Source: Acidobacteriota bacterium
GTDB lineage: Bacteria > Acidobacteriota > Thermoanaerobaculia > Gp7-AA8
Direction of reading: 5' to 3'
DNA length: 64,000 nucleotides
Assembly: GCA_019244185.1 (NCBI GenBank)
Contig: JAFATB010000022.1
Coordinates: forward strand, 384,001-448,000
Positions 1-64,000 of this stretch are shown one piece after another. The notes beneath the pieces are model-generated. The model was not told the origin of the DNA. It saw only the letters and a program-made list of their open reading frames with translations, and ran no database searches. Positions within the stretch are counted from its first letter, which is position 1. Every line of letters begins with the position of its first letter. The position numbers were made by a program, and so were the translations under genes.

Positions 1-2
1 TC

Positions 3-68
3 CCGGGAGGAGGTTTCTCGGCGGGAGGCGGCAGCTTCCGCGGTAAAGGAGCGACCGGTGGCTGGTGA
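3..68 (+). CDS. 3' end of a gene running in from the left; Gly-rich C-terminus (polymorphic-toxin tip or TPM-family tail)
   Basis: Frame 3 reads PGGGFSAGGGSFRGKGATGGW*, resembling the GGGSFGGGGAxGxW terminal motif; next to an RHS remnant. Confidence 0.5.
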   Translation, partial: PGGGFSAGGGSFRGKGATGGW

Positions 69-522
69 CCGCTCTAGTCCGCCGAGTGATAACGATCATC
101 GTATCGCCGTTTCGACTCGCGCAGATGGTCTGCCGCTGCTTTCACTCAGCCCGCCGATGAGGGTCCTGACCATTTCTGTGTTCGATAAGCAAACGAACGA
201 ATTGTTGTGGGCAGCCGTTCCTGAGGCGTTCGGATCTCATAGCGGCACAGTCATTGGCGGCGTCGCTAGACGCACCCCGACGCGGGGTCAGGACGGACCT
301 GAAGTGGGGTTTTACAATCAGGGCGCCGTCGATACCGAACTACTGCGGTCGACTGGAGTGGTCGTCAAGCAGATCCTGTACGGTATTCCGCCTGCAGGAT
401 TTCGACAGTTAGCGCCTCAGGGCGCGGCGGCTCCATCACTTCGCCCTGGTGAGTATCTCGTGGTTGTGGTCGGCGAATCCTCCGTGCGTCAGTTGTTCAC
501 TGTACCGTCAGGGGCGGTGTAA
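58..522 (+). CDS. Hypothetical protein, possible immunity protein
   Basis: 154-aa ORF overlapping the upstream stop, lower GC than the core; start codon uncertain. Confidence 0.45.
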   Translation: MAGDRSSPPSDNDHRIAVSTRADGLPLLSLSPPMRVLTISVFDKQTNELLWAAVPEAFGSHSGTVIGGVARRTPTRGQDGPEVGFYNQGAVDTELLRSTGVVVKQILYGIPPAGFRQLAPQGAAAPSLRPGEYLVVVVGESSVRQLFTVPSGAV

Positions 523-537
523 CGACAACATCCCCCG

Positions 538-1033
538 GTGGTATCGGTCGGGTGGGGGGCAGTATACTCGGCGTGTGCGATCTATGAGTATGCGTTCGAC
601 AATCCTCTGCGGTATGTAGACGCACGTGGGCTGAAATCTAGTCCGGGCTCATGCGGTCTCATGCGGTGTGGACTGCCCGGGAGGCACCTAGGCCGGTGTG
701 AGCCAAGCGTCGGTGGTGGTGTGCTATTCCGGAAATCGAAGAGCGGGGCCGCTTACTTCTGCACGTCATCGACGCGCCGGTGCAACTTTGAATTCACGTC
801 CACAACAGTCGGCTTGCAGGTTGGCGCTGCAGTCACTGAATTTCGGTGGTTACACGTGTTGCAAGTGCGCGGCCGATATCGCGGTGACGAACTTGCTAAG
901 CATAGGGCCCATTCAATTAACGCGGGCGGTGGCGACTGCACAGGGGCGGAGTCACGGTGAGCTACCCAGCGTTGGAGCGCTAACCGTCGTCGGTGCACTC
1001 TGCAACACCAAGGTGACAGGATGCATGTTCTGA
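538..1033 (+). pseudogene. Orphan RHS core-end/toxin-tip fragment, probably frameshifted
   Basis: YEYAFDNPLRYVDARGL (about 583-633) matches the RHS core terminus YxYxxNNPxxxxDPxG; a Cys-rich tip follows and appears to continue in the 698..1033 frame. Confidence 0.65.
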
Positions 1034-1376
1034 GGAAGCCGTGCCGTCACTTGTTTGGTCGAATCGGGATCGGCTTGGTCGCGACGTCACCGCTTTCCGT
1101 AATCGCCGTCGTGCTTGTAATCATCGTCTTCGGCATTCGATCAAGCACGATCCAAATTGGAACGATTGTGATCGTGCTTGCAACCACGAGCGTCATTATG
1201 CATTTAGCGGTGATCGGAACTTTCTATACCTCGTGCACAGCAATACCACTCTCAATTCGGCTGACAAGTCCCGCTGGACTTACATGCTTGTGATGTGGCT
1301 GCCGTTCGGCGCGCTGATGTACTGGTATCGGTTCGTATGGCCACTCGACAGGACCGCTGACTCTGAGGACGATTAA
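1021..1376 (+). pseudogene. Small membrane protein split by a frameshift (candidate immunity gene, PLDc_N-like C-terminus)
   Basis: Hydrophobic helices in ORF 1021..1293 join near 1220 to LYLVHSN...KSRWTYMLVMWLPFGALMYWY in the 1041..1376 frame. Confidence 0.5.
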
Positions 1377-1499
1377 CGGTGTCGTCGATCGCATGCGATC
1401 GACGCGGCTTAACGTCATGCTGAGGACAGTGAAAGATCGCACATCGTATTCATCCGCTCGCGCGACGTACGCGGCGGCCGCCGTCGTCAGAAGGGACTA

Positions 1500-2009
1500 A
1501 CTGGCCCCGCGCGATTCGACACGCTGCCCGCGCCGTTCCTGCTCCTCGCGAGCGCGATCGCCTTCATCGCCGCGTGGCGCCAGCCGGCCACGAAACGCAT
1601 CGAGCGGCTCCTCCCTCGCCGTGCTCGCTTCCTCGCGCTGCGTTACCAGCGCAACGTCGGGATGTTCGCGGTCGCGCGGCGGTTGCTCGCCGACCCTGAG
1701 CTCGCTGCGCTGTCGCGCGCGTGGAGCGAGCGCACGCGCCGGCTCGCGGGCGTCTTCACCGCAGTGGTGCTGCTGGCATCGTTCGTCACCTTCACCGCTC
1801 CGGGTCTCGGCATCAACCGCAAGAGATCGCCGTCGATGGGACGGAGTTCGCGGAACGCGCCGGCACCCGCGGTCACTGTTCAATCAGGCGCGCTTCGGCG
1901 GCTATCTAATTTTGGGCGTTGTATCCCCAGGTGGAAGTGCTCATCGACACACGCAACGAGGTTCGACCTTCACGGCGCGCAACACCACCGCCGGCTGCAC
2001 GACAGCTAG
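1500..2009 (+). pseudogene. Degraded membrane-protein gene remnant
   Basis: Pieces FLALRYQRNVGMFAV, LFNQARFGGYLI and YPQVEVLIDTRNEV lie in different frames and together resemble the FNxxxxGGYLxW..P...VxIDxR motif of a membrane-protein family. Confidence 0.5.
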
Positions 2010-2116
2010 CGCCGCCGCCCTCCGCCGCCGCATTAAACCCGTTCACCGATACGCCGCGAGGCGTGAATTGGACGAGGTCGTCCACCTTCGGCCAGGGCCG
2101 GAGCTTATTGTTGCGA

Positions 2117-4192
2117 TCAGGCCCGCAGCGTGACGCGCTCGCCGAACCGTTCCGTCACCGCTGACATCATCGCTTCCGTCGCCGCGTTGATCGTCTCACC
2201 GGTCAGCGACTCCTCGGGGAGGTAGTCGATCTCGAACGTCACGGCGCGCGCTCGTTGCGGGTCGTTCGGCAGCTCGTAGACGTCGACCATGCGGATCTCG
2301 CGGAGGAACGGCGGCGCGGCGGTGGCGAGGGCGTCGCGCACGTCCGCGGCGGTGATGCCGGCCGGGATGGCGTAGGCGACGTTGCGGACGATCGGCTGGC
2401 GCGTCGACGGCTCGCGGTAGACGCGCGGCACCGGCGGCGCCAGCAGCGCGTCGACGGAGAGCTCGAGGTAGACGGGTCGCTGTCGTTTGATATCAAAGCG
2501 TTGCAGCAGCGACGGGTGCACTTCGCCGAACACGCCGACGAGCTGCTCGCCGAGGCGGATGCCGGCGCGGCGGCCGGGGTGGAGGAAGCGCGCCATGCGG
2601 TGCGCGTCGCCGGCGCCGCGGCGGAGATCGACGCGCAGCTCGAGCCGCAGCTGCTCGAGGATGCCGGCGAAGTAGATCGCGTCGGCGGGGCGTCCCTTGT
2701 CGCCCCAGAACGGGCCGCGGTCGCGGCCGTTCGCGAGCAGCCAGAGCACGGCTTCCTCGCGGCAGACGCCGTTCTCCGCCGACGGATCGGGGAGGAAGAG
2801 CCGCGCCCATTCGTACATCTTGAGATTGGCGGTCTTCAGATTGACGTTTGTCGCCAGCGCGTTCAGCGCCTGGGCGATGGTGTTGTTGCGGAGGAGCGAG
2901 TAGTCCTTCTCGATCGAGTTCTGCGTCTCGACGTGGTCCCACAGCGGATCGCCTTCGGTGATGCCGAGGCGCTCGCGCATGCGGCGGGAGTAGAAGCTGT
3001 CGGTGAAGATCTCGTAGAAGCCTTCGCCGACGAGCACGTCGTTCGTGCGCGCGACGACGTTCTCCGCGTGCGACGGCAGCGCGCCCATGTCGACGCGCGG
3101 CAGCGTCACGCGCGTGGCGTCGTAGCCGACGGACTTGAGCAGTTCCTCGTAGAGATCGTTTTCGAACTGCACGTCCCAGAGGCGGTGCGGCGGGACGATG
3201 ACGGAGAGCACGTCGTCGTTCGTGTACTCGACGGCGAAGCCGTACCTCGTCAACCTGTTGACCATCTCGGCGGCGGGCAGGTCCGCGCCGATGAAGCGCT
3301 GGGCCGGCGCGACGCGCAGCTCGATGGTGCGGCGCGGATTCGTCCAGGCGCCGGCGGTGAACGTGTCGCCGACGCGGTAGCCGCAGTGCGTCTCGAGCAG
3401 ATACGCGACGCGCGCGGCGCCGAAGAGCGGCAGCGTCGGATCGCCGCCGCGCATGAAGCGCGCGGCCGCGTCGGTGGGCTGATCGAGCTTACGGCTGGCG
3501 ATGCGCACCGCGACCGGATCGAACGTCGCAGACTCGAGGAGGATTCGCCGCGTCTGGTCGGTGACGGACGATTCGACGCAGCCGATCACGCCGGCGATGC
3601 CGAGGATCTTCTCGTCATCGGCGATGACCAGCGTGCCTTCAGGGATCTCGACCGGTTTCTCGGTGAAGAGCATCCACGCCTGTTCGCCGGCGCGCGAGAG
3701 GCGCACGGTGACGGCGCCGCGGATCGTGTCGGCGTCGAACGCGTGCGTCGGCTGGCCGAGGTCGAGGTTCGTGAGGTTCGAGGCATCGACCGGCGGCAGC
3801 GTCGAGTGGATGTCGCCGGCGAGCATCGGCGCGAGCACCTCGCGCGGCAGCGCCGCGTTGCCCTCGCCGCGAAAGAACTCCGTCAGCGTGTACACGAGGC
3901 AGAGCGGCGACTCGATCCGCACCTGCGCGTCGGTGGCCGGTATTGGATTCAGCGCGCGCGCCTGCGGCAAACGCAGCGGGCTGCCGGTGCGTCCCGACGC
4001 CTCGCGCGCGATGCCGGAATAGGCGTAGTGATCGCCGCGATTCGCCAGGAGCTCGACGTTGAACACCGTGCCGAACTCCGTCGCGTCGCTGGTTTTGACT
4101 TCGATGCCGACGTCGTCGAGCAGTTCGCGCGCCGCGTGCGGACGCTCAGGGAGATCGGTGAACGTTCGCAGATGCTCGAGGAGAACCTTCAC
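2117..4192 (-). CDS. pheT: Phenylalanine--tRNA ligase beta subunit (short form, no B2 OB-fold)
   Basis: NRGD, GQPTHAFD, ILLESATFDP, FGEVHP motifs and FDX-ACB-like tail; GTG start overlaps the pheS stop (GTGA); 691 aa. Confidence 0.9.
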   Translation of the reverse strand: MKVLLEHLRTFTDLPERPHAARELLDDVGIEVKTSDATEFGTVFNVELLANRGDHYAYSGIAREASGRTGSPLRLPQARALNPIPATDAQVRIESPLCLVYTLTEFFRGEGNAALPREVLAPMLAGDIHSTLPPVDASNLTNLDLGQPTHAFDADTIRGAVTVRLSRAGEQAWMLFTEKPVEIPEGTLVIADDEKILGIAGVIGCVESSVTDQTRRILLESATFDPVAVRIASRKLDQPTDAAARFMRGGDPTLPLFGAARVAYLLETHCGYRVGDTFTAGAWTNPRRTIELRVAPAQRFIGADLPAAEMVNRLTRYGFAVEYTNDDVLSVIVPPHRLWDVQFENDLYEELLKSVGYDATRVTLPRVDMGALPSHAENVVARTNDVLVGEGFYEIFTDSFYSRRMRERLGITEGDPLWDHVETQNSIEKDYSLLRNNTIAQALNALATNVNLKTANLKMYEWARLFLPDPSAENGVCREEAVLWLLANGRDRGPFWGDKGRPADAIYFAGILEQLRLELRVDLRRGAGDAHRMARFLHPGRRAGIRLGEQLVGVFGEVHPSLLQRFDIKRQRPVYLELSVDALLAPPVPRVYREPSTRQPIVRNVAYAIPAGITAADVRDALATAAPPFLREIRMVDVYELPNDPQRARAVTFEIDYLPEESLTGETINAATEAMMSAVTERFGERVTLRA

Positions 4193-5229
4193 ATTCCACC
4201 TCGATGGATCGCGCGATGAACGCGGAGGTCCTGTTCGTACAGCGGCTTGATCGCCGGGATGCCGGTGGCCTGCGCGGCGATGCGCGTCGTGCCGAGGCCG
4301 AAGGCGATGCCGGCGACTTTGGTGTGGTCGTAGCCGAACTCGAGGAAGACCTTCGGATGGATCATGCCGCTGCCGAGGATCGTGATCCAGCCGGCGCCGC
4401 GGCACGCGGGACAGTGTTCATCTTTCGCGAAACAGACCGCGCATTGGATGTCCATGCCGACGGACGGCTCGGTGTACGGGTAGTACTTCGGCTTGAAGCG
4501 GAACGCATGCTCTTCGCCATAGACCGACTTCGCGATCTCGAGCAGCGTGCCTTTGAGGTCGCCGAAGGTGAGCCCTTCCTCGACCCAGATGCCTTCGAAC
4601 TGATGGAACATCGCCAGGTGCGTGGCGTCGACGGCCTCGTTGCGGTAGACGCGGCCCGCGGCGACGACTTTGATCGGCAGCGGCGGTTTGCGCTGGAGGA
4701 CGCGCGCCTGCACGGTGGTGGTGTGCGAGCGGAGCAGGAGGTTGTTCGGCAGCCAGAACGTGTCCTGCATGTCGCGCGCGGGATGGTTCTCCGGGATATT
4801 GAGCGCATCGAAGTTGTAGTACGGCGAGTCGACCTCGGGACCTTCCTCGAGCGTGAAGCCGAGGCGGCGCATGACGGCCATGCACTTCGCGTGGACGTCG
4901 GTGAGCGGATGCGTCGCGCCGCGCTCCTGCGCGATGCCGGGCAGCGTGAGGTCCTGCCATTCGCTCTCGATCTGCTTCGCGATGGCTGCTTCGCCGATGT
5001 GCGCGAGCGCCTCGTCGAGCTCGCGCTCGATGTTCTGCTGCGCGTCGTTGATGTCTTTGGCGAAGCGCGGGCGCTCGTCCGCGGACATCGAGCCGAGCGA
5101 CTTGAGCGCCGTCTTCACGTAGCTCTTCTTGCCGAGGTAGCGCGTGCGCAGCTCCTGGATCGCCTCGGGCGACTGCGCCGCGGAGAGTTCGGAGCGGAAT
5201 TGAGCGAGATGAGTCGATGCGTCGTTCAT
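4189..5229 (-). CDS. pheS: Phenylalanine--tRNA ligase alpha subunit (divergent motifs)
   Basis: YLGKK, NFDALNIPENHPARDMQDTF, GRVYRNE, FHQFEG, PYTEPS, GIAFGLG. Confidence 0.95.
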   Translation of the reverse strand: MNDASTHLAQFRSELSAAQSPEAIQELRTRYLGKKSYVKTALKSLGSMSADERPRFAKDINDAQQNIERELDEALAHIGEAAIAKQIESEWQDLTLPGIAQERGATHPLTDVHAKCMAVMRRLGFTLEEGPEVDSPYYNFDALNIPENHPARDMQDTFWLPNNLLLRSHTTTVQARVLQRKPPLPIKVVAAGRVYRNEAVDATHLAMFHQFEGIWVEEGLTFGDLKGTLLEIAKSVYGEEHAFRFKPKYYPYTEPSVGMDIQCAVCFAKDEHCPACRGAGWITILGSGMIHPKVFLEFGYDHTKVAGIAFGLGTTRIAAQATGIPAIKPLYEQDLRVHRAIHRGGM

Positions 5230-5249
5230 GGTGCCCGAAAAGAGCGGTG

Positions 5250-5306
5250 ATTATACGACTCACGTCGTGCCGCGCCAGTACCGCCGAAACGCCGGGTGGG
5301 TATGAT
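5250..5306. promoter_or_regulatory. Divergent -10 boxes for pheS and the decarboxylase gene
   Basis: TATAAT on - strand at 5250-5255; TATGAT on + strand at 5301-5306; GGAGG before ATG 5355. Confidence 0.55.
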
Positions 5307-5354
5307 TTTCGTTCGCCAGAGCACTCCTAAATAGGACGTCCGAACGGAGGCTGC

Positions 5355-8027
5355 ATGGCTGGACATTGGTCAGGCGACGATTTGCGCCGCTTTCTCGAGG
5401 TGCGGCAGGAGTTCTTTCTCGACCCGATGGGAAGCAACAAGGCACGATTTCTCGAAGCCGCGCAGCTTCTCCAGCAAGCGTTGTTTGACTGGTATACGCA
5501 GCCGTCGCGAACGTTTGCAGGCATGTTGTCGTTCGTCACCGCTCATGCCGAAACGTGGTCGCAGATGCGCAAAGAGGAGCGTCGCACACTGATGCAACGC
5601 CGCTTCGCGTTGAACAACGCTGTCCCCGATACGCCTGCGGTCGAGAGCAGCGTTTCTGAAAATCAGTGGCAGCGGATTTTCGGATCGCTTGGGTTGGGAC
5701 TCGGGGACCCGGGCACATTCGACCGCTTTCTTGTGCAGCTGGACGAGGAAACCAATCCGAGCCTACGCATCAATCATCGTTACCTTGGCGAGCTTTTGCC
5801 GCACGACAACATGATCAGTTACCTGTCGTCGATGCTCGCGACGTTTCTCAATGAGAATGCGATCATCGGCAAGGCGTCGCCTTGCGTGACGCATATGGAG
5901 ATGGCGGCCGTGCGCTGGCTGCTCAATCTCGTCGGCTGGGATGGCCAGTTCCGCATCAACGGGCAGGCAACGCAGATTCCGCTGCAGCGTCTGCCGATTG
6001 CTCCGTCGCCGAATCAACATTTCCAACGCTGGGATGCGGAAGAGCCGACCGGCGCCATTGTGGCCGGCGGCACCATCGCGAACATCAGCGCGCTACTCGT
6101 CGCGCGGAACGCTGTCTTCGACTATCTCCTCGGCTTGCAGGGCGCCGTCCAGACGCTCGGTCCGGGCGTGGCCTGGGAGGCGATTCAAAAGGCGTGGGGC
6201 TACCGTCGGATGGTCGTCCTCACCTCGCTGGGAACGCATTACTCGGTCAAGAAAGCAGCATTGCAAGCTGGCATTCCGCCTGCCAATGTTATCGAAATCG
6301 CAGGCTCGCAAAACCCCTGGGTGCTGGATGTCGGCGCGTTCCGCGCCAAGATCGAAACCCTGCAGCCCAGCGATCTCGTGGTGGCCGTGGTGCTCATCGC
6401 CGGCAAGACCGAGACCGGCTATGTCGACGAGATTGGTGCGATTGCGAACGCGCTCGATGCCTATGCGGAACAGGACGAAAGCAGCCGAACCTTGCCGGCG
6501 TATCACACGATCGCGCCGCGTCTGCAGGAGCATTGGGACGCGATTTGCGGCCTGATTCAGGCCAATCTTTTGGACTCGGAAAAAGCCCTTCAGCAGATCA
6601 CAACGCTGCGGCAGGCGAATGCTGCCGCAAAATCGACCGCGACGCTCTATGCTGATCTGGCACTCGGCGGTCAGAACGAAGTGGTAGGGTCCCGGCACAA
6701 TCGCCTGTTTCTGCACGTTGATGCCGCTCATGGTGGTGGCTATCTGACCGTGCCGGAATTGCGCCATTCGGTGTTTTCCGGCATCGAGCATGCGGACACG
6801 ATTACGATCGACGGTCACAAGTCGTTTTATTGCTATTACCCGTGCGGCGGAGTATTGATCCGAACGACGCGATGGGCGCAGACGCTTACGACCGGTCACA
6901 GCGACTATATCAGCGAGGAAACGAATTACGAGGCGTATCCGGAAACAGCCGCGGTGTTCGAGCGGCTGCGCGGCGAGCAAAAGCAATTCGAGCAGGGAAA
7001 ATTGCGTCCGCTCAACCTTCAGATCCGGCAACGTCATCTCGACGAAATCGCCGCATGGCATTCGCTGGCGCGGCGTTCGCTCGGCGAAAGCCGATCGGAA
7101 CTGACGCATCAGCCCTTCAATCAGTACCTGGAGGGTTCCCGCGGCGCGCAGGGGATCATGCAGTTGTATTTCAATCTCGCGACGCTCGGATTGCGCGGCT
7201 ATCAGTCCATTCTCGAATGGACCTGTTTATTGCGCAGTCGATGCGAAGAAGCGATCTCTCTGGGAATGTCCGATCTCCGCCCAGTGACAGATCTTCCACT
7301 CCCGGCGAGCTTGTATGCGACGGACAAGAGTTGGGCGATTGCGACGGCGACGCTGCAGCCGGAAGACATCGGGCGGGACGTGCCGGAGGCGGTCGTGCCG
7401 ATCGCCGGTGGACGGTTTTTGCGACTGAGCGCGGGAAATTGTAACCAGGTGTTGCTCACGTACATCCCTGCGCATGAGGCCAAGCTGATCGTCTCCGCTG
7501 ACACGCAGTATTGGAGCGAGGAGATCGGTGGCCAGTCACGAATCCGAACCACAATGGAGTACCTGTGGCGGGTGAACGAACAGCTCTGGAATGAGCACGT
7601 CTATGCGAATCCGAATTTCACGTATTACGTGGGGCACACCGCACTCGAAATGAAGCTTCCGTATGCGTTGGTCAAAGATGACGATGAGCCGCGCAAGAAG
7701 GAGTTCGTGAAGATGCTGGCGGCGTGGAATGCATGGAGTCGTTGGCCGGAAGCACGTGAAACAGGTTTCTTCCGCGCGCTTGCGGAGGCGGTGAAGGCGG
7801 ATGAACCGGTGCAAAAGCGAAAGAATGAACCGGAGAACTCGCACAGTCGAAAGCGCGTCCAGAGCGTCTTGAAGTTCTTCTGCCACAAGATCATCCTCAT
7901 GCATCCGTTCACCGACGAATCACTGGTTGGCGACATGCTGCGGCGAATGGCCTTCTGGGGAGAAATCAGCGTCCGCGATGTCCGCACAGCGGACGCGGCG
8001 GCGAAGGTGCTCCGCGGACTTCAGTGA
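5355..8027 (+). CDS. Oversized group II PLP-dependent decarboxylase-family protein (890 aa)
   Basis: GGTIAN, HYSVKKAA, AGKTETGYVD, LHVDAAHGG and TIDGHK (PLP lysine) motifs; large insertions; lower GC. Confidence 0.85.
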   Translation: MAGHWSGDDLRRFLEVRQEFFLDPMGSNKARFLEAAQLLQQALFDWYTQPSRTFAGMLSFVTAHAETWSQMRKEERRTLMQRRFALNNAVPDTPAVESSVSENQWQRIFGSLGLGLGDPGTFDRFLVQLDEETNPSLRINHRYLGELLPHDNMISYLSSMLATFLNENAIIGKASPCVTHMEMAAVRWLLNLVGWDGQFRINGQATQIPLQRLPIAPSPNQHFQRWDAEEPTGAIVAGGTIANISALLVARNAVFDYLLGLQGAVQTLGPGVAWEAIQKAWGYRRMVVLTSLGTHYSVKKAALQAGIPPANVIEIAGSQNPWVLDVGAFRAKIETLQPSDLVVAVVLIAGKTETGYVDEIGAIANALDAYAEQDESSRTLPAYHTIAPRLQEHWDAICGLIQANLLDSEKALQQITTLRQANAAAKSTATLYADLALGGQNEVVGSRHNRLFLHVDAAHGGGYLTVPELRHSVFSGIEHADTITIDGHKSFYCYYPCGGVLIRTTRWAQTLTTGHSDYISEETNYEAYPETAAVFERLRGEQKQFEQGKLRPLNLQIRQRHLDEIAAWHSLARRSLGESRSELTHQPFNQYLEGSRGAQGIMQLYFNLATLGLRGYQSILEWTCLLRSRCEEAISLGMSDLRPVTDLPLPASLYATDKSWAIATATLQPEDIGRDVPEAVVPIAGGRFLRLSAGNCNQVLLTYIPAHEAKLIVSADTQYWSEEIGGQSRIRTTMEYLWRVNEQLWNEHVYANPNFTYYVGHTALEMKLPYALVKDDDEPRKKEFVKMLAAWNAWSRWPEARETGFFRALAEAVKADEPVQKRKNEPENSHSRKRVQSVLKFFCHKIILMHPFTDESLVGDMLRRMAFWGEISVRDVRTADAAAKVLRGLQ

Positions 8028-8054
8028 CTTCGGTCGCTGTGGCAACTCGTCCGC

Positions 8055-9554
8055 TCACTCACCGGCCGCTTGCTCCTCTTCCGGCGTGAGCGGTTTCATC
8101 AGCGGGAACCACACCACGTCGCGCAGGTTCGGCGCGTCGGTGAGGAGCGCGACAAAGCGGTCGATGCCCATGCCCCAGCCGGAGATCGGCGGCATGCCGA
8201 ATTCCATCGCGGTGAGGTAGTCCTCGTCGACCGGCATCGCTTCATCATCTCCTTTTTTCCGCAGTTCCGCCTGATCCTCGAAGCGGCGGCGCTGGTCGAG
8301 CGGGTCGACGAGCTCGGAGTAGGCGTTGATGACTTCCCACGTGTCGACGACGAGCTGGAAGCGGTCGACGGCGGCGGGGTTCGCGTCGTTGCGGCGCGCG
8401 AGCGGGGAGAGGTCGACGGGATGGCCGACGATGAACGTCGGCTGGATGAGTTTCGGACGCGCGGTGCGCTTGTAGAGCTGGTCGATGAGACTGCCGCGGC
8501 CCGCGGTCGGATTGTCGAGGTCGACCTTCGCGGCGAAGATCGCGGCGCGGAGCGAGTCGGCGTCGGCGTGCGCGTCGATGTCGATGCCGCTGTTCTCGAG
8601 GATGACGTCGGCGAGCCGTTTGCGCGGCCACGGCTGCGCGAAGTCGATCGTGTGGCCGCCGCGCTCGATCTGCAGCGTGCCGACGGCTTCCTGGATGGCG
8701 TGACGGAGGAGGTCCTCCGTGAACGTCATGTTGTCCTCGTAGTTCCAGTACGCGGCGTAGTACTCCAGCATCGTGAATTCCTGGAGGTGCGACGCGGCGA
8801 GTCCCTCGTTGCGGAAGCAGCGCGCGAACTCGTAGACGCGGTCGTAGCCGCCGACGACGAGGCGCTTGAGGTACGTCTCCGGCGCGATGCGGAGGACGAC
8901 GTCCATGTCGAGGGCGTTGTGGTGCGAGAAGAACGGCCGCGCCAGCGCGCCCGACTGCTGCGTGTTGAGGATCGGCGTTTCGACCTCGACGAAGCCGCTG
9001 CGGTTGAGGAAGTCGCGGATCGCGTTGACGCTCTTCGTGCGGATGCGGAAGCGCTCGCGCGTCTCCTCGTTCGAGACGAGGTCGAGGTAGCGCTTGCGCC
9101 AGTTCGTCTCGACGTCCTTGACGCCCTGGTATTTGTTCGGCGGCGGCTGGAGCGTCTTGCCGAGCATGACCCAGTCGTGGACGCGGATGGTCAGCTCGCC
9201 TTTGTCGGTGTGGTACATCTCACCGTCGACGCCGAGGAAATCCCAGCGGTCGACGTACTTCGTGAAGAGCTCGTACTTGTGGCGGCTCTTTTCGGGATCG
9301 GCGTCGAGCTGATCGCGGATGAGCGCGAGCTGGATGTGCCCGTCGAAGTCTTCGAGCGTGGCGAAGGTGAGCTTGCCGAAGCGGCGGAGCTGACCGACGC
9401 GGCCGGCGGCGCGGACGTGCGTGCCGTCGGGGAGCGCCATGATCTCGCGGAGCGTATGCGTGCGCGCGAAGCGGTCGGGATGCACTTGCAGGCCTTCGCG
9501 CTCGAGGGCCGCGCGCTTCTCGATCCTGACCTCGCGTAAGGACTGTTCGGCCAT
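8055..9554 (-). CDS. lysS: Lysine--tRNA ligase (class II)
   Basis: RKRYLDL, EVETPIL, LRIAPETYLKRL, FRNEG, SPLARR, GMPPISGWGMGIDR; start taken at MAEQS. Confidence 0.95.
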   Translation of the reverse strand: MAEQSLREVRIEKRAALEREGLQVHPDRFARTHTLREIMALPDGTHVRAAGRVGQLRRFGKLTFATLEDFDGHIQLALIRDQLDADPEKSRHKYELFTKYVDRWDFLGVDGEMYHTDKGELTIRVHDWVMLGKTLQPPPNKYQGVKDVETNWRKRYLDLVSNEETRERFRIRTKSVNAIRDFLNRSGFVEVETPILNTQQSGALARPFFSHHNALDMDVVLRIAPETYLKRLVVGGYDRVYEFARCFRNEGLAASHLQEFTMLEYYAAYWNYEDNMTFTEDLLRHAIQEAVGTLQIERGGHTIDFAQPWPRKRLADVILENSGIDIDAHADADSLRAAIFAAKVDLDNPTAGRGSLIDQLYKRTARPKLIQPTFIVGHPVDLSPLARRNDANPAAVDRFQLVVDTWEVINAYSELVDPLDQRRRFEDQAELRKKGDDEAMPVDEDYLTAMEFGMPPISGWGMGIDRFVALLTDAPNLRDVVWFPLMKPLTPEEEQAAGE

Positions 9555-9596
9555 TGCGGTGCCGGAGGATAGCAGAGCGTGAATAATGGCGCGCGC

Positions 9597-10823
9597 ATGA
9601 ACATCGAGGCCATTCGAGCTGCCTTTCCCGCGCTGCAGCGCGTCCACAACGGCCAGCCGGTCGCGTACTTCGACGCGCCCGGCGGAACGCAGGTGCCGCG
9701 CGCGGTCGCCGAGGCGATGACGGACTATCTCTTTCATCACAACGCGAACACGCACTGGTCGTATCCGACGAGCGCGGAGACCGACGCGATCATCGCGAAC
9801 GCGCGCGCGGCGATGGCGGACCTGCTGAACGCGCGGCCGGACGAGATCGCGTTCGGCGCGAACATGACCACGCTTACGTTTCACCTCGCGCGGGCGCTGG
9901 GGCGGACGTGGGACGACGGGGACGAGGTCATCGTCACCGAGCTCGATCATCACGCGAACGTCGCGCCGTGGCGCGCGCTGTCGATCGACCGCGGGATCGT
10001 GGTGAAGATGGCGCGGCTGATTCCGGAGACGATGCAGCTCGACTACGAGCATCTCGCCTCGCTGGTGACGGAGCGGACGAAGCTCATCGCGGCCGGCGGC
10101 GCGTCGAACGCGATCGGCACGATCAACGACCTGCAGCGCATCGCGAAGCTGGCGCGCGATGCGAACGCGCTCTTCTTCGTCGATGCCGTGCACTTGACGC
10201 CGCACGAGCTCGTCGATGTCGAGGCCATCGGCTGCGATTTTCTGGCGTGCTCGTCGTACAAGTTCTACGGTCCGCACGCGGGGATTCTCTTCGGACGTTT
10301 CGGCTTGCTCGACGTGCTGCCGTTCCCGAAGCTCGCGCCCGCGCCGGACCGCGCGCCGGAGCGCGTCGAGACGGGGACGCAGAATCACGAGGGGATCGCG
10401 GGGATCGCGGCGACGGTCGACTTTCTCGCGTCGCTTGGTGGTGACGGCGGGGACAATGCCTGTACAAGGCGCGAGCGGCTGACGCGCGCGTACGCGTCGC
10501 TGCACGAGAGCGGCCTGCGGCTGACGCGGATGTTGTGGGATGCGCTGACGTCGATGAAGCACGTGCGCGTGTTCGGTCCGCCGCCGACGCAGCCGCGCAC
10601 GCCGACGCTGTCGTTCACGATCGAAGGCGCCGACTGCCACGACGTCGCGCGGGTGCTCGCAGAACGTGCGCTCTTCGCGAGCAGCGGCGACTTTTACGCG
10701 ACGACGGTCTGCGAGCGGCTGGCGCTCGAGTCGCTCGTGCGCGTCGGCTGCGGCTGCTACACGACGGCGGACGAAGTGCAGCGGCTCATCGACGCGGTCG
10801 AACGGCTCCGGATCTTGCAGTAG
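9597..10823 (+). CDS. Cysteine desulfurase-like class V PLP enzyme (subfamily lacking the catalytic Cys)
   Basis: YFDAPGGTQ, LDHHANV, VDAVH, SSYKFYGPH, ETGT; SGDFYA where SufS has xGHHCA. Confidence 0.9.
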   Translation: MNIEAIRAAFPALQRVHNGQPVAYFDAPGGTQVPRAVAEAMTDYLFHHNANTHWSYPTSAETDAIIANARAAMADLLNARPDEIAFGANMTTLTFHLARALGRTWDDGDEVIVTELDHHANVAPWRALSIDRGIVVKMARLIPETMQLDYEHLASLVTERTKLIAAGGASNAIGTINDLQRIAKLARDANALFFVDAVHLTPHELVDVEAIGCDFLACSSYKFYGPHAGILFGRFGLLDVLPFPKLAPAPDRAPERVETGTQNHEGIAGIAATVDFLASLGGDGGDNACTRRERLTRAYASLHESGLRLTRMLWDALTSMKHVRVFGPPPTQPRTPTLSFTIEGADCHDVARVLAERALFASSGDFYATTVCERLALESLVRVGCGCYTTADEVQRLIDAVERLRILQ

Positions 10824-10835
10824 GATGCGTCTCGT

Positions 10836-11468
10836 ATGGCGAAGCGACCCACGAACGAGCCCGAGCCGCAGTCATCCCGCACGAGTCTGATCATCCTCTC
10901 CGCCGGCGCGATCGTCGTCATGGCCATCGTCGGCTGGGCGCTGACGCGCAGCGTGACGCCGTCGGTGCCCGATGCGCCGACGCTGACGGGCACGACGGTC
11001 GATTCGTCGACGTCCGTCGCGACGACGGCGCCCTCATCCACCGCGACGTCACCGACCGGCACGCTGCCGCCGCTCACCACGGCCGCGAACACGCCGACGG
11101 CGGACGAGCGGGTCATGGATACCGAGGAAGATAAGCGGAACGTGCCGCGCATCGCGGTCGAGGATCTGATTGGCAAAGTCAAACGCGGCGAGGTGACGGT
11201 GATCGACGTGCGCGATGAGGCGTCGTTCTTCCGCGGGCACATTCCGGGCGCGCTGCACATTCCGCTCGCCAGCGTCGAGAGCCAGCTCGCGGCCATTCCG
11301 CGCGGGAAGCCGATCGTCACGTACTGTACGTGACCCAACGAAGAATCGAGCGCCGGTGCGGCGCTCATCCTGCAGCACAACGGCGTCCAGAACGTTTCCG
11401 CGCTGGCCGGCGGCTTCCACGCCTGGCAGAACATGGGGCAGACGGTGGCCACCGGAACGGCGCAGTAA
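10836..11468 (+). CDS. Membrane-anchored rhodanese-domain selenoprotein (UGA at 11331-11333 read as Sec; 210 aa)
   Basis: IDVR, GHIPGA, then YCT[TGA]PNEESSAGAA...ALAGGFHAW continues in frame to TAA 11466-11468 and completes the rhodanese fold. Confidence 0.85.
11343..11370 (+). promoter_or_regulatory. Putative bacterial SECIS element
   Basis: GAGCGCC-GGTGC-GGCGCTC hairpin (11348-11366); G-initiated loop 21 nt after the UGA; bulged C in the lower stem. Confidence 0.75.
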
Positions 11469-11486
11469 TCGCAGCGCAGTGGCGGC

Positions 11487-11894
11487 GTGTTTACGCTCGT
11501 TCCGCACATCGCTGACGTTCGCGTGCTCTTGCGCGCGGCGACGCTGGAAGCGCTCTTCGCCGACGCCGTCTTCGGCATGTACGCGGTGATGCGCGACGAG
11601 GAGACGACCAGCAACACGTCGCCGGTGACGCGCACGATCGCCGTCGACGACTCCGCCGATACGACCGCGCTCCTCGTCGATTTCCTCAATGAAGTCCTGC
11701 ACCGCGCGCACGTCGCGCGCGAGCGCTTCACGCATGTCGCGTTCACGCGCTTCGAGGAGCGCTCGCTCACCGCGGAGCTCACCGGCATCGCACCCGCATC
11801 GTTCGAAGAGGACGTGAAGGCGGTGACGTATCACGAGGCCGACGTGCGCCGCGACGGCGACGACTGGACGACGATGCTCGTGTTCGACCTATGA
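11487..11894 (+). CDS. Archease
   Basis: N-terminal HIADV and C-terminal VKAVTYH...FDL motifs; directly upstream of rtcB. Confidence 0.9.
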   Translation: MFTLVPHIADVRVLLRAATLEALFADAVFGMYAVMRDEETTSNTSPVTRTIAVDDSADTTALLVDFLNEVLHRAHVARERFTHVAFTRFEERSLTAELTGIAPASFEEDVKAVTYHEADVRRDGDDWTTMLVFDL

Positions 11895-13276
11895 AGAAAT
11901 CGGATTTCGAAAAGCTCGACGAGTTCCTGTGGGAGATCCCGCAGACCCACCGCGGCGACATGCGCGTGCCGGCGCGCGTCTACGCGACCGAGGAGATGCT
12001 CGACTCGATCGTGCGCGACCGGTCGCTCGAGCAGCTGGTCAACGTGGCCACGCTGCCGGGCATTCAGAAGTACGCCATCGCGATGCCGGACGTGCACGAG
12101 GGCTACGGCTTTCCGATCGGCGGCGTGGCCGCGGTCGATGCGCGCGACGGCGTCGTGTCGCCCGGCGGCATCGGCTACGACATCAACTGCGGCGTGCGCC
12201 TGCTGCGCGCGTCGACGTCGTTCTCCGAAGTCGAGCCGCGCCTCGGGAAGCTCGCGCATTCGATCGCGCGCGAGGTGCCGTCCGGCGTCGGCCGCGGCGG
12301 CGCGCTGAAACTCAACGCGACCGACTTCGAGCTCGTGCTGCGCGACGGCGCGTCGCGCGCGATCGAGATGGGCTACGGCACTGCCGATGACGTCGCGCAC
12401 ATCGAGTCGAACGGGAAACTCGACGGCGCGGAGCCGCATCTCGTCTCCGGCGCGGCGCGCGAGCGCGGACACGACCAGCTCGGCACCATCGGCTCCGGCA
12501 ACCATTTCGTCGAGATCGATCGCGTCGACACCGTCTACGACGCCGACGAAGCGTCGCGCCTCGGCATCGCTTTCAACTCCCTCGTCGTGCAGATCCACAC
12601 CGGTTCCCGCGGGCTCGGCCACCAGGTCGCCACCGACTCGCTGCGCGTCATGACCAAGGTGATGGCGCAGTACGGCATCGAGGTCGCGGATCGCGAGCTC
12701 GCCTGCGCGCCGCTGTCGTCGAGGGAAGGGCAGAAGTACCTCGCCGCGATGGCCGCCGCCGCGAACTTCGCGTTCGCGAATCGGCAGGTGATCACCGCCG
12801 GCATCCGCCGCGCGTGGCAGCGCGAGTTTCCCGACGACCCGGTCGCAATCGTCTACGACGTCGCGCACAACGTCGCGAAGGTCGAGCGCTACGGCGACGC
12901 GGACGTCGTCGTGCACCGCAAGGGCGCCACGCGCGCGTTTCCGGGACAGCCGGTGCTGATCCCCGGCAGCATGGGCACGGCGTCGTACCTGCTCGTCGGG
13001 CAGGACGCGTCGATGACGCAGACGTTCGGCTCGAGCTGCCACGGGGCGGGACGGATGATGTCGCGCACGCGCGCGCGAAACGAGATCAACGCCGAAGAGC
13101 TGCGCGGGCGGTTGCGCAAGCTCGGCATCGTCGCCGAGGCGGGATCGTCGAAGGGGCTCGTTGAAGAAGCACCGGAGGCGTACAAGGACATCGACGCGGT
13201 GGTCGATGTCGTCGCGCGCGCGGGCATCGCGAAGAAAGTCGCGCGCTTCGTGCCGATTGCGGTGATCAAGGGCTGA
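11891..13276 (+). CDS. rtcB: RNA ligase RtcB
   Basis: MPDVHEGYGFPIGG, GYDINCG, GSGNHF, HTGSRG, HRKGAT, CHGAGR, EEAPEAYK. Confidence 0.96.
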   Translation: MKKSDFEKLDEFLWEIPQTHRGDMRVPARVYATEEMLDSIVRDRSLEQLVNVATLPGIQKYAIAMPDVHEGYGFPIGGVAAVDARDGVVSPGGIGYDINCGVRLLRASTSFSEVEPRLGKLAHSIAREVPSGVGRGGALKLNATDFELVLRDGASRAIEMGYGTADDVAHIESNGKLDGAEPHLVSGAARERGHDQLGTIGSGNHFVEIDRVDTVYDADEASRLGIAFNSLVVQIHTGSRGLGHQVATDSLRVMTKVMAQYGIEVADRELACAPLSSREGQKYLAAMAAAANFAFANRQVITAGIRRAWQREFPDDPVAIVYDVAHNVAKVERYGDADVVVHRKGATRAFPGQPVLIPGSMGTASYLLVGQDASMTQTFGSSCHGAGRMMSRTRARNEINAEELRGRLRKLGIVAEAGSSKGLVEEAPEAYKDIDAVVDVVARAGIAKKVARFVPIAVIKG

Positions 13277-13401
13277 CGCCGACGCGTCGCGGCGCGTTTG
13301 CGCGCATCGCAAAAGTTGCTGTCACCCCTTGCGCATCGGGCTTTCCGGCCTTATGTCTGTACCACTCGCCTTAATTGGGTCCAGACAAACGGGAGGCTTC
13401 G

Positions 13402-15264
13402 ATGCGCTCAAGGGGATTCCTGTTCACGTTGGGATTGGTGTCTTTGTGCGCGGCACTGTCCGCGCAGCCGGTGCGGCCGCGGATTCCGGTGCTCGACGGG
13501 CCGGCCAGCGGGCAACGCACGATCAACCTGCCCGGAGGCGTGCCGCTCGTGCTCGAACGCGCGACGACCGCGTGCGCGGGCGGCGGGACGTGCTGGGTCG
13601 CGCGCGATCCGCTGACTTATCGGCAATGGTTCGCGATCATGGGCACGTCGCGCTTTCCCGACGTGGCGCCGCAGGAGCTCGATCGTCCGATCGAGTCGCT
13701 GACGCCGGCCGACGTCTCGGGCGACAAAGGCTTTCTCGCCGCGCTGGCGGCGTATCAGGAGAAGTTCCCCGGCGACGCGCCGATGAAGTTCGGCGGACCG
13801 GTCACACCGCTGCCGCAGGCACAGGCAAATAGCACCGGCGTGCACATCACCGCGACGATGGCCTCGAACAAGTCGCTGCAGCCGATCACCGACGCCGCGT
13901 GCACGTTCGGCGGCGCGAGCGGCATCTCGTGCGGCCAGACGCGCTCCGGCTCGCTGTCCGTCTCCGACTGCACGCTCGGCGACGGCTCGTACGCGGACGT
14001 CTACTCCTTCAGCGGCACGTCCGGTGAGCAGGTGACGATCAACCTCTCGTCGACGGCCTTCGATACCTATCTCCTGCTCTACGACCCGTCGGGAAGTCTG
14101 GCCATGACCGACGACGACAGCGGACCGGGTCTGAACTCGCAGATCGCGTACACGCTGACGGCGACCGGCACGTGGTACATCGTCGCGAACTCGCTGCACG
14201 CCGGCGACACCGGCGCGTACGACGTGCTGCTGAGCTGCGACAACGGCAACACGAACTGCAACGTCGGCACGACCTCGTGCGGCGCCACCGTCTCCGGCGC
14301 GCTGTCGACGTCCGACTGCCAGCTCAGCGATGGTTCGTATGTTGACTTCTATCAGTTCTCCGGCACGGCCGGCACGACGGTGACGATCGATCTCTCGTCG
14401 AGCGCGTTCGACACCTACCTCGTGCTGCTCGATCCCAACGCCAACCTGGCCGCGTTCGACGACGACAGCGGCGGCGCGCTCAACTCGCGAATCGTCTACA
14501 CGTTGACCAGTTCGGGGAACTGGGTCATCGGCGCGAACTCGCTGCACGGCGGCGCGACCGGCGGCTATTCGCTGCACACGAGTTGCGGCAACCCGACCTC
14601 GTCGTGCACATACACGCTCGGCAGCTCGTCGGCGTCGTACGGCTCGGGCGGCGGCAGCGGCAGCGTGCAGGTGAGCGGCTCGCCGTCGAACTGCACCGGC
14701 AGCTGGAGCAGCATCAGCAACGCCTCGTGGCTGGGCATCACCAGCGGCTCCGGCGGCTCCGGCGCGGGACCGTTCACGCTGAACTACTCGGTCGGCTCGA
14801 ACAGCTCGTCGTCGTCGCGCAACGGCTCGATGACCGTCGCCGGCCACACGTTCACGGTCACGCAGTCGGGGCAGTCGACCGGCGTCTGCACGCCGAGCTC
14901 GACGCGCGCGTGCCTGCTCAACGGACGCTTCGCCGCGACGGTGCGCTTCCGCGGCGGCTTCGACAACGGCTCGGCCGACACGAACGCGTTCGTCAAATCG
15001 GTGAGCGGCTTCGCCAGCCCCAACTTCGAGACCGCGTTCTTCTACTTCAACAGCGACAACAACATCGAGATGCTGCTCAAGATGCTCGATCAGGGGAACA
15101 CCGATGGCGCCGGACATCCGACCATCGCGGTGCTGTTCGGCACGGCAACGCCGCTGCGCATCGAGCTGTCGATCACCGATACGCAGACCGGCATCACGCG
15201 CACGTATTCGAGCGACTTCAGCGCGATGCGCGGCGTGACCGACTTCACCGCTTTCCTCAAGTGA
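13402..15264 (+). CDS. Secreted protein with two PPC-like repeats, a BACON-like domain and a conserved-looking C-terminal domain
   Basis: Signal peptide; duplicated DGSYxDxYxFSGTxG...SxAFDTYL..LDP...DDDSG units; SNASWL...RNGSMTVAG; tail CLLNGRF...FYFNSDNNIEMLLKMLD. Confidence 0.8.
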   Translation: MRSRGFLFTLGLVSLCAALSAQPVRPRIPVLDGPASGQRTINLPGGVPLVLERATTACAGGGTCWVARDPLTYRQWFAIMGTSRFPDVAPQELDRPIESLTPADVSGDKGFLAALAAYQEKFPGDAPMKFGGPVTPLPQAQANSTGVHITATMASNKSLQPITDAACTFGGASGISCGQTRSGSLSVSDCTLGDGSYADVYSFSGTSGEQVTINLSSTAFDTYLLLYDPSGSLAMTDDDSGPGLNSQIAYTLTATGTWYIVANSLHAGDTGAYDVLLSCDNGNTNCNVGTTSCGATVSGALSTSDCQLSDGSYVDFYQFSGTAGTTVTIDLSSSAFDTYLVLLDPNANLAAFDDDSGGALNSRIVYTLTSSGNWVIGANSLHGGATGGYSLHTSCGNPTSSCTYTLGSSSASYGSGGGSGSVQVSGSPSNCTGSWSSISNASWLGITSGSGGSGAGPFTLNYSVGSNSSSSSRNGSMTVAGHTFTVTQSGQSTGVCTPSSTRACLLNGRFAATVRFRGGFDNGSADTNAFVKSVSGFASPNFETAFFYFNSDNNIEMLLKMLDQGNTDGAGHPTIAVLFGTATPLRIELSITDTQTGITRTYSSDFSAMRGVTDFTAFLK

Positions 15265-15319
15265 CCGATTTCGCGCATGACGTGGTCCCTCCGTTGCACT
15301 TACGTGCAGCGGAGGGACC

Positions 15320-15814
15320 ATGGAAAGCAGAGCGAAACTCCTTGGACATCCCATTCACCAGATGCTGGTCGTGTTTCCGCTGGGGCTGCTGGCAACGTCG
15401 ATCGTGTTCGACGTCATCGCGCTGCTGACGCATCACGCGGGCCTCGCGCTCGCGGCGTTCTACATGATCGCGGCGGGCGTCATCGGCGCTCTCGCCGCGG
15501 CGGTCTTCGGCCTCATCGACTTTCTCGCGATCCCGCACGGCACGCGCGCGCGTCGCGTCGGCACGCTGCACGGCATCGGCAACGTGATCGTCGTCGTGTT
15601 CTTCGCGGCGAGCTGGTTCATCCGCCGTCCCGATCCGTCGCATCCCGCGATTCTCGCGATCGTGTTGTCGGCCCTCGGCGCGGCGCTCAGCGGCGCGACG
15701 GCGTGGCTCGGCGGCGAGTTGGTCGATCGTCTCGGTGTCGGCGTCGACGACGGCGCGCACCTCGACGCTCCGAGCTCGCTGCGGCACGAGACGGTGCACG
15801 CCCGCGAACGGTAA
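15320..15814 (+). CDS. DUF2231-like membrane protein
   Basis: HPIHQMLVVFPLG and WLGGELV motifs; four hydrophobic segments. Confidence 0.8.
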   Translation: MESRAKLLGHPIHQMLVVFPLGLLATSIVFDVIALLTHHAGLALAAFYMIAAGVIGALAAAVFGLIDFLAIPHGTRARRVGTLHGIGNVIVVVFFAASWFIRRPDPSHPAILAIVLSALGAALSGATAWLGGELVDRLGVGVDDGAHLDAPSSLRHETVHARER

Positions 15815-15832
15815 CGGCGTATAAAGAGCGGG

Positions 15833-16576
15833 ATGCGTCCGCGTCCCGCTCTGCTCGTCCTCCTTCTGCTGCTCGCATGGCCGCTGCACGCGCAGACGCC
15901 CGGTGACGATCTCCTCGCGATCCAGGACAACAGCTTTCTCGCCGAGGAGGCGTACAACCAGGATCCGGGGGTCGTGCAGCACATCAGCCTCTTCACGCGC
16001 GATCGCGACAGCGGCGACTGGGTCTACACGTTCACGCAGGAATGGCCGGCGCCGTCGCTGCGGCATCAGCTGAGCTACTCGATTCCGTACGCGCATCCCG
16101 CCGGCACGGGCAACATCGCCCTCAACTACCGCTACCAACTCCTCGGCGACAGCAAGTCGACGCTGGCCATCGCACCGCGTCTCACGCTGCTGCTGCCGAA
16201 CGGCGACAACGAGCGCGGCGTGCAGGTGATGCTGCCGATCAGCCGCGTGCTCACGTCGCGCGCGATCGCGCATACCGACGTCGGCGCGACGTGGATCGCG
16301 CACGGCGGCGGAATGCAGCTCAATCTCGCGCAGAGCTTCATCTACGCGATCCACCATCGCGCACAGCTGATGCTCGAAGCGGCGTACTCGGGCGGCGGCA
16401 ACGGCGGCGACTCGTTCGTCGTCAGTCCCGGTGTGCGTTGGTCGTATGACTTCACGAGCGGCCTGCAGATCGTGCCCGGTGTCGGCGTCCCGATCGGCGT
16501 CGGTCCGAGCCACGGCAGCGACGCTGTGCTGCTGTATCTCAGCTTCGAGCATCCGTTCCGGCACACGGGGTCGTGA
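15833..16576 (+). CDS. Putative outer-membrane beta-barrel/transporter-family protein
   Basis: Signal peptide, IQDNSFLAEEAYNQ motif, amphipathic strands, terminal YLSFEHPF. Confidence 0.65.
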   Translation: MRPRPALLVLLLLLAWPLHAQTPGDDLLAIQDNSFLAEEAYNQDPGVVQHISLFTRDRDSGDWVYTFTQEWPAPSLRHQLSYSIPYAHPAGTGNIALNYRYQLLGDSKSTLAIAPRLTLLLPNGDNERGVQVMLPISRVLTSRAIAHTDVGATWIAHGGGMQLNLAQSFIYAIHHRAQLMLEAAYSGGGNGGDSFVVSPGVRWSYDFTSGLQIVPGVGVPIGVGPSHGSDAVLLYLSFEHPFRHTGS

Positions 16577-16621
16577 CGCGCTGGCGATGCTGCGCGAGCG
16601 GGCGTGCTAGATTCGCCGGCG

Positions 16622-17203
16622 GTGAGAATCGCCGTCTCGGGCAGCCATTGCTCAGGAAAGAGCACCCTGATCGAGGACTTTGTCGCCGTTCACCGCGAAT
16701 ACGTTCACGAGCCGGAACCGTGCGAGTGGCTGGAGGACTTGTACGGTGAGCCGCTCCCCGCGGAACCCACGGCCGCCGACTTCCGCCGGCAACTGGAGAT
16801 CTCGGTCGAGCGTCTGCAGCAATATGCGTCGAACACAGAGGTCATCTTCGAGCGAAGCGCTGTCGATTTCGTCGCGTACCTGCTCGCGCTGAACGATCTG
16901 GGCCGCTCCGCTCGCGATTGCGAGCTAATCGAGTCGTCGGCCGATCTCGCCGCGGCAGGCATGGCCCACATCGATCTGCTCGTCGTCCTGCCGCTGGACG
17001 ACAGAGACGGAATCGTGGTGCCGGAATCGGAAGACCCGGAGCTCCGCGAAGCGATGAATCAGCGGCTCCTGGAGCTCGTCACGGAAGACCAGCATGCACT
17101 GTTCGGGAGCGGCCGTACGCGCATCCTCGAGGTCCGCGGCACACGAAGCGAGCGTCTCCGCACGCTTGAAAAAGCGCTTCGCGCACGCGCGGGCGCGGCC
17201 TAG
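16622..17203 (+). CDS. P-loop NTPase (AAA_28/NadR-kinase-like)
   Basis: RIAVSGSHCSGKSTL Walker A; IFERSAVD. Confidence 0.8.
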   Translation: MRIAVSGSHCSGKSTLIEDFVAVHREYVHEPEPCEWLEDLYGEPLPAEPTAADFRRQLEISVERLQQYASNTEVIFERSAVDFVAYLLALNDLGRSARDCELIESSADLAAAGMAHIDLLVVLPLDDRDGIVVPESEDPELREAMNQRLLELVTEDQHALFGSGRTRILEVRGTRSERLRTLEKALRARAGAA

Positions 17204-17856
17204 CCGCGGTGGCGCGTCTCGAACAACCGCCGCCCCGCCACGACCGAGTCGTTCGGGAGCGGCACCGGGTCGCCGACGCGTAGTGCCTCGATGTACACGC
17301 GGGCGCACGACTCCATCACGATGGCCAAGTGCAGCGCTTCGTCGAGCGTGCGGCCGACGCAGACGTTGCCGTGGTTCGCGAGCAGCACGGCCGTCCGGTC
17401 GCGCAGCGTCCGCACGACGTTCGTGCCGACGGCGTCCGTGCCGGTGAGGGCGTAGTCGGCCACTTCGACCGGGCCGCCGAAGTACACCATCATCTCGTCG
17501 ATGATCGGCGGGAGCGGGCGGCGGAGCACGGAGAGCGTGGTGACGTACGGCGCGTGCGTGTGCACGATGGCGTGGATGTCGGGGCGCGAGCGGTAGACGG
17601 CGAGATGCATCGGCAGCTCGTACGACGGCGCGTGTGAGGCCTCGACGGTTTCGCCGGTGTGCAGGTCCACGATGCTCACCGCATCTTCGTGCAGGATGTT
17701 GTACGCGACGGAGGTCGGCGTGATGGCGAGGTGATCGGCGCCGATGCGGCGGCTGACGTTGCCGGCCGACCCGACGACGAGTCCGGCCTCGTGCATCTTC
17801 TTCGCGTGCAGGCAGACGTCGCGGCGCGCTTCGTTCCAGCTGTCGTTGCGGTCCAT
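17200..17856 (-). CDS. Class II aldolase/adducin family protein (FucA-like)
   Basis: GNVS, PSYELPMH, IVHTH, LLANHG motifs. Confidence 0.9.
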   Translation of the reverse strand: MDRNDSWNEARRDVCLHAKKMHEAGLVVGSAGNVSRRIGADHLAITPTSVAYNILHEDAVSIVDLHTGETVEASHAPSYELPMHLAVYRSRPDIHAIVHTHAPYVTTLSVLRRPLPPIIDEMMVYFGGPVEVADYALTGTDAVGTNVVRTLRDRTAVLLANHGNVCVGRTLDEALHLAIVMESCARVYIEALRVGDPVPLPNDSVVAGRRLFETRHRG

Positions 17857-17890
17857 GCTCCGGAGTGTATCGCTCGGGCTAGACTGTCGC

Positions 17891-19276
17891 GTGCATCTGC
17901 TGCATCTCTTCGACCTCTCGCTCGTCGCGCGGGCGGACGAGCCGGCGCTGGAGTGGGCGGGGGCCACGTACACGTTCGGCGAGCTCGAGGCGCGCAGCAA
18001 TCGCGTCGCGCACGCGCTTGCGGCGCGCGGCTTGGTCGCCGGTGACCGGCTCTGCGTCTACCTCGCGAACCGCATCGAGCTGATCGATCTCTACCTCGCG
18101 TGCGTCAAGCTCGGCGTGCTGTTCGTGCCGATCAACATCCTCTACCGCGAGCGTGAGATCGCGCACATCACCGGCGACGCGGAGCCGCGCGCGACGTTCA
18201 CCGCGGACGAGCTACCCGCGCTGTACGCGGAAGCGGAGAGGCAGTCGACCACGCGACCGTCGACGCCGCTCGATCGCGACACGCCCGCGGCGATCGTTTA
18301 CACGTCGGGCACGACCGGCGCTTCGAAGGGCGCGATCCTCACGCACGGCAACTTCGTGGTGAACGCCGTCAACCTCACGACGCTGTGGCAGATCACCGCG
18401 CGCGACCGCTTCCTTCTCGCGCTCCCGCTCTTCCACATCCACGCCCTCGGCAACGGCCTCCATACGTGGCTCGCCAGCGGCTGCCGCATGCGTCTCCTGG
18501 AACGCTTCGACCACCGCATCGCGATCGACGAATTTCTCGACTTCGCGCCGACGCTCTTCTTCGGCGTGCCCACGGTCTACGTCCGGCTGCTCGAGACGAC
18601 ACCGGAGGTCGCGCGGACCATCGGCGCGCGCATGCGTCTCTTCGTCTCCGGCTCCGCGCCGCTGCCGGCGCAAACGCTCGAAGACTTTCGCGCGCGCTTC
18701 GGCCACACGATCCTCGAACGCTACGGCATGACCGAGACGTTCATGAACTGCAGCAATCCGTACGCGGGGGAGCGGCGCGCGGGCACGGTCGGCGTACCGC
18801 TGCCCGGCGTCGCGACGCGCATCGAAGACGGCGAGCTCCTCGTGCGCGGCCCGAACGTCTTCGCCGGCTACTGGCGGCGTCCCGAAGCCACCGCCGCCGC
18901 GTTCACGAGTGACGGCTTTTTCCGCACCGGCGATCTCGCCACCGTTTCCTCCGACGGCTACGTCACGCTCCTCGGCCGCAGGTCCGATCTCATCATCTCC
19001 GGCGGCTTCAACATCTATCCGCGCGAGATCGAAGAGCTGCTGCTCGAACAGGCGGGCGTGCGCGAGGCCGCGGTCTGCGCGCGGCCGGACGCATTGCGCG
19101 GCGAGGTGCCGGCGGCGTATCTCGTCGGCGACTTCGATCCGGACGCGCTCGAACGCGTCTGCCGCGAACAGCTCGCGTCGTTCAAGGTGCCGCGGGCGTT
19201 CGTGCGAGTCGATGCGATTCCGCGGACGGCGCTCGGGAAGGTGCAGAAGCACTTGCTCGCCGCGGATGCCAAGTGA
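17891..19276 (+). CDS. Acyl-CoA synthetase (malonyl-CoA synthetase MatB-like)
   Basis: YTSGTTGASKG, LERYGMTET, FRTGD, GGFNIYPREIE, GKVQK. Confidence 0.88.
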   Translation: MHLLHLFDLSLVARADEPALEWAGATYTFGELEARSNRVAHALAARGLVAGDRLCVYLANRIELIDLYLACVKLGVLFVPINILYREREIAHITGDAEPRATFTADELPALYAEAERQSTTRPSTPLDRDTPAAIVYTSGTTGASKGAILTHGNFVVNAVNLTTLWQITARDRFLLALPLFHIHALGNGLHTWLASGCRMRLLERFDHRIAIDEFLDFAPTLFFGVPTVYVRLLETTPEVARTIGARMRLFVSGSAPLPAQTLEDFRARFGHTILERYGMTETFMNCSNPYAGERRAGTVGVPLPGVATRIEDGELLVRGPNVFAGYWRRPEATAAAFTSDGFFRTGDLATVSSDGYVTLLGRRSDLIISGGFNIYPREIEELLLEQAGVREAAVCARPDALRGEVPAAYLVGDFDPDALERVCREQLASFKVPRAFVRVDAIPRTALGKVQKHLLAADAK

Positions 19277-19961
19277 CGAGAATCCCGCCGCCGCCGCGCA
19301 CGACGACCGGCGACACCGCGAACGCGACGTTCGTCTTCGCGACCGTATGCCCGACGAACGTGCCGATCGCGGCGCCCGCGACGACGTCCGACGTCCAGTG
19401 CGCGTCGTGGTAGACGCGCGCGAACGCGACTCCGCCGGCGATGCCGTACGCCGCGCGTTTCATCCACGGCCGCGACGCGTGCTCCGCGACGACCGACGCG
19501 AGCGTGAACGCTTCGGCCGCGTGATTCGACGGGAACGACTGGTCGCCGCCGTTTGGCCGCGTACGGTCGGTCAACTGCTTGACCACCGGGACGATCGCGT
19601 GTGACGCGAGGAGACTGGCCACGAACGCGTCGAAGGCGATCGACTTCGCCGTCGCGTTTTTCGCCGCGAGGCCGTAGAGCAGAACGCCGGCGATGACTTT
19701 GTCGGAGTCGCCGCCGCCGAGCGGTTCGACCGCGTCCGCAATGCGGTCGAGCGCCCGCGATTGGTTGTTGCGCGCGATCCGTGCGACCTCGTCGTCGACG
19801 AGCAATGCCGCGCCGGTCGCGGCGACGGCGATCGCGGCGCTCTTCAGCCGCGGGCCGTGCGCGACGGCGACGACGTCGTGCGCCGCGCGTTTCGTGTAGA
19901 GCTTCGCGCTGGCGCAGCCGAAGGTGAGAGAGGCGAGGAGGACGACGGCGAGCGCGCGCAC
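19182..19961 (-). CDS. PAP2-family phosphatase, lipoprotein-like
   Basis: KQLTDRTRP, SFPSNH, ARVYHDAHWTSD; 3' end overlaps the convergent gene. Confidence 0.85.
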   Translation of the reverse strand: MRALAVVLLASLTFGCASAKLYTKRAAHDVVAVAHGPRLKSAAIAVAATGAALLVDDEVARIARNNQSRALDRIADAVEPLGGGDSDKVIAGVLLYGLAAKNATAKSIAFDAFVASLLASHAIVPVVKQLTDRTRPNGGDQSFPSNHAAEAFTLASVVAEHASRPWMKRAAYGIAGGVAFARVYHDAHWTSDVVAGAAIGTFVGHTVAKTNVAFAVSPVVVRGGGGILVTWHPRRASASAPSRAPSAESHRLARTPAAP

Positions 19962-19970
19962 GTCCGTAGT

Positions 19971-20504
19971 CTACGGCTCCGCGAACGCGGCGCGGATGCG
20001 CTCTTTCGGCGGCAGCGGTGGCCACATGCGGAAGACCCGCAGGAGGCGGTGGCCGGTGATCCGCTCGCGGAAGTAGCGCTCGTGCTCCCACTCGACCTCC
20101 GCCATCATCAGCAGCGGCTCGAGCATCGACTCGCGTCCGGCCGCGCGCGCGAGCCGGGCCGCGTCTTCGTACTCGTTCACGTTCCAGCGCTCGAGCCGTC
20201 CCGCGCCGTACATCGGGATGAACCAGCCTCCGATGTGGCAGAGCAGGCCGATCGTGCGGCCGATGCACCAGAACGCGATCTCGCGGCGCATGCTCGGCTT
20301 CGCGCCGAGCTCCGCGAGCAGCCCGCGCACGAGCGCGCGGTGATGCCATTCCTCCGCCTCGATCGTGCGGATGCGCTCGCGCTCATCGGCGCGGCGGACG
20401 CTCTTCCAGTGGCCGCGATAGGCGAAGCCGGCGGCGAGCTCGCCGGAGCAGGCGCTGCGCAGCACGCGAACGAGCTCGGTCGCCGGATCGGGTGCGTTCG
20501 CCAT
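19971..20504 (-). CDS. Ferritin-like di-iron protein (COQ7-like)
   Basis: GELAAGFAYRGH, EEWHH and EWEHE (ExxH) motifs. Confidence 0.7.
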   Translation of the reverse strand: MANAPDPATELVRVLRSACSGELAAGFAYRGHWKSVRRADERERIRTIEAEEWHHRALVRGLLAELGAKPSMRREIAFWCIGRTIGLLCHIGGWFIPMYGAGRLERWNVNEYEDAARLARAAGRESMLEPLLMMAEVEWEHERYFRERITGHRLLRVFRMWPPLPPKERIRAAFAEP

Positions 20505-20560
20505 GCGCCGGTAGTGTACGCGCGGTGAAACTCCTCCCGCGCCGCGACGTAGTGACGCGC

Positions 20561-21796
20561 ATGGTCACGCGCCTGCGTCGTCTGCTCGTGGTGTGCTCGC
20601 TCGTCGTGTCGCTCGCCGCTCCCGTCTTCGCGGACGAGCGCGCGGATCTCTGGAACGCCGATCTGCGCGCGTTGCAGACGCAGCTCGAGGACGTGCATCC
20701 GCGCTTCAGCGGCTGCGGCCTGCCGGCGGAACTACGGCAGGAGTTCGCGGCCGTCGCGGCGAAGGTCAACACGTTGACCGACGCGCAAATCGTGGTCGAG
20801 CTGCAGCGGCTCCTCGCGCGCGTGGGCGACGGGCACACGCTGGTGTGGCCGTTCGGCATGCAACGCGGCGCCTTGCAGCGGCTTCCGCTCGGGCTGTGGC
20901 AGTTCGAGGAAGGTCTCTACGTCGTCCGCGCGGACGACGCGGCGCTCGTCGGGCATCGCGTGACGCGCATCGGCGCGCTCTCCGCCGACGACGCGCTCGC
21001 GAAGCTCGAGCCGTTCATCAGCCACGACAACGAGCAGCAGTTCCGCTGGGCAGCGCCGCTCTATCTGACGTTCACCGACTTCCTCGTCGCCATCGGCGCG
21101 ACCTCCGATCGCAACGCCGTCGCGCTGCAGCTCGACGACGGACGCGACGTGCAACTGGCGTCGGTGCCCGTCCGCGCGCAGGATCTCGAGACGAAGCTCA
21201 CCGCTCCGCCCGCGCCGTTCGTCGCGGCGCCGTATCTCGCGCGTCGCGACGAGAAGTTCCGCAGCCAGACGCTCGCGTCGGGCGCGCTGTACGTGCAGGT
21301 CAACGCGATCGACGACGACGGCCCGCGCACGCTCGACGCCTTCGCGCGCGAGCTGCGGCCGCTGCTCGCGAAAACGGATCGCGCGATCCTCGACCTGCGT
21401 CTCGACAACGGCGGAGAGGCGAGCAAGGCCAACGAGCTGCTCGAGTCGCTCATCGCGTTCGACGTTCGCGGCGGACATATCGCGGTGCTCACGAGCCGCA
21501 TGACCTTCTCCGCCGCGCAGACGCTCGCCACGCGGCTCGACGAATGGACGAACGCGATCTTCATCGGCGAGGCCACCGGCTCGCGGCCGAATCACTACGG
21601 CAACGAGCGGCCGTTTCGTCTGCCGGGTTCCGGCGTGCGCGGCACGATCTCGTCAGGCTTCAACCAGCCCGTCACCGCGCGCGACGAGCGGACCACGATC
21701 GCGCCCGACGTGGCGGTCCCGATGCGCGCGGCCGATTACTTCCGCGGCGCCGATCCGGTGCTCGCCGCGGCGTCGCACGCATTAAGCCGGCGCTAA
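20561..21796 (+). CDS. Secreted peptidase S41-like protein
   Basis: Signal peptide; DGHT, ILDLRLDNGG, TFSAA, FIGEATG, IAPD. Confidence 0.8.
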   Translation: MVTRLRRLLVVCSLVVSLAAPVFADERADLWNADLRALQTQLEDVHPRFSGCGLPAELRQEFAAVAAKVNTLTDAQIVVELQRLLARVGDGHTLVWPFGMQRGALQRLPLGLWQFEEGLYVVRADDAALVGHRVTRIGALSADDALAKLEPFISHDNEQQFRWAAPLYLTFTDFLVAIGATSDRNAVALQLDDGRDVQLASVPVRAQDLETKLTAPPAPFVAAPYLARRDEKFRSQTLASGALYVQVNAIDDDGPRTLDAFARELRPLLAKTDRAILDLRLDNGGEASKANELLESLIAFDVRGGHIAVLTSRMTFSAAQTLATRLDEWTNAIFIGEATGSRPNHYGNERPFRLPGSGVRGTISSGFNQPVTARDERTTIAPDVAVPMRAADYFRGADPVLAAASHALSRR

Positions 21797-22485
21797 GCCG
21801 CTTCCTCGTTCCGCTGATCGCTGGTGATGCGGCCGTCGCGGATCTCGACGATGCGGCTGGCGCGTTTCGCGAGCGCGGGATCGTGCGTGATGATCACGAG
21901 CGTGCGTCCCGCTTTCCAGAGGTCCGTGAAGATCGACATGATGTCCGTGCCGGAGCTCGTGTCGAGGTTTCCGGTCGGCTCGTCGGCGAGGATGATGTCG
22001 GGATTCATCGCCAGCGCGCGCGCGATGGCGACGCGCTGCATCTGGCCGCCGGAGAGCTCGGTCGGCTTGTGATCGAGGCGCTCGCCGAGGCCGACGCGCG
22101 TCAGCAGCTCGACGGCGCGGTCGCGGCGCTCGCGCACGGCGACGCCGCCGAAGAGCATCGGCAGCTCCACGTTCTCGACGATGGTGATGTGCGGCAGCAG
22201 GTTGAAGTTCTGGAAGACGAATCCGACGCGGCGGTTGCGGATCTCGGCGAGCTGGTCGCGCGTGACGCCGGCCACGTTATCGCCGCCGATCTCGTAGATC
22301 CCTTCGCTCGGCGTGTCGAGGCAGCCGATGAGGTTCATCAGCGTCGATTTGCCGGAGCCGGACGGGCCGACGATGGCCACGAGCTCGCCGGCATCGACGT
22401 CGAGGTCGATGCCTTTGAGTGCTTCCACCTTCACCTTGCCGGTGTCGTAGATCTTGCGGATGCCTTCCATGCGGATGATGGACAT
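21793..22485 (-). CDS. ABC transporter ATP-binding protein (MacB/LolD type)
   Basis: GPSGSGKST, LSGGQMQRVAIARAL, ILADEPTGNLD. Confidence 0.95.
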   Translation of the reverse strand: MSIIRMEGIRKIYDTGKVKVEALKGIDLDVDAGELVAIVGPSGSGKSTLMNLIGCLDTPSEGIYEIGGDNVAGVTRDQLAEIRNRRVGFVFQNFNLLPHITIVENVELPMLFGGVAVRERRDRAVELLTRVGLGERLDHKPTELSGGQMQRVAIARALAMNPDIILADEPTGNLDTSSGTDIMSIFTDLWKAGRTLVIITHDPALAKRASRIVEIRDGRITSDQRNEEAA

Positions 22486-22493
22486 CGGTTCTC

Positions 22494-23750
22494 CTATTCG
22501 TACCGCAGGGTCGCGGCGGGATCGATGCGCGCGGCGCGGCGGGCGGGGAAGTAGCCGGCCAGCAGGCCGATCACGCCGAGGATCGCCGACGTGGCGACGC
22601 CGATCTCCGGCGAGAGGGTCGGACGTCCGAGGAACGACATGACCTCGTTCTTCTCGATCGGCAGGAACGTCGCGGCGGCGACGAGCAGCGTGGCGATGCA
22701 GATGCCGAGCGCGCCGCCGATGAACGTGTAGACCACGCCTTCGAGCACGAACGGCCAGATGATCCAGCGCGCTTTCGCGCCAAGGGCCATCTTCACGCCG
22801 ATCTCGCGCGTGCGTTCCTTCACCACGGCGTACATGATGTTCGCCACGCCGACGCCGCCGATGACGAGCGTGAGCGCGCCGACGATGCCGAGGAACATCT
22901 GGATGCCGACGAGGATCATCATGGTCTGCTTCGAGCTCTTGACCATGTCCCACGTGCCGAAGGCGCGGTCGTCGGTCGGATCGTAGCCGTACTTCTTGCC
23001 GAGGATCTCGTTGAGGCGTTTCAGCGCGCCGGCCATCTCTTCCGGCTTGTACGTCTCGATGACGAGCACGTTGACCTTGTCGCGGCCGAACTGCGCCTTC
23101 CAGGTCGTGTACGGAATGAGGGCCGAGTTTTTATCCGGACCGCCGTAAACGCCCATCTGCGTCTTTTTCTGCATGACGCCGATGACGACGTACGGCGCGT
23201 TGTTGACGAGAATGGTCTTGCCGACCGGATCTTCCTTGCCGAAGAGGTCCTGCGCCATCTCGTCGCCGAGGAAGATCACGCGGCGGCGCTGCTCCTCGTC
23301 CGCGGCGTTGATCCAGCGTCCGCCGCGCATCGGATAGTGCACGCGGCTCTCGCCGTACGAGCGCTGCGCGCCGATGACGCGGCCGTTGATGGTCTTGCGG
23401 CCGTACTGCAGCGCGGTGCGCCACGAGGTGAGCTCGCCGTGCGCGCTCTTGAGCTCCGGCATCTGCGCGCGGATGAGATCGACGTCGTCGATGCGCGGGC
23501 GGATCGGGCGTCCCGGCGGCATGCCCTGCCACGACTTCGACGTCTCGCCCGGCCACATCACGGCGAGATTCTCGCCGGTCGAGCGGCGGTTCTTGTCCAT
23601 CTGCCGCTTCAGTCCTTCGCCGAACGCGAGGAGGAGCAGGATCGCGACCGTGCCCCACGCGATCGCGGCGATGGTGAGGAAGGCGCGCTTCTTCTGCAGC
23701 TGGCTGGCGCTGGCGAAGAGCGTGGCGATGACGTGCAGGTCGTTGTTCAT
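22494..23750 (-). CDS. ABC permease (MacB/FtsX family)
   Basis: N-terminal TM, periplasmic domain, GVANIM...ERTREIG, YFPARRAARIDP. Confidence 0.92.
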   Translation of the reverse strand: MNNDLHVIATLFASASQLQKKRAFLTIAAIAWGTVAILLLLAFGEGLKRQMDKNRRSTGENLAVMWPGETSKSWQGMPPGRPIRPRIDDVDLIRAQMPELKSAHGELTSWRTALQYGRKTINGRVIGAQRSYGESRVHYPMRGGRWINAADEEQRRRVIFLGDEMAQDLFGKEDPVGKTILVNNAPYVVIGVMQKKTQMGVYGGPDKNSALIPYTTWKAQFGRDKVNVLVIETYKPEEMAGALKRLNEILGKKYGYDPTDDRAFGTWDMVKSSKQTMMILVGIQMFLGIVGALTLVIGGVGVANIMYAVVKERTREIGVKMALGAKARWIIWPFVLEGVVYTFIGGALGICIATLLVAAATFLPIEKNEVMSFLGRPTLSPEIGVATSAILGVIGLLAGYFPARRAARIDPAATLRYE

Positions 23751-23762
23751 GGTGGCGGCGCC

Positions 23763-24992
23763 TCAGAGTTTCATGGCAACAACCGGATCGAGACGCGACG
23801 CTTCTTTCGCGGGGAAGTATCCCGCGACGAGGCCGACGATGCCGAGCGCGAGCGCGGTGAAGAGTGCGACGACCGGCGAGACTTCCGGCTTGCCGACGTA
23901 TTCGTAGAGCTGCGCCGGGAACACCGCGCAGACGCCGAGCGAGATGGCGAAGCCGATCGCGCCGCCGAAGATCGTGACCAGCAGCGTCTCGATGAGGAAC
24001 TGCGTGAGGATCCAGCGCGACTTCGCGCCGAGGGCCATCTTGATGCCGATCTCGCGCGTGCGCTCCTCGACCACGACGTTCATGATGTTCGACACGCCGA
24101 TGCCGCCGACGATCAGCGTGAGCACGCCGACCAATCCGAGGAAGCCGTTGAAGGCGAGCATGAAGATGTCGAAGAAGTGGAACTGCTCGGTCGTGTCCCA
24201 CATCGACAGCGCTTCCTTGTCCTCGGGGTCGAAGCGCAGGCGCTTGCCGAACGCCGCGCTGATGTCCTTGATCACCTGCTTCGTCTCGCCCGAGCTCGCG
24301 GCCTGGAAGATCATGTTGTCGACGTACTTGTCGCCGTTGAGCGCGCGGAACGTCGATGACGGGATGAACGCCTTCTCCGCGTCGGGTCCGCTGTAGTTCG
24401 AGTCCTGCGGCTTCTTGATGAGAACGCCGATCACCTGGAACGGCGACTGGTTGAGGAGCACCGTTTTGCCGATCGGGTCGGCGTCGCCGAAGATGTTCGT
24501 CTTGAGGCGGTCGCCGAGGAACATGACGCGGCGCTGGTCGTGGTCGTCGAGCTCGTTGATGAAGCGGCCGCCCGACTGCGGGATCTCGTTGCGCATCGCG
24601 CCGAATTCGGCGGTGACGCCGGAGATGTCGACCGACATCGTCTTCGCGGCGTAGTCGAGCTTCATGTTCGTCTCGTACTCGCCGGAGATCGCCTTGAGGC
24701 CGCGCACCTGCGTGCGCACCGCGGCGATGTCGTCTTCGTTGATGCGCAGCCGCCGTCCCTTGCCGAGGCCCTCGTACGGAATCGAGGTGAGGCCCGGCCA
24801 GGCGATCACGATGCGGTCGCCGAGTCCCGCGGTCTGCTTGATGAGGTTCTTGTGCAGACCGGTGCCGAAGGCGAGCATCAGGCTGATGGCGACGGTGCCC
24901 CACACGATCCCGAAGATGGTGAGGAACGTGCGCAACTTCTCGTTGCGCACGTCGCGGATCAGCTGGCGGAAGACGTCTTTGAAGGTGACCAT
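23763..24992 (-). CDS. ABC permease (MacB/FtsX family)
   Basis: GVSNIM...ERTREIGIKMALGA, YFPAKEASRLDP. Confidence 0.92.
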   Translation of the reverse strand: MVTFKDVFRQLIRDVRNEKLRTFLTIFGIVWGTVAISLMLAFGTGLHKNLIKQTAGLGDRIVIAWPGLTSIPYEGLGKGRRLRINEDDIAAVRTQVRGLKAISGEYETNMKLDYAAKTMSVDISGVTAEFGAMRNEIPQSGGRFINELDDHDQRRVMFLGDRLKTNIFGDADPIGKTVLLNQSPFQVIGVLIKKPQDSNYSGPDAEKAFIPSSTFRALNGDKYVDNMIFQAASSGETKQVIKDISAAFGKRLRFDPEDKEALSMWDTTEQFHFFDIFMLAFNGFLGLVGVLTLIVGGIGVSNIMNVVVEERTREIGIKMALGAKSRWILTQFLIETLLVTIFGGAIGFAISLGVCAVFPAQLYEYVGKPEVSPVVALFTALALGIVGLVAGYFPAKEASRLDPVVAMKL

Positions 24993-24996
24993 GGTC

Positions 24997-26100
24997 CTAC
25001 GAGATTTCTTTCGGCGGACGCTCGACGACCTTGTCGCCTTTCTTGAGACCGGAGAGGATCTCGATGTTCAGACCGTCGGAGATACCGGTCTTGATCTCGA
25101 CCTTCTTCGGCTCGATCTTCGGATCGCCGCTCGGCAGCTCGACGAATGCCTTCTTGCCGCCGTCGTCGAACGAGACCAGGCGTTCCGGCAGCACGAGCAC
25201 GTCTTTCTTCTCGCGGATGATGACGTCGGCGTTCGCGGAGTAGCCGGCGCGCAGCGTGATCTTCTGGCCCGCATCGAGCTCGATCTCGACGTCGAAGAGC
25301 GTGGCGCCTTCCTTCTGCTGCGCCTGCGGCGCGATGCGCGAGACCCTGCCGGTGACGACGTCGGTCGGCAGCGCGCCGACTTTGATGCGCGTGGTCATGC
25401 CCACCGAGAGCTTGCCGACGTCGATCTCGTCGACGGTGCCTTTGAAGATGAGGTCGGACATATCGGCGATGGTGGCCATCTCGGTGCCCGGTTGGTACGA
25501 GGTGAGCGGGACGATCGGATCGCCTTCGTTGACCGAGCGGCTGAGCACCGTGCCGGCGGCCGGCGCGCGGATGATGGATTCCTGTCCGCCGGTGGAGGCG
25601 AGGCGTCCTTTGCGCGTGAGCTCGCGGTTCTGCTGCGCGCGCGTCAGCGCCACGCGCGCGAGCTCGTACGCTTCTTTCTTCTGATCGACGTCCGACTTCG
25701 GCAGGACGCCGTTGCGCGAGAGCTCCGTCGCCCGCTGATAGTCGCTCTCCGCGCGCCGGAACGACGCCTCGGCCGAATCGACCGAGCGATCGACTTCCGT
25801 CACCTCGAGCGGCGTCGGATCGGCCGCGATCTCGAACAGCGCATCGCCGGCTTTCACCGTGTCGCCGACCTGGACGAGCGTGCGCCGCACGATCCCCGAG
25901 ATCTTCGACTTCACCTGGAACTTCTGCCGCGGCTGGATCTGTCCGACGGCGACCGCCTTCTCGACGATCGTTCCCTGCGTGACCTCGACCTGCTTGAGGC
26001 CGCCGTCTTTCTTCTGGCTGCTGCGGACGTACGCGTACGCGCCGGCGCTGAGCGCCGCGAGGATGATCAGCAGCAGCAGGATCTTCCAAAGTCTCGACAT
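24997..26100 (-). CDS. Efflux periplasmic adaptor subunit (MacA-like)
   Basis: Membrane anchor, VKSKISG..VQVGDTVKAGD, IRAPAAGTV, VDEIDV. Confidence 0.92.
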   Translation of the reverse strand: MSRLWKILLLLIILAALSAGAYAYVRSSQKKDGGLKQVEVTQGTIVEKAVAVGQIQPRQKFQVKSKISGIVRRTLVQVGDTVKAGDALFEIAADPTPLEVTEVDRSVDSAEASFRRAESDYQRATELSRNGVLPKSDVDQKKEAYELARVALTRAQQNRELTRKGRLASTGGQESIIRAPAAGTVLSRSVNEGDPIVPLTSYQPGTEMATIADMSDLIFKGTVDEIDVGKLSVGMTTRIKVGALPTDVVTGRVSRIAPQAQQKEGATLFDVEIELDAGQKITLRAGYSANADVIIREKKDVLVLPERLVSFDDGGKKAFVELPSGDPKIEPKKVEIKTGISDGLNIEILSGLKKGDKVVERPPKEIS

Positions 26101-26126
26101 GACGTAGCTCTCCTGATGATGTGGAG

Positions 26127-26153
26127 TTACGCCAGTTGAGACGAAAGGTTGCA
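26127..26153 (-). promoter_or_regulatory. ECF-sigma-type promoter of the exporter operon
   Basis: TGCAAC-N16-CGTAA on - strand, similar to the SigW-type TGAAAC-N16-CGTA consensus. Confidence 0.55.
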
Positions 26154-26178
26154 GCAGAAGGTTAGGAGGCGCAGGCCG

Positions 26179-26913
26179 TCATGCGCCTTTCACCCCAAAC
26201 CTCTCGAGGTTCGCGCGGCACCGGCGGCTCACCGGCAATTCCGCGCCGCCGCGCAGGATGACCTGCGCGCGTCCGAAGAAGTCGCGGATCTCGCGGATGG
26301 CGTCGATCTGCACGAGCGCGCGGCGGTGGATGCGCACGAAGCGGCGCGGATCGAGACGTTGCTCGAAGGACTGCAGCGTCCCGCGATGGACGTACTTTGC
26401 GCCGCCGGCGTGCACGGCGACGTAATTGCCGATCGACTCGACCCAGTCGATGGCGGCGGTGCGGATGAAGAGCGCGCGCTCGTCGTGGCGGACGAGGAGG
26501 CGATCTGCAAACGGGGCAGGCCGGCTCGGCGCGGCGCCGGTTTCGTCCGCGCGCCGCAAGTTGCGGCGGATGCGCGCGAGCGTCTCGGCGAAGCGGCGGT
26601 CGTCGATCGGCTTGAGGACGTAGTCGAGCGCCGCGCGATCGAAGGCGTCGATCGCGTACGCGTCGTACGCGGTGACGAAGACGGTGAGCGGCATCTCGTC
26701 GATCCCGACGGCCTCCACGACTTCGAGGCCGCTCATCTCCGGCATCTGCACGTCGAGGAACACGACGTCGGGTTGCACGCGCTCGATCGCCGTCACGGCC
26801 TCGCGTCCGTCGCTGCATTCGCCGGCGATCAAGACGTCGTTCTCGCGGGAGAGCAGCTGCACGAGGCGCAGGCGCGCGAGCGGCTCGTCGTCGACGATGA
26901 GGACGCGCATCAT
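26179..26913 (-). CDS. LytTR-family response regulator
   Basis: VDDE, LDVQMP, FVTAYD, LKP receiver plus FVRIHR...VSR LytTR domain. Confidence 0.95.
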   Translation of the reverse strand: MMRVLIVDDEPLARLRLVQLLSRENDVLIAGECSDGREAVTAIERVQPDVVFLDVQMPEMSGLEVVEAVGIDEMPLTVFVTAYDAYAIDAFDRAALDYVLKPIDDRRFAETLARIRRNLRRADETGAAPSRPAPFADRLLVRHDERALFIRTAAIDWVESIGNYVAVHAGGAKYVHRGTLQSFEQRLDPRRFVRIHRRALVQIDAIREIRDFFGRAQVILRGGAELPVSRRCRANLERFGVKGA

Positions 26914-27986
26914 CCGCGCTCCTTCGCGAAGTGCAGCGGCACTTCAATCCGCGCCACGACGCCGCTCGGCTCGCGGTTGCGCAGCTCGAACGCGTACGCG
27001 TCGCCGTAGAGATGCTCGAGACGCGCGACGGTGTTGCGGATGCCGATGCCGCCGCGCCGCGGCTCGTCGCGCAGGCCGCGCCCGTCGTCTTCGACGCGGA
27101 TCGCGAGCCGCTCGCCGTGCGGCGCGACGGAAACGTGCACCGAGCCGCCGCCGCGCGCCGCGGCGATGCCGTGGCGGATCGCGTTCTCGACGAGCGGCTG
27201 CAGGATGAAGCGCGGCACGAGCGCGCGGCGGACGACGGCGTCGATGTCGATGTCGACGCGCAGGCGCTCGCCGAGGCGCGCCTGTTCGACGGCGAGGTAA
27301 TCGCGCAGCAGCTCCTCCTCGCGCGCGACCGTCGTCTCCGCGGCGCCGCTGTCGTCGAGAAACGCGCGCAGGAGATTGGCGAGGCCGAGGAGCATGCGAT
27401 GCGCGGCGTCGACGTCCTGATGCATCAGCGCGGAGATCCCGTTGAGCGCGTTGAAGAGGAAATGCGGCTGCATCTGGTTCTGCAACGCGAGCAGCCGCGC
27501 CTCGCCGAGCTGGCGTTCGCGCTCGGCCGCGGCCTCGCGCTGCGCGCGCTCGCGTACGGTGACCTCGTGGACGATGACCAGCGCGAAGTAGGTGATGACG
27601 TTCGCGAAGAACGTGCGGCCGATCAGCGAGGAGATCCCCTCGGCGACCGCCGCGAGCGTCCACTGGCCGTGAATGAGCGGCTGATCGAGCGTCGCGCGCA
27701 CGACGATCTGGATGAGCGCGACGGCGACCGCCGCCGGCACGTGCACGGCGTACGACGACGCGCGACCGAGGCGGAAGCGCTGCGCGAGCGCGAAAACCGG
27801 CGCGAGCAGGAGCAGCCACGGTGCCCAGTGCGCGGTCGACTCCGCGAGCTCGGTGAGCCACGGCGCGCGGTCGCCGCGACTGTGGAGGAAGACGACGAGG
27901 TGGACGGCATACAGAACGGTTGCCGCCGCGAAGATCGTCGCGATCAGCGTGGCGGACGGGCCGCCGCGTCGCCGAGGTAGCGGCAT
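26910..27986 (-). CDS. LytS/YehU-type sensor histidine kinase
   Basis: TM N-terminus, QMQPHFLFNALN, LQPLVENAIRHG, GIGIRN; start uncertain (27986 or 28022). Confidence 0.92.
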   Translation of the reverse strand: MPLPRRRGGPSATLIATIFAAATVLYAVHLVVFLHSRGDRAPWLTELAESTAHWAPWLLLLAPVFALAQRFRLGRASSYAVHVPAAVAVALIQIVVRATLDQPLIHGQWTLAAVAEGISSLIGRTFFANVITYFALVIVHEVTVRERAQREAAAERERQLGEARLLALQNQMQPHFLFNALNGISALMHQDVDAAHRMLLGLANLLRAFLDDSGAAETTVAREEELLRDYLAVEQARLGERLRVDIDIDAVVRRALVPRFILQPLVENAIRHGIAAARGGGSVHVSVAPHGERLAIRVEDDGRGLRDEPRRGGIGIRNTVARLEHLYGDAYAFELRNREPSGVVARIEVPLHFAKERG

Positions 27987-28029
27987 GCGCTCACTATGCC
28001 GCGCGGCGGGGGAGACGTCCATGTGGCGG

Positions 28030-28116
28030 TGATGAGCGGTCGTGACGCATGACGAACGGCGCGCGCCGTTCGTCACGCGCTTTCGCCGCTCGTTGCGCGA
28101 TCGGACCGTTCGTCAC
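28030..28116. promoter_or_regulatory. 20-bp-phased direct repeats, candidate LytTR binding sites
   Basis: CCG(T/C)TCGT at 28066, 28086, 28106 on + strand; related copies at 28050-28059 and 28030-28039 on - strand. Confidence 0.7.
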
Positions 28117-28159
28117 CGTTCGCGCGACGCGTGCGCGGCTGCCGCGTACGTTGGTGCCG

Positions 28160-30313
28160 ATGCGTCGTCCGGTCCTCGCCGCGCTGTTCTCGCTCTTCAT
28201 CTGCACGCGCGCGTTCGCGCTCGACATCGCGCGGCTGACGGCGGCGCCGGTCATCGACGGCGCGTTGGACGATGCGGCGTGGAGCAACGTGCCGGTCGCC
28301 GCGTCGTGGTACGACTTCGATCCCGGCGACAACGTCGCGCCGCCGGTGCGCACCGAAGCGCGCGTCGCCATCGACGGCGCGAACCTCTACGTCGCGTTCC
28401 GCTGCTTCGATCCGCATCCGGGCGAGATCCGCGCCCCGTTCTCCGCGCGCGATGCGATCGCGAGCGACGTCGACTACGCCGGCATCTTCGTCGACTCGCA
28501 CGGCGACGGACGCAGCGCGCAGTTCTTCCTCGGAAACGCGCGCGGCGTGCAGCGCGACGGCATCCGCAACGACGCCACCGGCGACGAGACCATCGATCCC
28601 GATTTTCTTTGGGACGCCGCCGCGCGCATCGACGCGGAAGGATGGACGCTCGAGCTGCGCATCCCGCTGGCGTCGCTGCGCTATTCGTCCGATGCGCCGC
28701 GCTGGCGCGTGCTGCTCGTGCGCAACTGGACGCGCGGGCAGCGGCATCGCATCGCGTCGACGCCCATCCCGCGCGGGTCGAGCTGCATCGTCTGCCACGC
28801 GGACGTCGTCGGGGGACTCGAGCTGCCGCGCGCCGCGCACGTGACGGCGGTGCCGTACGTCGCCGCGAGCAGGGAAGGCGGGCGGATGAAGTCGGAGGCC
28901 GGCGGCGATCTGCAGTACGCGCCGACGCCGAACGTCATCGTCGATGCGACGCTCAATCCCGATTTCTCGCAGGTCGAGTCGGACACGCCGGAGGTGTCGG
29001 CGAATCAGCGCTTCGCGATTTTCTATCCCGAGAAGCGGCCGTTATTTCTCGAAGGATTGCAACTCTTCGACACGCCGCTGCCGGTCGTCTCCACGCGCAC
29101 GATCACGTCGCCGCGCTGGGGCGCGCGCGTCACGCGCACGTCCGACCGCGGCGGTTTCACGTTGCTCGTCGCGCAGGACCGCGGCGGCGGAACGGTGATC
29201 ATCCCCGGACGTCTCTCGTCGTCGTTCGCGCCGCAGGCGTTCCGCTCGCTCGACTGGATCGCGCGCGGCTCGTCGAACTTCGGCTCCGTGAAGCTCGGCG
29301 CGGTGGCCACGGATCGCGAAGTCTCCGGCGGCGGCAACAATCGCGTCGTCGGCGCGGACGTGCAGTGGACGCGCCGCGACGTCGACGTCGTCACCGCCGA
29401 GCTCCTCGGCAGCCGCAGCAAGACGCCCGTGCGTCCCGACCTCGCCGCGGAGTGGGACGGACGCACCCCGAGCGGCACCGCCGCGAACGTGATCTGGAAA
29501 CACGCCACGGCGCGCTGGGATTGGTACGACCAGTACATCGGCTTCAGCGACGGCTTCCGCGCCGATCACGGCTTCGTCCCGCAGGTCGGCTTCCACGAGC
29601 TGTACACGAATACGGGCTACACCGTTCGTCCGCGCGGATTTCTGAACAACATTCGCTTCTACGTCACGACCGACTATGAGGCCGATCCCGAGGGCGACGT
29701 CATCTACCACGTCGACACGACCGGCGCGGACATGCTCGGCGCGCACAACTCGATGTTCCGCGCGCGCTTCGCCGCCGGCGAGCTGCGCGCGGGCTCGAAG
29801 ACGATCCGCCGCAATCAATTGCTCTTCATCGCGCAGGCGAGTCCGTCGAAACGCTGGACGCTCGTCGGCGCCGAGGGCTCGATCGGACAGCAGATCGACT
29901 TCGACGCGGAGCGTCGCGGCACCGGCGCGGCGATCCACTACTACGCCGCGATTCAGCCGCTCGACCGGCTCGAGGTCGCGCTCGACGGAAATCTCAATTG
30001 GGCCGGCCGCAACGGCGAAGGGCGCTTCTTCACCGCGCAGACCGAGCGGCTGCGCACGACGTGGGCGTTCGACGTGCGCTCGTCGTTGCGCGCAATCGTG
30101 CAGAACGAGCGGACCGTCCGCGCGGCAACGCCGGACGCCGCCGGCCGCGACGGCTCGCTCACCGCGTCGCTGCTCTTCCAGTACCGCCTCACGTACGCGA
30201 CCGGACTCTTCATCGGCGCGGGCGACAGCCGCGTGCTCGATCCGGCGAACGCCGCGTGGCGTGCGCGGGACCGCTCGCTGTTCGTGAAAGTGTCGTACGG
30301 GGTGGGGCGATGA
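28160..30313 (+). CDS. CBM9-like + DUF5916-like outer-membrane protein
   Basis: Signal peptide, PVIDGALDDAAW, WTLELRIP, TLNPDFSQVESD, PEKRPLFLEG, terminal FVKVSY. Confidence 0.85.
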   Translation: MRRPVLAALFSLFICTRAFALDIARLTAAPVIDGALDDAAWSNVPVAASWYDFDPGDNVAPPVRTEARVAIDGANLYVAFRCFDPHPGEIRAPFSARDAIASDVDYAGIFVDSHGDGRSAQFFLGNARGVQRDGIRNDATGDETIDPDFLWDAAARIDAEGWTLELRIPLASLRYSSDAPRWRVLLVRNWTRGQRHRIASTPIPRGSSCIVCHADVVGGLELPRAAHVTAVPYVAASREGGRMKSEAGGDLQYAPTPNVIVDATLNPDFSQVESDTPEVSANQRFAIFYPEKRPLFLEGLQLFDTPLPVVSTRTITSPRWGARVTRTSDRGGFTLLVAQDRGGGTVIIPGRLSSSFAPQAFRSLDWIARGSSNFGSVKLGAVATDREVSGGGNNRVVGADVQWTRRDVDVVTAELLGSRSKTPVRPDLAAEWDGRTPSGTAANVIWKHATARWDWYDQYIGFSDGFRADHGFVPQVGFHELYTNTGYTVRPRGFLNNIRFYVTTDYEADPEGDVIYHVDTTGADMLGAHNSMFRARFAAGELRAGSKTIRRNQLLFIAQASPSKRWTLVGAEGSIGQQIDFDAERRGTGAAIHYYAAIQPLDRLEVALDGNLNWAGRNGEGRFFTAQTERLRTTWAFDVRSSLRAIVQNERTVRAATPDAAGRDGSLTASLLFQYRLTYATGLFIGAGDSRVLDPANAAWRARDRSLFVKVSYGVGR

Positions 30314-30329
30314 CGTGTTCCAGCCCGAG

Positions 30330-30890
30330 TCACGTGCCCGATTCATGCGTCTGATGGATCGACGCGTGATCGAGATGCCATACGCGATCTTGCGGCGATG
30401 CGCCGTCGACGACGGATCGTCTCAGCGTGTAGCTTCCGACGAAGCGTTGCACCGTACCGGACTTCGCCGTCGATGTAATCGCGATCGGCACCTCGATGTA
30501 GCGCGATCCCGCGGCGCCCTCGATGCGCGACGGCGTGCCGGTCGTCGCGTTTACGGACGCGGTATCGGCGAATCCCTGGATGAATTTTGCTCGCGTTTGG
30601 CCCGGCGGTCCTGACGAGCCCCACGATGCATAGGCTCGGTCATAGTCATGCGATGCAATCGCTCGATAGTAGTCACGAACGACGGCGACGGCCTTCTGCG
30701 CATCGGTTTCGACCGCGGCACCTTCCACGACGCCCTCGGGTGCAAGCTCGCTCGCTGCACTATGCGAAACGCGATTCGTGGGAGCGGCGCCGACGCTCGT
30801 TCCGCTTGCGCCAGGATCGCCTGCGCGCCTGCAGGACGACACGAAGCACATGACGACGAAAGCGGAGCCGAGGATGCGCGCACGACGCAT
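30330..30890 (-). CDS. Hypothetical lipoprotein
   Basis: Lipobox-like VSSC; VVRDYYRAI...IEGAAGSRY...YTLRR. Confidence 0.7.
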   Translation of the reverse strand: MRRARILGSAFVVMCFVSSCRRAGDPGASGTSVGAAPTNRVSHSAASELAPEGVVEGAAVETDAQKAVAVVRDYYRAIASHDYDRAYASWGSSGPPGQTRAKFIQGFADTASVNATTGTPSRIEGAAGSRYIEVPIAITSTAKSGTVQRFVGSYTLRRSVVDGASPQDRVWHLDHASIHQTHESGT

Positions 30891-30937
30891 ACCCGACTCG
30901 ATGCAGAAGTCGCACCGTGGCGGACGTCACGCCCGCC

Positions 30938-31165
30938 CTAGTCCGGCAGGGCGATCTCCGACCACGGCAGCTTCCGAACCGCGAGGACGCGCGCGTCCAA
31001 CTCGTCCTGAGTGGCCGTGTTGCCGAGGACGCGCTGAACGTACGAAACCTCGGTCGAAACCAGCTTCGCGTTCAAGAGGCGTGTGGCAGCCTTCCTGACG
31101 TTCAACTCGGAGACTGCAACTTTCGGGACTCTCAGAGACGGTTGAACTTTCGTAATCTTCTTCAT
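30938..31165 (-). CDS. Small basic hypothetical protein
   Basis: AAGGA SD before MKKITK; follows the RRM gene on the same strand. Confidence 0.6.
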   Translation of the reverse strand: MKKITKVQPSLRVPKVAVSELNVRKAATRLLNAKLVSTEVSYVQRVLGNTATQDELDARVLAVRKLPWSEIALPD

Positions 31166-31221
31166 TGCGATCCTTTTCGACGAAGTGCGTGAAGCGTCGG
31201 ATTGACCTGTGACGATCACTC

Positions 31222-31500
31222 TCAGTTGCCGGCGACCGGGGGAGTCGGGGTCGGGCCGTTTTTGCGCGCGCGTGCTTCGCTGACTTTCAGCGGCTGTCCG
31301 TTGAACTCTTTGCCGTCGAGTCCCGTGACGGCCGCGCGAGCGTGGTCGTCATTGGCGTATTCGGCGAATCCAAACCCCTTCGATGCGCCATCGCGATCCT
31401 GCGCCAGCTCGACCGACGTGGTTTCGCCGAAGGGCTTGACGAGGTCCGCGAGCTGGCTTTGGGTGATTTCCTTCGAGAGATTTCCGATGTGCAGTTTCAT
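31222..31500 (-). CDS. RRM (RNP-1) RNA-binding protein
   Basis: LHIGNL (RNP2), KGFGFAEY (RNP1), LKVSEAR. Confidence 0.92.
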   Translation of the reverse strand: MKLHIGNLSKEITQSQLADLVKPFGETTSVELAQDRDGASKGFGFAEYANDDHARAAVTGLDGKEFNGQPLKVSEARARKNGPTPTPPVAGN

Positions 31501-31778
31501 GGATGCTCCTGGCCGGTTTGGCCGTTCCGCTACCTCTCCGGGCGCACGTCGGGTGCTGGCGCAGAAGCCGGTATCGAATGTGGGGGGATCTAAGAGGCTG
31601 GGTTCAGAATCGCTGACTTAGTTCAACTGATCTGAGGGCGAGGAAGTTTCCTCGACTCGTTCACTCTACACGGTTTCTCCCGGTAAGTCGACGCGCGACT
31701 GCGCGCGCGGGCTGCGCCGCCCATGCTCCATTCTTCAATCGCGCTGCAAGCGCGCGCGTCTTCACGCGCCGCCGTTTC

Positions 31779-34208
31779 TCAGATCGGCGGTCCCGGCGGC
31801 ACCGTCGGAATCGCGCTCGGCTTCCACGCCTCCGCGGGTCGCGCGAGGAAGCGCGCGATGTCGTCGCGCGTGAGACGTCGATGCGCGGCTTCCGCCGGAT
31901 CGCTCGACGTCGCCGCGAGACGATCGGAGAGTCGGCGCAGCGCGTCGGTTGCATCGGCGCGGACCTGCGCGTCGTTGTCGGCGCCCGCCGCGAGCCCGGC
32001 GAGGCGCACCATCAGCAGCGTGCGCGTGGCGCGCGGAATCGGACCGGATTTCACCGCGGCGTCGATGAGCGCGTTCGTGATCTCGCGCATCGTCACGTTG
32101 TCGGTCTGCTGCGTGACGCGCGCGCAGCGCGCGGGGTCGAGCAGCGCGGAGATCGTGACGTCGGCGCTGGTCATCGCCGCGCTGATCGGATCGAACGCGG
32201 GATCGGTCCTGCGCGGGAAGAGCTCCGTGTTCGCGTCGCCGTGACCGTACGCCGGCGGCGGCAGCAGATCGAGCACGCGCTGCGGCAGCGCGAGGAACGC
32301 GGGATCGAGCGTGGTCATGATCGCGCGCAGCGCGTCGCGCTGCTGCGCCGCCGGCACCACTTTGCGCACGACGTCCGGCCACACGCCCTCGGCATCCTTG
32401 ACCGCGTACGTGTAATAGATGCCGCCGATCGACTTCGCCGCCGCTTCGAGCTGATAGCGGTGATGGAGGTACAGCGGGACGAGCTTCTCTTCGAGCGCGG
32501 AGACCGGCTCGCCGACGCTGAGGTTGTTCAGGCCGAACTGATCGAGCGCGATACGCCGCACGTCGATCTCGTGACGCAGCATCGCGATCGGATCGGCGCC
32601 GTTGTCCCACACCGCGCCGAGGGGATGCGCGCTGCTCACGGGACGCGAGTGCGGATCGGAGACGAACAGCGGCGTCGCGCGCGCGAGCTTCGTCAGCTCC
32701 GCGTCTTCATTCGCGCCCGGCGCGAACTGCGCGTACGCGTACTTGATCGCCGCGATGTCGTATGCCGCCACGCCCGTCGCATACGCCTCGGAGAAATCGA
32801 GCTTGCCGTTCGTGATCTTGATGTACGGCGCCGGATAGTCCATCACCGACGCGCGGCCGTATGTCGACGCGGCGAAGTTGTGATCGAGGCCGAGCGTGTG
32901 CCCGGTCTCGTGCGCGGAGAGTTGGCGGATGCGCGCGAGCGCCATCATCGACGGGCTGGTCGTCGGATCCATGTCGTCGAACGTGGCCGCCATTCCGCGC
33001 GCGATCATCGCGTCCTGCCGGATGCGCAGCGACCCGAGGAGCACGTTGCCTTTGATGATCTCGCCGGTGCGCGGATCGACCACGCTCGCGCCGTACGACC
33101 AGCCGCGCGTGGAGCGATGCACCCAGTTGATGATGTTGTAGCGGATGTCGAGCGGGTCGGCGTCGGGCGGGAGCACCTTCACCTGAAAGGCGTTGTGGAA
33201 GCCGGCCGCTTCGAACGCGGCATTCCACCACGACGCGCCTTCCAGCAGCGCGCTGCGGATCGGCTCGGGCACGCCGTTGTCGACGTAGTAGACGATCGGC
33301 TGCACGGGATCGGAGACCGCGGCGTTCGGGTCTTTCTTGATGAGGCGGTGGCGCGCGATCCAGTGCTTCGAGATCGACGTCGTGAACGGCGACGCGTAGT
33401 CGTAGAAGTCGATGCCGAAGATGCCGACGCGCGGGTCGGCGCGCCGCGGCGTGAAGCCCGGCTCCGGCAGCGCGACCAGCGAGTGATGTTCGCGCACCGT
33501 CAGCGCCTCGGCCGTCGGTGTCACGCCGCGCACGAGCTCTCCCGGATCGCTCGACGCAAACGTGAGCGTCGCCTCGACTTCCGTGTTGCGCGGGAACGCC
33601 TTCGTGCGCGGCAAATAGATCGCGCTGCGGTTTTTGTCGAGCGAGAACGAGCCCTGCTGCGCGCGCCTCAGCCGCGCCGCGACGCCGTGCGCGTCGCTGA
33701 GGAAAAAGTCGGTGGCGTCGACGAGCACGTGGCCGTTCGGCAGCGTCGACTCGACGGTGAAGCCGGCGAGCACCGACTGCGCGAATGACTGCTCGACGCT
33801 GCGCTGCTCCGCCGCGTCGTTGCTGAGCGCGCGGAAGCCGTAGTTCGGCTCCGTCATCAGCACGCGCGGACCGACGCGGTCGAAGCGGACGATGTGCGTC
33901 GCGCCGAGCTGGCTGCGATCGAGTCCGATCGGATTCGAGCCGACGCCGCTCGCGAGCGAGACCTGGTAGAGCAGCTCCTCGCCGAGGCGCGGGATCTCCA
34001 TCAGCAGGCGGCCTTTCGGCGCGTCCCAGTACAGCGGGATGAAGCCGTCGAACTTCTCGAAGCCGGCGACGGGATCCGCCGGCGTTTGCGATGGCTGCGG
34101 CTGTTGTTGTTGCGACGACGTCGTGGTGGCAGCCGGCGTCGCTTGCGGTGCCGGCTTCGCGACGGTGCAGGCGGTGAGGGCGAGGGCGACGATCAGTGCG
34201 CGGCGCAT
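31779..34208 (-). CDS. Zinc-dependent metalloprotease lipoprotein (DUF5117/DUF4953 type)
   Basis: Lipobox LTAC; HETGHTLGLDH, SVMDY, DPRTGEI. Confidence 0.9.
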   Translation of the reverse strand: MRRALIVALALTACTVAKPAPQATPAATTTSSQQQQPQPSQTPADPVAGFEKFDGFIPLYWDAPKGRLLMEIPRLGEELLYQVSLASGVGSNPIGLDRSQLGATHIVRFDRVGPRVLMTEPNYGFRALSNDAAEQRSVEQSFAQSVLAGFTVESTLPNGHVLVDATDFFLSDAHGVAARLRRAQQGSFSLDKNRSAIYLPRTKAFPRNTEVEATLTFASSDPGELVRGVTPTAEALTVREHHSLVALPEPGFTPRRADPRVGIFGIDFYDYASPFTTSISKHWIARHRLIKKDPNAAVSDPVQPIVYYVDNGVPEPIRSALLEGASWWNAAFEAAGFHNAFQVKVLPPDADPLDIRYNIINWVHRSTRGWSYGASVVDPRTGEIIKGNVLLGSLRIRQDAMIARGMAATFDDMDPTTSPSMMALARIRQLSAHETGHTLGLDHNFAASTYGRASVMDYPAPYIKITNGKLDFSEAYATGVAAYDIAAIKYAYAQFAPGANEDAELTKLARATPLFVSDPHSRPVSSAHPLGAVWDNGADPIAMLRHEIDVRRIALDQFGLNNLSVGEPVSALEEKLVPLYLHHRYQLEAAAKSIGGIYYTYAVKDAEGVWPDVVRKVVPAAQQRDALRAIMTTLDPAFLALPQRVLDLLPPPAYGHGDANTELFPRRTDPAFDPISAAMTSADVTISALLDPARCARVTQQTDNVTMREITNALIDAAVKSGPIPRATRTLLMVRLAGLAAGADNDAQVRADATDALRRLSDRLAATSSDPAEAAHRRLTRDDIARFLARPAEAWKPSAIPTVPPGPPI

Positions 34209-34245
34209 GGCGCCGCGCAGTCTATCGCTCGATCGAAACGATGCG

Positions 34246-36015
34246 CTACTCGCCCAACGCCGCGTACTTCACGATCCGGAACCGCGCGCCCTGCGCGTCG
34301 CGCACGCGCGCGGCGAGCTTCTCGTGCAGCTCGGGCGTCCACTGCGTCCAGCGCGCGTAGAACGCGGCCGCGGCGGCCTTGTCGCCGTTCGCCTGCAGCG
34401 CGAGCACCTCGTGCAGCAGCGAGGTCACGGCGTCCGCGTAACGGTCGTAGTGAATCGTGAGCCGCGCGGTTTTCGGATCGGCGGTGAGCAGCCCTTTGTC
34501 GAGGAACCAGTTGAACTGCACGAGCTCCATGAACTGGTAAGGCTGATCGGCGCGCGGCCGAATGTTGAGCAGCACGCGGCGGATGCCGGCCGCCTGGATC
34601 GCGCGCAGGTCGGGGACGTTCATCCGCTGCAGCGCATACAGCGACACGAGATCCGCTTTCATCTCCTCGGTCGCGTCGGAGAACTCCTCGAGCGCGGCGT
34701 CGATCGTGCGGCCGGACTTGTCTCGATCCGGCCCGAGGTAGTGACCGATCTCGTGCCAGAGCGTGCGCTGCGCGTCGCCGTTGGGGCCGAGGTCGTTCGC
34801 GTTCGCGTCGACGACGGCGGCGCGGAAGATGCGCTGGCTCGCGGCGACGATCGACGGATTCGTGAGGATGTTCCGGCGCAAGAGGATGATGCGGCCGTAG
34901 CGGCGCGACATCAGCGGATCGTTCGGCAGGTTCGTGGCGCTGTTCGTGCCGCGCGCCTGGCCGAAGTCGGCGATGACGTCGTAGACGCCGACCGGGATGT
35001 CCTCGCGCACGCGCTTGTGCTGCTCGTACGGCAGCGCGTCTTCGATGGCCTGGATGCCGCCGAGCTGGCGCCGCACTTCGCCGGTCGCTTTCTCGTCTTC
35101 GAGGAGAAGGCTGAACGAGTGGAACGCCTTCACGCCGTACAGCGCGTCGTCGTACGTCTCGTAGCTGCCGATCTGCGCGTTGAGATGCTTGAAGCGGCCG
35201 GTGATCCACGACGCGTCGCCCGATTCGTAGTCGTTCGTGATGAGGTCGCGGGCGCGGTTGCGGAGGTAGCGCGCGAACTCCGCGTCGCTCGGCTCGAGCG
35301 TGCTCGCCGCGCGCGTGAGCAGGCGAAACGCGCTGACGAGATCGTCCGCGTACGCGATCGCATACGGCACCGCGTAGAACGTCGTGCCGTCGGCCGTGTA
35401 CTGCATCGGCTTCCACTTCGCGAGCAGCATCGGATGCAGCTCGCGCAGCACGGCGAACGTGTTGAGCACCTGGATGTCGCGGTCGAGATTCGACTTCGTC
35501 GCGCGGCGGACGAGCGTGCGCGGGTCGAGCAGCTCGTCGCGCTGATCCGGATGCGCCGCGAGGTACTTGTCGAGCTCCTCGCGCGTGACGTCGGTAGGGT
35601 AGACGTTGCGTCCCGGCGCCTGCGCCGCGACGGGGAGGAACGGCTCGCGTTTGTTGTCGAGCGTCTGCGCGATGGGACCCTGATTGAGGCGATAGAGCTG
35701 CAGCAGATTGTCCGCCTGCTTCGAGCCGCCGGTCTCGGAGTAGAGCTTGCGCAGCTCCTGATACGCGGGCAGCGCGTCGGGATGGCGCGAGACCTCGTAG
35801 AGCTTCTGCATGATCGCGCCGGCGGCGAGGAGATCCTTCAGCGCGGCGCGTTCGGGATCGGTGAGGCGGGAGAGGTCGGCGTCGAGACGGATGGTCTCCG
35901 TCTTCGCCAGCACGGCGTTCGACTGCGCCTCCGTCCAGTAGCCGTCGGGAAGCGATTTCTGCTGCGCGGATGCGGTGACCGACACGGCGAGCGTGATCGC
36001 AAAAAGCGTTCTCAT
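34246..36015 (-). CDS. Secreted peptidase M49/DPP III-like protein
   Basis: Signal peptide; IGSYETYDD, ATNLPND, HEIGH, EEMKAD. Confidence 0.8.
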   Translation of the reverse strand: MRTLFAITLAVSVTASAQQKSLPDGYWTEAQSNAVLAKTETIRLDADLSRLTDPERAALKDLLAAGAIMQKLYEVSRHPDALPAYQELRKLYSETGGSKQADNLLQLYRLNQGPIAQTLDNKREPFLPVAAQAPGRNVYPTDVTREELDKYLAAHPDQRDELLDPRTLVRRATKSNLDRDIQVLNTFAVLRELHPMLLAKWKPMQYTADGTTFYAVPYAIAYADDLVSAFRLLTRAASTLEPSDAEFARYLRNRARDLITNDYESGDASWITGRFKHLNAQIGSYETYDDALYGVKAFHSFSLLLEDEKATGEVRRQLGGIQAIEDALPYEQHKRVREDIPVGVYDVIADFGQARGTNSATNLPNDPLMSRRYGRIILLRRNILTNPSIVAASQRIFRAAVVDANANDLGPNGDAQRTLWHEIGHYLGPDRDKSGRTIDAALEEFSDATEEMKADLVSLYALQRMNVPDLRAIQAAGIRRVLLNIRPRADQPYQFMELVQFNWFLDKGLLTADPKTARLTIHYDRYADAVTSLLHEVLALQANGDKAAAAAFYARWTQWTPELHEKLAARVRDAQGARFRIVKYAALGE

Positions 36016-36060
36016 GGCGCGGCGGACGTTATCAGATGCGTCGGTGTTCGCGCGCGCGGC

Positions 36061-36582
36061 TCAACGGCTGCCGTAGAGCGCGACGACGGTCGGTCCGCGA
36101 TAGCCGGACGTCCGCAGCGGCGAGCCGTCGGCGACCGCGATGCCGACTTCCGTGTAGTCGGCGCCGAGGACGTTGCGGCGGTGTCCCGGGGAATGCATCC
36201 AGCCGTCGACGACGGACGTGCCGCTGTAGCCGGTGGCGAGATTCTCACCGGCGAAGAGATAGCGGTAGCCGTGCTGGATGACCCACGAGAACGGATCGAT
36301 GCCGTCGGGCGACTGATGCGCGAAGTAGCGCTTGGCGAACATGTCGTCGATACGGTCGCGCGCGGCGGCGCAGAGGCGCTCGTTGAGGCGGAGCGGCGCG
36401 AGTCCGCGCGCCGCGCGCTCGCGGTTCATCGCCGCGAGGATGGCCGCGACGGCGGCGGAGGTGGGCGTCGCGACAGGGCCGTCGGTGTCGAAGGCGACGA
36501 GCGAGAGCGGGACACAGCATGCGACGAGGACGGCGACCGCGAGGACGCGCTGCAACGGTTTCGATATGCGTAGCTCGGACAT
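36061..36582 (-). CDS. CAP (SCP) domain protein
   Basis: NRERAARGL, YFAH, GENLA, WMHSPGHRRN. Confidence 0.9.
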   Translation of the reverse strand: MSELRISKPLQRVLAVAVLVACCVPLSLVAFDTDGPVATPTSAAVAAILAAMNRERAARGLAPLRLNERLCAAARDRIDDMFAKRYFAHQSPDGIDPFSWVIQHGYRYLFAGENLATGYSGTSVVDGWMHSPGHRRNVLGADYTEVGIAVADGSPLRTSGYRGPTVVALYGSR

Positions 36583-36616
36583 GCCTGGCTCCGGGACGAC
36601 CTATACTGCGCGCGCG

Positions 36617-37327
36617 ATGTGTCTCATCGCGATCGCGCACCGCGTTTCGGACAGGTTCCCGCTGATTCTCGCCGCGAATCGTGACGAGGATCACGCCCGC
36701 GCGACGATCGCCGCCGATTTCTGGCCCGACGCGCCCCACGTCCTCGGCGGCCGCGACGCGCTCCTCCGCGGCTCCTGGCTGGCCGTGACGCCGTCACGAT
36801 TCGCCGCGGTCACGAATCTGCGCGGGGCGCGCACGCGTTCCCGCTCGCGCGGCGCGCTCGTGCGCGCGTTCGTCATCGGTGAAGACGAGCCGCGTGCGTA
36901 CGGCGAGCAAATCGCGTGCGACGCCGCCGACTACGCGGGCTTTCATCTGCTCGCCGGCATCATCGGCGGCGACGTGCTCTACGCGACGCCGGAGCAGCAG
37001 ACGCTCCTCGCGCCCGGCATCTACGGCATCAGCAACGCGCCGGCAGGGGAGGCGTGGCCGAAGACCCAGCTCGCCGTCGACGCGATGCGCGCGGCGATGA
37101 CGCACGACGACGCGGCGACGATCGCCGACGAGCTGCTCGCGTTTCTCGCCGCGCCGCGACACAGCGGCCGCGTCGAGAGCGAGGTGTTCATCGCCGGCGA
37201 TCGCTACGGCACGCGCGCGTCGACGGTGGTCGTCGCGTCGCCGGACGCGGTGTCGTTCGTCGAACAGAACTTCGCGGCCGGCGGCGCGACGCTGGGCGGG
37301 CGGCGCGAGTTCGTGATTCAGCGCTGA
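36617..37327 (+). CDS. NRDE/TANGO2 family protein
   Basis: MCL start, AANRDE, GGRD, YGTRAST. Confidence 0.92.
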   Translation: MCLIAIAHRVSDRFPLILAANRDEDHARATIAADFWPDAPHVLGGRDALLRGSWLAVTPSRFAAVTNLRGARTRSRSRGALVRAFVIGEDEPRAYGEQIACDAADYAGFHLLAGIIGGDVLYATPEQQTLLAPGIYGISNAPAGEAWPKTQLAVDAMRAAMTHDDAATIADELLAFLAAPRHSGRVESEVFIAGDRYGTRASTVVVASPDAVSFVEQNFAAGGATLGGRREFVIQR

Positions 37328-37388
37328 CGCGCGGCCGCAATCGTTTCCCTTGCATCCTGCGAGGCTTCCGCGTTTAATACTGAACCGG

Positions 37389-37754
37389 ATGGTTCAGCTT
37401 TCACGAGCCCGCCTGGATGCGTCATTCGCCGCGCTTGCGGATGCGACGCGGCGCGGCGTGCTGGAGCAGCTCGGACGTTCCGACGCGTCGATCACGACGC
37501 TCGCCGAGAAGTTCCACATGACGCTCACGGGCATGAAGAAACACGTGGCCATCCTCGAGCAGGCGGGACTCGTCCGTACGGAGAAGGTCGGGCGCGTGCG
37601 GACCTGCAAGTTGGGCGCGCGGCGTCTGGAACAAGAGACAGCATGGCTCGACAGCTATCACCAGCTCTGGGCGGCACGGTTCGACGAGTTGGACAAGGTG
37701 GTCGAGCAACTGAAACGCGAGGAGAAGGTCAATGGACGGAAAAACAGAGAGTGA
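37389..37754 (+). CDS. ArsR/SmtB-family regulator
   Basis: FAALADATRR, KHVAILEQAGLV, GRVR. Confidence 0.9.
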   Translation: MVQLSRARLDASFAALADATRRGVLEQLGRSDASITTLAEKFHMTLTGMKKHVAILEQAGLVRTEKVGRVRTCKLGARRLEQETAWLDSYHQLWAARFDELDKVVEQLKREEKVNGRKNRE

Positions 37755-38244
37755 GACCGCGGCGCAGAGCCGGACGAAGGTGGAACGGAAGTCCGATCGC
37801 GAGCTGGTGGTCACGCGAGTCGTCGACGCGCCGGCGCGCATCGTGTACGACGCGTGGACGAAAGCCGAGATCTTCAGGCAATGGTGGGTACCGAAGTCGT
37901 TCGGCCTGACGCTGCTCTCGTGCGAGCTCGATGTCCGCGTCGGCGGCGGTTACCGCTTGGTCTTCCGCCACGGCGACTCGGAGATGGCGTTCTTCGGCAG
38001 GTACCTCGAAGTGGTGCCGCCTTCGCGCATCGTCTGGACGAACGAAGAAGGCGAAGACGAGGGACCGGTCACGACCGTGACCTTCGAAGAACAAGGAGGC
38101 AAGACGCTGATCGTCCTGCACGAGCTCTATCCCTCGAAGGAGTCCCTCGAGGCCGCCTCGGGTGACAAGAGCGGCATGGACGAGACCTTCGCGCAGCTGG
38201 ACGAGCTCCTCGCCGGCAGCGCGAACTCGGGGGACAGGAGTTGA
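37732..38244 (+). CDS. SRPBCC/AHSA1 domain protein
   Basis: ELVVTRVVDAP..VYDAWT, DVRVGGGY, GRYLEVVPP. Confidence 0.9.
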   Translation: MDGKTESETAAQSRTKVERKSDRELVVTRVVDAPARIVYDAWTKAEIFRQWWVPKSFGLTLLSCELDVRVGGGYRLVFRHGDSEMAFFGRYLEVVPPSRIVWTNEEGEDEGPVTTVTFEEQGGKTLIVLHELYPSKESLEAASGDKSGMDETFAQLDELLAGSANSGDRS

Positions 38245-38296
38245 ACCTGCGAACGTGAGTTCGCGTGAATCAGCGGAGCTCCCGTTGGCGTCGTTT

Positions 38297-40004
38297 CTAC
38301 CCGTGCGCGCGCCCGGACTCTTCCTGGGAGCGCGCCGGCGGTCGTACGAGACTTCGGACCGCCGCGACGAGCTCCGCTGGTTCGACCGGTTTGCTCATGT
38401 GGGTCTGAAAGCCAGCGGCCACTGCTCGCACGCGATCCACACTGCGCGTGTACGCCGTAAGGGCGATCGCCGGGATGTGAACGGACGGCGGCTCCTGGAG
38501 CCGGATCTTCCGAATGAACGAGTAGCCGTCTTCGCCCGCCATCTCGATGTCGCTGATGATGATGTCCGGCCAGCTTCCGGCCACGATGTTCATCGCCGTC
38601 GCGACATTTTCCGCGGCGTCGACGCGTGCGCCCGCACGGGAGAGGATCGTCGCAGCAGCCTCCGCGAATCGTCGTTGTCCTCGACCACGAGCACGGAGAC
38701 GCCGGTGAGATCGGCGAACTCCTGCGCGGCATCACGCGCGGCGGACAGCTCGATGTGCTGCACCTCACGCTCACCGGGACGATCGTGCGCGATGAGCAGC
38801 GGCAGCCGCACCACGAACGTTGCGCCGCACCCGATGCCGGGACTGAAGGCCTGCACGGTCCCGCCATGCAATTCCACGAGGTGCCGCACAATGCCCAACC
38901 CGAGTCCAAGCCGGCATGAGAACGCGTCGAACTGCTGTCCGCCTGGCTGAAACGGTCGAAGACGAACGGGAGAAAGCTCGGCGCGATTCCTTCACCGGTA
39001 TCGCTCACCGCCAGCTCACAGTGCGAGTTGACGCGTTCGAGCCGCACCTGCACTTTCCCTCCGCGAGGCGTGAACTTGACCGCATTAGAGAGCAGGTTCC
39101 AGATGACCTGCTGGAGCCGGTCGTGATCGCCGGAGACTTGTCCGGCTTCCGAGTCGAGCATTCGCTCGATGCGAATCTCCTTCGCATCCGCGGCAGGTCG
39201 AACGACATCGATGGCGGCTTCGATGACGTCCGCGAGCTCGATCGACTGGACGTTGATGCGCAGCTTCCCGGCATTGATGCGCGAGAAGTCGAGGATGTCC
39301 TCGATGAGCCGGCTCTGTGCACGCGCGTTGCGGTCGATCGTCTCCAGCCCTTCGGCGAGTGATGCCGGATCCTGTTCGAGGTGAAGCAACTGAACCCAGC
39401 CGATGATGCTCGTCAACGGCGTTCGCAGCTCGTGTGACACGGTGGCGAGGAACTCGTCACGCGCGCGCGACGCGGTTTCGGCGACGCCGAGCGCGCGCTG
39501 CAGTTCGGCGCGCGTGGCGTCGAGTTTCGCGGCCAGCGAGTTGGCTTGCGCGGCGGCGTGGCGGGCCATCTCCGCTTCGACGGCTGCGCGAGCTGCCACA
39601 GACTCGCTGCGAAACAGCGCTCCGAACAGCGGCAGGATCTCTCGCAGCAACGGCCACGGCAGCGCAGCGACCGTTTCGCCGACCAGCACGGCCGCGGTGC
39701 CGTCAGGCAGTCCCACGGCATAGGCGTGTCGCGGCTGGCCTTGCGCGTCCACGACCGCTCCCTCCGACGAGCCGCTTTCAATCGCCGCATCGACGAGCCG
39801 CCGCCATGCACGCGTGCCGGGGAGCGTCTGGGGAAACCCAGGCGCCGGGAGCGAACAGCCGACCGCCTCATCACGAATGAAAATGACGAGATCATCGGCG
39901 CCCCAACAATGGGCGAACGCTCTCGCCGCGCGGGTACGGCCGGAACGCTCCGCGAGCGCAACCGCTGCCCTCACCGCCTCGATGGTTTCATCGAGCACGT
40001 CCAC
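38297..40004 (-). pseudogene. Hybrid histidine kinase/receiver, frameshifted
   Basis: SHELRTPL and NLLSNAVKFT in ORF 38127..40004; the G2 box and receiver continue in other frames (38590..38898, 38297..38593), with shifts near 38910 and 38630. Confidence 0.8.
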
Positions 40005-40006
40005 GG

Positions 40007-41100
40007 TTAGTCCGGCAGCAGCGCCACCGTCGCCGTGCAGTTATGAAATCCGCTGAACTGCCCTCCGACCGTGCGATCTGCCCGTACGTGTTGCATCCGG
40101 CGTAGGGCACTTTGCCGAGAGCATGCTGGAGCGCGTCCATCTCGATGCCGAACTCGCCGCCCATGCGCAGCCGCATGGCGACGCAGTCGAAAAAGAGCGC
40201 CACCTCGGGCTCCGTGCCCTGCATGTCGCCGAGGGCGGAACGAACAGCACGAGCCGGCGCCTCCGCTGCGGACTTTGCGGTCGTCTTCATGATGTGCACG
40301 GTCGCCCCGGCGGGAACGTCCGAGGCGCAGGAGATGGCGCCGTTCTCGAGCCGCGAGCGGAACGCGAAGTTTGAAACCCGAGCCGGTGTCGATGCCGAGC
40401 ACGTTGTGCAGGAAGAACGGAATCGGGTCGTTCCGGTCGAAGCGCTGCCCGGTCTTCTCCGCATGCTCTTCGAACGCTTCAGCGGCCGGTGCTGCGTTGA
40501 GGCTGACGACCGTCGAGCCGTCTGCTTCGGTGACCCGCAGCGGCTCGCTGGCCGACTCCCAGCCATGGCTCACCCCGACGCCAATCGGTTTCGTGGAGAG
40601 AATCTCGAGTGCGACGGCAGCGTCCGTGAAGACCGACGTCCCGCAGAAGACGTGCGTCTTCGCGAACTGCGCGTCATCGCGTGCACCGCCGCCGAAGAAG
40701 CGGTAGTTGCCGAGCGTCGCGACGCTGAGCTGCTCGATGAAGTCGTCCGTGTATCCGGCCAGAGCGTCGGCCAGCACCAGGGCGGCGCGATACGGATACT
40801 GATGCGTGGTCAGGCCGGGAAACGATCCAGCGATCTCCGCCGCTGCCGCCCGCCGATCCTGTCGCAGATTGCGGCCGACTCCTGCCGCGAAGCGCATGAC
40901 GTCCGAGCGAATCGCAACGGCCGATGCGGAGCCTTCGCCGCGGTCGCCGCTGACGAACTCTCCGGCAGAGGAAGCCGATGAGCACGCCAGGCGTGCTCGT
41001 CGCATCGATCGCCTGCAGCATCGCCTCATAGTCGTGCCTGGAGGACGCAAAGACGATCACGAGATCGGTGCTTCGCGCGTGCGCAGGATGCGGTGGATTT
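40007..41100 (-). pseudogene. FIST-domain signal protein, multiply frameshifted
   Basis: VFAS, SSAGEF, GGGA, SHGW, FFDC..R, TYGQI, FHNCT motifs spread over three frames; 5' end unclear. Confidence 0.8.
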
Positions 41101-41169
41101 CCGCAGCGTCGACTTCGACGTAGGCGTCGCGTCTGCTGGCCGCCGGGCGAATCCCGTTGCGCCTACCCG

Positions 41170-41553
41170 TCAGGCAGCATCCGGCTGCGCGCACTCTTTC
41201 GCGATCAGCACGAGTTGATCGATGTCGAAGGGCTTCGCGAGCAGACGGCAGATGCGCTGCAGAAACTCGCAGCTCATCCGTCCCGGTGACGCCGTGGTCA
41301 CGACGACGCGGCGCAAATACTTCGGCTGTGTCTGTTCCAGATACCCCAGCAACTGCTCACCGCCGACGTCCGGTAGCATCAGATCGAGGATCAGCAGGTC
41401 GTACGCGATCGCATCCAGCAGTTCGATCGCGGCGGCCCCGCTCTTTACGCCTTCGACCGTGAAGTTCTCGCGCTCCAGGACCACCTTGACGAGATTGAGG
41501 ATGGCTCCGTCGTCTTCCACGACCAAGGCACGGTAGGATGATCGGCGCTCCAT
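41170..41553 (-). CDS. Single-domain response regulator
   Basis: LVVEDD, LDLMLP, KPF. Confidence 0.88.
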   Translation of the reverse strand: MERRSSYRALVVEDDGAILNLVKVVLERENFTVEGVKSGAAAIELLDAIAYDLLILDLMLPDVGGEQLLGYLEQTQPKYLRRVVVTTASPGRMSCEFLQRICRLLAKPFDIDQLVLIAKECAQPDAA

Positions 41554-41645
41554 GCGTGTGGATGCAGCAAGACCGTTGCCGCCGTGCGTCGGAGAGGGTG
41601 ACCAACATCCAATGAAACGCCGCCCGCCTCGGCGCGTGCAGAGCG

Positions 41646-42002
41646 TCAGCCGCCGGCGGCCGTGCGCAGGACTTCTTCGATGCGGTCGAGATCGAACGGC
41701 TTCTGCAGCACGACGGTGTCGCCGGGAAATCGATCCGTGAAGTAGCGCGCGATCGCGGAAAAGACGATGACCTTCGGCAATCGGTCGAGGCTCCGGATGG
41801 CCTCCGCAACAGCGAAGCCGTTGGCCTTCGGAAGCATCAGGTCCAGCAGCACGACGTCATACGAGCCAGCACGAACCATCTCGATCGCAGCTTCACCGTC
41901 TCCGGCGACATCGACCGAGCTGCAGTGTTTGCGCAGAACCGCCTGTAGCAATCGCTGAACGCTGTCATCGTCCTCGACGATCAGCGCCGCACATTTCGTC
42001 AT
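41646..42002 (-). CDS. Single-domain response regulator
   Basis: LIVEDD, LDLMLP, KPF. Confidence 0.88.
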   Translation of the reverse strand: MTKCAALIVEDDDSVQRLLQAVLRKHCSSVDVAGDGEAAIEMVRAGSYDVVLLDLMLPKANGFAVAEAIRSLDRLPKVIVFSAIARYFTDRFPGDTVVLQKPFDLDRIEEVLRTAAGG

Positions 42003-42150
42003 CCACCCCTCCGCCCGGCGGGGACCCGGACCCGCTGAAGCTGGCGTTCACCATTGCAGGATGCGTGTCACCACGCTTCGATCTGAGCGGCTCGGTCCTC
42101 AGCTACGACTGGCGGCGCGACAAAGTCGCGCCGCCAGTGCGCCGATTGCT

Positions 42151-42987
42151 CTACTCGCTCGCTTTGCCGACTTGCGTTTCGCGGTCGCTCACCTTGAGGC
42201 GGTTGTGCACGTCGTGCACGCCGCCGCACGAATGGGCGATGTCGTCGGCGAGGCGCTTCTCCCAGCGGCTGCCGACGTGACCGGTGAGCGTGACCTCGCC
42301 GTTCTCCACGCTGACTTCGATGTCGGTGGCGTCGATGCCGTCGTGCTCGGTGAGGAGCTCGTTCACGATCTCGCGGATGCGCTCGTCGGAGCGGCGCCAG
42401 TTCTTCGGTCCGCGTCCGCGATAGCTCTCTCTCGCGGCGCCGCGGTCGCCGCGGTCACCGCCGTAGGCTGCCGCGCTGCCGCCGAGGCTGTCGTCGCCGT
42501 AGGTGCTGCGGGTCTGAGCGGGACCGTAGCCGACGCTGGCGACGCCGCGTCCACGCGAGCCGCTGCCCGCCCAGTCGCCGGACGCGCCGGTGCCGCCCCA
42601 GCGATCGTTCGCGTTGCCGCGGCCGGAATCGCCGCCGCGGTTGTAGTCGTCGCGGTTGGTGTCGTTGCGTGACGTTCCGCCGCGCGAGAAGAACGCGTCG
42701 CGATCGTAGTCGTTGCGTCCGAAATCCTCGCGGCCGGAATCGCCGCGCGTGTCGTAGTTGCCGCGGCCGCCGCCATCGCCGCGCGTGAACTCGTCGCGCG
42801 CGTAGTCATCGCGCGAACCGCCGCCGCTCCAGCCGCCCTCGCGGCCGTAGTCGTCGCGTGAGCCGCCGCCGCTCCAGCCGCCGTCGCGGGCGTAATCACC
42901 GCCGAAGTTGCTGCGCGTGCCGAACGGGCCGCCTGAAAATTCTCCGCGATCGCGCTCGTCACGGTCGCGGTCGTATCGATTGGGCAT
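42151..42987 (-). CDS. BON-domain protein with long R/G/D low-complexity N-terminus
   Basis: AGGAGGAG SD; [16 protein letters not shown]...GEVTLTGHV...VHNRL. Confidence 0.88.
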
Positions 42988-43050
42988 AACTCCTCCTTCT
43001 GCACGATCTGCTGTGCAATGAGCGTGCATCGATCGCGGTTGCGAAACGGC

Positions 43051-43305
43051 GTGACCGAATGCCGCGCCGGCTGCGGAGCCTGCTGCACCGCGCCCTCGAT
43101 CTCGTCGCCGATTCCGGGCATGCCGCACGGCAAACCGGCGGGCGTGCGCTGCATCCACTTGACGGCGGAGCTCCGCTGCGCGATCTTCGCGCATCCCGAG
43201 CGTCCTGCCGTCTGCGCGAGCCTGCAGCCGTCGCGCGAGATGTGCGGGTCGGACGCGCGGGAGGCGTACGCGTATCTCGCGCGTCTCGAACGCAGCACGC
43301 GATGA
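43051..43305 (+). CDS. YkgJ-family CxxCxxCC cysteine-cluster protein
   Basis: [23 protein letters not shown]. Confidence 0.88.
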
Positions 43306-43838
43306 ACATCCGCCGCGCGACGACCGACGATGCCGCGACGCTCGCCGAGCTCGGGCGGCGGACGTTCATCGACGCCTTCGGCGCGGACAATCATCCCGAC
43401 GATCTCGCGCTCTACCTCGCGCGCACGTACGGCGAGCCGCAGCAGCAACGCGAGCTCGCCGATCCCGACATCCTCACGCTCGTCGCCGAGCAAGACGGAC
43501 GCGCGATCGCGTTCGTACAAATGCGCCGCGGAGGCGAGCCGCCGCCGTGCGTCGACGGGCCCGCGCCCGTCGAGATCGCGCGCTTCTACGTCGACCGCGC
43601 GTTTCATGGACGCGGCGTCGCGCAGGCGCTGATGCGCGCCGCCTGCGACGCCGCAATCACGCACCTCGGCGGCGCGACGATCTGGCTCGGCGTCTGGGAG
43701 CGCAACCCGCGCGCGATCGCGTTCTACGGCAAGTGCGGCTTCGTCGACGTAGGCTCGCACCTGTTTCTCCTCGGCAACGACCTGCAGACGGACCGGCTCA
43801 TGGTGCGCTCCGCGTCGCAGCCGTGGAGTACGATCTGA
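43302..43838 (+). CDS. GNAT acetyltransferase (PaiA-like)
   Basis: [28 protein letters not shown]. Confidence 0.9.
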
Positions 43839-43848
43839 CGCGACACCG

Positions 43849-44160
43849 ATGACCCTCTACCTCGAAGCGACGCTGCTCCTGCTTCCGACCGACACGGGCG
43901 GCCGCGCGGCCGCGGTGGAGCCGCGCGCCGGTTCGTACCTGCCGTATCTGCGCGCCGGCGGCCGCACGACGCGCGCGCGGCTGATCGAAGGTCCGCCGCG
44001 ACTCGCGCCGGGCGACGCCGCGCAGGTCGTCTTCGAGATCGAAGAGCACGCCGCCGCGGACGTGCATCCCGGCGCGGAGCTCGCGCTCCTCGAGCGCGAC
44101 GCACGCGTCGTCGGCAGCGTCACCGTTTTGCGCGTCTGGGGGCGCGCTCTCGCCGTATGA
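43849..44160 (+). CDS. Small protein resembling EF-Tu domain III
   Basis: LLPTDTGGR...YLP...PGD...ERDARVVGSVTV parallels EF-Tu LxKEEGGR...YRP...PGD...REGGRTVGAG. Confidence 0.55.
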   Translation: MTLYLEATLLLLPTDTGGRAAAVEPRAGSYLPYLRAGGRTTRARLIEGPPRLAPGDAAQVVFEIEEHAAADVHPGAELALLERDARVVGSVTVLRVWGRALAV

Positions 44161-44636
44161 AAACGCTCGCGTTCTGTTCGCTTCTCCTCCTCGCCATCGG
44201 CTGCTCCTCATCGTCGAACACCGATCTCCTCGACCATCGCACGCTGCAGTGCGAAGCTGGCGACGACCTCGCCATCCAGGCCGGTCTTGAAGCGCCGACG
44301 CAGTCGACGAACGAGGCGTTCACCGGCTCGCTGACGATGCTCGTCAACGTCACGAACAACTCCCATCAGGACTACACGATCACCGCGATCCGCATCGATC
44401 CGGCGCAGAGCAGCAACGACAGCACCTACGACCTCATCAGCGCGTACCAGAAGGTGAATCAGGTGATCCCCGAAAACGAGGAGCACCTGTTCCGCCTGCC
44501 GGTGAGCGGCCGTTCGCGCGGGTCTGCGTTCAGTCGGGAGCATGGCCGCCAGGGCGTGCCGTTCGTGCTGACCGTGCTCGCGTCGAACGGGGACCAGTAC
44601 CGCTGCCAGTTCTCCGTGCCGGATCCTTCGTTCTAG
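44157..44636 (+). CDS. Hypothetical lipoprotein
   Basis: MKTL...LAIGC lipobox; ATGA overlap with the previous gene. Confidence 0.75.
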   Translation: MKTLAFCSLLLLAIGCSSSSNTDLLDHRTLQCEAGDDLAIQAGLEAPTQSTNEAFTGSLTMLVNVTNNSHQDYTITAIRIDPAQSSNDSTYDLISAYQKVNQVIPENEEHLFRLPVSGRSRGSAFSREHGRQGVPFVLTVLASNGDQYRCQFSVPDPSF

Positions 44637-45036
44637 GGTCCGCGCGGCGGGCGGTGGGGATCAGGTCGCCGAGGTAGGTGACGGCGAGCGTGTGATCGGG
44701 CTCGATGCCGGCGAGCGTCGCGCGCGCGTAGCCGCGCAGCACGAGCTCGCGGTTGATGAACAGCGCGTCGGGCGAGCGGTAGACGAGGAACGTGCCGTCG
44801 CCGGCGGGCTCGACGAGCACCCAAGACGACGGCTGCAGCGTCCAGCGCAACAGCTCGTGCGCGCGCAGCTCGTCGGAGATCGCGACGCCGCCGATGTGGA
44901 TCGACTCGCGCGCGCCGTTGCGCTCGATCGTGATCGTCCGCGCATCATCGACGGACACGACGCGCACCATGGCAGCCTCGGCGGAAACGGAAGCGAAGAG
45001 AAACAGGATGAAATACGTGCTCAGAAGTTTGTGCAT
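44530..45036 (-). CDS. Secreted thermonuclease (SNase)-like protein, probably degenerate
   Basis: Signal peptide; VVSVDDARTI and INRELVLRGYA resemble SNase motifs; 3' end overlaps the convergent gene. Confidence 0.55.
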   Translation of the reverse strand: MHKLLSTYFILFLFASVSAEAAMVRVVSVDDARTITIERNGARESIHIGGVAISDELRAHELLRWTLQPSSWVLVEPAGDGTFLVYRSPDALFINRELVLRGYARATLAGIEPDHTLAVTYLGDLIPTARRADPRTKDPARRTGSGTGPRSTRARSARTARPGGHAPD

Positions 45037-45202
45037 GGACTCGTTGCGGGTCGCGGAGACGAGCATCGAGTGCGCGCGGAAAGGCGCGGATCGGAGGGAA
45101 CGCGCGAGAGGATAGCACGACTTTACACGTTTCTCGCTAATTCGTTGATACGGCAGAGTTTCAGTGGCACTTTCCTCGCAAAATAGAAGCGTGGGAGGAC
45201 AC

Positions 45203-45571
45203 ATGGAAACCATCACAATGCCCAGCGGCAGCGAAGTCGAATCGGCGGCGTTTCATCCCGCGGTTCACGGCGTTGCAGCTTGTCCGACCGCGCATGCTCC
45301 CGGCATCCGCGGCCGTGTCGAACACCTCGAAGAACAAGGAATGGCGCGCGTGCGCGGCTGGAAACGTTCGCTCGCGACGCGCGGCAGCATGCTGAAGATC
45401 GATGCGAACGAGCGCGTGGCCACCATGCAGCGTTCGATGGGAACCAAACCGATGTTCTGGGCCGGCATCGCCGCCGGCGCGGGCTTCGGCGTCGGACTCG
45501 TCGGCCGCATCCTGCATGTGCGGCGGACCCGCCCCATGCCGGAGCTGATCGTCATCGACGCCACCTGCTGA
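45203..45571 (+). CDS. Hypothetical protein with C-terminal TM segment (DUF883-like tail)
   Basis: GGGAGG SD; KPMFWAGIAAGAGFGVGLVGR. Confidence 0.6.
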   Translation: METITMPSGSEVESAAFHPAVHGVAACPTAHAPGIRGRVEHLEEQGMARVRGWKRSLATRGSMLKIDANERVATMQRSMGTKPMFWAGIAAGAGFGVGLVGRILHVRRTRPMPELIVIDATC

Positions 45572-45804
45572 TTGCGCGCGTGCTGCGCGGCCTTGACGCC
45601 GCGCAGCGCGCTTCCTGCCACCGCGCGTCCTCGCCGCGCCTAACCTTTCCCACTTCATCGCGTCTGCGAAGCCGATGCGCGTGACGGTTCCGCCACAGCT
45701 TTCCGTTGACGAAGAGGAGTTCGCTCGGCACGATGTGCGTGCACGCCGCGACGACGAACCGCCGCGCGGCGACGCGGGGTCGGTTGACGCCGTAAACAGC
45801 ACGC

Positions 45805-46350
45805 ATGCGAAACACGAGCGAACGCATTCTCGACATCGCCGAGGAGATCTATCGGGCGGAGGGAGCGGAGACGCTCTCGATGCGCGGCGTGGCGGACCAG
45901 CTGGGGCTCTCCGCGACGGCGCTCTATCGCCACTACGACTCGAAGGAAGCGCTGCTCGACGCGGTGGCCGAGCGCGGCTTCCTCGAGCTCGCGGGCGCGT
46001 TCCAGCGCAGCAGCAGCCGCGAGCCGCGCGAGCGGCTGCGCGCGATCTTCGACGCCTTCCGCAACTTCGCCGTGAAGAAGCCGGCGCTTTTCGATCTCAT
46101 GTTCTTCAGCCGCCGCAGCGGCGCGCGGCTGTTTCCGTCCGCGCTTCGCGCCGGTGCCTCGCCGAGCGGCTCGGTGCTGACGGACGTGCTCACGGAGATG
46201 GGCGTCGACGACCCGGTCGAAATCGGCCTGCTCTTCTGGTCGACCGCGCAGGGACTGATCTCGCTCTATCGCGCCGGACGCTTCGAGAGCGAGCGGGCGT
46301 TCCGCCGCTCGTGGGACGGCTGCTTCCAGCGATTGCTGGCCACTGTCTGA
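45805..46350 (+). CDS. TetR/AcrR-family regulator
   Basis: LSMRGVADQLGLSATALYRHYDSKEAL; GTTGAC-N3-GTAAAC inverted repeat at 45783-45797 may be its operator. Confidence 0.92.
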   Translation: MRNTSERILDIAEEIYRAEGAETLSMRGVADQLGLSATALYRHYDSKEALLDAVAERGFLELAGAFQRSSSREPRERLRAIFDAFRNFAVKKPALFDLMFFSRRSGARLFPSALRAGASPSGSVLTDVLTEMGVDDPVEIGLLFWSTAQGLISLYRAGRFESERAFRRSWDGCFQRLLATV

Positions 46351-46362
46351 AAGCGGGCGATC

Positions 46363-46389
46363 TGAAACCTTTTTTCGCCATTTACGAAC
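46363..46389 (+). promoter_or_regulatory. ECF-sigma-type promoter
   Basis: TGAAAC-N16-CGAAC ending 8 nt before ATG 46398. Confidence 0.55.
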
Positions 46390-46397
46390 TGCTTCGT

Positions 46398-48623
46398 ATG
46401 CGACGAATGGGGTTGATGTTGTGGGCTCTTCTTCTGCTCGTGCGAACCGCCGCGGCGGCCGATGCGCCGGTGGCGCTCGTGAAGACGACCGGCGCGATCA
46501 CGATCGACGGCGATCTCTCCGATCCCGCGTGGAAGAACGCCACGAAGTTCGAGACGTGGTACGAGACGAACGTCGGCGACAACGTCACGCCCGACGTGCG
46601 CACCGTCGGCTACGTCACCTACGACAGCCACTTCCTCTACATCGCCATCGACATGGAAGATCCGCGTCCGGCGGACATCCGCGCGCCGTTCGGCGATCAC
46701 GATCAGATCAGCGGCAACAGCGACGACTTCGCCGGCGTCATCATCGACACGCGCAACGACGGCAAGACCGGCTACGAGTTCTTCGTCACCGCGCGCGGCG
46801 TGCAATACGACGCGGTGCAGGACGACTCGAGCGGCAACGAGGATTCGTCGCCCGACTTCTTCTGGGACGCGGTGAGCCGCATCGACGCGCGCGGCTGGAC
46901 CACCGAGATCCGCATCCCGTTCTCGTCGCTGCGCTACGACAGCGCGAACCCGACGCAGTGGGGTTTCGATCTCTATCGCAACCGGCCGCGCGATCGCCGC
47001 TATCAGATCTTCACGAGCCGCAATCCGCGCAACGCGAACTGCTTCGTCTGCAACTTCAACAAGGTCACGGGACTCACCGATCTCCCGACCGGCAATCATC
47101 TCGTCGCCGCGCCGTACGTCACCGCGCAGCAGATCGGTGACCGCCCCAACGGTCTCATCACCGATCGCTTCGTGAACCACGACGTCGGCGGTGAGGCGGG
47201 CCTCGATCTGAAGTGGAGCCCCACGGCGGACATGGCCGTCGACGCGACCATCAATCCCGATTTCTCGCAGATCGAATCGGACGTCGCGGTGATCTCGACG
47301 AACGAGCGCTTCGCGATCTTCGTCCCCGAAAAGCGGCCATTTTTCCTCGAGGGCGTGGAGCTCTTTACGACGCCGATCCAGGCCGTCTACACGCGCACGA
47401 TCACGTCGCCGCGCTGGGGCGCGCGCACGACCGGACGCAAGGGCGATTACGCGTACACCGTGCTCGTGACGGAAGACCGCGGCGGCGGCGACGTCATCGT
47501 GCCGTCGGCCTTCGGCTCCGATTTCGGGCAGCAGGATTTCTCGTCGCTCGTCGGCATCGCCCGCGTGCGCCGCGATTTCGGCAAGTCCTTCATCTCGTTC
47601 CTCGGCACGACGCGCAATGAAGAAGGGGGCGCGTACAACCGCGTCTTCGGCCCCGACTTCCAATGGCGTGTCAGCGAAGGCGACGTCGTCACCGGCCAGC
47701 TGCTCTTCAGCCAGAGCCAGACGCCCGATCGTCCGGACCTCAACGCGGAATGGGACGGCCGCAGTCTCGGCGGACACGCCGCGTACGCCGTCTTCAATCA
47801 CACGCGCGCGAAGTGGGATTACTACATCAACTATCACGACTACAGCGACGACTTCCGCGCCGATAACGGCTTCGTGCCGCAGGTCGGCTGGCGCGGCAGC
47901 TATACCGAAGGCGGACGCACGTTCCGTCCGACCGGCTTCTTCAACCGCATCCGCACGTATGCATTCGGCGAGTATCAGGAGACGCAGGACGGCCATCTGC
48001 TGTACCGCCAGGCGTCGACCGGCTTCGGCGCCGACGGCCGCTGGCGCTCGTTCACGCGCCTGCGCTACGCGCGCGAGTCCGTCGCCGTCGAGCGCGGCAA
48101 GGTGCTGGACATGGACCGCCTCTACTACACGCTGCAGTTCGGCCTGAGCAACATCCTCAGCCAGCTGACGCTCGACGGCTGGCTCGGCGACGACATCGAC
48201 TTCACGAACCAGCGTCTCGGCCGCGGCGCGAACGTGACTCTCGAAGCGTCCGTGCGTCCGTCGCTGCATCTGCAGCTCGCGTTCACGAACCAGGTGCGCT
48301 GGCTCAACGTCGCCGGCGACCGCCTCTTCACCGCGCAGGTCGAGCGCGTGCGCGCGACGTACACGTTCAATCCGCGCATGTTTCTCCGCACGATCGTCCA
48401 GAACGACCGCACGCACCGCGACGTCGCGCTCTACGGCTTCACCGACGACGACCGCTTCACCGGTTCGCTCGCCGCACAAATGCTCTTCGCCTACAAACTG
48501 AACTGGCAGACCGTCGCCTACATCGGCTTCGGCAACCTGCAGGACGCCGTCGGCTCGAGCGGAGACCTCATTCGCGGCAGCCGCCAGGTCTTCGCGAAGC
48601 TGAGCTACGCGTTTCAGCGGTAG
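46398..48623 (+). CDS. CBM9-like + DUF5916-like outer-membrane protein (paralog of 28160..30313)
   Basis: IDGDLSDPAW, WTTEIRIP, TINPDFSQIESD, PEKRPFFLEG, FAKLSYAF. Confidence 0.88.
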   Translation: MRRMGLMLWALLLLVRTAAAADAPVALVKTTGAITIDGDLSDPAWKNATKFETWYETNVGDNVTPDVRTVGYVTYDSHFLYIAIDMEDPRPADIRAPFGDHDQISGNSDDFAGVIIDTRNDGKTGYEFFVTARGVQYDAVQDDSSGNEDSSPDFFWDAVSRIDARGWTTEIRIPFSSLRYDSANPTQWGFDLYRNRPRDRRYQIFTSRNPRNANCFVCNFNKVTGLTDLPTGNHLVAAPYVTAQQIGDRPNGLITDRFVNHDVGGEAGLDLKWSPTADMAVDATINPDFSQIESDVAVISTNERFAIFVPEKRPFFLEGVELFTTPIQAVYTRTITSPRWGARTTGRKGDYAYTVLVTEDRGGGDVIVPSAFGSDFGQQDFSSLVGIARVRRDFGKSFISFLGTTRNEEGGAYNRVFGPDFQWRVSEGDVVTGQLLFSQSQTPDRPDLNAEWDGRSLGGHAAYAVFNHTRAKWDYYINYHDYSDDFRADNGFVPQVGWRGSYTEGGRTFRPTGFFNRIRTYAFGEYQETQDGHLLYRQASTGFGADGRWRSFTRLRYARESVAVERGKVLDMDRLYYTLQFGLSNILSQLTLDGWLGDDIDFTNQRLGRGANVTLEASVRPSLHLQLAFTNQVRWLNVAGDRLFTAQVERVRATYTFNPRMFLRTIVQNDRTHRDVALYGFTDDDRFTGSLAAQMLFAYKLNWQTVAYIGFGNLQDAVGSSGDLIRGSRQVFAKLSYAFQR

Positions 48624-48679
48624 GGAAAGTCGCGCCGCGTCGCGGTATCCTTCGCCGAAAATTCGGTTCAGGAGCTCGC

Positions 48680-49204
48680 ATGAGAAAGTCAGTGGTCTCG
48701 ATGGTGGTCGTGTTCACGCTCGGCATTGCGATCGGCGCGTTCGCGGCGAAGAAGGGCATCGACTCGTCGCTGTATCGTTCGAAGTCGAAGAAGGAAGCGG
48801 CGCAGGCGCTGCTCGAAGTGGCGAAGAAGCAGGCGGGGAAGGGCAGCTGGGAGCGCATCGGCGTCGGCCGCGTGTACTACCTCGGCGGCATGAAGGCCGA
48901 GGGGCAGGCGATCTTCGATGATGTGACCTCGCACAAGCCCGAGCCGACGGACTGGTGGCGCATCGGCCGCGTGTACTGGGAAGCGGGGGAGTGGGACAAG
49001 GCGCGCGATGCGTTCGAGCGTTCGCTCAAGGCCAACCCGAAAGACGACAAGGGACTCGCGGAGCTCGGCTCGTATTACCTGCTCAAGGGCGATCGCGCGA
49101 AAGCGGAGGAGCTGTTCGACAAGTCGTTCGACCTCGAGTCGGGCGAAGTGTGGAACACCGGCATGATCGCCGGCGCGTACCTCGGCGTGCATCCGCAGGA
49201 ATGA
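48680..49204 (+). CDS. Secreted TPR protein
   Basis: Signal peptide; IGRVY...A..AFERSL..NP TPR patterns; AGGAG SD. Confidence 0.8.
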   Translation: MRKSVVSMVVVFTLGIAIGAFAAKKGIDSSLYRSKSKKEAAQALLEVAKKQAGKGSWERIGVGRVYYLGGMKAEGQAIFDDVTSHKPEPTDWWRIGRVYWEAGEWDKARDAFERSLKANPKDDKGLAELGSYYLLKGDRAKAEELFDKSFDLESGEVWNTGMIAGAYLGVHPQE

Positions 49205-49208
49205 CGCA

Positions 49209-50924
49209 CTAGGGCGCGCCGATGGCGCGCCGCACCGCACGAATGTCGCCGTCCAGCGGCCGGTCGTAAAAGACCGGCCGCGCGGCGCTGCGGATCGTGA
49301 GGTACAACGCGCGCGTTCCTTCGCCGAGCTGCGCGGCGATCTCATTCGCGCGATCGCGCACCGCGGCTTCGAACTGCTGCGCCTGCGCGTTCGCCTCGGC
49401 TTCGTTCGCGAGCTTCGTCGGCTTGTTCGGATCGATGTCGAACGCCGCGCGCCATTCGACGGCTTGCGCCGCCGCGAGCAGCTCGATCGCGAGCACCGAC
49501 TGCACGTTCGACAGCACCGTGCGCAGTTTGCGCGCGGCGTGCGTCGACATCGACACGTGGTCTTCCGTGTTCGCGCCGGTCGGGATCGAGTCGACCGACG
49601 CGGGATGCGCGAGGACTTTATTCTCGGAGACGATCGACGCCGCGGTGTACTGCAGGATCATCAGCCCCGAATTCACGCCCGGTCGCGTGGTGAGGTTCTG
49701 CGGCAACCCGCGATTGTGATGGCCGTCGAGCATCAACTGCGTGCGGCGCTCGCTGATGTTCCCGAGTTCGTGAATGGCGATGGTGAGGAAGTCCGCCGCG
49801 AGCGCGAGCGGCTGACCGTGGAAGTTGCCGGCGGAGTACGCGAGCCGGCGATCGCCGTGATACCACTCCGGCCAGTTCGCGCGGAACTGCAGGTCGAAGG
49901 GGTCGCCTTCGTCGGGGAAGAACAGCGGATTGTCGGTCGCCGCGTTGAGCTCGCGCTCCGCGGTCGCGCGCACGAAGCGCAACGTGTCGCGCGTCGCGCC
50001 GTGCACCTGCGGCGCGCAGCGCAGCGAATACGGATCCTGCACCGCGCCCGCGCGCTCGACGAGCCGGCTGCCGGCGAGCAGCGCGCCGATGCGTTGCGCG
50101 CTCTCGATCTGTCCCGGATGTCCGCGCTCCGCGTGCACTTTCGGATCGAGCGCGCGCGTGCAGCCGGCGAGCGCTTCGAGCGACAGCGCGGCCGCGGCGT
50201 CGGCATGATCGGCGAGCCGCTCCGCGTCGTACACCGCGAGCGCGAGCATCGCCGCGGAGAAGTTTGCACCGTTGACGAGGCCGAGTCCTTCCTTGAAGGT
50301 CGGCTTCAGTTCATCCGCGGAGAACCCGAGCACCTCGGGCAGCTCGCGCGCGGAACGGAGCGTGCGGTCGGAGGTCGTGTAGAAGCGGCCTTCTCCAAGC
50401 AGCGTGGCGAAGAGATGCGATAGCGGACAGAGATCGCCGCTCGCCCCGACCGAACCGCGCAGCGGGACGAGCGGAATCACGCCGCGGTTGAGCATCGCCC
50501 GCACGATCTCGACGAGCCGCATGCGCACGCCGCTGCGACCTTTGAGAAACGCGTTGAGCCGCGTGGCGAGCGCGCCGCGGACGACTTCGGCGGGGTAGTA
50601 GTTTGCGAGATCGTCGGGATCGGAGTTGTCGCCGACGCCGACGGAATGCGAGAGCAGCAGGTTGCGCTGCAGCTGTTCGAGATCGTCCGGCGCGATCGGC
50701 TTGTCTTTGAATTCGCCGAAGCCGGTCGTGACGCCGTATTCGGAGATCTTGCCGCCCTGCGCGTATGCCTCGCGATGCTGCGCGACGACGCGCGCGATCG
50801 CGGCTTCGCTGCGGCGCACGGCGGGCTCGGTCTTCGGATCGATGTCGACCGTGACCGACGGATCGCGGGCGATCGATGCGAGCTGCTCGATCGTCAGCGA
50901 CGCGCCGTCGAGCACGACGTTCAT
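49209..50924 (-). CDS. hutH: Histidine ammonia-lyase (MIO family)
   Basis: YGVTTGFG, LLSH (His-type motif), GSVGASGDL (MIO), QDPYSLRC, GNFHG, NTEDHVSM; ATG overlaps the hisS stop. Confidence 0.85.
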   Translation of the reverse strand: MNVVLDGASLTIEQLASIARDPSVTVDIDPKTEPAVRRSEAAIARVVAQHREAYAQGGKISEYGVTTGFGEFKDKPIAPDDLEQLQRNLLLSHSVGVGDNSDPDDLANYYPAEVVRGALATRLNAFLKGRSGVRMRLVEIVRAMLNRGVIPLVPLRGSVGASGDLCPLSHLFATLLGEGRFYTTSDRTLRSARELPEVLGFSADELKPTFKEGLGLVNGANFSAAMLALAVYDAERLADHADAAAALSLEALAGCTRALDPKVHAERGHPGQIESAQRIGALLAGSRLVERAGAVQDPYSLRCAPQVHGATRDTLRFVRATAERELNAATDNPLFFPDEGDPFDLQFRANWPEWYHGDRRLAYSAGNFHGQPLALAADFLTIAIHELGNISERRTQLMLDGHHNRGLPQNLTTRPGVNSGLMILQYTAASIVSENKVLAHPASVDSIPTGANTEDHVSMSTHAARKLRTVLSNVQSVLAIELLAAAQAVEWRAAFDIDPNKPTKLANEAEANAQAQQFEAAVRDRANEIAAQLGEGTRALYLTIRSAARPVFYDRPLDGDIRAVRRAIGAP

Positions 50925-52345
50925 TCGAGCTCCGCGAGCATCCGGCGGATGCCGTCGACGAGCTCCGCGCGCGGCATCGTGACCTGCCCGGCGCGTTGCG
51001 CGAGGTACTCCTTGCGATCGGCGACCGGCTTCGCGCGCTCGCGTCCCGCGACCATGTCCTTCACGGTGACGATGCCTTCCGCGTGCTCGTTGCCGCCGTA
51101 CAGCAGCGCGAGCGGGATGTCGTACTGGTCGGCGTACTTGAGCTGCTTGCCGACGCCTTTCGCGGTGCCGAGGTAGAGCTCCGTCGGAATGCCGGCGCGG
51201 CGCAGCTCCCACGTCATGGCGAGATACTCCTGTTCGAGCGACTCGTCCATGCGCGCGACGAGCACGCGCGCGGTCGCTTTGCGCTTGCCGATTTTTCCGA
51301 GCTGCGTGAGCGCGGCGAGGAGACGATCGACGCCGATCGACGCACCGACGGCAGGGATCGATTGCCCGAGGAAGCGCATCACGAGATCGTCGTAACGGCC
51401 GCCGCCGAAGACGGAGCCGAACTGCGGCGCTTCCGTGAGAATCGCTTCGAACACCGGACCGGTGTAGTACGCGAGTCCGCGAGCGATCGAGAGATCGAGC
51501 GAGACGCGATCGTCGCCGTAGCCCAAAACGTAGAGGTTCGAGGAGATGCGCTCGATGACGTCGATCTGCGCGGGCGCGTTCTCGACGTGCGCGAACAACT
51601 CGCGCAGGCTGGTGAGCACTTCGCGGCGCGATTCGGATTTGATGGCGAGGAACTGTTCGATGCGATCGACCTGCTCGGACGTGAGGCCGACGCCGCGGAT
51701 GGTGTCTCCCGATTCGTCGACGTAGCCGTTCATCAGCTCGCGCCGCACTTTTTCGACTCCGACTTTGTCGAGCTTGTCGAGCACGCGGAAGACGTCGACG
51801 CCCTGCTCGGCGGAGATGCCCGCGAACGCGAGCAGGAGATTCAGCACCGCGCGGCTGGAGAAGCGGACGAGATAGCCGCCGACGTCGAGCGCGCCGAGGG
51901 TGTCGCACATGCCCGCGATGATCTCGGTGTCCGCGATCTCGCTCACGACGCCGACGGAGTCGAGATCGAACTGGATGAACTCGCGGTAACGCCCTTTGTC
52001 CGGCTTGTCCGCGCGCCACACCGGCGCAACCTGATAGCGGCGGAACGGCCGTGGCAACTCGCGCTCGCTGTACTGCGCGATGACGCGCGCGAGCGGCACG
52101 GTCAGATCGAAGCGCAATCCCAATTCCTCGTGCTCCGGATTCGTGACGCGAAAGATCGACTGCTGCGCCTCGGCGCCCGCGCTGCCCGACAGGACGTCCA
52201 GAAACTCGACCGCCGGCGTCGACAACGGCACGAAGCCGTAGTTCTCGTACACCCCGCGAATGGTGTCGATCATCTGCTGCCGCGCCAGCATCTGGTCGGG
52301 AAGCAGATCGCGAAGGCCGCGGGAAAGGCGGGGAGAGGTGGTCAT
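50921..52345 (-). CDS. hisS: Histidine--tRNA ligase
   Basis: RGLRD, LRFDLTVP, GRYREFIQFD, RGLAYYTG, GGGRYDDL, SIGVDR. Confidence 0.96.
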   Translation of the reverse strand: MTTSPRLSRGLRDLLPDQMLARQQMIDTIRGVYENYGFVPLSTPAVEFLDVLSGSAGAEAQQSIFRVTNPEHEELGLRFDLTVPLARVIAQYSERELPRPFRRYQVAPVWRADKPDKGRYREFIQFDLDSVGVVSEIADTEIIAGMCDTLGALDVGGYLVRFSSRAVLNLLLAFAGISAEQGVDVFRVLDKLDKVGVEKVRRELMNGYVDESGDTIRGVGLTSEQVDRIEQFLAIKSESRREVLTSLRELFAHVENAPAQIDVIERISSNLYVLGYGDDRVSLDLSIARGLAYYTGPVFEAILTEAPQFGSVFGGGRYDDLVMRFLGQSIPAVGASIGVDRLLAALTQLGKIGKRKATARVLVARMDESLEQEYLAMTWELRRAGIPTELYLGTAKGVGKQLKYADQYDIPLALLYGGNEHAEGIVTVKDMVAGRERAKPVADRKEYLAQRAGQVTMPRAELVDGIRRMLAELE

Positions 52346-52350
52346 GAGAA

Positions 52351-52466
52351 GCGGAATGTAGAACGCAGAACGCAGAACGCAGAATGAAGAAAGGGGAACG
52401 ATGCGCAGTCGCGGGGCGACGGCATTTCTACGTTCTTACTTCTGCGTTCTGCGTTCTTCATTCCGC
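52351..52466. repeat. Inverted repeat built from AGAACGC heptamers
   Basis: Arms 52351-52392 and 52425-52466 are near reverse complements. Confidence 0.85.
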
Positions 52467-52484
52467 CGCCGCCAGGCGGCGGCT

Positions 52485-52561
52485 TGGTACCGGGGGCCGG
52501 TCTCGAACCGGCGACCCCCAGATCCACAATCTGGTGCTCTGACCAACTGAGCTACCCCGGC
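52485..52561 (-). tRNA. tRNA-His(GUG), atypical: no G-1, G1:U72, A73, encoded CCA
   Basis: GCCGGGG TA GCTC AGTTGGTCA GAGC A CCAGA TTGTGGA TCTGG GGGTC GCCGG TTCGAGA CCGGC CCCCGGT A CCA. Confidence 0.96.
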
Positions 52562-52656
52562 ACTCGGGCGGGCATGATACTCGGGCACGCAGACGAGGGG
52601 AAGAGGCGCGCTCCGTGCCGTCCGCGCGTGAGAACGCCGCATCCCGCGAACGCATT

Positions 52657-52917
52657 TCAGACGAAGACGTATTCGTCCGCGGCCGCGCCACGCCCCGCGA
52701 ACGTGACCATCGCGTACTGGCGCCGCCGCCCGATGCCGTCGATCGCGGCGATGGTGTACGTGCTGCGCGCGCCCTCCAACAGGCCGGGGGGCGGATCGCC
52801 GGAGCCCACGACGACGATCCGTCCCGAAGAAATGCGCGCCCGCCGCGTACGCCATTGCACCGCGCTCTGGTCGTTGACGACCAGCACATCGCACAACCGG
52901 ACGGCGGGCTCGCTCAT
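52657..52917 (-). CDS. Small hypothetical protein
   Basis: 86-aa ORF downstream of the Crp gene with plausible composition. Confidence 0.4.
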   Translation of the reverse strand: MSEPAVRLCDVLVVNDQSAVQWRTRRARISSGRIVVVGSGDPPPGLLEGARSTYTIAAIDGIGRRRQYAMVTFAGRGAAADEYVFV

Positions 52918-53004
52918 GGTGAAGGCGACAATCTCCGAAGCGTGAGTCCTGCGCCCGCGATGATAGATCAACTTCTATCCGTCAAAATGTCCAAAATTGC
53001 ACAA

Positions 53005-53676
53005 TCAGTCACTATCCAGCAGCTGCAGCGCTTTCCGCCGATGCACGGCGATCGAGCGTCCCGCCGTCACGACGATGCCGCGTTTGCGGAAGCGCTGCAT
53101 GAATACGGTGATGCGCGGCCGCGTGGTGCCGACGATCTGCGAGAGCTCTTCCTGCGAGATGCGCAGGTCGACGCGCGCGTAGTCGCCGTCGATGCTGCCG
53201 AGTTTCTCCGCGATGCCGAGCAACACTTTCGCGAGCCGCTTCTCGGCGTCCATCGTGACGAGGTCGAACACCGCCACCTGCCGCTCGGCGAGCCGCAGCG
53301 CGAGGTGCCGCAACAGCATCTCCATCGCGGAGGCTTTCTCGACTTCCACGAGATAATCGCGCCGCAACACTTTGCGCACGAAGGTGCGCTGCATCGCGGA
53401 CGCGGTCTCGTTCCTGCGGCCGCTGTCGAGAAAACACGATTCGCCGAAGACATCGCCGGCGGCGTAAATCGCGAGCACGCAATCCTTGCCGCTGGCGGAA
53501 GACATGGACAGCTTCACCTGTCCCGACTCGATCAGGTACATGGCGTCGTCTTCGTCCCCCGTGGCATAGATCGCTTGCTGGGCATCAGCGCGCAAGCGCG
53601 CCACCGGCAACGACTCGCGATCGAAAATGTCGCGAAGGGACGGTAGCGAATGGGCGCGGCCGTCTTTGGAAGGCAT
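53005..53676 (-). CDS. Crp/Fnr-family transcriptional regulator
   Basis: MYLIESGQVKL, GDVFGE, ISQEELSQIVGTTRPRI; start uncertain. Confidence 0.9.
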   Translation of the reverse strand: MPSKDGRAHSLPSLRDIFDRESLPVARLRADAQQAIYATGDEDDAMYLIESGQVKLSMSSASGKDCVLAIYAAGDVFGESCFLDSGRRNETASAMQRTFVRKVLRRDYLVEVEKASAMEMLLRHLALRLAERQVAVFDLVTMDAEKRLAKVLLGIAEKLGSIDGDYARVDLRISQEELSQIVGTTRPRITVFMQRFRKRGIVVTAGRSIAVHRRKALQLLDSD

Positions 53677-53959
53677 CTGGAAAAATGCGTCGCGATCGTA
53701 GGCACCACCGAACGCTTCGTCTGTTCAGTATTGGACATGCCTTTCATGCCGTTGCGCATCACGGCTACGCCGCGGAGAAACTCGCGCAAGTTCGTGCGCA
53801 GTACGCATGCGCACTGAATCGACCGCGCCACGCGGCCGACGCGCACACCCGGAGCGGCATCGTGCACCATCACCAGACGGAGTGCCGCAACCCGCGCCGA
53901 TGCGGCTCACGATCCTGCGCACGCTCTGGCGTCGTGGCGCGCTTCGTGTGGTCTACGCG

Positions 53960-54142
53960 AGGGAGATACGACCGGGAGCGCCTCCGGCGGGCCGGCGCGG
54001 CCGGCAGCGCTGAGGGCTTAGCCAGTACGCACGTGCGGCTGCTGTCACCACGCTCGCCGCGACCGCACGTGCGGATAGGCTAGGCCCTCAGCGCTGTCGG
54101 CCGTGCCGGCCCGCCGGAGGCGCTCTGGGTCGTCCTCTCCCT
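53960..54142. repeat. Long imperfect palindrome (REP/MITE-like)
   Basis: GAGCGCCTCCGGCGGGCCGGC...CAGCGCTGAGGGC pairs with GCCCTCAGCGCTG...GCCGGCCCGCCGGAGGCGCTC; outer AGGGAGA/TCTCCCT. Confidence 0.85.
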
Positions 54143-55148
54143 ATGAAGCCACGAAGAGCGCGTCGGCGAACCACGCGCGGGCGTCGGTCCAGAGGTGCGC
54201 GATCGTGAAGCCGGAGGATTGGGCGAGGGCGGCGAGGGTGGACTCGTCGTGTTTGTAGGAGCTCTCGGTGTGGATCGTTTCGGCTTCGGCGAAATCGACG
54301 CTCAGATCGAGGGCGGCGAGGTGGACGCGTTGCGGTTGCGTGCTCACGAGGTGCATCTCGATGCGGCCGAGGGGCTCGTTGTAGAAGGCGCGGTGGGTGA
54401 AGCGGTCGAGCGCGAAGTCGGCGTTGAGTTCGCGGTTCATGCGCACGAGGAGATTCTTGTTGAAGGCGGCGGTGACGCCGAGGGGGTCGTCGTAGGCGGG
54501 TTCGAGAACGTTGCGCGGCTTGCGGAGATCGGCGCCGAGGAGCAGCGCGTCGCCGCGGGAGAGTGCGGAGCGGAGATCGCGGAGCATCGCGATCGCGGCG
54601 TCGGGATCGAGATTGCCGATGGTCGAGCCGAGGAAAAGGACCACGTTGCGGCCGCGATGGGGGCCAAGCATCGCGAGCGACGACGACGGCGACGCGAAGT
54701 CGGCGCGGACGGCGGTGATGCGGAGGTGCGGATAGTCGGCGAGCAGCTCGCGCGCGGAGCGTTCGAGCATCGACGCGTCGACGTCGACGGGAACGTATTC
54801 GAGCTCACGCTGGCGTTCCGTCAGGACGTCGAGGAGGATGCGCGTCTTGCGCGCGGCGCCGCTGCCGAGCTCCACGAGGCGCACCTGGGCGCCGAACGCA
54901 TCGCAGATTTCGCTCGCGTGCGCGTGCAGCACCTCGGCTTCCGCGCGCATCACGTAGTACTCGGGCAGAAAACAGATCGCGTCGAAGAGCGAGGATCCGA
55001 GCTCGTCGTAGAACCAGCGCGGCGGGAGCGACTTGCGGGACGCGGTGAGACCGCGGCGGACGTCGTCCGCGAAATCGCCGGCCGCGACGGCGCCGTGGCG
55101 CAGCGTGAACCGTGACGTGGGCGAGACCGGGACGGCGGCTGCGCACAT
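54141..55148 (-). CDS. egtD: L-histidine N-alpha-methyltransferase
   Basis: KSLPPRWFYD..GS.LF..IC.LPEYY, VELGSG, FLGSTIGN, AYDDPLGVTAAFNKN, IHTESSYK. Confidence 0.92.
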   Translation of the reverse strand: MCAAAVPVSPTSRFTLRHGAVAAGDFADDVRRGLTASRKSLPPRWFYDELGSSLFDAICFLPEYYVMRAEAEVLHAHASEICDAFGAQVRLVELGSGAARKTRILLDVLTERQRELEYVPVDVDASMLERSARELLADYPHLRITAVRADFASPSSSLAMLGPHRGRNVVLFLGSTIGNLDPDAAIAMLRDLRSALSRGDALLLGADLRKPRNVLEPAYDDPLGVTAAFNKNLLVRMNRELNADFALDRFTHRAFYNEPLGRIEMHLVSTQPQRVHLAALDLSVDFAEAETIHTESSYKHDESTLAALAQSSGFTIAHLWTDARAWFADALFVAS

Positions 55149-55216
55149 GGGCGACGTGAATTGTAGCCGGAAGTCCGGCTGGCTAACTTTTCGGCCGCGG
55201 CGGCGTAGAACGCAGC

Positions 55217-55795
55217 ATGAGACGACTCGCCGCCGTTGTGCTCTTCGCGCTCGCCGCCGTCACGCTCGCTGCCGCCGATGATTTCACGCGGATCATCATC
55301 CGCGACGGCGACAGCACCTACATGATGGGCGACTTCTCCAGCAACTCGTCCGCGCGGTACGACACGGCCGCGGGCACGCGGCACTACGCGTGGTTCGAGC
55401 GCGACGGAGAGGCGTGGCTCATCACCGATCCGGCGGTGCTCGCGCGGTTGGACGAGGCGACGCGCGCGCAACGCAGCGTCGGAGGCGAGCAGGGTGCGCT
55501 CGGTACGCGCCAGGCGGAGCTCGGGCGCAAACAGGCCAAACTGGGACGCAAGCAGGCGGAGCTCGGGCGGCGTCAGGCCGCGTATGCAACCGACTCCGCG
55601 CGGCAGCGCGAGCTCGGCGAACAGCAGCGCGAGCTGAGCGAACAGCAGCGGGCGCTCTCCGGCAAACAGCGCGAGCTGTCGGAAAAGCAGCGGCAGCTTT
55701 CGGAGAAGCAGCGCCAGGTCTCGATCGATGTGCATCGCAACGTCGCCAGGATTTTCGAAGACGCCATACGCAGCGGCGCGGCGAAGCGGCGATAA
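55217..55795 (+). CDS. Secreted coiled-coil protein with heptad repeats
   Basis: Signal peptide; repeated LGxxQAE and LSEQQRE 7-mers. Confidence 0.8.
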   Translation: MRRLAAVVLFALAAVTLAAADDFTRIIIRDGDSTYMMGDFSSNSSARYDTAAGTRHYAWFERDGEAWLITDPAVLARLDEATRAQRSVGGEQGALGTRQAELGRKQAKLGRKQAELGRRQAAYATDSARQRELGEQQRELSEQQRALSGKQRELSEKQRQLSEKQRQVSIDVHRNVARIFEDAIRSGAAKRR

Positions 55796-55804
55796 TCCGC
55801 CGCG

Positions 55805-57169
55805 ATGCGCAGACGACTCTCGCTTCCGCTCCTTCTCCATCTCTCTTTTGTCGTATCGCTCGCGCTCTCGGCATCGGCCGCGACCACCATCGCGCCGATC
55901 CCGTACAAGCAGCGCGTCCTGCCGAACGGCCTCACGGTCTACAGCGTGCAGGATCGCTCGACGCCGACCGTGGCCGTCCACGTCTGGTACCACGTCGGCT
56001 CGAAAGACGATCCGCCCGGACGCAGCGGCTTCGCGCACCTCTTCGAGCACATGATGTTCAAGAGCACGAAGCACATGAAGTCGGAGATGCTCGACCGGCT
56101 CACGGAAGACGTGGGCGGATCCAACAACGCGACCACGATGGACGACGTGACGGTGTACTTCGAAGTCGTGCCGTCGAACTATCTCGAGTCGCTGCTGTGG
56201 GCGGAAGCGGATCGTCTGGGCACGCTCAACGTCGACGACGCGAACTTCAAGTCCGAGCGCGACGTCGTGAAAGAGGAGTACCGCCGCGGCGTGCTCGCCT
56301 CGCCATACGGGCGGCTCTTCAACGCCATCCCGAAAGACTCGTACGCGCGGCATCCGTACAAGCGTCCCGGCATCGGCAGCATCGAGGAGCTCGACGCCGC
56401 GACCATCGACGACGTCCGCGCCTTTCACACGACGTTCTATCGTCCCGACAACGCGTACCTCTTCGTCATCGGCGACTTCGATCAGCAGCAGCTCGACGGC
56501 TGGATCGATCGGTACTTCATGACCGTCGCGAAGCCGGCCGCGGACATCCCGCGCGTGCACGTCGACGAGCCGGAGCGCGACGTCGAACGCCGTTACGACG
56601 AATACGCGCCGAACGTGCCGCTGCCCGCGACGGTCCTGACGTGGCTCACGCCGAACGCGGGCTCGCCCGACGCGGCGGCGCTCAACGTGGCCATGGCGCT
56701 GCTGACGCAGGGCGAGTCGTCACGGCTCGAAGAGAAGCTCGTGCGCGCGCAGATCGCGCAGGAGCTCCTCAGCGAAACCGAGCTTCTCGAAGACCGCGGC
56801 ATCTTCGTCCTCGGCGCGATCCTCAGCAGCGAGCACGCTCCCGCCGATGCGGAACACGTCATCAAGACGGAAGTCCGCGCGCTGGCGGAGACGCCGGTCG
56901 GCGCGGCGGAGCTCGAGAAGGCGAAGAACCTCCTCGTCACCGATCTCCTCCGGCAGCGCGAGACCAACGACGGTAAGGCCTTCGTGCTCGCGGAGGCGGT
57001 GCTCATCGACCACGATGCGGCGGACGCGAACAACGGCATCGCGCGCGTGCAGGCGGTGACGCCGGCCGACATCCAGCGCGTGGCGAAGCAGTATCTCGTC
57101 GACGCGAAGGCGGTGGTCATCAACTATCTCGACGAGTCGACCAAGAAGCCGGTCGGAGGTGTGCGATGA
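55805..57169 (+). CDS. M16 zinc peptidase, catalytic subunit
   Basis: SGFAHLFEHMMF (HxxEH); YRPDNA. Confidence 0.93.
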   Translation: MRRRLSLPLLLHLSFVVSLALSASAATTIAPIPYKQRVLPNGLTVYSVQDRSTPTVAVHVWYHVGSKDDPPGRSGFAHLFEHMMFKSTKHMKSEMLDRLTEDVGGSNNATTMDDVTVYFEVVPSNYLESLLWAEADRLGTLNVDDANFKSERDVVKEEYRRGVLASPYGRLFNAIPKDSYARHPYKRPGIGSIEELDAATIDDVRAFHTTFYRPDNAYLFVIGDFDQQQLDGWIDRYFMTVAKPAADIPRVHVDEPERDVERRYDEYAPNVPLPATVLTWLTPNAGSPDAAALNVAMALLTQGESSRLEEKLVRAQIAQELLSETELLEDRGIFVLGAILSSEHAPADAEHVIKTEVRALAETPVGAAELEKAKNLLVTDLLRQRETNDGKAFVLAEAVLIDHDAADANNGIARVQAVTPADIQRVAKQYLVDAKAVVINYLDESTKKPVGGVR

Positions 57170-58632
57170 AGCGCGCGCTGCTCGCATTACTGTTCGCGCT
57201 GCCTTTGGTCGCGCAGGAACCGACCGCGACGACGGCGGACACGTATCCCGCGACGCCGCCCGCGCCGCTCGCGCCGCGTGAGGCGACGATCCCGCAGCCG
57301 TCGGAGAAGACGCTCGCGAACGGCCTGCGCGTCATCGTCGTCGAGAAGCATAGCCTCCCGCTCGTCGCGGCGCGGCTGCTCGTGAAGACCGGCGGCGCGG
57401 CCGATCCGGCCTCGCGCGCGGGACTCGCGTCGCTCACCGCCGGCGTGCTGACGAAAGGTACGAAGACGCGCAGTGCCGAGGAGATCGCGCGCGGCGTCGA
57501 ATCCCTCGGCGCGACGCTGGAGAGCGACGCGACGTGGGACAGCTCGCTGATCGACGTCTCGATGATGGCGCCGAATCTTGCGAAGACGATGGAGTACGTC
57601 GCCGACGTCGCGCGCAACGCCACGTTCGCGAAGGACGAGCTCGAGCGCGAGCGCGCGCAAGCCATCGACTCGCTGCAGGTCGAGCTGAGCGAGCCGCGCA
57701 CAGTCGCGAACATCGTCGCGTCGCGGCTCGTCTTCGGCACGTCGGCGTACGGACACAACCTCTCCGGCACGCCCGCGTCGCTCGGCCGCATCACGCGCGA
57801 CGATCTCGTGCAGTTCCACAAGCACTACTACCGCCCCGACAACGCGGTGCTGCTCTTCGCCGGCGACGTGCGTCCCAGCGACGCGTTCGCGCTCGCGGAG
57901 AAGCTCTTCGGGTCTTGGTCGCGCGGCAGCGGCGCGCCTCCGTCCGCGGCGACGAAGTTTGCGCCGCAGGCGCCGCGCGCGGTCGTCATCGACATGCCGG
58001 CTGCCGGCCAGGCGGCGGTCGTGCTCGCGCGTCCCGGCATTCGCCGCGTCGATCCGCAGTACATGCCCGCCGCGGTGCTGAACTCGATCCTCGGCGGCGG
58101 CTTCTCTTCACGGCTGAATCAGGAGATCCGCATCAAGCGCGGTCTCAGCTACGGCGCGGGCAGCTCGTTCGAAGCGCGCGCCGACGTGGGACCGTTCACC
58201 GCGCGCGCGGAGACGAAGAACGAATCCGCGGCGGAAGTGGCGGGACTCATCGGCGGCGAGCTGTCTCGGCTCGCGACGACGGACGTCGAGGCGGGCGAGC
58301 TCACGCCGCGCAAGGCCGCGCTCATCGGCGACTTCGCGGAATCGCTGGAGACGACGCGCGGCCTCGTGAACCGGCTCGGCGCGCTTGCGCGCTACGGCCT
58401 GCCGCTCGCGGATATCAACCGATACATCGGCGGCGTGCAGGCGGTGACGGCGCAGGACGTGCGCAAGTTCGCGAATGCGAGTCTGGCCGGATCGTCGACG
58501 CTGGTGATCGTCGGCGACGCGAAACAGTTCATCGAGCCGCTGCGCGCGCAGACGAAGGACGTCGAGGTGATTCCGCTCGCCGAGCTCGATCTCGACTCGC
58601 CGACGTTGCGGGTGCGCAAGAAGAAGGATTGA
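57166..58632 (+). CDS. M16 peptidase, non-catalytic partner subunit
   Basis: No HxxEH; SRLNQEIRIKRGLSY R/Y motif; ATGA overlap. Confidence 0.92.
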   Translation: MKRALLALLFALPLVAQEPTATTADTYPATPPAPLAPREATIPQPSEKTLANGLRVIVVEKHSLPLVAARLLVKTGGAADPASRAGLASLTAGVLTKGTKTRSAEEIARGVESLGATLESDATWDSSLIDVSMMAPNLAKTMEYVADVARNATFAKDELERERAQAIDSLQVELSEPRTVANIVASRLVFGTSAYGHNLSGTPASLGRITRDDLVQFHKHYYRPDNAVLLFAGDVRPSDAFALAEKLFGSWSRGSGAPPSAATKFAPQAPRAVVIDMPAAGQAAVVLARPGIRRVDPQYMPAAVLNSILGGGFSSRLNQEIRIKRGLSYGAGSSFEARADVGPFTARAETKNESAAEVAGLIGGELSRLATTDVEAGELTPRKAALIGDFAESLETTRGLVNRLGALARYGLPLADINRYIGGVQAVTAQDVRKFANASLAGSSTLVIVGDAKQFIEPLRAQTKDVEVIPLAELDLDSPTLRVRKKKD

Positions 58633-58642
58633 TATGCAAGCA

Positions 58643-58677
58643 AAAAGGGCGGGCCTCGCGCCCGCCCTTTTCGTTTT
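58643..58677. terminator. Bidirectional intrinsic terminator
   Basis: AAAAGGGCGGGC-CTCGC-GCCCGCCCTTTT between convergent genes. Confidence 0.85.
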
Positions 58678-58692
58678 GCATCGCGTTTTGCG

Positions 58693-61600
58693 TCAGGGCT
58701 GAATGGGCTCGTAGTCCGGCAGCAGCACGACGTTCTGCTTGCGCACCGCGTCGCGGAACTGCGCGACGTCGGACGCGTACAGCTGGTTCAGATCGGCGAG
58801 CACGCTGCGCAGCAGCAGCTCCGCGTTCGCGAGATACGTCAGCTGCGCGGGCGTCGGCGCGTCCCACGACGACTGCATGGCGTTGATCGGATAGCCGATG
58901 CGGGACAGCACGTCGTTCTCGGCGACGAGGCCTTTCGTCTTCGGCGGCGTCCAGAGGCGGCGTTCGATGGCGTCGAGCTTCGCCTTCAGTTCCGTGGCCT
59001 GCTTCGTCAGCGGATCGGGCGGCGCGTTCGTCGCGGCGGCGTCGCGGTCGTCGTCCTTCTTCAGCTTCGCCGTGATCGCATCGAGATCGGCGCGCGTCTT
59101 CTGGATGCGCTCGACCGCGGCGGTCGCGGTTTCCTGCAGCGCGCCAGCGCGCACGATCGCGTCGTACTTTGCCTGCCGCACCGACTGCGCGATCGTCTCG
59201 CGCGGATCGGCGACGACGGTCACCTGCTGCTTCGCCTCGTTGCCGCGGAAGCGGATCGTGACGGTGTAGACGCCCGGCACGACTTCCGGACCTCCGCGCC
59301 GGCGGAACGATTCTTCTTCGCCCTCGCCGCGCTTCGGCTGCTTGAAGGCGTCGCGCGTGAGATCCCACGACGCGCGGTTCACGCCGAGGATCGCGGGACC
59401 TTTGAACTTGCGAATGACCTTGCCGGCGGCGTCGGCGACTTCGATGTCGACTTGCGGCGGCTTGTCGTCGCCGGCGCGTGTCGCCTGCGTTTGGCCTTGC
59501 GGCTTCTGCGCTTCCTTCTGTTCCTGCTTCGCCTTCTGCGCCTCCGGCTCCTTCGGCACGTCGCTCACGACCTGCGGCACGCCTTCGTCGGTCACGATCG
59601 CCTGCCGCGCGGCGTCGCGTTCCTTCTCCTTGCGCTCGCGTTCGCGTTCTTCCGTCGGATGCGGGATGCCGGCGACGTTGAGCGAGTAGGTGAGGAGCGC
59701 GCCGTACGGCTCGTTCTCGCCGCGGAATTCGGAGTCGCCGACGAAGCGCGAGCCTTCCTTCTGCCGCACGGTGTACTGCTGCGCGTCGGGCACGCTGAAG
59801 AAGTGCAGCGGCTCGGCGAGCACGGCTTTCGACATCGTGCGCAGCGGGCGGATGTCGTCGAGGATGTACGCGGCGCGCCCGTGCGTGGCGATGGCGAGAT
59901 CGTGATCGCGCGGATGGATCTTCAGTCCCTGCACGGACACCGTCGGGAAGCCGTGCTTCCACTTCGACCACGACTTGCCGCCGTCGAGGCTCGTCCAGAG
60001 ACCGAACTCCGTGCCGAGGAAGAGGAGATCGGCGTCGACCGGATCCTGTTCGATCGAGAGCGCGTAGCCCCAGAGGTCTTTCGTCGCCAGCGACGTCCAC
60101 GTCTTGCCGTAGTCGTTCGTGCGGAAGACGTACGGCGTCCAGTTCGAGCGGCGGTGATCGTCGAGGACGATGAACGCGGTGCCGGCGTCGTACGTCGAGG
60201 CCTTGATCTCCGGCACCCACGTGTTCGCGGGAACGCCTTTGAGATTCGCCTCGACGCTCGTCCAGTGCGCGCCGCCGTCGCGCGTCACCTGCACGCGGCC
60301 GTCGTCGGTGCCGGCCCAGACGACGTTGCGGTCGACGGGACTCGGCGCGAGCGCGATGATCGTCGTGAAGTTCTCCGCGCCGCTCGCGTCGAGCGTGAGG
60401 CCGCCGCTCTTGTCCTGCTGCTGCCACTCCTTGCGATTCGTCGTGAGATCGGGGCTGATCGTCTTCCACGTCTCGCCGCGATCGCTCGAGTGATGCACGT
60501 ACTGGCTGCCGAAGTAGACGCCGTTCGGATCGAACGGATCGACGGCGATGGCGGCGTTCCAGTTGAAGCGGATGGGCGTGTTCGGATCGAGTGGCGCGGG
60601 GCGGATGTCCTTCCGCTCGCCGGTGCGCAGGTTCCAGCGGACGATGTGCCCTTCCTGGCTCATCGCGTAGCCGACCATCGGATCGGTGGGAATCGGCGCG
60701 GTGCCGAAGCCGTCGCCGAACCCGATCTCCTGCCAGTCCCAGTTGCGCACGCCGGCGGTCTCCCACGTCGTGTTCGGCCCTTTCCACGAGCCGTTGTCCT
60801 GCATGCCGCCGTAGATGTTGTACGGCATCTCGTTGTCGACGGCGATGTGGTAGTACTGGCCGAGCGGCAGCGACGCGACGAAGCGCCAGCTCGTGCCACG
60901 GTCGCGCGATTCCGAGACGCCGCCGTCGTTGCCTTCGAGGATGTGGCCGCCGTCGTTCGGATCGATCCACATCGCGTGATGGTCGGGATGCACTTTCGAG
61001 TACGGCACGAGCGTCTTGAACGTGCGCCCGCCGTCGTTCGACACGCTGATCACCGAGTAGATGTTGTAGACGCGATTCGCGTCCTGCGGATCGACGCGGA
61101 GAAACGTGTAGTAGAACGGGCGATTGGCGATGTCGGTCTCCGTGTTGACCGCGGTCCATTTGCGACCGCCATCGTCGGAGCGCAGCAGCGCGCTCTTGTC
61201 GGCTTCGACGAGCGCGTAGACGATGCTCGGGTTCGAGCGCGCGATGGCGACGCCGATGCGCCCCAGCACACCTTTCGGCATGCCGTCGTCTTCGGTATAG
61301 CGCTTCCACGTTTCGCCGCCGTCGTACGAGACGTAGAGTCCCGAGCCGGGGCCGCCGGAGTTGAAGTACCACGGCCAGCGCCGGTACTCCCACATCGACG
61401 CGAAGAGCTTGTTCGGATTCGACGGATCGATGACCAGATCGGCGGCGCCGGTGCGGTCGTTCACGAAGAGCACTTTGCGCCAGCTCTTGCCGCCGTCGAC
61501 GGTCTTGAAGACGCCGCGGTCGGCGTTCGGCGACCACTCCTGGCCGAGCGCGGCGACCCAGGCGACGTTTGGATCGCGCGGATGCACGACGATGCGCGGA

Positions 61601-62037
61601 ATGCGCTCGGTCTTGTCGAGGCCGAGGTGCTGCCAGGTCTTGCCGCCGTCGAGCGTCCGGTAGACGCCGTTGCCGACGGAGACGGAGTTGCGCACGTTGC
61701 CTTCGCCGGTACCGACCCACACGATGTCGGGACTCGGCTGGAAGATGGCGATGGCGCCGATGGCGGCGACCGGCTGGTCGTCGAAGATGGGCGTGAAGCT
61801 CAGCGCGGCGTTCGTCGACTTCCAGAGGCCGCCGGTGGCGGCGCCGACGTAGACGATGTTCGGATTCGACTCGACCGCTTCGATCGCGGCGACGCGTCCG
61901 CTCATCGCGGCCGGACCGATCGAGCGCGCCTTCATGCCGGCGAGCAGCTCGGGATCGACCTGCGCGTGAAGAACGACGGGGAGAAGGAGAAGATGAAGGA
62001 GGGAGAGGAGGAGAACGGCAGTTCGACTCTTCTGCAT
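58693..62037 (-). CDS. VPS10/BNR (Asp-box) repeat beta-propeller protein
   Basis: Signal peptide; many SxDGGxTW repeats; RSIGPAAMSGR; YGGMQDNGSW. Confidence 0.9.
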   Translation of the reverse strand: MQKSRTAVLLLSLLHLLLLPVVLHAQVDPELLAGMKARSIGPAAMSGRVAAIEAVESNPNIVYVGAATGGLWKSTNAALSFTPIFDDQPVAAIGAIAIFQPSPDIVWVGTGEGNVRNSVSVGNGVYRTLDGGKTWQHLGLDKTERIPRIVVHPRDPNVAWVAALGQEWSPNADRGVFKTVDGGKSWRKVLFVNDRTGAADLVIDPSNPNKLFASMWEYRRWPWYFNSGGPGSGLYVSYDGGETWKRYTEDDGMPKGVLGRIGVAIARSNPSIVYALVEADKSALLRSDDGGRKWTAVNTETDIANRPFYYTFLRVDPQDANRVYNIYSVISVSNDGGRTFKTLVPYSKVHPDHHAMWIDPNDGGHILEGNDGGVSESRDRGTSWRFVASLPLGQYYHIAVDNEMPYNIYGGMQDNGSWKGPNTTWETAGVRNWDWQEIGFGDGFGTAPIPTDPMVGYAMSQEGHIVRWNLRTGERKDIRPAPLDPNTPIRFNWNAAIAVDPFDPNGVYFGSQYVHHSSDRGETWKTISPDLTTNRKEWQQQDKSGGLTLDASGAENFTTIIALAPSPVDRNVVWAGTDDGRVQVTRDGGAHWTSVEANLKGVPANTWVPEIKASTYDAGTAFIVLDDHRRSNWTPYVFRTNDYGKTWTSLATKDLWGYALSIEQDPVDADLLFLGTEFGLWTSLDGGKSWSKWKHGFPTVSVQGLKIHPRDHDLAIATHGRAAYILDDIRPLRTMSKAVLAEPLHFFSVPDAQQYTVRQKEGSRFVGDSEFRGENEPYGALLTYSLNVAGIPHPTEERERERKEKERDAARQAIVTDEGVPQVVSDVPKEPEAQKAKQEQKEAQKPQGQTQATRAGDDKPPQVDIEVADAAGKVIRKFKGPAILGVNRASWDLTRDAFKQPKRGEGEEESFRRRGGPEVVPGVYTVTIRFRGNEAKQQVTVVADPRETIAQSVRQAKYDAIVRAGALQETATAAVERIQKTRADLDAITAKLKKDDDRDAAATNAPPDPLTKQATELKAKLDAIERRLWTPPKTKGLVAENDVLSRIGYPINAMQSSWDAPTPAQLTYLANAELLLRSVLADLNQLYASDVAQFRDAVRKQNVVLLPDYEPIQP

Positions 62038-62080
62038 GGAGGCGGATTCTACTCGCGCGCCTCCTCCGCTCCCGGGTGTT

Positions 62081-62332
62081 CTACAGCAGCGGCTGAGGCT
62101 GCGTGCGACCGTGAAGGTGACGCTGCACTTTCTTCACTTCCCACGTGACGACGCCCGTGCCGATGCCGAGGAGAATCGTGCCGACGGCGAGCTTCACGAG
62201 GCCGCTGGCCGCCTTCGCCGCGAGTCCGAAGACCCACGCGCCGATGACGAGCGCGGCAACCGAGAGAATGCCCGCGCGCACGGCAACGCCTTTTGCCGTA
62301 TCGCGAAGAGAGAGTTCATGAGGTTCGTTCAT
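62081..62332 (-). CDS. Small membrane protein
   Basis: 83 aa with two hydrophobic segments. Confidence 0.6.
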   Translation of the reverse strand: MNEPHELSLRDTAKGVAVRAGILSVAALVIGAWVFGLAAKAASGLVKLAVGTILLGIGTGVVTWEVKKVQRHLHGRTQPQPLL

Positions 62333-62368
62333 GCGAACGAGTAGGGCAAACAGCGCGCCGGTTTGATG

Positions 62369-63130
62369 TCAACCGCCGAGCTTCGTCAGCACGAATGCCA
62401 CCAGAAAGCCAACCACGCTGATGATCCCCGTGAAGTCGTGCGCGACCTCGAACGCCTCGGGGATCATCGTATCGGACAGCATCGTCAGGATCGCGCCGGC
62501 CGCGGTCGCCGTCGTCGCCGCGATGACGTTCGCGCTCGCGTGGGCGAAGACGAGGTAGCCGAGGAGCGCGGCGAAGCCGCTGATGAGCGCGATGCCGCCC
62601 CAGACCGAGAAGACGTAGCGCGCGCTGCGATGCGCCGTGCGCATGCCGGCCGAGCTCGAGAGTCCTTCCGGAACGTTGGAGAGAAAAACCGCGACCACGG
62701 CGACGAGACTGACCTTTCCGCCGCCGAGGAGCGAGACGCCGATGACGATCGACTCGGGGATGCCGTCGAGGAGCGCGCCGACCGCGATGGCGAGCCCGCT
62801 GCCCGGATGGTCGCTCTCGGTCGGCTGCCGGTCGCCGGAACGCTTGCGGTGCTTCGCGCCGCGATGCACGCGCGTGAGCAGCAGGTTCGCCGCCGTGTAG
62901 ACGATCGAGCCGCCGATGAACCCCGCGGCCGCGGAGACGAAGCCGCCGCGGTGATACGCCTCGTCCATCAGATCGAACGCGAGCGCGGAGATCAGCACGC
63001 CCGCGCCGAAGGCCATGATCGCCGCGACGAGCCGCTGCGGCACCCGCGTGAAGTAGCCGACGCCGGCGCCGAGCAGCAACGCCGAGCCTGCGAGGAGACC
63101 CCAGAATCCGGCGACGAGGGATTGCGGCAT
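62369..63130 (-). CDS. ZIP-family metal transporter
   Basis: LDGIPES, SNVPEG, MIPEAF; multiple TM segments. Confidence 0.88.
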   Translation of the reverse strand: MPQSLVAGFWGLLAGSALLLGAGVGYFTRVPQRLVAAIMAFGAGVLISALAFDLMDEAYHRGGFVSAAAGFIGGSIVYTAANLLLTRVHRGAKHRKRSGDRQPTESDHPGSGLAIAVGALLDGIPESIVIGVSLLGGGKVSLVAVVAVFLSNVPEGLSSSAGMRTAHRSARYVFSVWGGIALISGFAALLGYLVFAHASANVIAATTATAAGAILTMLSDTMIPEAFEVAHDFTGIISVVGFLVAFVLTKLGG

Positions 63131-63177
63131 CGTCGCGAGAGCATACCGCCTGCTACTCTCTCCCTCGGAGGGATTGA

Positions 63178-63942
63178 ATGACCGTTGCCGTCGTGGTGAT
63201 CATCGTCGTTGCCGTCATCGCCGTCGTTGCGATCGCGTATGCCGCGAGCCGTGGCGGCGGAATCTCGCATGACGCGGGGATCCGCTTCACGTCGGTGGCG
63301 TCGTCGACGCCCGTGCTCGCGCTGACCGTGCCGAAGCCGGCCGATGTGGGGCAGTGGGGGAGCTACGTCGTCGTCATCGCGGCGAGCGCGCCGGGAACGA
63401 ACATCGCGCCGCCGATGGCACCGACCGGCTGGACGCTCGTGCGCTCGACCGTCGCCGCCGGCAACGGCTTCCGCGTCGACACCTTCACCGCACTCGGCAA
63501 CGACGTCAGCAACGCCAGTCCGTTCCGCTTCTCGCTCAACGGCAGCGGGCCGGCCACGACCGGCGGCATCGCGCCGGTGATGGCGAGCGCGTCGATCGTC
63601 TGGATAAAAAACGGCGGCGACGTGCGCGGCAGCGCGGACAGTCCGTCGAGCCTCGCCGCGCCGGCGCTCCCGAGCGCGGAGACGAGCTATCTGCTGCGCG
63701 TCTTCGGCGGACAGACGTTCGCGGCGATCTCGATTCCGACCGTTCCGGCGCCGGGGCCGCAGCATTGGGTGCTGACGAATCCGAAAGCGGGAGACGAACA
63801 GGACGGCCACACGCACGTCGTCGTGCTCGACACCGTGTCCGCGTCGCCGTCGAATCCGCCGCTCACCGCGACGCGGCCCGCGAGCGCGTCCGGCTCGACG
63901 GTCGCGCAATCGGTGCTCGTGCAGATCTTCGAGTACCTGTAG
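63178..63942 (+). CDS. Membrane-anchored hypothetical protein
   Basis: GGAGG SD; N-terminal TM; beta-rich body with PTGWTLV. Confidence 0.65.
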   Translation: MTVAVVVIIVVAVIAVVAIAYAASRGGGISHDAGIRFTSVASSTPVLALTVPKPADVGQWGSYVVVIAASAPGTNIAPPMAPTGWTLVRSTVAAGNGFRVDTFTALGNDVSNASPFRFSLNGSGPATTGGIAPVMASASIVWIKNGGDVRGSADSPSSLAAPALPSAETSYLLRVFGGQTFAAISIPTVPAPGPQHWVLTNPKAGDEQDGHTHVVVLDTVSASPSNPPLTATRPASASGSTVAQSVLVQIFEYL

Positions 63943-64000
63943 CGCGCGCGACGCGCGTCACGCCGTCTGCCGCTGCATCGTCTGGTGCATCACGCTGCCG

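What the first reader, a model, noticed from the sequence alone, without database searches (positions are those of the whole stretch)
50921..52563. tRNA-His lacking G-1 (G1:U72, A73) linked to an alphaproteobacterial-type HisRS
Seen: the acceptor stem is GCCGGGG/CCCCGGT, the discriminator is A73 and the genomic -1 base is T, so the near-universal bacterial G-1:C73 identity element is absent. The hisS 140 nt downstream has motif-2 loop RADKPDKGRYREF, with Asp where E. coli has the C73-reading Gln (RHERPQKGRYRQF). It also has a GYVDESGDTIRGVGL insert and an extended C-terminal loop that I recall from Caulobacter/Rhizobiales HisRS. Known: G-1-less tRNA-His with U72/A73 and a matching HisRS is described for a subset of Alphaproteobacteria. 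Inference: a physically linked, possibly co-transferred non-canonical pair in an apparently acidobacterial host; I know of no report of this. Alternatively a U-1:A73 pair could be retained after processing.
Basis: partly seen in the sequence, partly recalled or inferred. Interest (0 to 1): 0.9.

Follow-up and report, generated by a model that had tools for sequence, protein, structure and literature searches.

The report
G-1-less histidine tRNA with matching synthetase
An acidobacterial genome carries, as its only histidine tRNA and only histidyl-tRNA synthetase, the rare pair that seems to do without the extra 5' guanine, a pair so far described only in some Alphaproteobacteria but found here in several other phyla as one linked gene cassette.

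Summary
The tRNA-His (52485-52561, minus strand) has T at -1, G1:U72, A73 and an encoded CCA. hisS starts 139 nt downstream. Its motif-2 loop is RADKPDKGRYREF, with Asp116 where E. coli has Gln.

Both genes are single-copy in a 98.9%-complete genome. That genome has bacterial RNase P RNA and no Thg1 homologue. The host is an acidobacterium; the nearest named HisRS come from Thermoanaerobaculia.

The HisRS falls in a strongly supported clade (100/100) with the G-1-independent enzymes of Rhizobiales, Rhodobacterales, Caulobacterales and SAR11, and shares two clade-specific insertions with them. It is not nested among the alphaproteobacterial enzymes. It sits in an Acidobacteriota-dominated branch, while the alphaproteobacterial enzymes branch among planctomycete and Lernaella sequences.

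In 301 sampled Acidobacteriota genomes, 14 carry a U72/purine-73 tRNA-His. These include all 13 genomes with a clade HisRS, and none of the 14 has a canonical C72/C73 gene. The same pair occurs in Planctomycetota (9 of 201 sampled genomes), Zixibacteria and Krumholzibacteriota. In 37 of 38 loci holding both genes, the tRNA lies directly upstream of hisS.

I found no report of this pair outside Alphaproteobacteria. The mature 5' end and the charging specificity remain untested.

The parts
52485..52561 (-). tRNA-His(GTG) gene with G1:U72, C2:G71, C3:G70, A73, encoded CCA and a 9-nt D-loop. It is the only tRNA-His in the genome.
52562..52562 (-). Position -1 of the tRNA-His gene is T, so no G-1 is templated. 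T could pair with A73.
52468..52483 (-). Short G+C hairpin directly 3' of the tRNA, with no U-run after it.
   Evidence: fold; one search found no terminator-like site
52351..52466 (.). 116-nt imperfect hairpin built from (GAACGCA)n arms, lying between the tRNA and hisS. It is one copy of a REP-like repeat dispersed through the genome and is not specific to this locus.
   Evidence: -77.3 kcal/mol, z -9.96; 329 BLAST hits in the genome; 52 and 55 exact copies of the two 17-mers
50921..52345 (-). hisS, histidine--tRNA ligase, 474 aa, of the G-1-independent clade. It is the only hisS in the genome.
51977..52015 (-). Motif-2 loop RADKPDKGRYREF (residues 111-123). Asp116 stands at the position of the E. 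coli Gln.
51683..51727 (-). Clade-specific insert GYVDESGDTIRGVGL (residues 207-221) in the insertion domain.
50969..51022 (-). Clade-specific 18-residue insert ADRKEYLAQRAGQVTMPR (residues 442-459) in the C-terminal anticodon-binding domain.
49209..50927 (-). Histidine ammonia-lyase gene directly downstream of hisS and overlapping its end. This neighbour is conserved in relatives that carry the pair.
   Evidence: NF006871, 547 bits against a cut-off of 524

Best explanation
This is a working histidine identity pair that does not use G-1, and it is the organism's only means of making His-tRNA.

Inferred steps:
- The tRNA-His precursor is cut by the ordinary RNA-based RNase P at the usual -1/+1 site.
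- This gives a 7-bp acceptor stem that starts at G1, is topped by a G1:U72 wobble and is followed by A73-CCA.
- The class II HisRS encoded 139 nt downstream charges this tRNA by reading the GUG anticodon, U72 and A73, and ignores the missing G-1. This is what was measured for the Caulobacter crescentus enzyme of the same clade.

Shown here: gene content, clade membership, shared inserts, and perfect co-occurrence of tRNA type with enzyme type. Processing and charging are inferred.

Evolutionary reading: the two genes form a tRNA-His-then-hisS cassette, often followed by hutH. The cassette is inherited within part of the Acidobacteriota. It belongs to a clade spanning several phyla, from which the alphaproteobacterial pair also descends.
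For: (1) tRNA features: T at -1, G1:U72 and A73.

(2) Copy number: one tRNA-His and one hisS above the cut-off in a genome that is 98.92% complete with 1.54% contamination.

(3) No route to G-1: no Thg1 N- or C-terminal domain at E<=0.1. RNase P RNA type A is present at 284 bits.

(4) Phylogeny: in the 43-row tree the clade [13 Acidobacteriota + 6 Alphaproteobacteria] has 100/99 support. In the 74-row tree the 56-row clade has 100/100.

(5) Shared derived characters: no Gln in the motif-2 loop and two inserts.

(6) Co-occurrence: the U72+purine-73 pattern is found in 14 of 301 Acidobacteriota genomes. These are all 13 genomes with a clade HisRS plus G022, whose contig ends just after the tRNA. 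The canonical C72+C73 pattern is found in 225 of 301 genomes and in none of the 14. The backwards-read control pattern gave 0 matches in both searches.

(7) Other phyla: in the 6 genomes from other phyla with a clade HisRS (2 Zixibacteria, 1 Phycisphaerae, 3 other Planctomycetota), the only pattern match has T72 and A73.

(8) Published biochemistry: C. crescentus HisRS fully charges a transcript lacking G-1. Adding G-1 does not help. U72C and the anticodon mutants lose 91- to 1000-fold (PMC3064791; abstract and Table 1 passages read).
Against: - No RNA or enzyme data exist for this organism. The sequencing-run tool was unreachable.
- The motif-2 loop reads Asp-Lys (KPD-KGR), not the Gly-Pro (KPG-PGR) of the alphaproteobacterial enzymes and many other clade members.
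- The extra D-loop base is C, not the U20a that mattered in the Caulobacter transplantation experiment.
- Losing Gln is not diagnostic on its own. A separate KPG[RK]G group in Myxococcota and Planctomycetota lies outside the clade. The 2 of its 4 genomes in which a tRNA-His was found have C72/C73 tRNAs.
- The -1 base is Watson-Crick complementary to base 73 in 27 of 37 distinct U72-type tRNA-His sequences (my count; in four of the 27 I shifted the ARAGORN start by one base). So a retained N-1 is not excluded.
Confidence: 0.8

Rival explanations
1. The T at -1 is kept. RNase P cuts one base early, as it does on E. coli pre-tRNA-His, and the mature tRNA has an 8-bp acceptor stem with a U-1:A73 pair that serves as the identity mark.
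For: Among 37 distinct U72-type tRNA-His sequences, the -1/73 combination is T/A in 25 and C/G in 2 (G266 and L182). That is 27 of 37 Watson-Crick complementary (my count; in four of the 25 T/A cases I shifted the ARAGORN start by one base). In those same four sequences ARAGORN itself started the tRNA at the T (L219, L220, L221, L225).
Against: - Complementarity between -1 and 73 is common for ordinary tRNAs of this genome: 22 of 42 non-His tRNAs with encoded CCA. Among those with A73, 10 of 22 have T at -1; among those with G73, 9 of 13 have C at -1.
- Close relatives of the two C/G cases have G/A (L012, L126, L164). SAR11 tRNAs show A, C or T at -1.
- A U:A pair stacked on a G:U wobble is a weak helix end (inference).
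- Adding a -1 base gave the Caulobacter enzyme no benefit.
Confidence: 0.08
2. G-1 is added after transcription opposite A73, as in eukaryotes, by an enzyme unrelated to Thg1 or missed by the search. The HisRS would then still depend on G-1.
For: A73 is the eukaryotic discriminator. The HisRS is closer to eukaryotic and archaeal enzymes than to the E. coli enzyme (human cytoplasmic HisRS E 1.6e-58 against E. coli 1.5e-23).
Against: - Neither Thg1 domain was found at E<=0.1 in a 98.9%-complete genome.
- The motif-2 loop lacks the Gln.
- The enzyme sits in a clade whose tested member ignores G-1.
Confidence: 0.04
3. The pair is a recent lateral import from an alphaproteobacterium, or lies on a contaminating alphaproteobacterial contig in the assembly.
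For: Among named records in the plasmid collection, the best matches are Rhodobacterales and Rhizobiales at 38-45% identity.
Against: - The window's HisRS lies in a 14-row clade (99/98) made of 11 Acidobacteriota and 3 unnamed metagenome proteins.
- All 16 alphaproteobacterial rows form their own clade (99/98) elsewhere in the tree.
- Identity to alphaproteobacterial enzymes is only 32-45%.
- hisS G+C is 0.66 against 0.669 for the window. The contig is 480 kb with the genome's G+C.
- Family members share the pair and the hutH neighbour.
Confidence: 0.03

Closest known systems
The G-1-lacking tRNA-His/HisRS pair of the Rhizobiales-Rhodobacterales-Caulobacterales-Hyphomonadaceae ('RRCH') Alphaproteobacteria and most SAR11, characterised in Caulobacter crescentus (PMC3064791, PMC3937112)
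   Same: - No templated G-1, with G1:U72, C3:G70, A73 and a 9-nt D-loop.
- The HisRS is in the same clade (100/100).
- The same two inserts are present.
- Gln is lost from the motif-2 loop.
- The tRNA lies directly upstream of hisS, as in SAR11.
   Different: - The host phylum is Acidobacteriota.
- The loop reads KPD-KGR (Asp-Lys) instead of KPG-PGR (Gly-Pro).
- The extra D-loop base is C, not U.
- The downstream neighbour is hutH, whereas the two annotated Rhodobacterales records have hisZ-hisG.
- The enzyme is in a separate branch of the clade.
The canonical bacterial system: templated G-1 paired with C73, read by HisRS with Gln in the motif-2 loop (E. coli; Thermus complex, PMC4357726, seen in a search listing only)
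   Same: A class II HisRS fold family (TIGR00442), the GUG anticodon and an RNA-based RNase P.
   Different: G-1, C72, C73 and the Gln are all absent here. E. coli-type enzymes match only at about 1e-23.
The eukaryotic system (A73, with G-1 added by Thg1) and the G-1-independent HisRS of some protists (PMC4338351 abstract; PMC9976931 passage)
   Same: The A73 discriminator. The HisRS is nearer to eukaryotic and archaeal enzymes than to the E. coli enzyme. As in those protists, there is no Thg1.
   Different: The gene context is bacterial. The clade is sister to bacterial enzymes from Acidobacteriota and Bacteroidota, not to eukaryotic ones in the trees built here, but no eukaryotic sequence was in those trees.
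The (8/4) tRNA-His lacking G-1 with A73, found in alphaproteobacterial phages (PMC5389517, passages read)
   Same: No G-1, and A73.
   Different: The tRNA here has the ordinary 7/5 acceptor/T-stem arrangement and is chromosomal.

Membership tests
G-1-independent tRNA-His/HisRS pair (Caulobacter/RRCH type) | The tRNA-His gene has no templated G at -1 | tested here: met
   T at -1
G-1-independent tRNA-His/HisRS pair (Caulobacter/RRCH type) | A73 discriminator with a G1:U72 top pair | tested here: met
G-1-independent tRNA-His/HisRS pair (Caulobacter/RRCH type) | C3:G70 and a 9-nt D-loop with an extra U20a (as listed in PMC3064791) | tested here: inconclusive
   C3:G70 and the 9-nt D-loop are present, but the extra base is C (AGUUGGUCA). 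Family members G056, G070 and G083 have T there.
G-1-independent tRNA-His/HisRS pair (Caulobacter/RRCH type) | The HisRS motif-2 loop lacks the Gln that reads G-1:C73 (it is Gly in RRCH) | tested here: met
   Gln is absent and Asp116 stands in its place. Gly is not present.
G-1-independent tRNA-His/HisRS pair (Caulobacter/RRCH type) | The HisRS carries the clade's unique insertions | tested here: met
   Both inserts are shared with Paracoccus, Sinorhizobium and Caulobacter and are absent from canonical rows.
G-1-independent tRNA-His/HisRS pair (Caulobacter/RRCH type) | The HisRS groups phylogenetically with the RRCH enzymes | tested here: met
   100/99 and 100/100
G-1-independent tRNA-His/HisRS pair (Caulobacter/RRCH type) | The mature tRNA starts at G1 and the enzyme charges it without G-1 | not testable with these tools
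Canonical bacterial G-1:C73 histidine identity | Templated G-1, C73 and G1:C72 | tested here: not met
   (no C72/C73 pattern in G000)
Eukaryote-like A73 with Thg1-added G-1 | A Thg1 or Thg1-like guanylyltransferase is present | tested here: not met
   PF04446 and PF14413 gave no match at E<=0.1. The Methanosarcina control genome matched both families above the cut-off.

The most novel reading that the evidence does not exclude
The G-1-less histidine identity set is not an invention of the Alphaproteobacteria. On this reading it is an older, mobile two-gene module (tRNA-His directly upstream of hisS, often followed by hutH) that arose outside that class. It replaced the native pair in scattered lineages of Acidobacteriota, Planctomycetota, Zixibacteria and Krumholzibacteriota. 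The ancestor of the RRCH/SAR11 Alphaproteobacteria acquired it once, from a donor like a planctomycete or Lernaella. If so, the trait used as a unique alphaproteobacterial synapomorphy would be a lateral import, and it would be a natural example of an orthogonal tRNA/synthetase pair spreading as a cassette.
Probability: 0.5. Interest if true: 0.75.

Novelty: new member of a known kind. Interest (0 to 1): 0.65.

Why it matters
G-1 on tRNA-His is one of the most nearly universal tRNA identity marks. Its loss in bacteria is described as confined to one alphaproteobacterial clade, as likely to have arisen only once (PMC3937112), and, in that paper, as caused by a eukaryote-derived HisRS. A 2023 review still lists only Alphaproteobacteria and some protists (PMC9976931, passage read).

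Here the same tRNA/enzyme co-variation appears in Acidobacteriota (14 of 301 sampled genomes) and Planctomycetota (9 of 201). It also appears in single genomes of Zixibacteria and Krumholzibacteriota. The alphaproteobacterial enzymes are nested among these.

Three things follow.
- The origin of the alphaproteobacterial pair needs a new account.
- The trait loses weight as a phylogenetic marker, for instance in placing SAR11.
- It shows how a translation identity rule can be exchanged between phyla when the tRNA and its synthetase travel together.

It also provides new natural HisRS/tRNA-His pairs that may be orthogonal to the E. coli pair, with variant loops (Asp-Lys) open to testing.

Tried and rejected
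- Convergence. I considered that the acidobacterial pair arose independently. I rejected this because the enzymes form one clade with the alphaproteobacterial ones and share two inserts.
- Gln loss as a sole marker. I considered using loss of Gln alone. I rejected this because the KPG[RK]G group has Gly at that position, lies outside the clade, and goes with C72/C73 tRNA-His in the 2 of its 4 genomes where the tRNA was found.
- BLAST census. A BLAST search of the phylum sample with the 101-nt tRNA region mostly hit other tRNAs and could not be used for a census. I replaced it with two IUPAC patterns.
- Pattern limits. These patterns miss tRNA-His genes that depart from TAGCTCA...GAGY...YTGTGR...TTCRA. 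62 of 301 genomes matched neither pattern, including all 16 genomes of family f39.
- Promoters and terminators. The simple scan found none between 52300 and 53100, so whether the tRNA and hisS are co-transcribed is open.
- Organism names. Cluster look-ups named only 7 of the 30 proteins asked about.
- Papers. Ardell & Andersson 2006 and Wang et al. 2007 are not held. What I say of them comes from citing papers or from recall. Supplementary files were not consulted.
Expression and 5'-end evidence could not be sought.
- Structure tools. I did not use structure or complex prediction, because neither would settle the open question.
- Unpublished genomes. G024, G049 and G152 are among the 225 canonical matches and in the tallies. 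No statement about the G-1-less type rests on them.
Full report
**Observation.**
ARAGORN finds a tRNA-His(GTG) at 52485-52561 on the minus strand. Rfam's tRNA model matches it end to end at 68.9 bits. On that strand the gene reads ...gagt|GCCGGGG...CCCCGGT-A-CCA. The base before G1 is T, the top pair is a G1:U72 wobble, C2:G71 and C3:G70 follow, the discriminator is A73 and CCA is encoded. The D-loop has nine bases.

The ORF 50921-52345 (minus, 474 aa) starts 139 nt downstream. It is a histidine--tRNA ligase: TIGR00442 at 350.1 bits against a cut-off of 286.75.

**The pair is the only one in the genome.**
The window lies on a 480-kb contig of a 5.30-Mb, 26-contig genome that is 98.92% complete with 1.54% contamination.
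- ARAGORN predicts 55 tRNAs genome-wide and one tRNA-His.
- The hisS model finds one gene above the cut-off. The three weaker matches lie in 657-aa and 590-aa frames and are far below it.
- Neither Thg1 domain (PF04446, PF14413) matches at E<=0.1, while a control archaeon matches both above the cut-off.
- A type-A RNase P RNA is present at 284 bits.
- None of 42 other tRNAs with an encoded CCA has C73 or G at -1.

**Host.**
The 119 nearest database proteins other than the window's own are 79-84% identical. Where a source names them, they are called Thermoanaerobaculia bacterium or Acidobacteriota bacterium. A genome of the same family (G083) is the record titled 'Acidobacteria bacterium isolate Centralia_MAG_134'. 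hisS has the window's G+C (0.66 against 0.669).

**What kind of HisRS it is.**
Against solved structures, the best matches are 6nhi (1.6e-62), 3net (6.8e-61) and human cytoplasmic HisRS (1.6e-58). E. coli and Thermus enzymes reach only about 1e-23.

In the plasmid and chromid collection, the best tblastn hits are Rhodobacterales and Rhizobiales at 38-45% identity over 97-99% of the query. Bacteroidota follow at 33-35%.

I aligned these with E. coli K-12 HisRS taken from its RefSeq record. The motif-2 loops read as follows.

| Source | Motif-2 loop |
|---|---|
| E. coli | RHERPQ-KGRYRQF |
| Bacteroidota | RADRPQ-KGRYREF |
| Six Alphaproteobacteria | RNEKPG-PGRFRQF |
| The window | RADKPD-KGRYREF |
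| Other acidobacterial relatives | KPG-PGRF or KPD-PGRF |

Two inserts mark the window's enzyme and its relatives from Alphaproteobacteria, Planctomycetota, Zixibacteria, Krumholzibacteriota and Lernaella. One is G[YR]xD-xSGDxxxG at residues 207-221. The other is an 18-residue insert at residues 442-459 in the anticodon-binding domain. Both are absent from canonical acidobacterial and Bacteroidota enzymes, from a KPG[RK]G group and from E. coli. The SAR11 row lacks the second insert.

**Trees.**
A 43-row maximum-likelihood tree (LG+C20+F+G4) gives a clade of 13 Acidobacteriota and 6 Alphaproteobacteria at 100/99.

A 74-row tree (LG+G4; its bootstrap had not fully settled, so values are rough) added named sequences from other phyla and 16 representatives from a 1.84-billion-protein library. 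It shows:
- a 56-row clade at 100/100;
- all 16 alphaproteobacterial rows, SAR11 included, as one group (99/98), sister to Candidatus Lernaella (99/98);
- that group sitting inside a 27-row clade (100/98) whose earliest branches are Planctomycetota;
- the window's enzyme in a different 14-row clade (99/98) of 11 Acidobacteriota and 3 unnamed metagenome proteins.

The base of the 56-row clade is unresolved. Its sister relation to canonical Acidobacteriota and Bacteroidota enzymes is weak (92/74). No eukaryotic or archaeal sequence was in the 74-row tree.

In a FastTree of 140 of the 150 best library representatives (ten shorter than 380 aa were dropped) plus the 43 references, 30 representatives fall in the clade (support 92).

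**Co-occurrence of tRNA type and enzyme type.**
I searched 301 Acidobacteriota genomes, drawn evenly from the phylum, with two patterns.
- A tRNA-His pattern ending in U72 plus a purine at 73 matches 14 genomes.
- The same pattern ending in C72 C73 matches 225 genomes.
- No genome matches both, and 62 match neither.
- The backwards-read control patterns gave no hits.

The 14 are exactly the 13 genomes whose HisRS is at least 45% identical to the window's and falls in the clade, plus G022. G022 is 83% complete, and its locus ends 96 nt after the tRNA.

G216 belongs to the same family as the window. It has a canonical g-1/C72/C73 tRNA-His and only a distant HisRS, 30% identical to the window's. 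Most other families of the same class are canonical. The distribution is therefore patchy.

**Other phyla and the cassette.**
By record title they are 99 Pseudomonadota, 6 Acidobacteriota, 6 Planctomycetota, 2 Zixibacteria, 2 Myxococcota, 1 Krumholzibacteriota and 4 unassigned. HisRS ORFs were found in 117 of the 120.

I ran whole-genome pattern searches in 2 Zixibacteria, 1 Phycisphaerae and 3 other Planctomycetota genomes. Each has a single match, with T72 and A73. A sample of 201 Planctomycetota genomes holds the U72 type in 9.

In 37 of 38 loci that hold both genes, the tRNA-His lies upstream of hisS on the same strand. The gap is usually 4-381 nt, and two SAR11 loci have gaps of 1.4 and 2.4 kb. 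The 38th is an ARAGORN false positive inside hisS. These loci come from Acidobacteriota, Planctomycetota, Krumholzibacteriota, unassigned bacteria, SAR11 and two uncultured Alphaproteobacteria. None of the 17 loci of canonical acidobacterial hisS holds a tRNA-His.

A histidine ammonia-lyase gene follows hisS in the window, in 11 acidobacterial relatives and in 2 planctomycete loci.

**The -1 base.**
Among 37 distinct U72-type sequences, the -1/73 combinations are T/A in 25, C/G in 2, G/A in 5, A/A in 4 and C/A in 1 (my count; in four sequences I shifted the ARAGORN start by one base).

This looks like a conserved pair. But 22 of 42 ordinary tRNAs of this genome are also complementary at -1:73. 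It is recalled knowledge, not tested here, that bacterial RNase P favours U at -1. I therefore read the T as an ordinary leader base and give its retention about 8%.

**Literature.**
Searches for tRNAHis + G-1 + Acidobacteria (2 papers), tRNAHis + G-1 + Planctomycetes (2) and HisRS + Acidobacteria (3) found no report of this pair outside Alphaproteobacteria. Two other searches also found none.
- PMC5370408 (passage read) notes that a later study did not support that transfer.
- PMC9976931 (2023, passage read) lists only Alphaproteobacteria and protists.
- The two founding papers are not held, and subscription journals are not searched. Prior mention elsewhere therefore cannot be excluded.

**Mechanism and limits.**
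Shown here: the gene content, the clade, the inserts, the co-variation and the linkage.

Inferred from the Caulobacter work (PMC3064791): RNase P cuts at +1, and the enzyme reads the anticodon, U72 and A73 without G-1.

Two differences from Caulobacter leave room for a variant recognition mode: the Asp-Lys loop and the C at the extra D-loop position.

RNA evidence could not be sought because the sequencing-run tool was unreachable four times.

Noticed in passing
window 52351-52466: A 116-nt hairpin with (GAACGCA)n arms lies between the tRNA-His and hisS (-77.3 kcal/mol, z -9.96). It is one copy of a REP-like repeat dispersed through the genome: 329 BLAST hits, and 52 and 55 exact copies of the two 17-mers. 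Rfam gave only spurious matches to microRNA-precursor families.
   Followed up: partly
window 49209-55148 (minus strand): The neighbourhood is histidine-themed: EgtD (L-histidine N-alpha-methyltransferase, 366 bits), a Crp/Fnr regulator, tRNA-His, hisS, then histidine ammonia-lyase (547 bits) overlapping the end of hisS. The hisS-hutH adjacency recurs in 11 acidobacterial and 2 planctomycete loci.
   Followed up: partly
G034, G064, G077, G113, G125, G137, G149, G171, G181, G191, G201, G211, G231, G241, G261, G271 (family f39): All 16 sampled genomes of family f39 matched neither tRNA-His pattern. Their HisRS has Ala at the Gln position (RADRPA-RGRF). Family f55 has the same loop and does match the canonical pattern. 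The f39 tRNA-His was not retrieved.
   Followed up: no
L177, L186 (Myxococcota); L190, L218 (Planctomycetota); L226, L227: A separate HisRS group has KPG[RK]GRFREF, with Gly at the Gln position, and lies outside the G-1-less clade. The planctomycete G313 has a canonical g-1/C72/C73 tRNA-His. The myxobacterial G311 has T at -1 with G1:C72 and C73, so G-1 is not templated there. No tRNA-His was retrieved for the other two genomes of the group, G305 and G312.
   Followed up: partly
L006 (G040:C101): Two tandem copies of the G-1-less tRNA-His, 224 nt apart, lie upstream of hisS in a genome of the same family.
   Followed up: no
L010 (G266), L182: Two acidobacterial tRNA-His genes of the U72 type have G73 with C at -1. 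Their closest tRNA relatives (L012, L126, L164) have A73 with G at -1.
   Followed up: partly
G216 (L094, L095): A genome of the window's own family keeps a canonical tRNA-His (g-1, C72, C73) and a distant HisRS that is 30% identical to the window's and 28% to the E. coli enzyme. The exchange of pairs is therefore patchy even within one family.
   Followed up: partly
window 58885-58971: ARAGORN calls an 87-nt 'tRNA-Glu(ctc)' without an encoded CCA. Several similar over-long calls occur elsewhere in the genome. It is probably a false positive.
   Followed up: no
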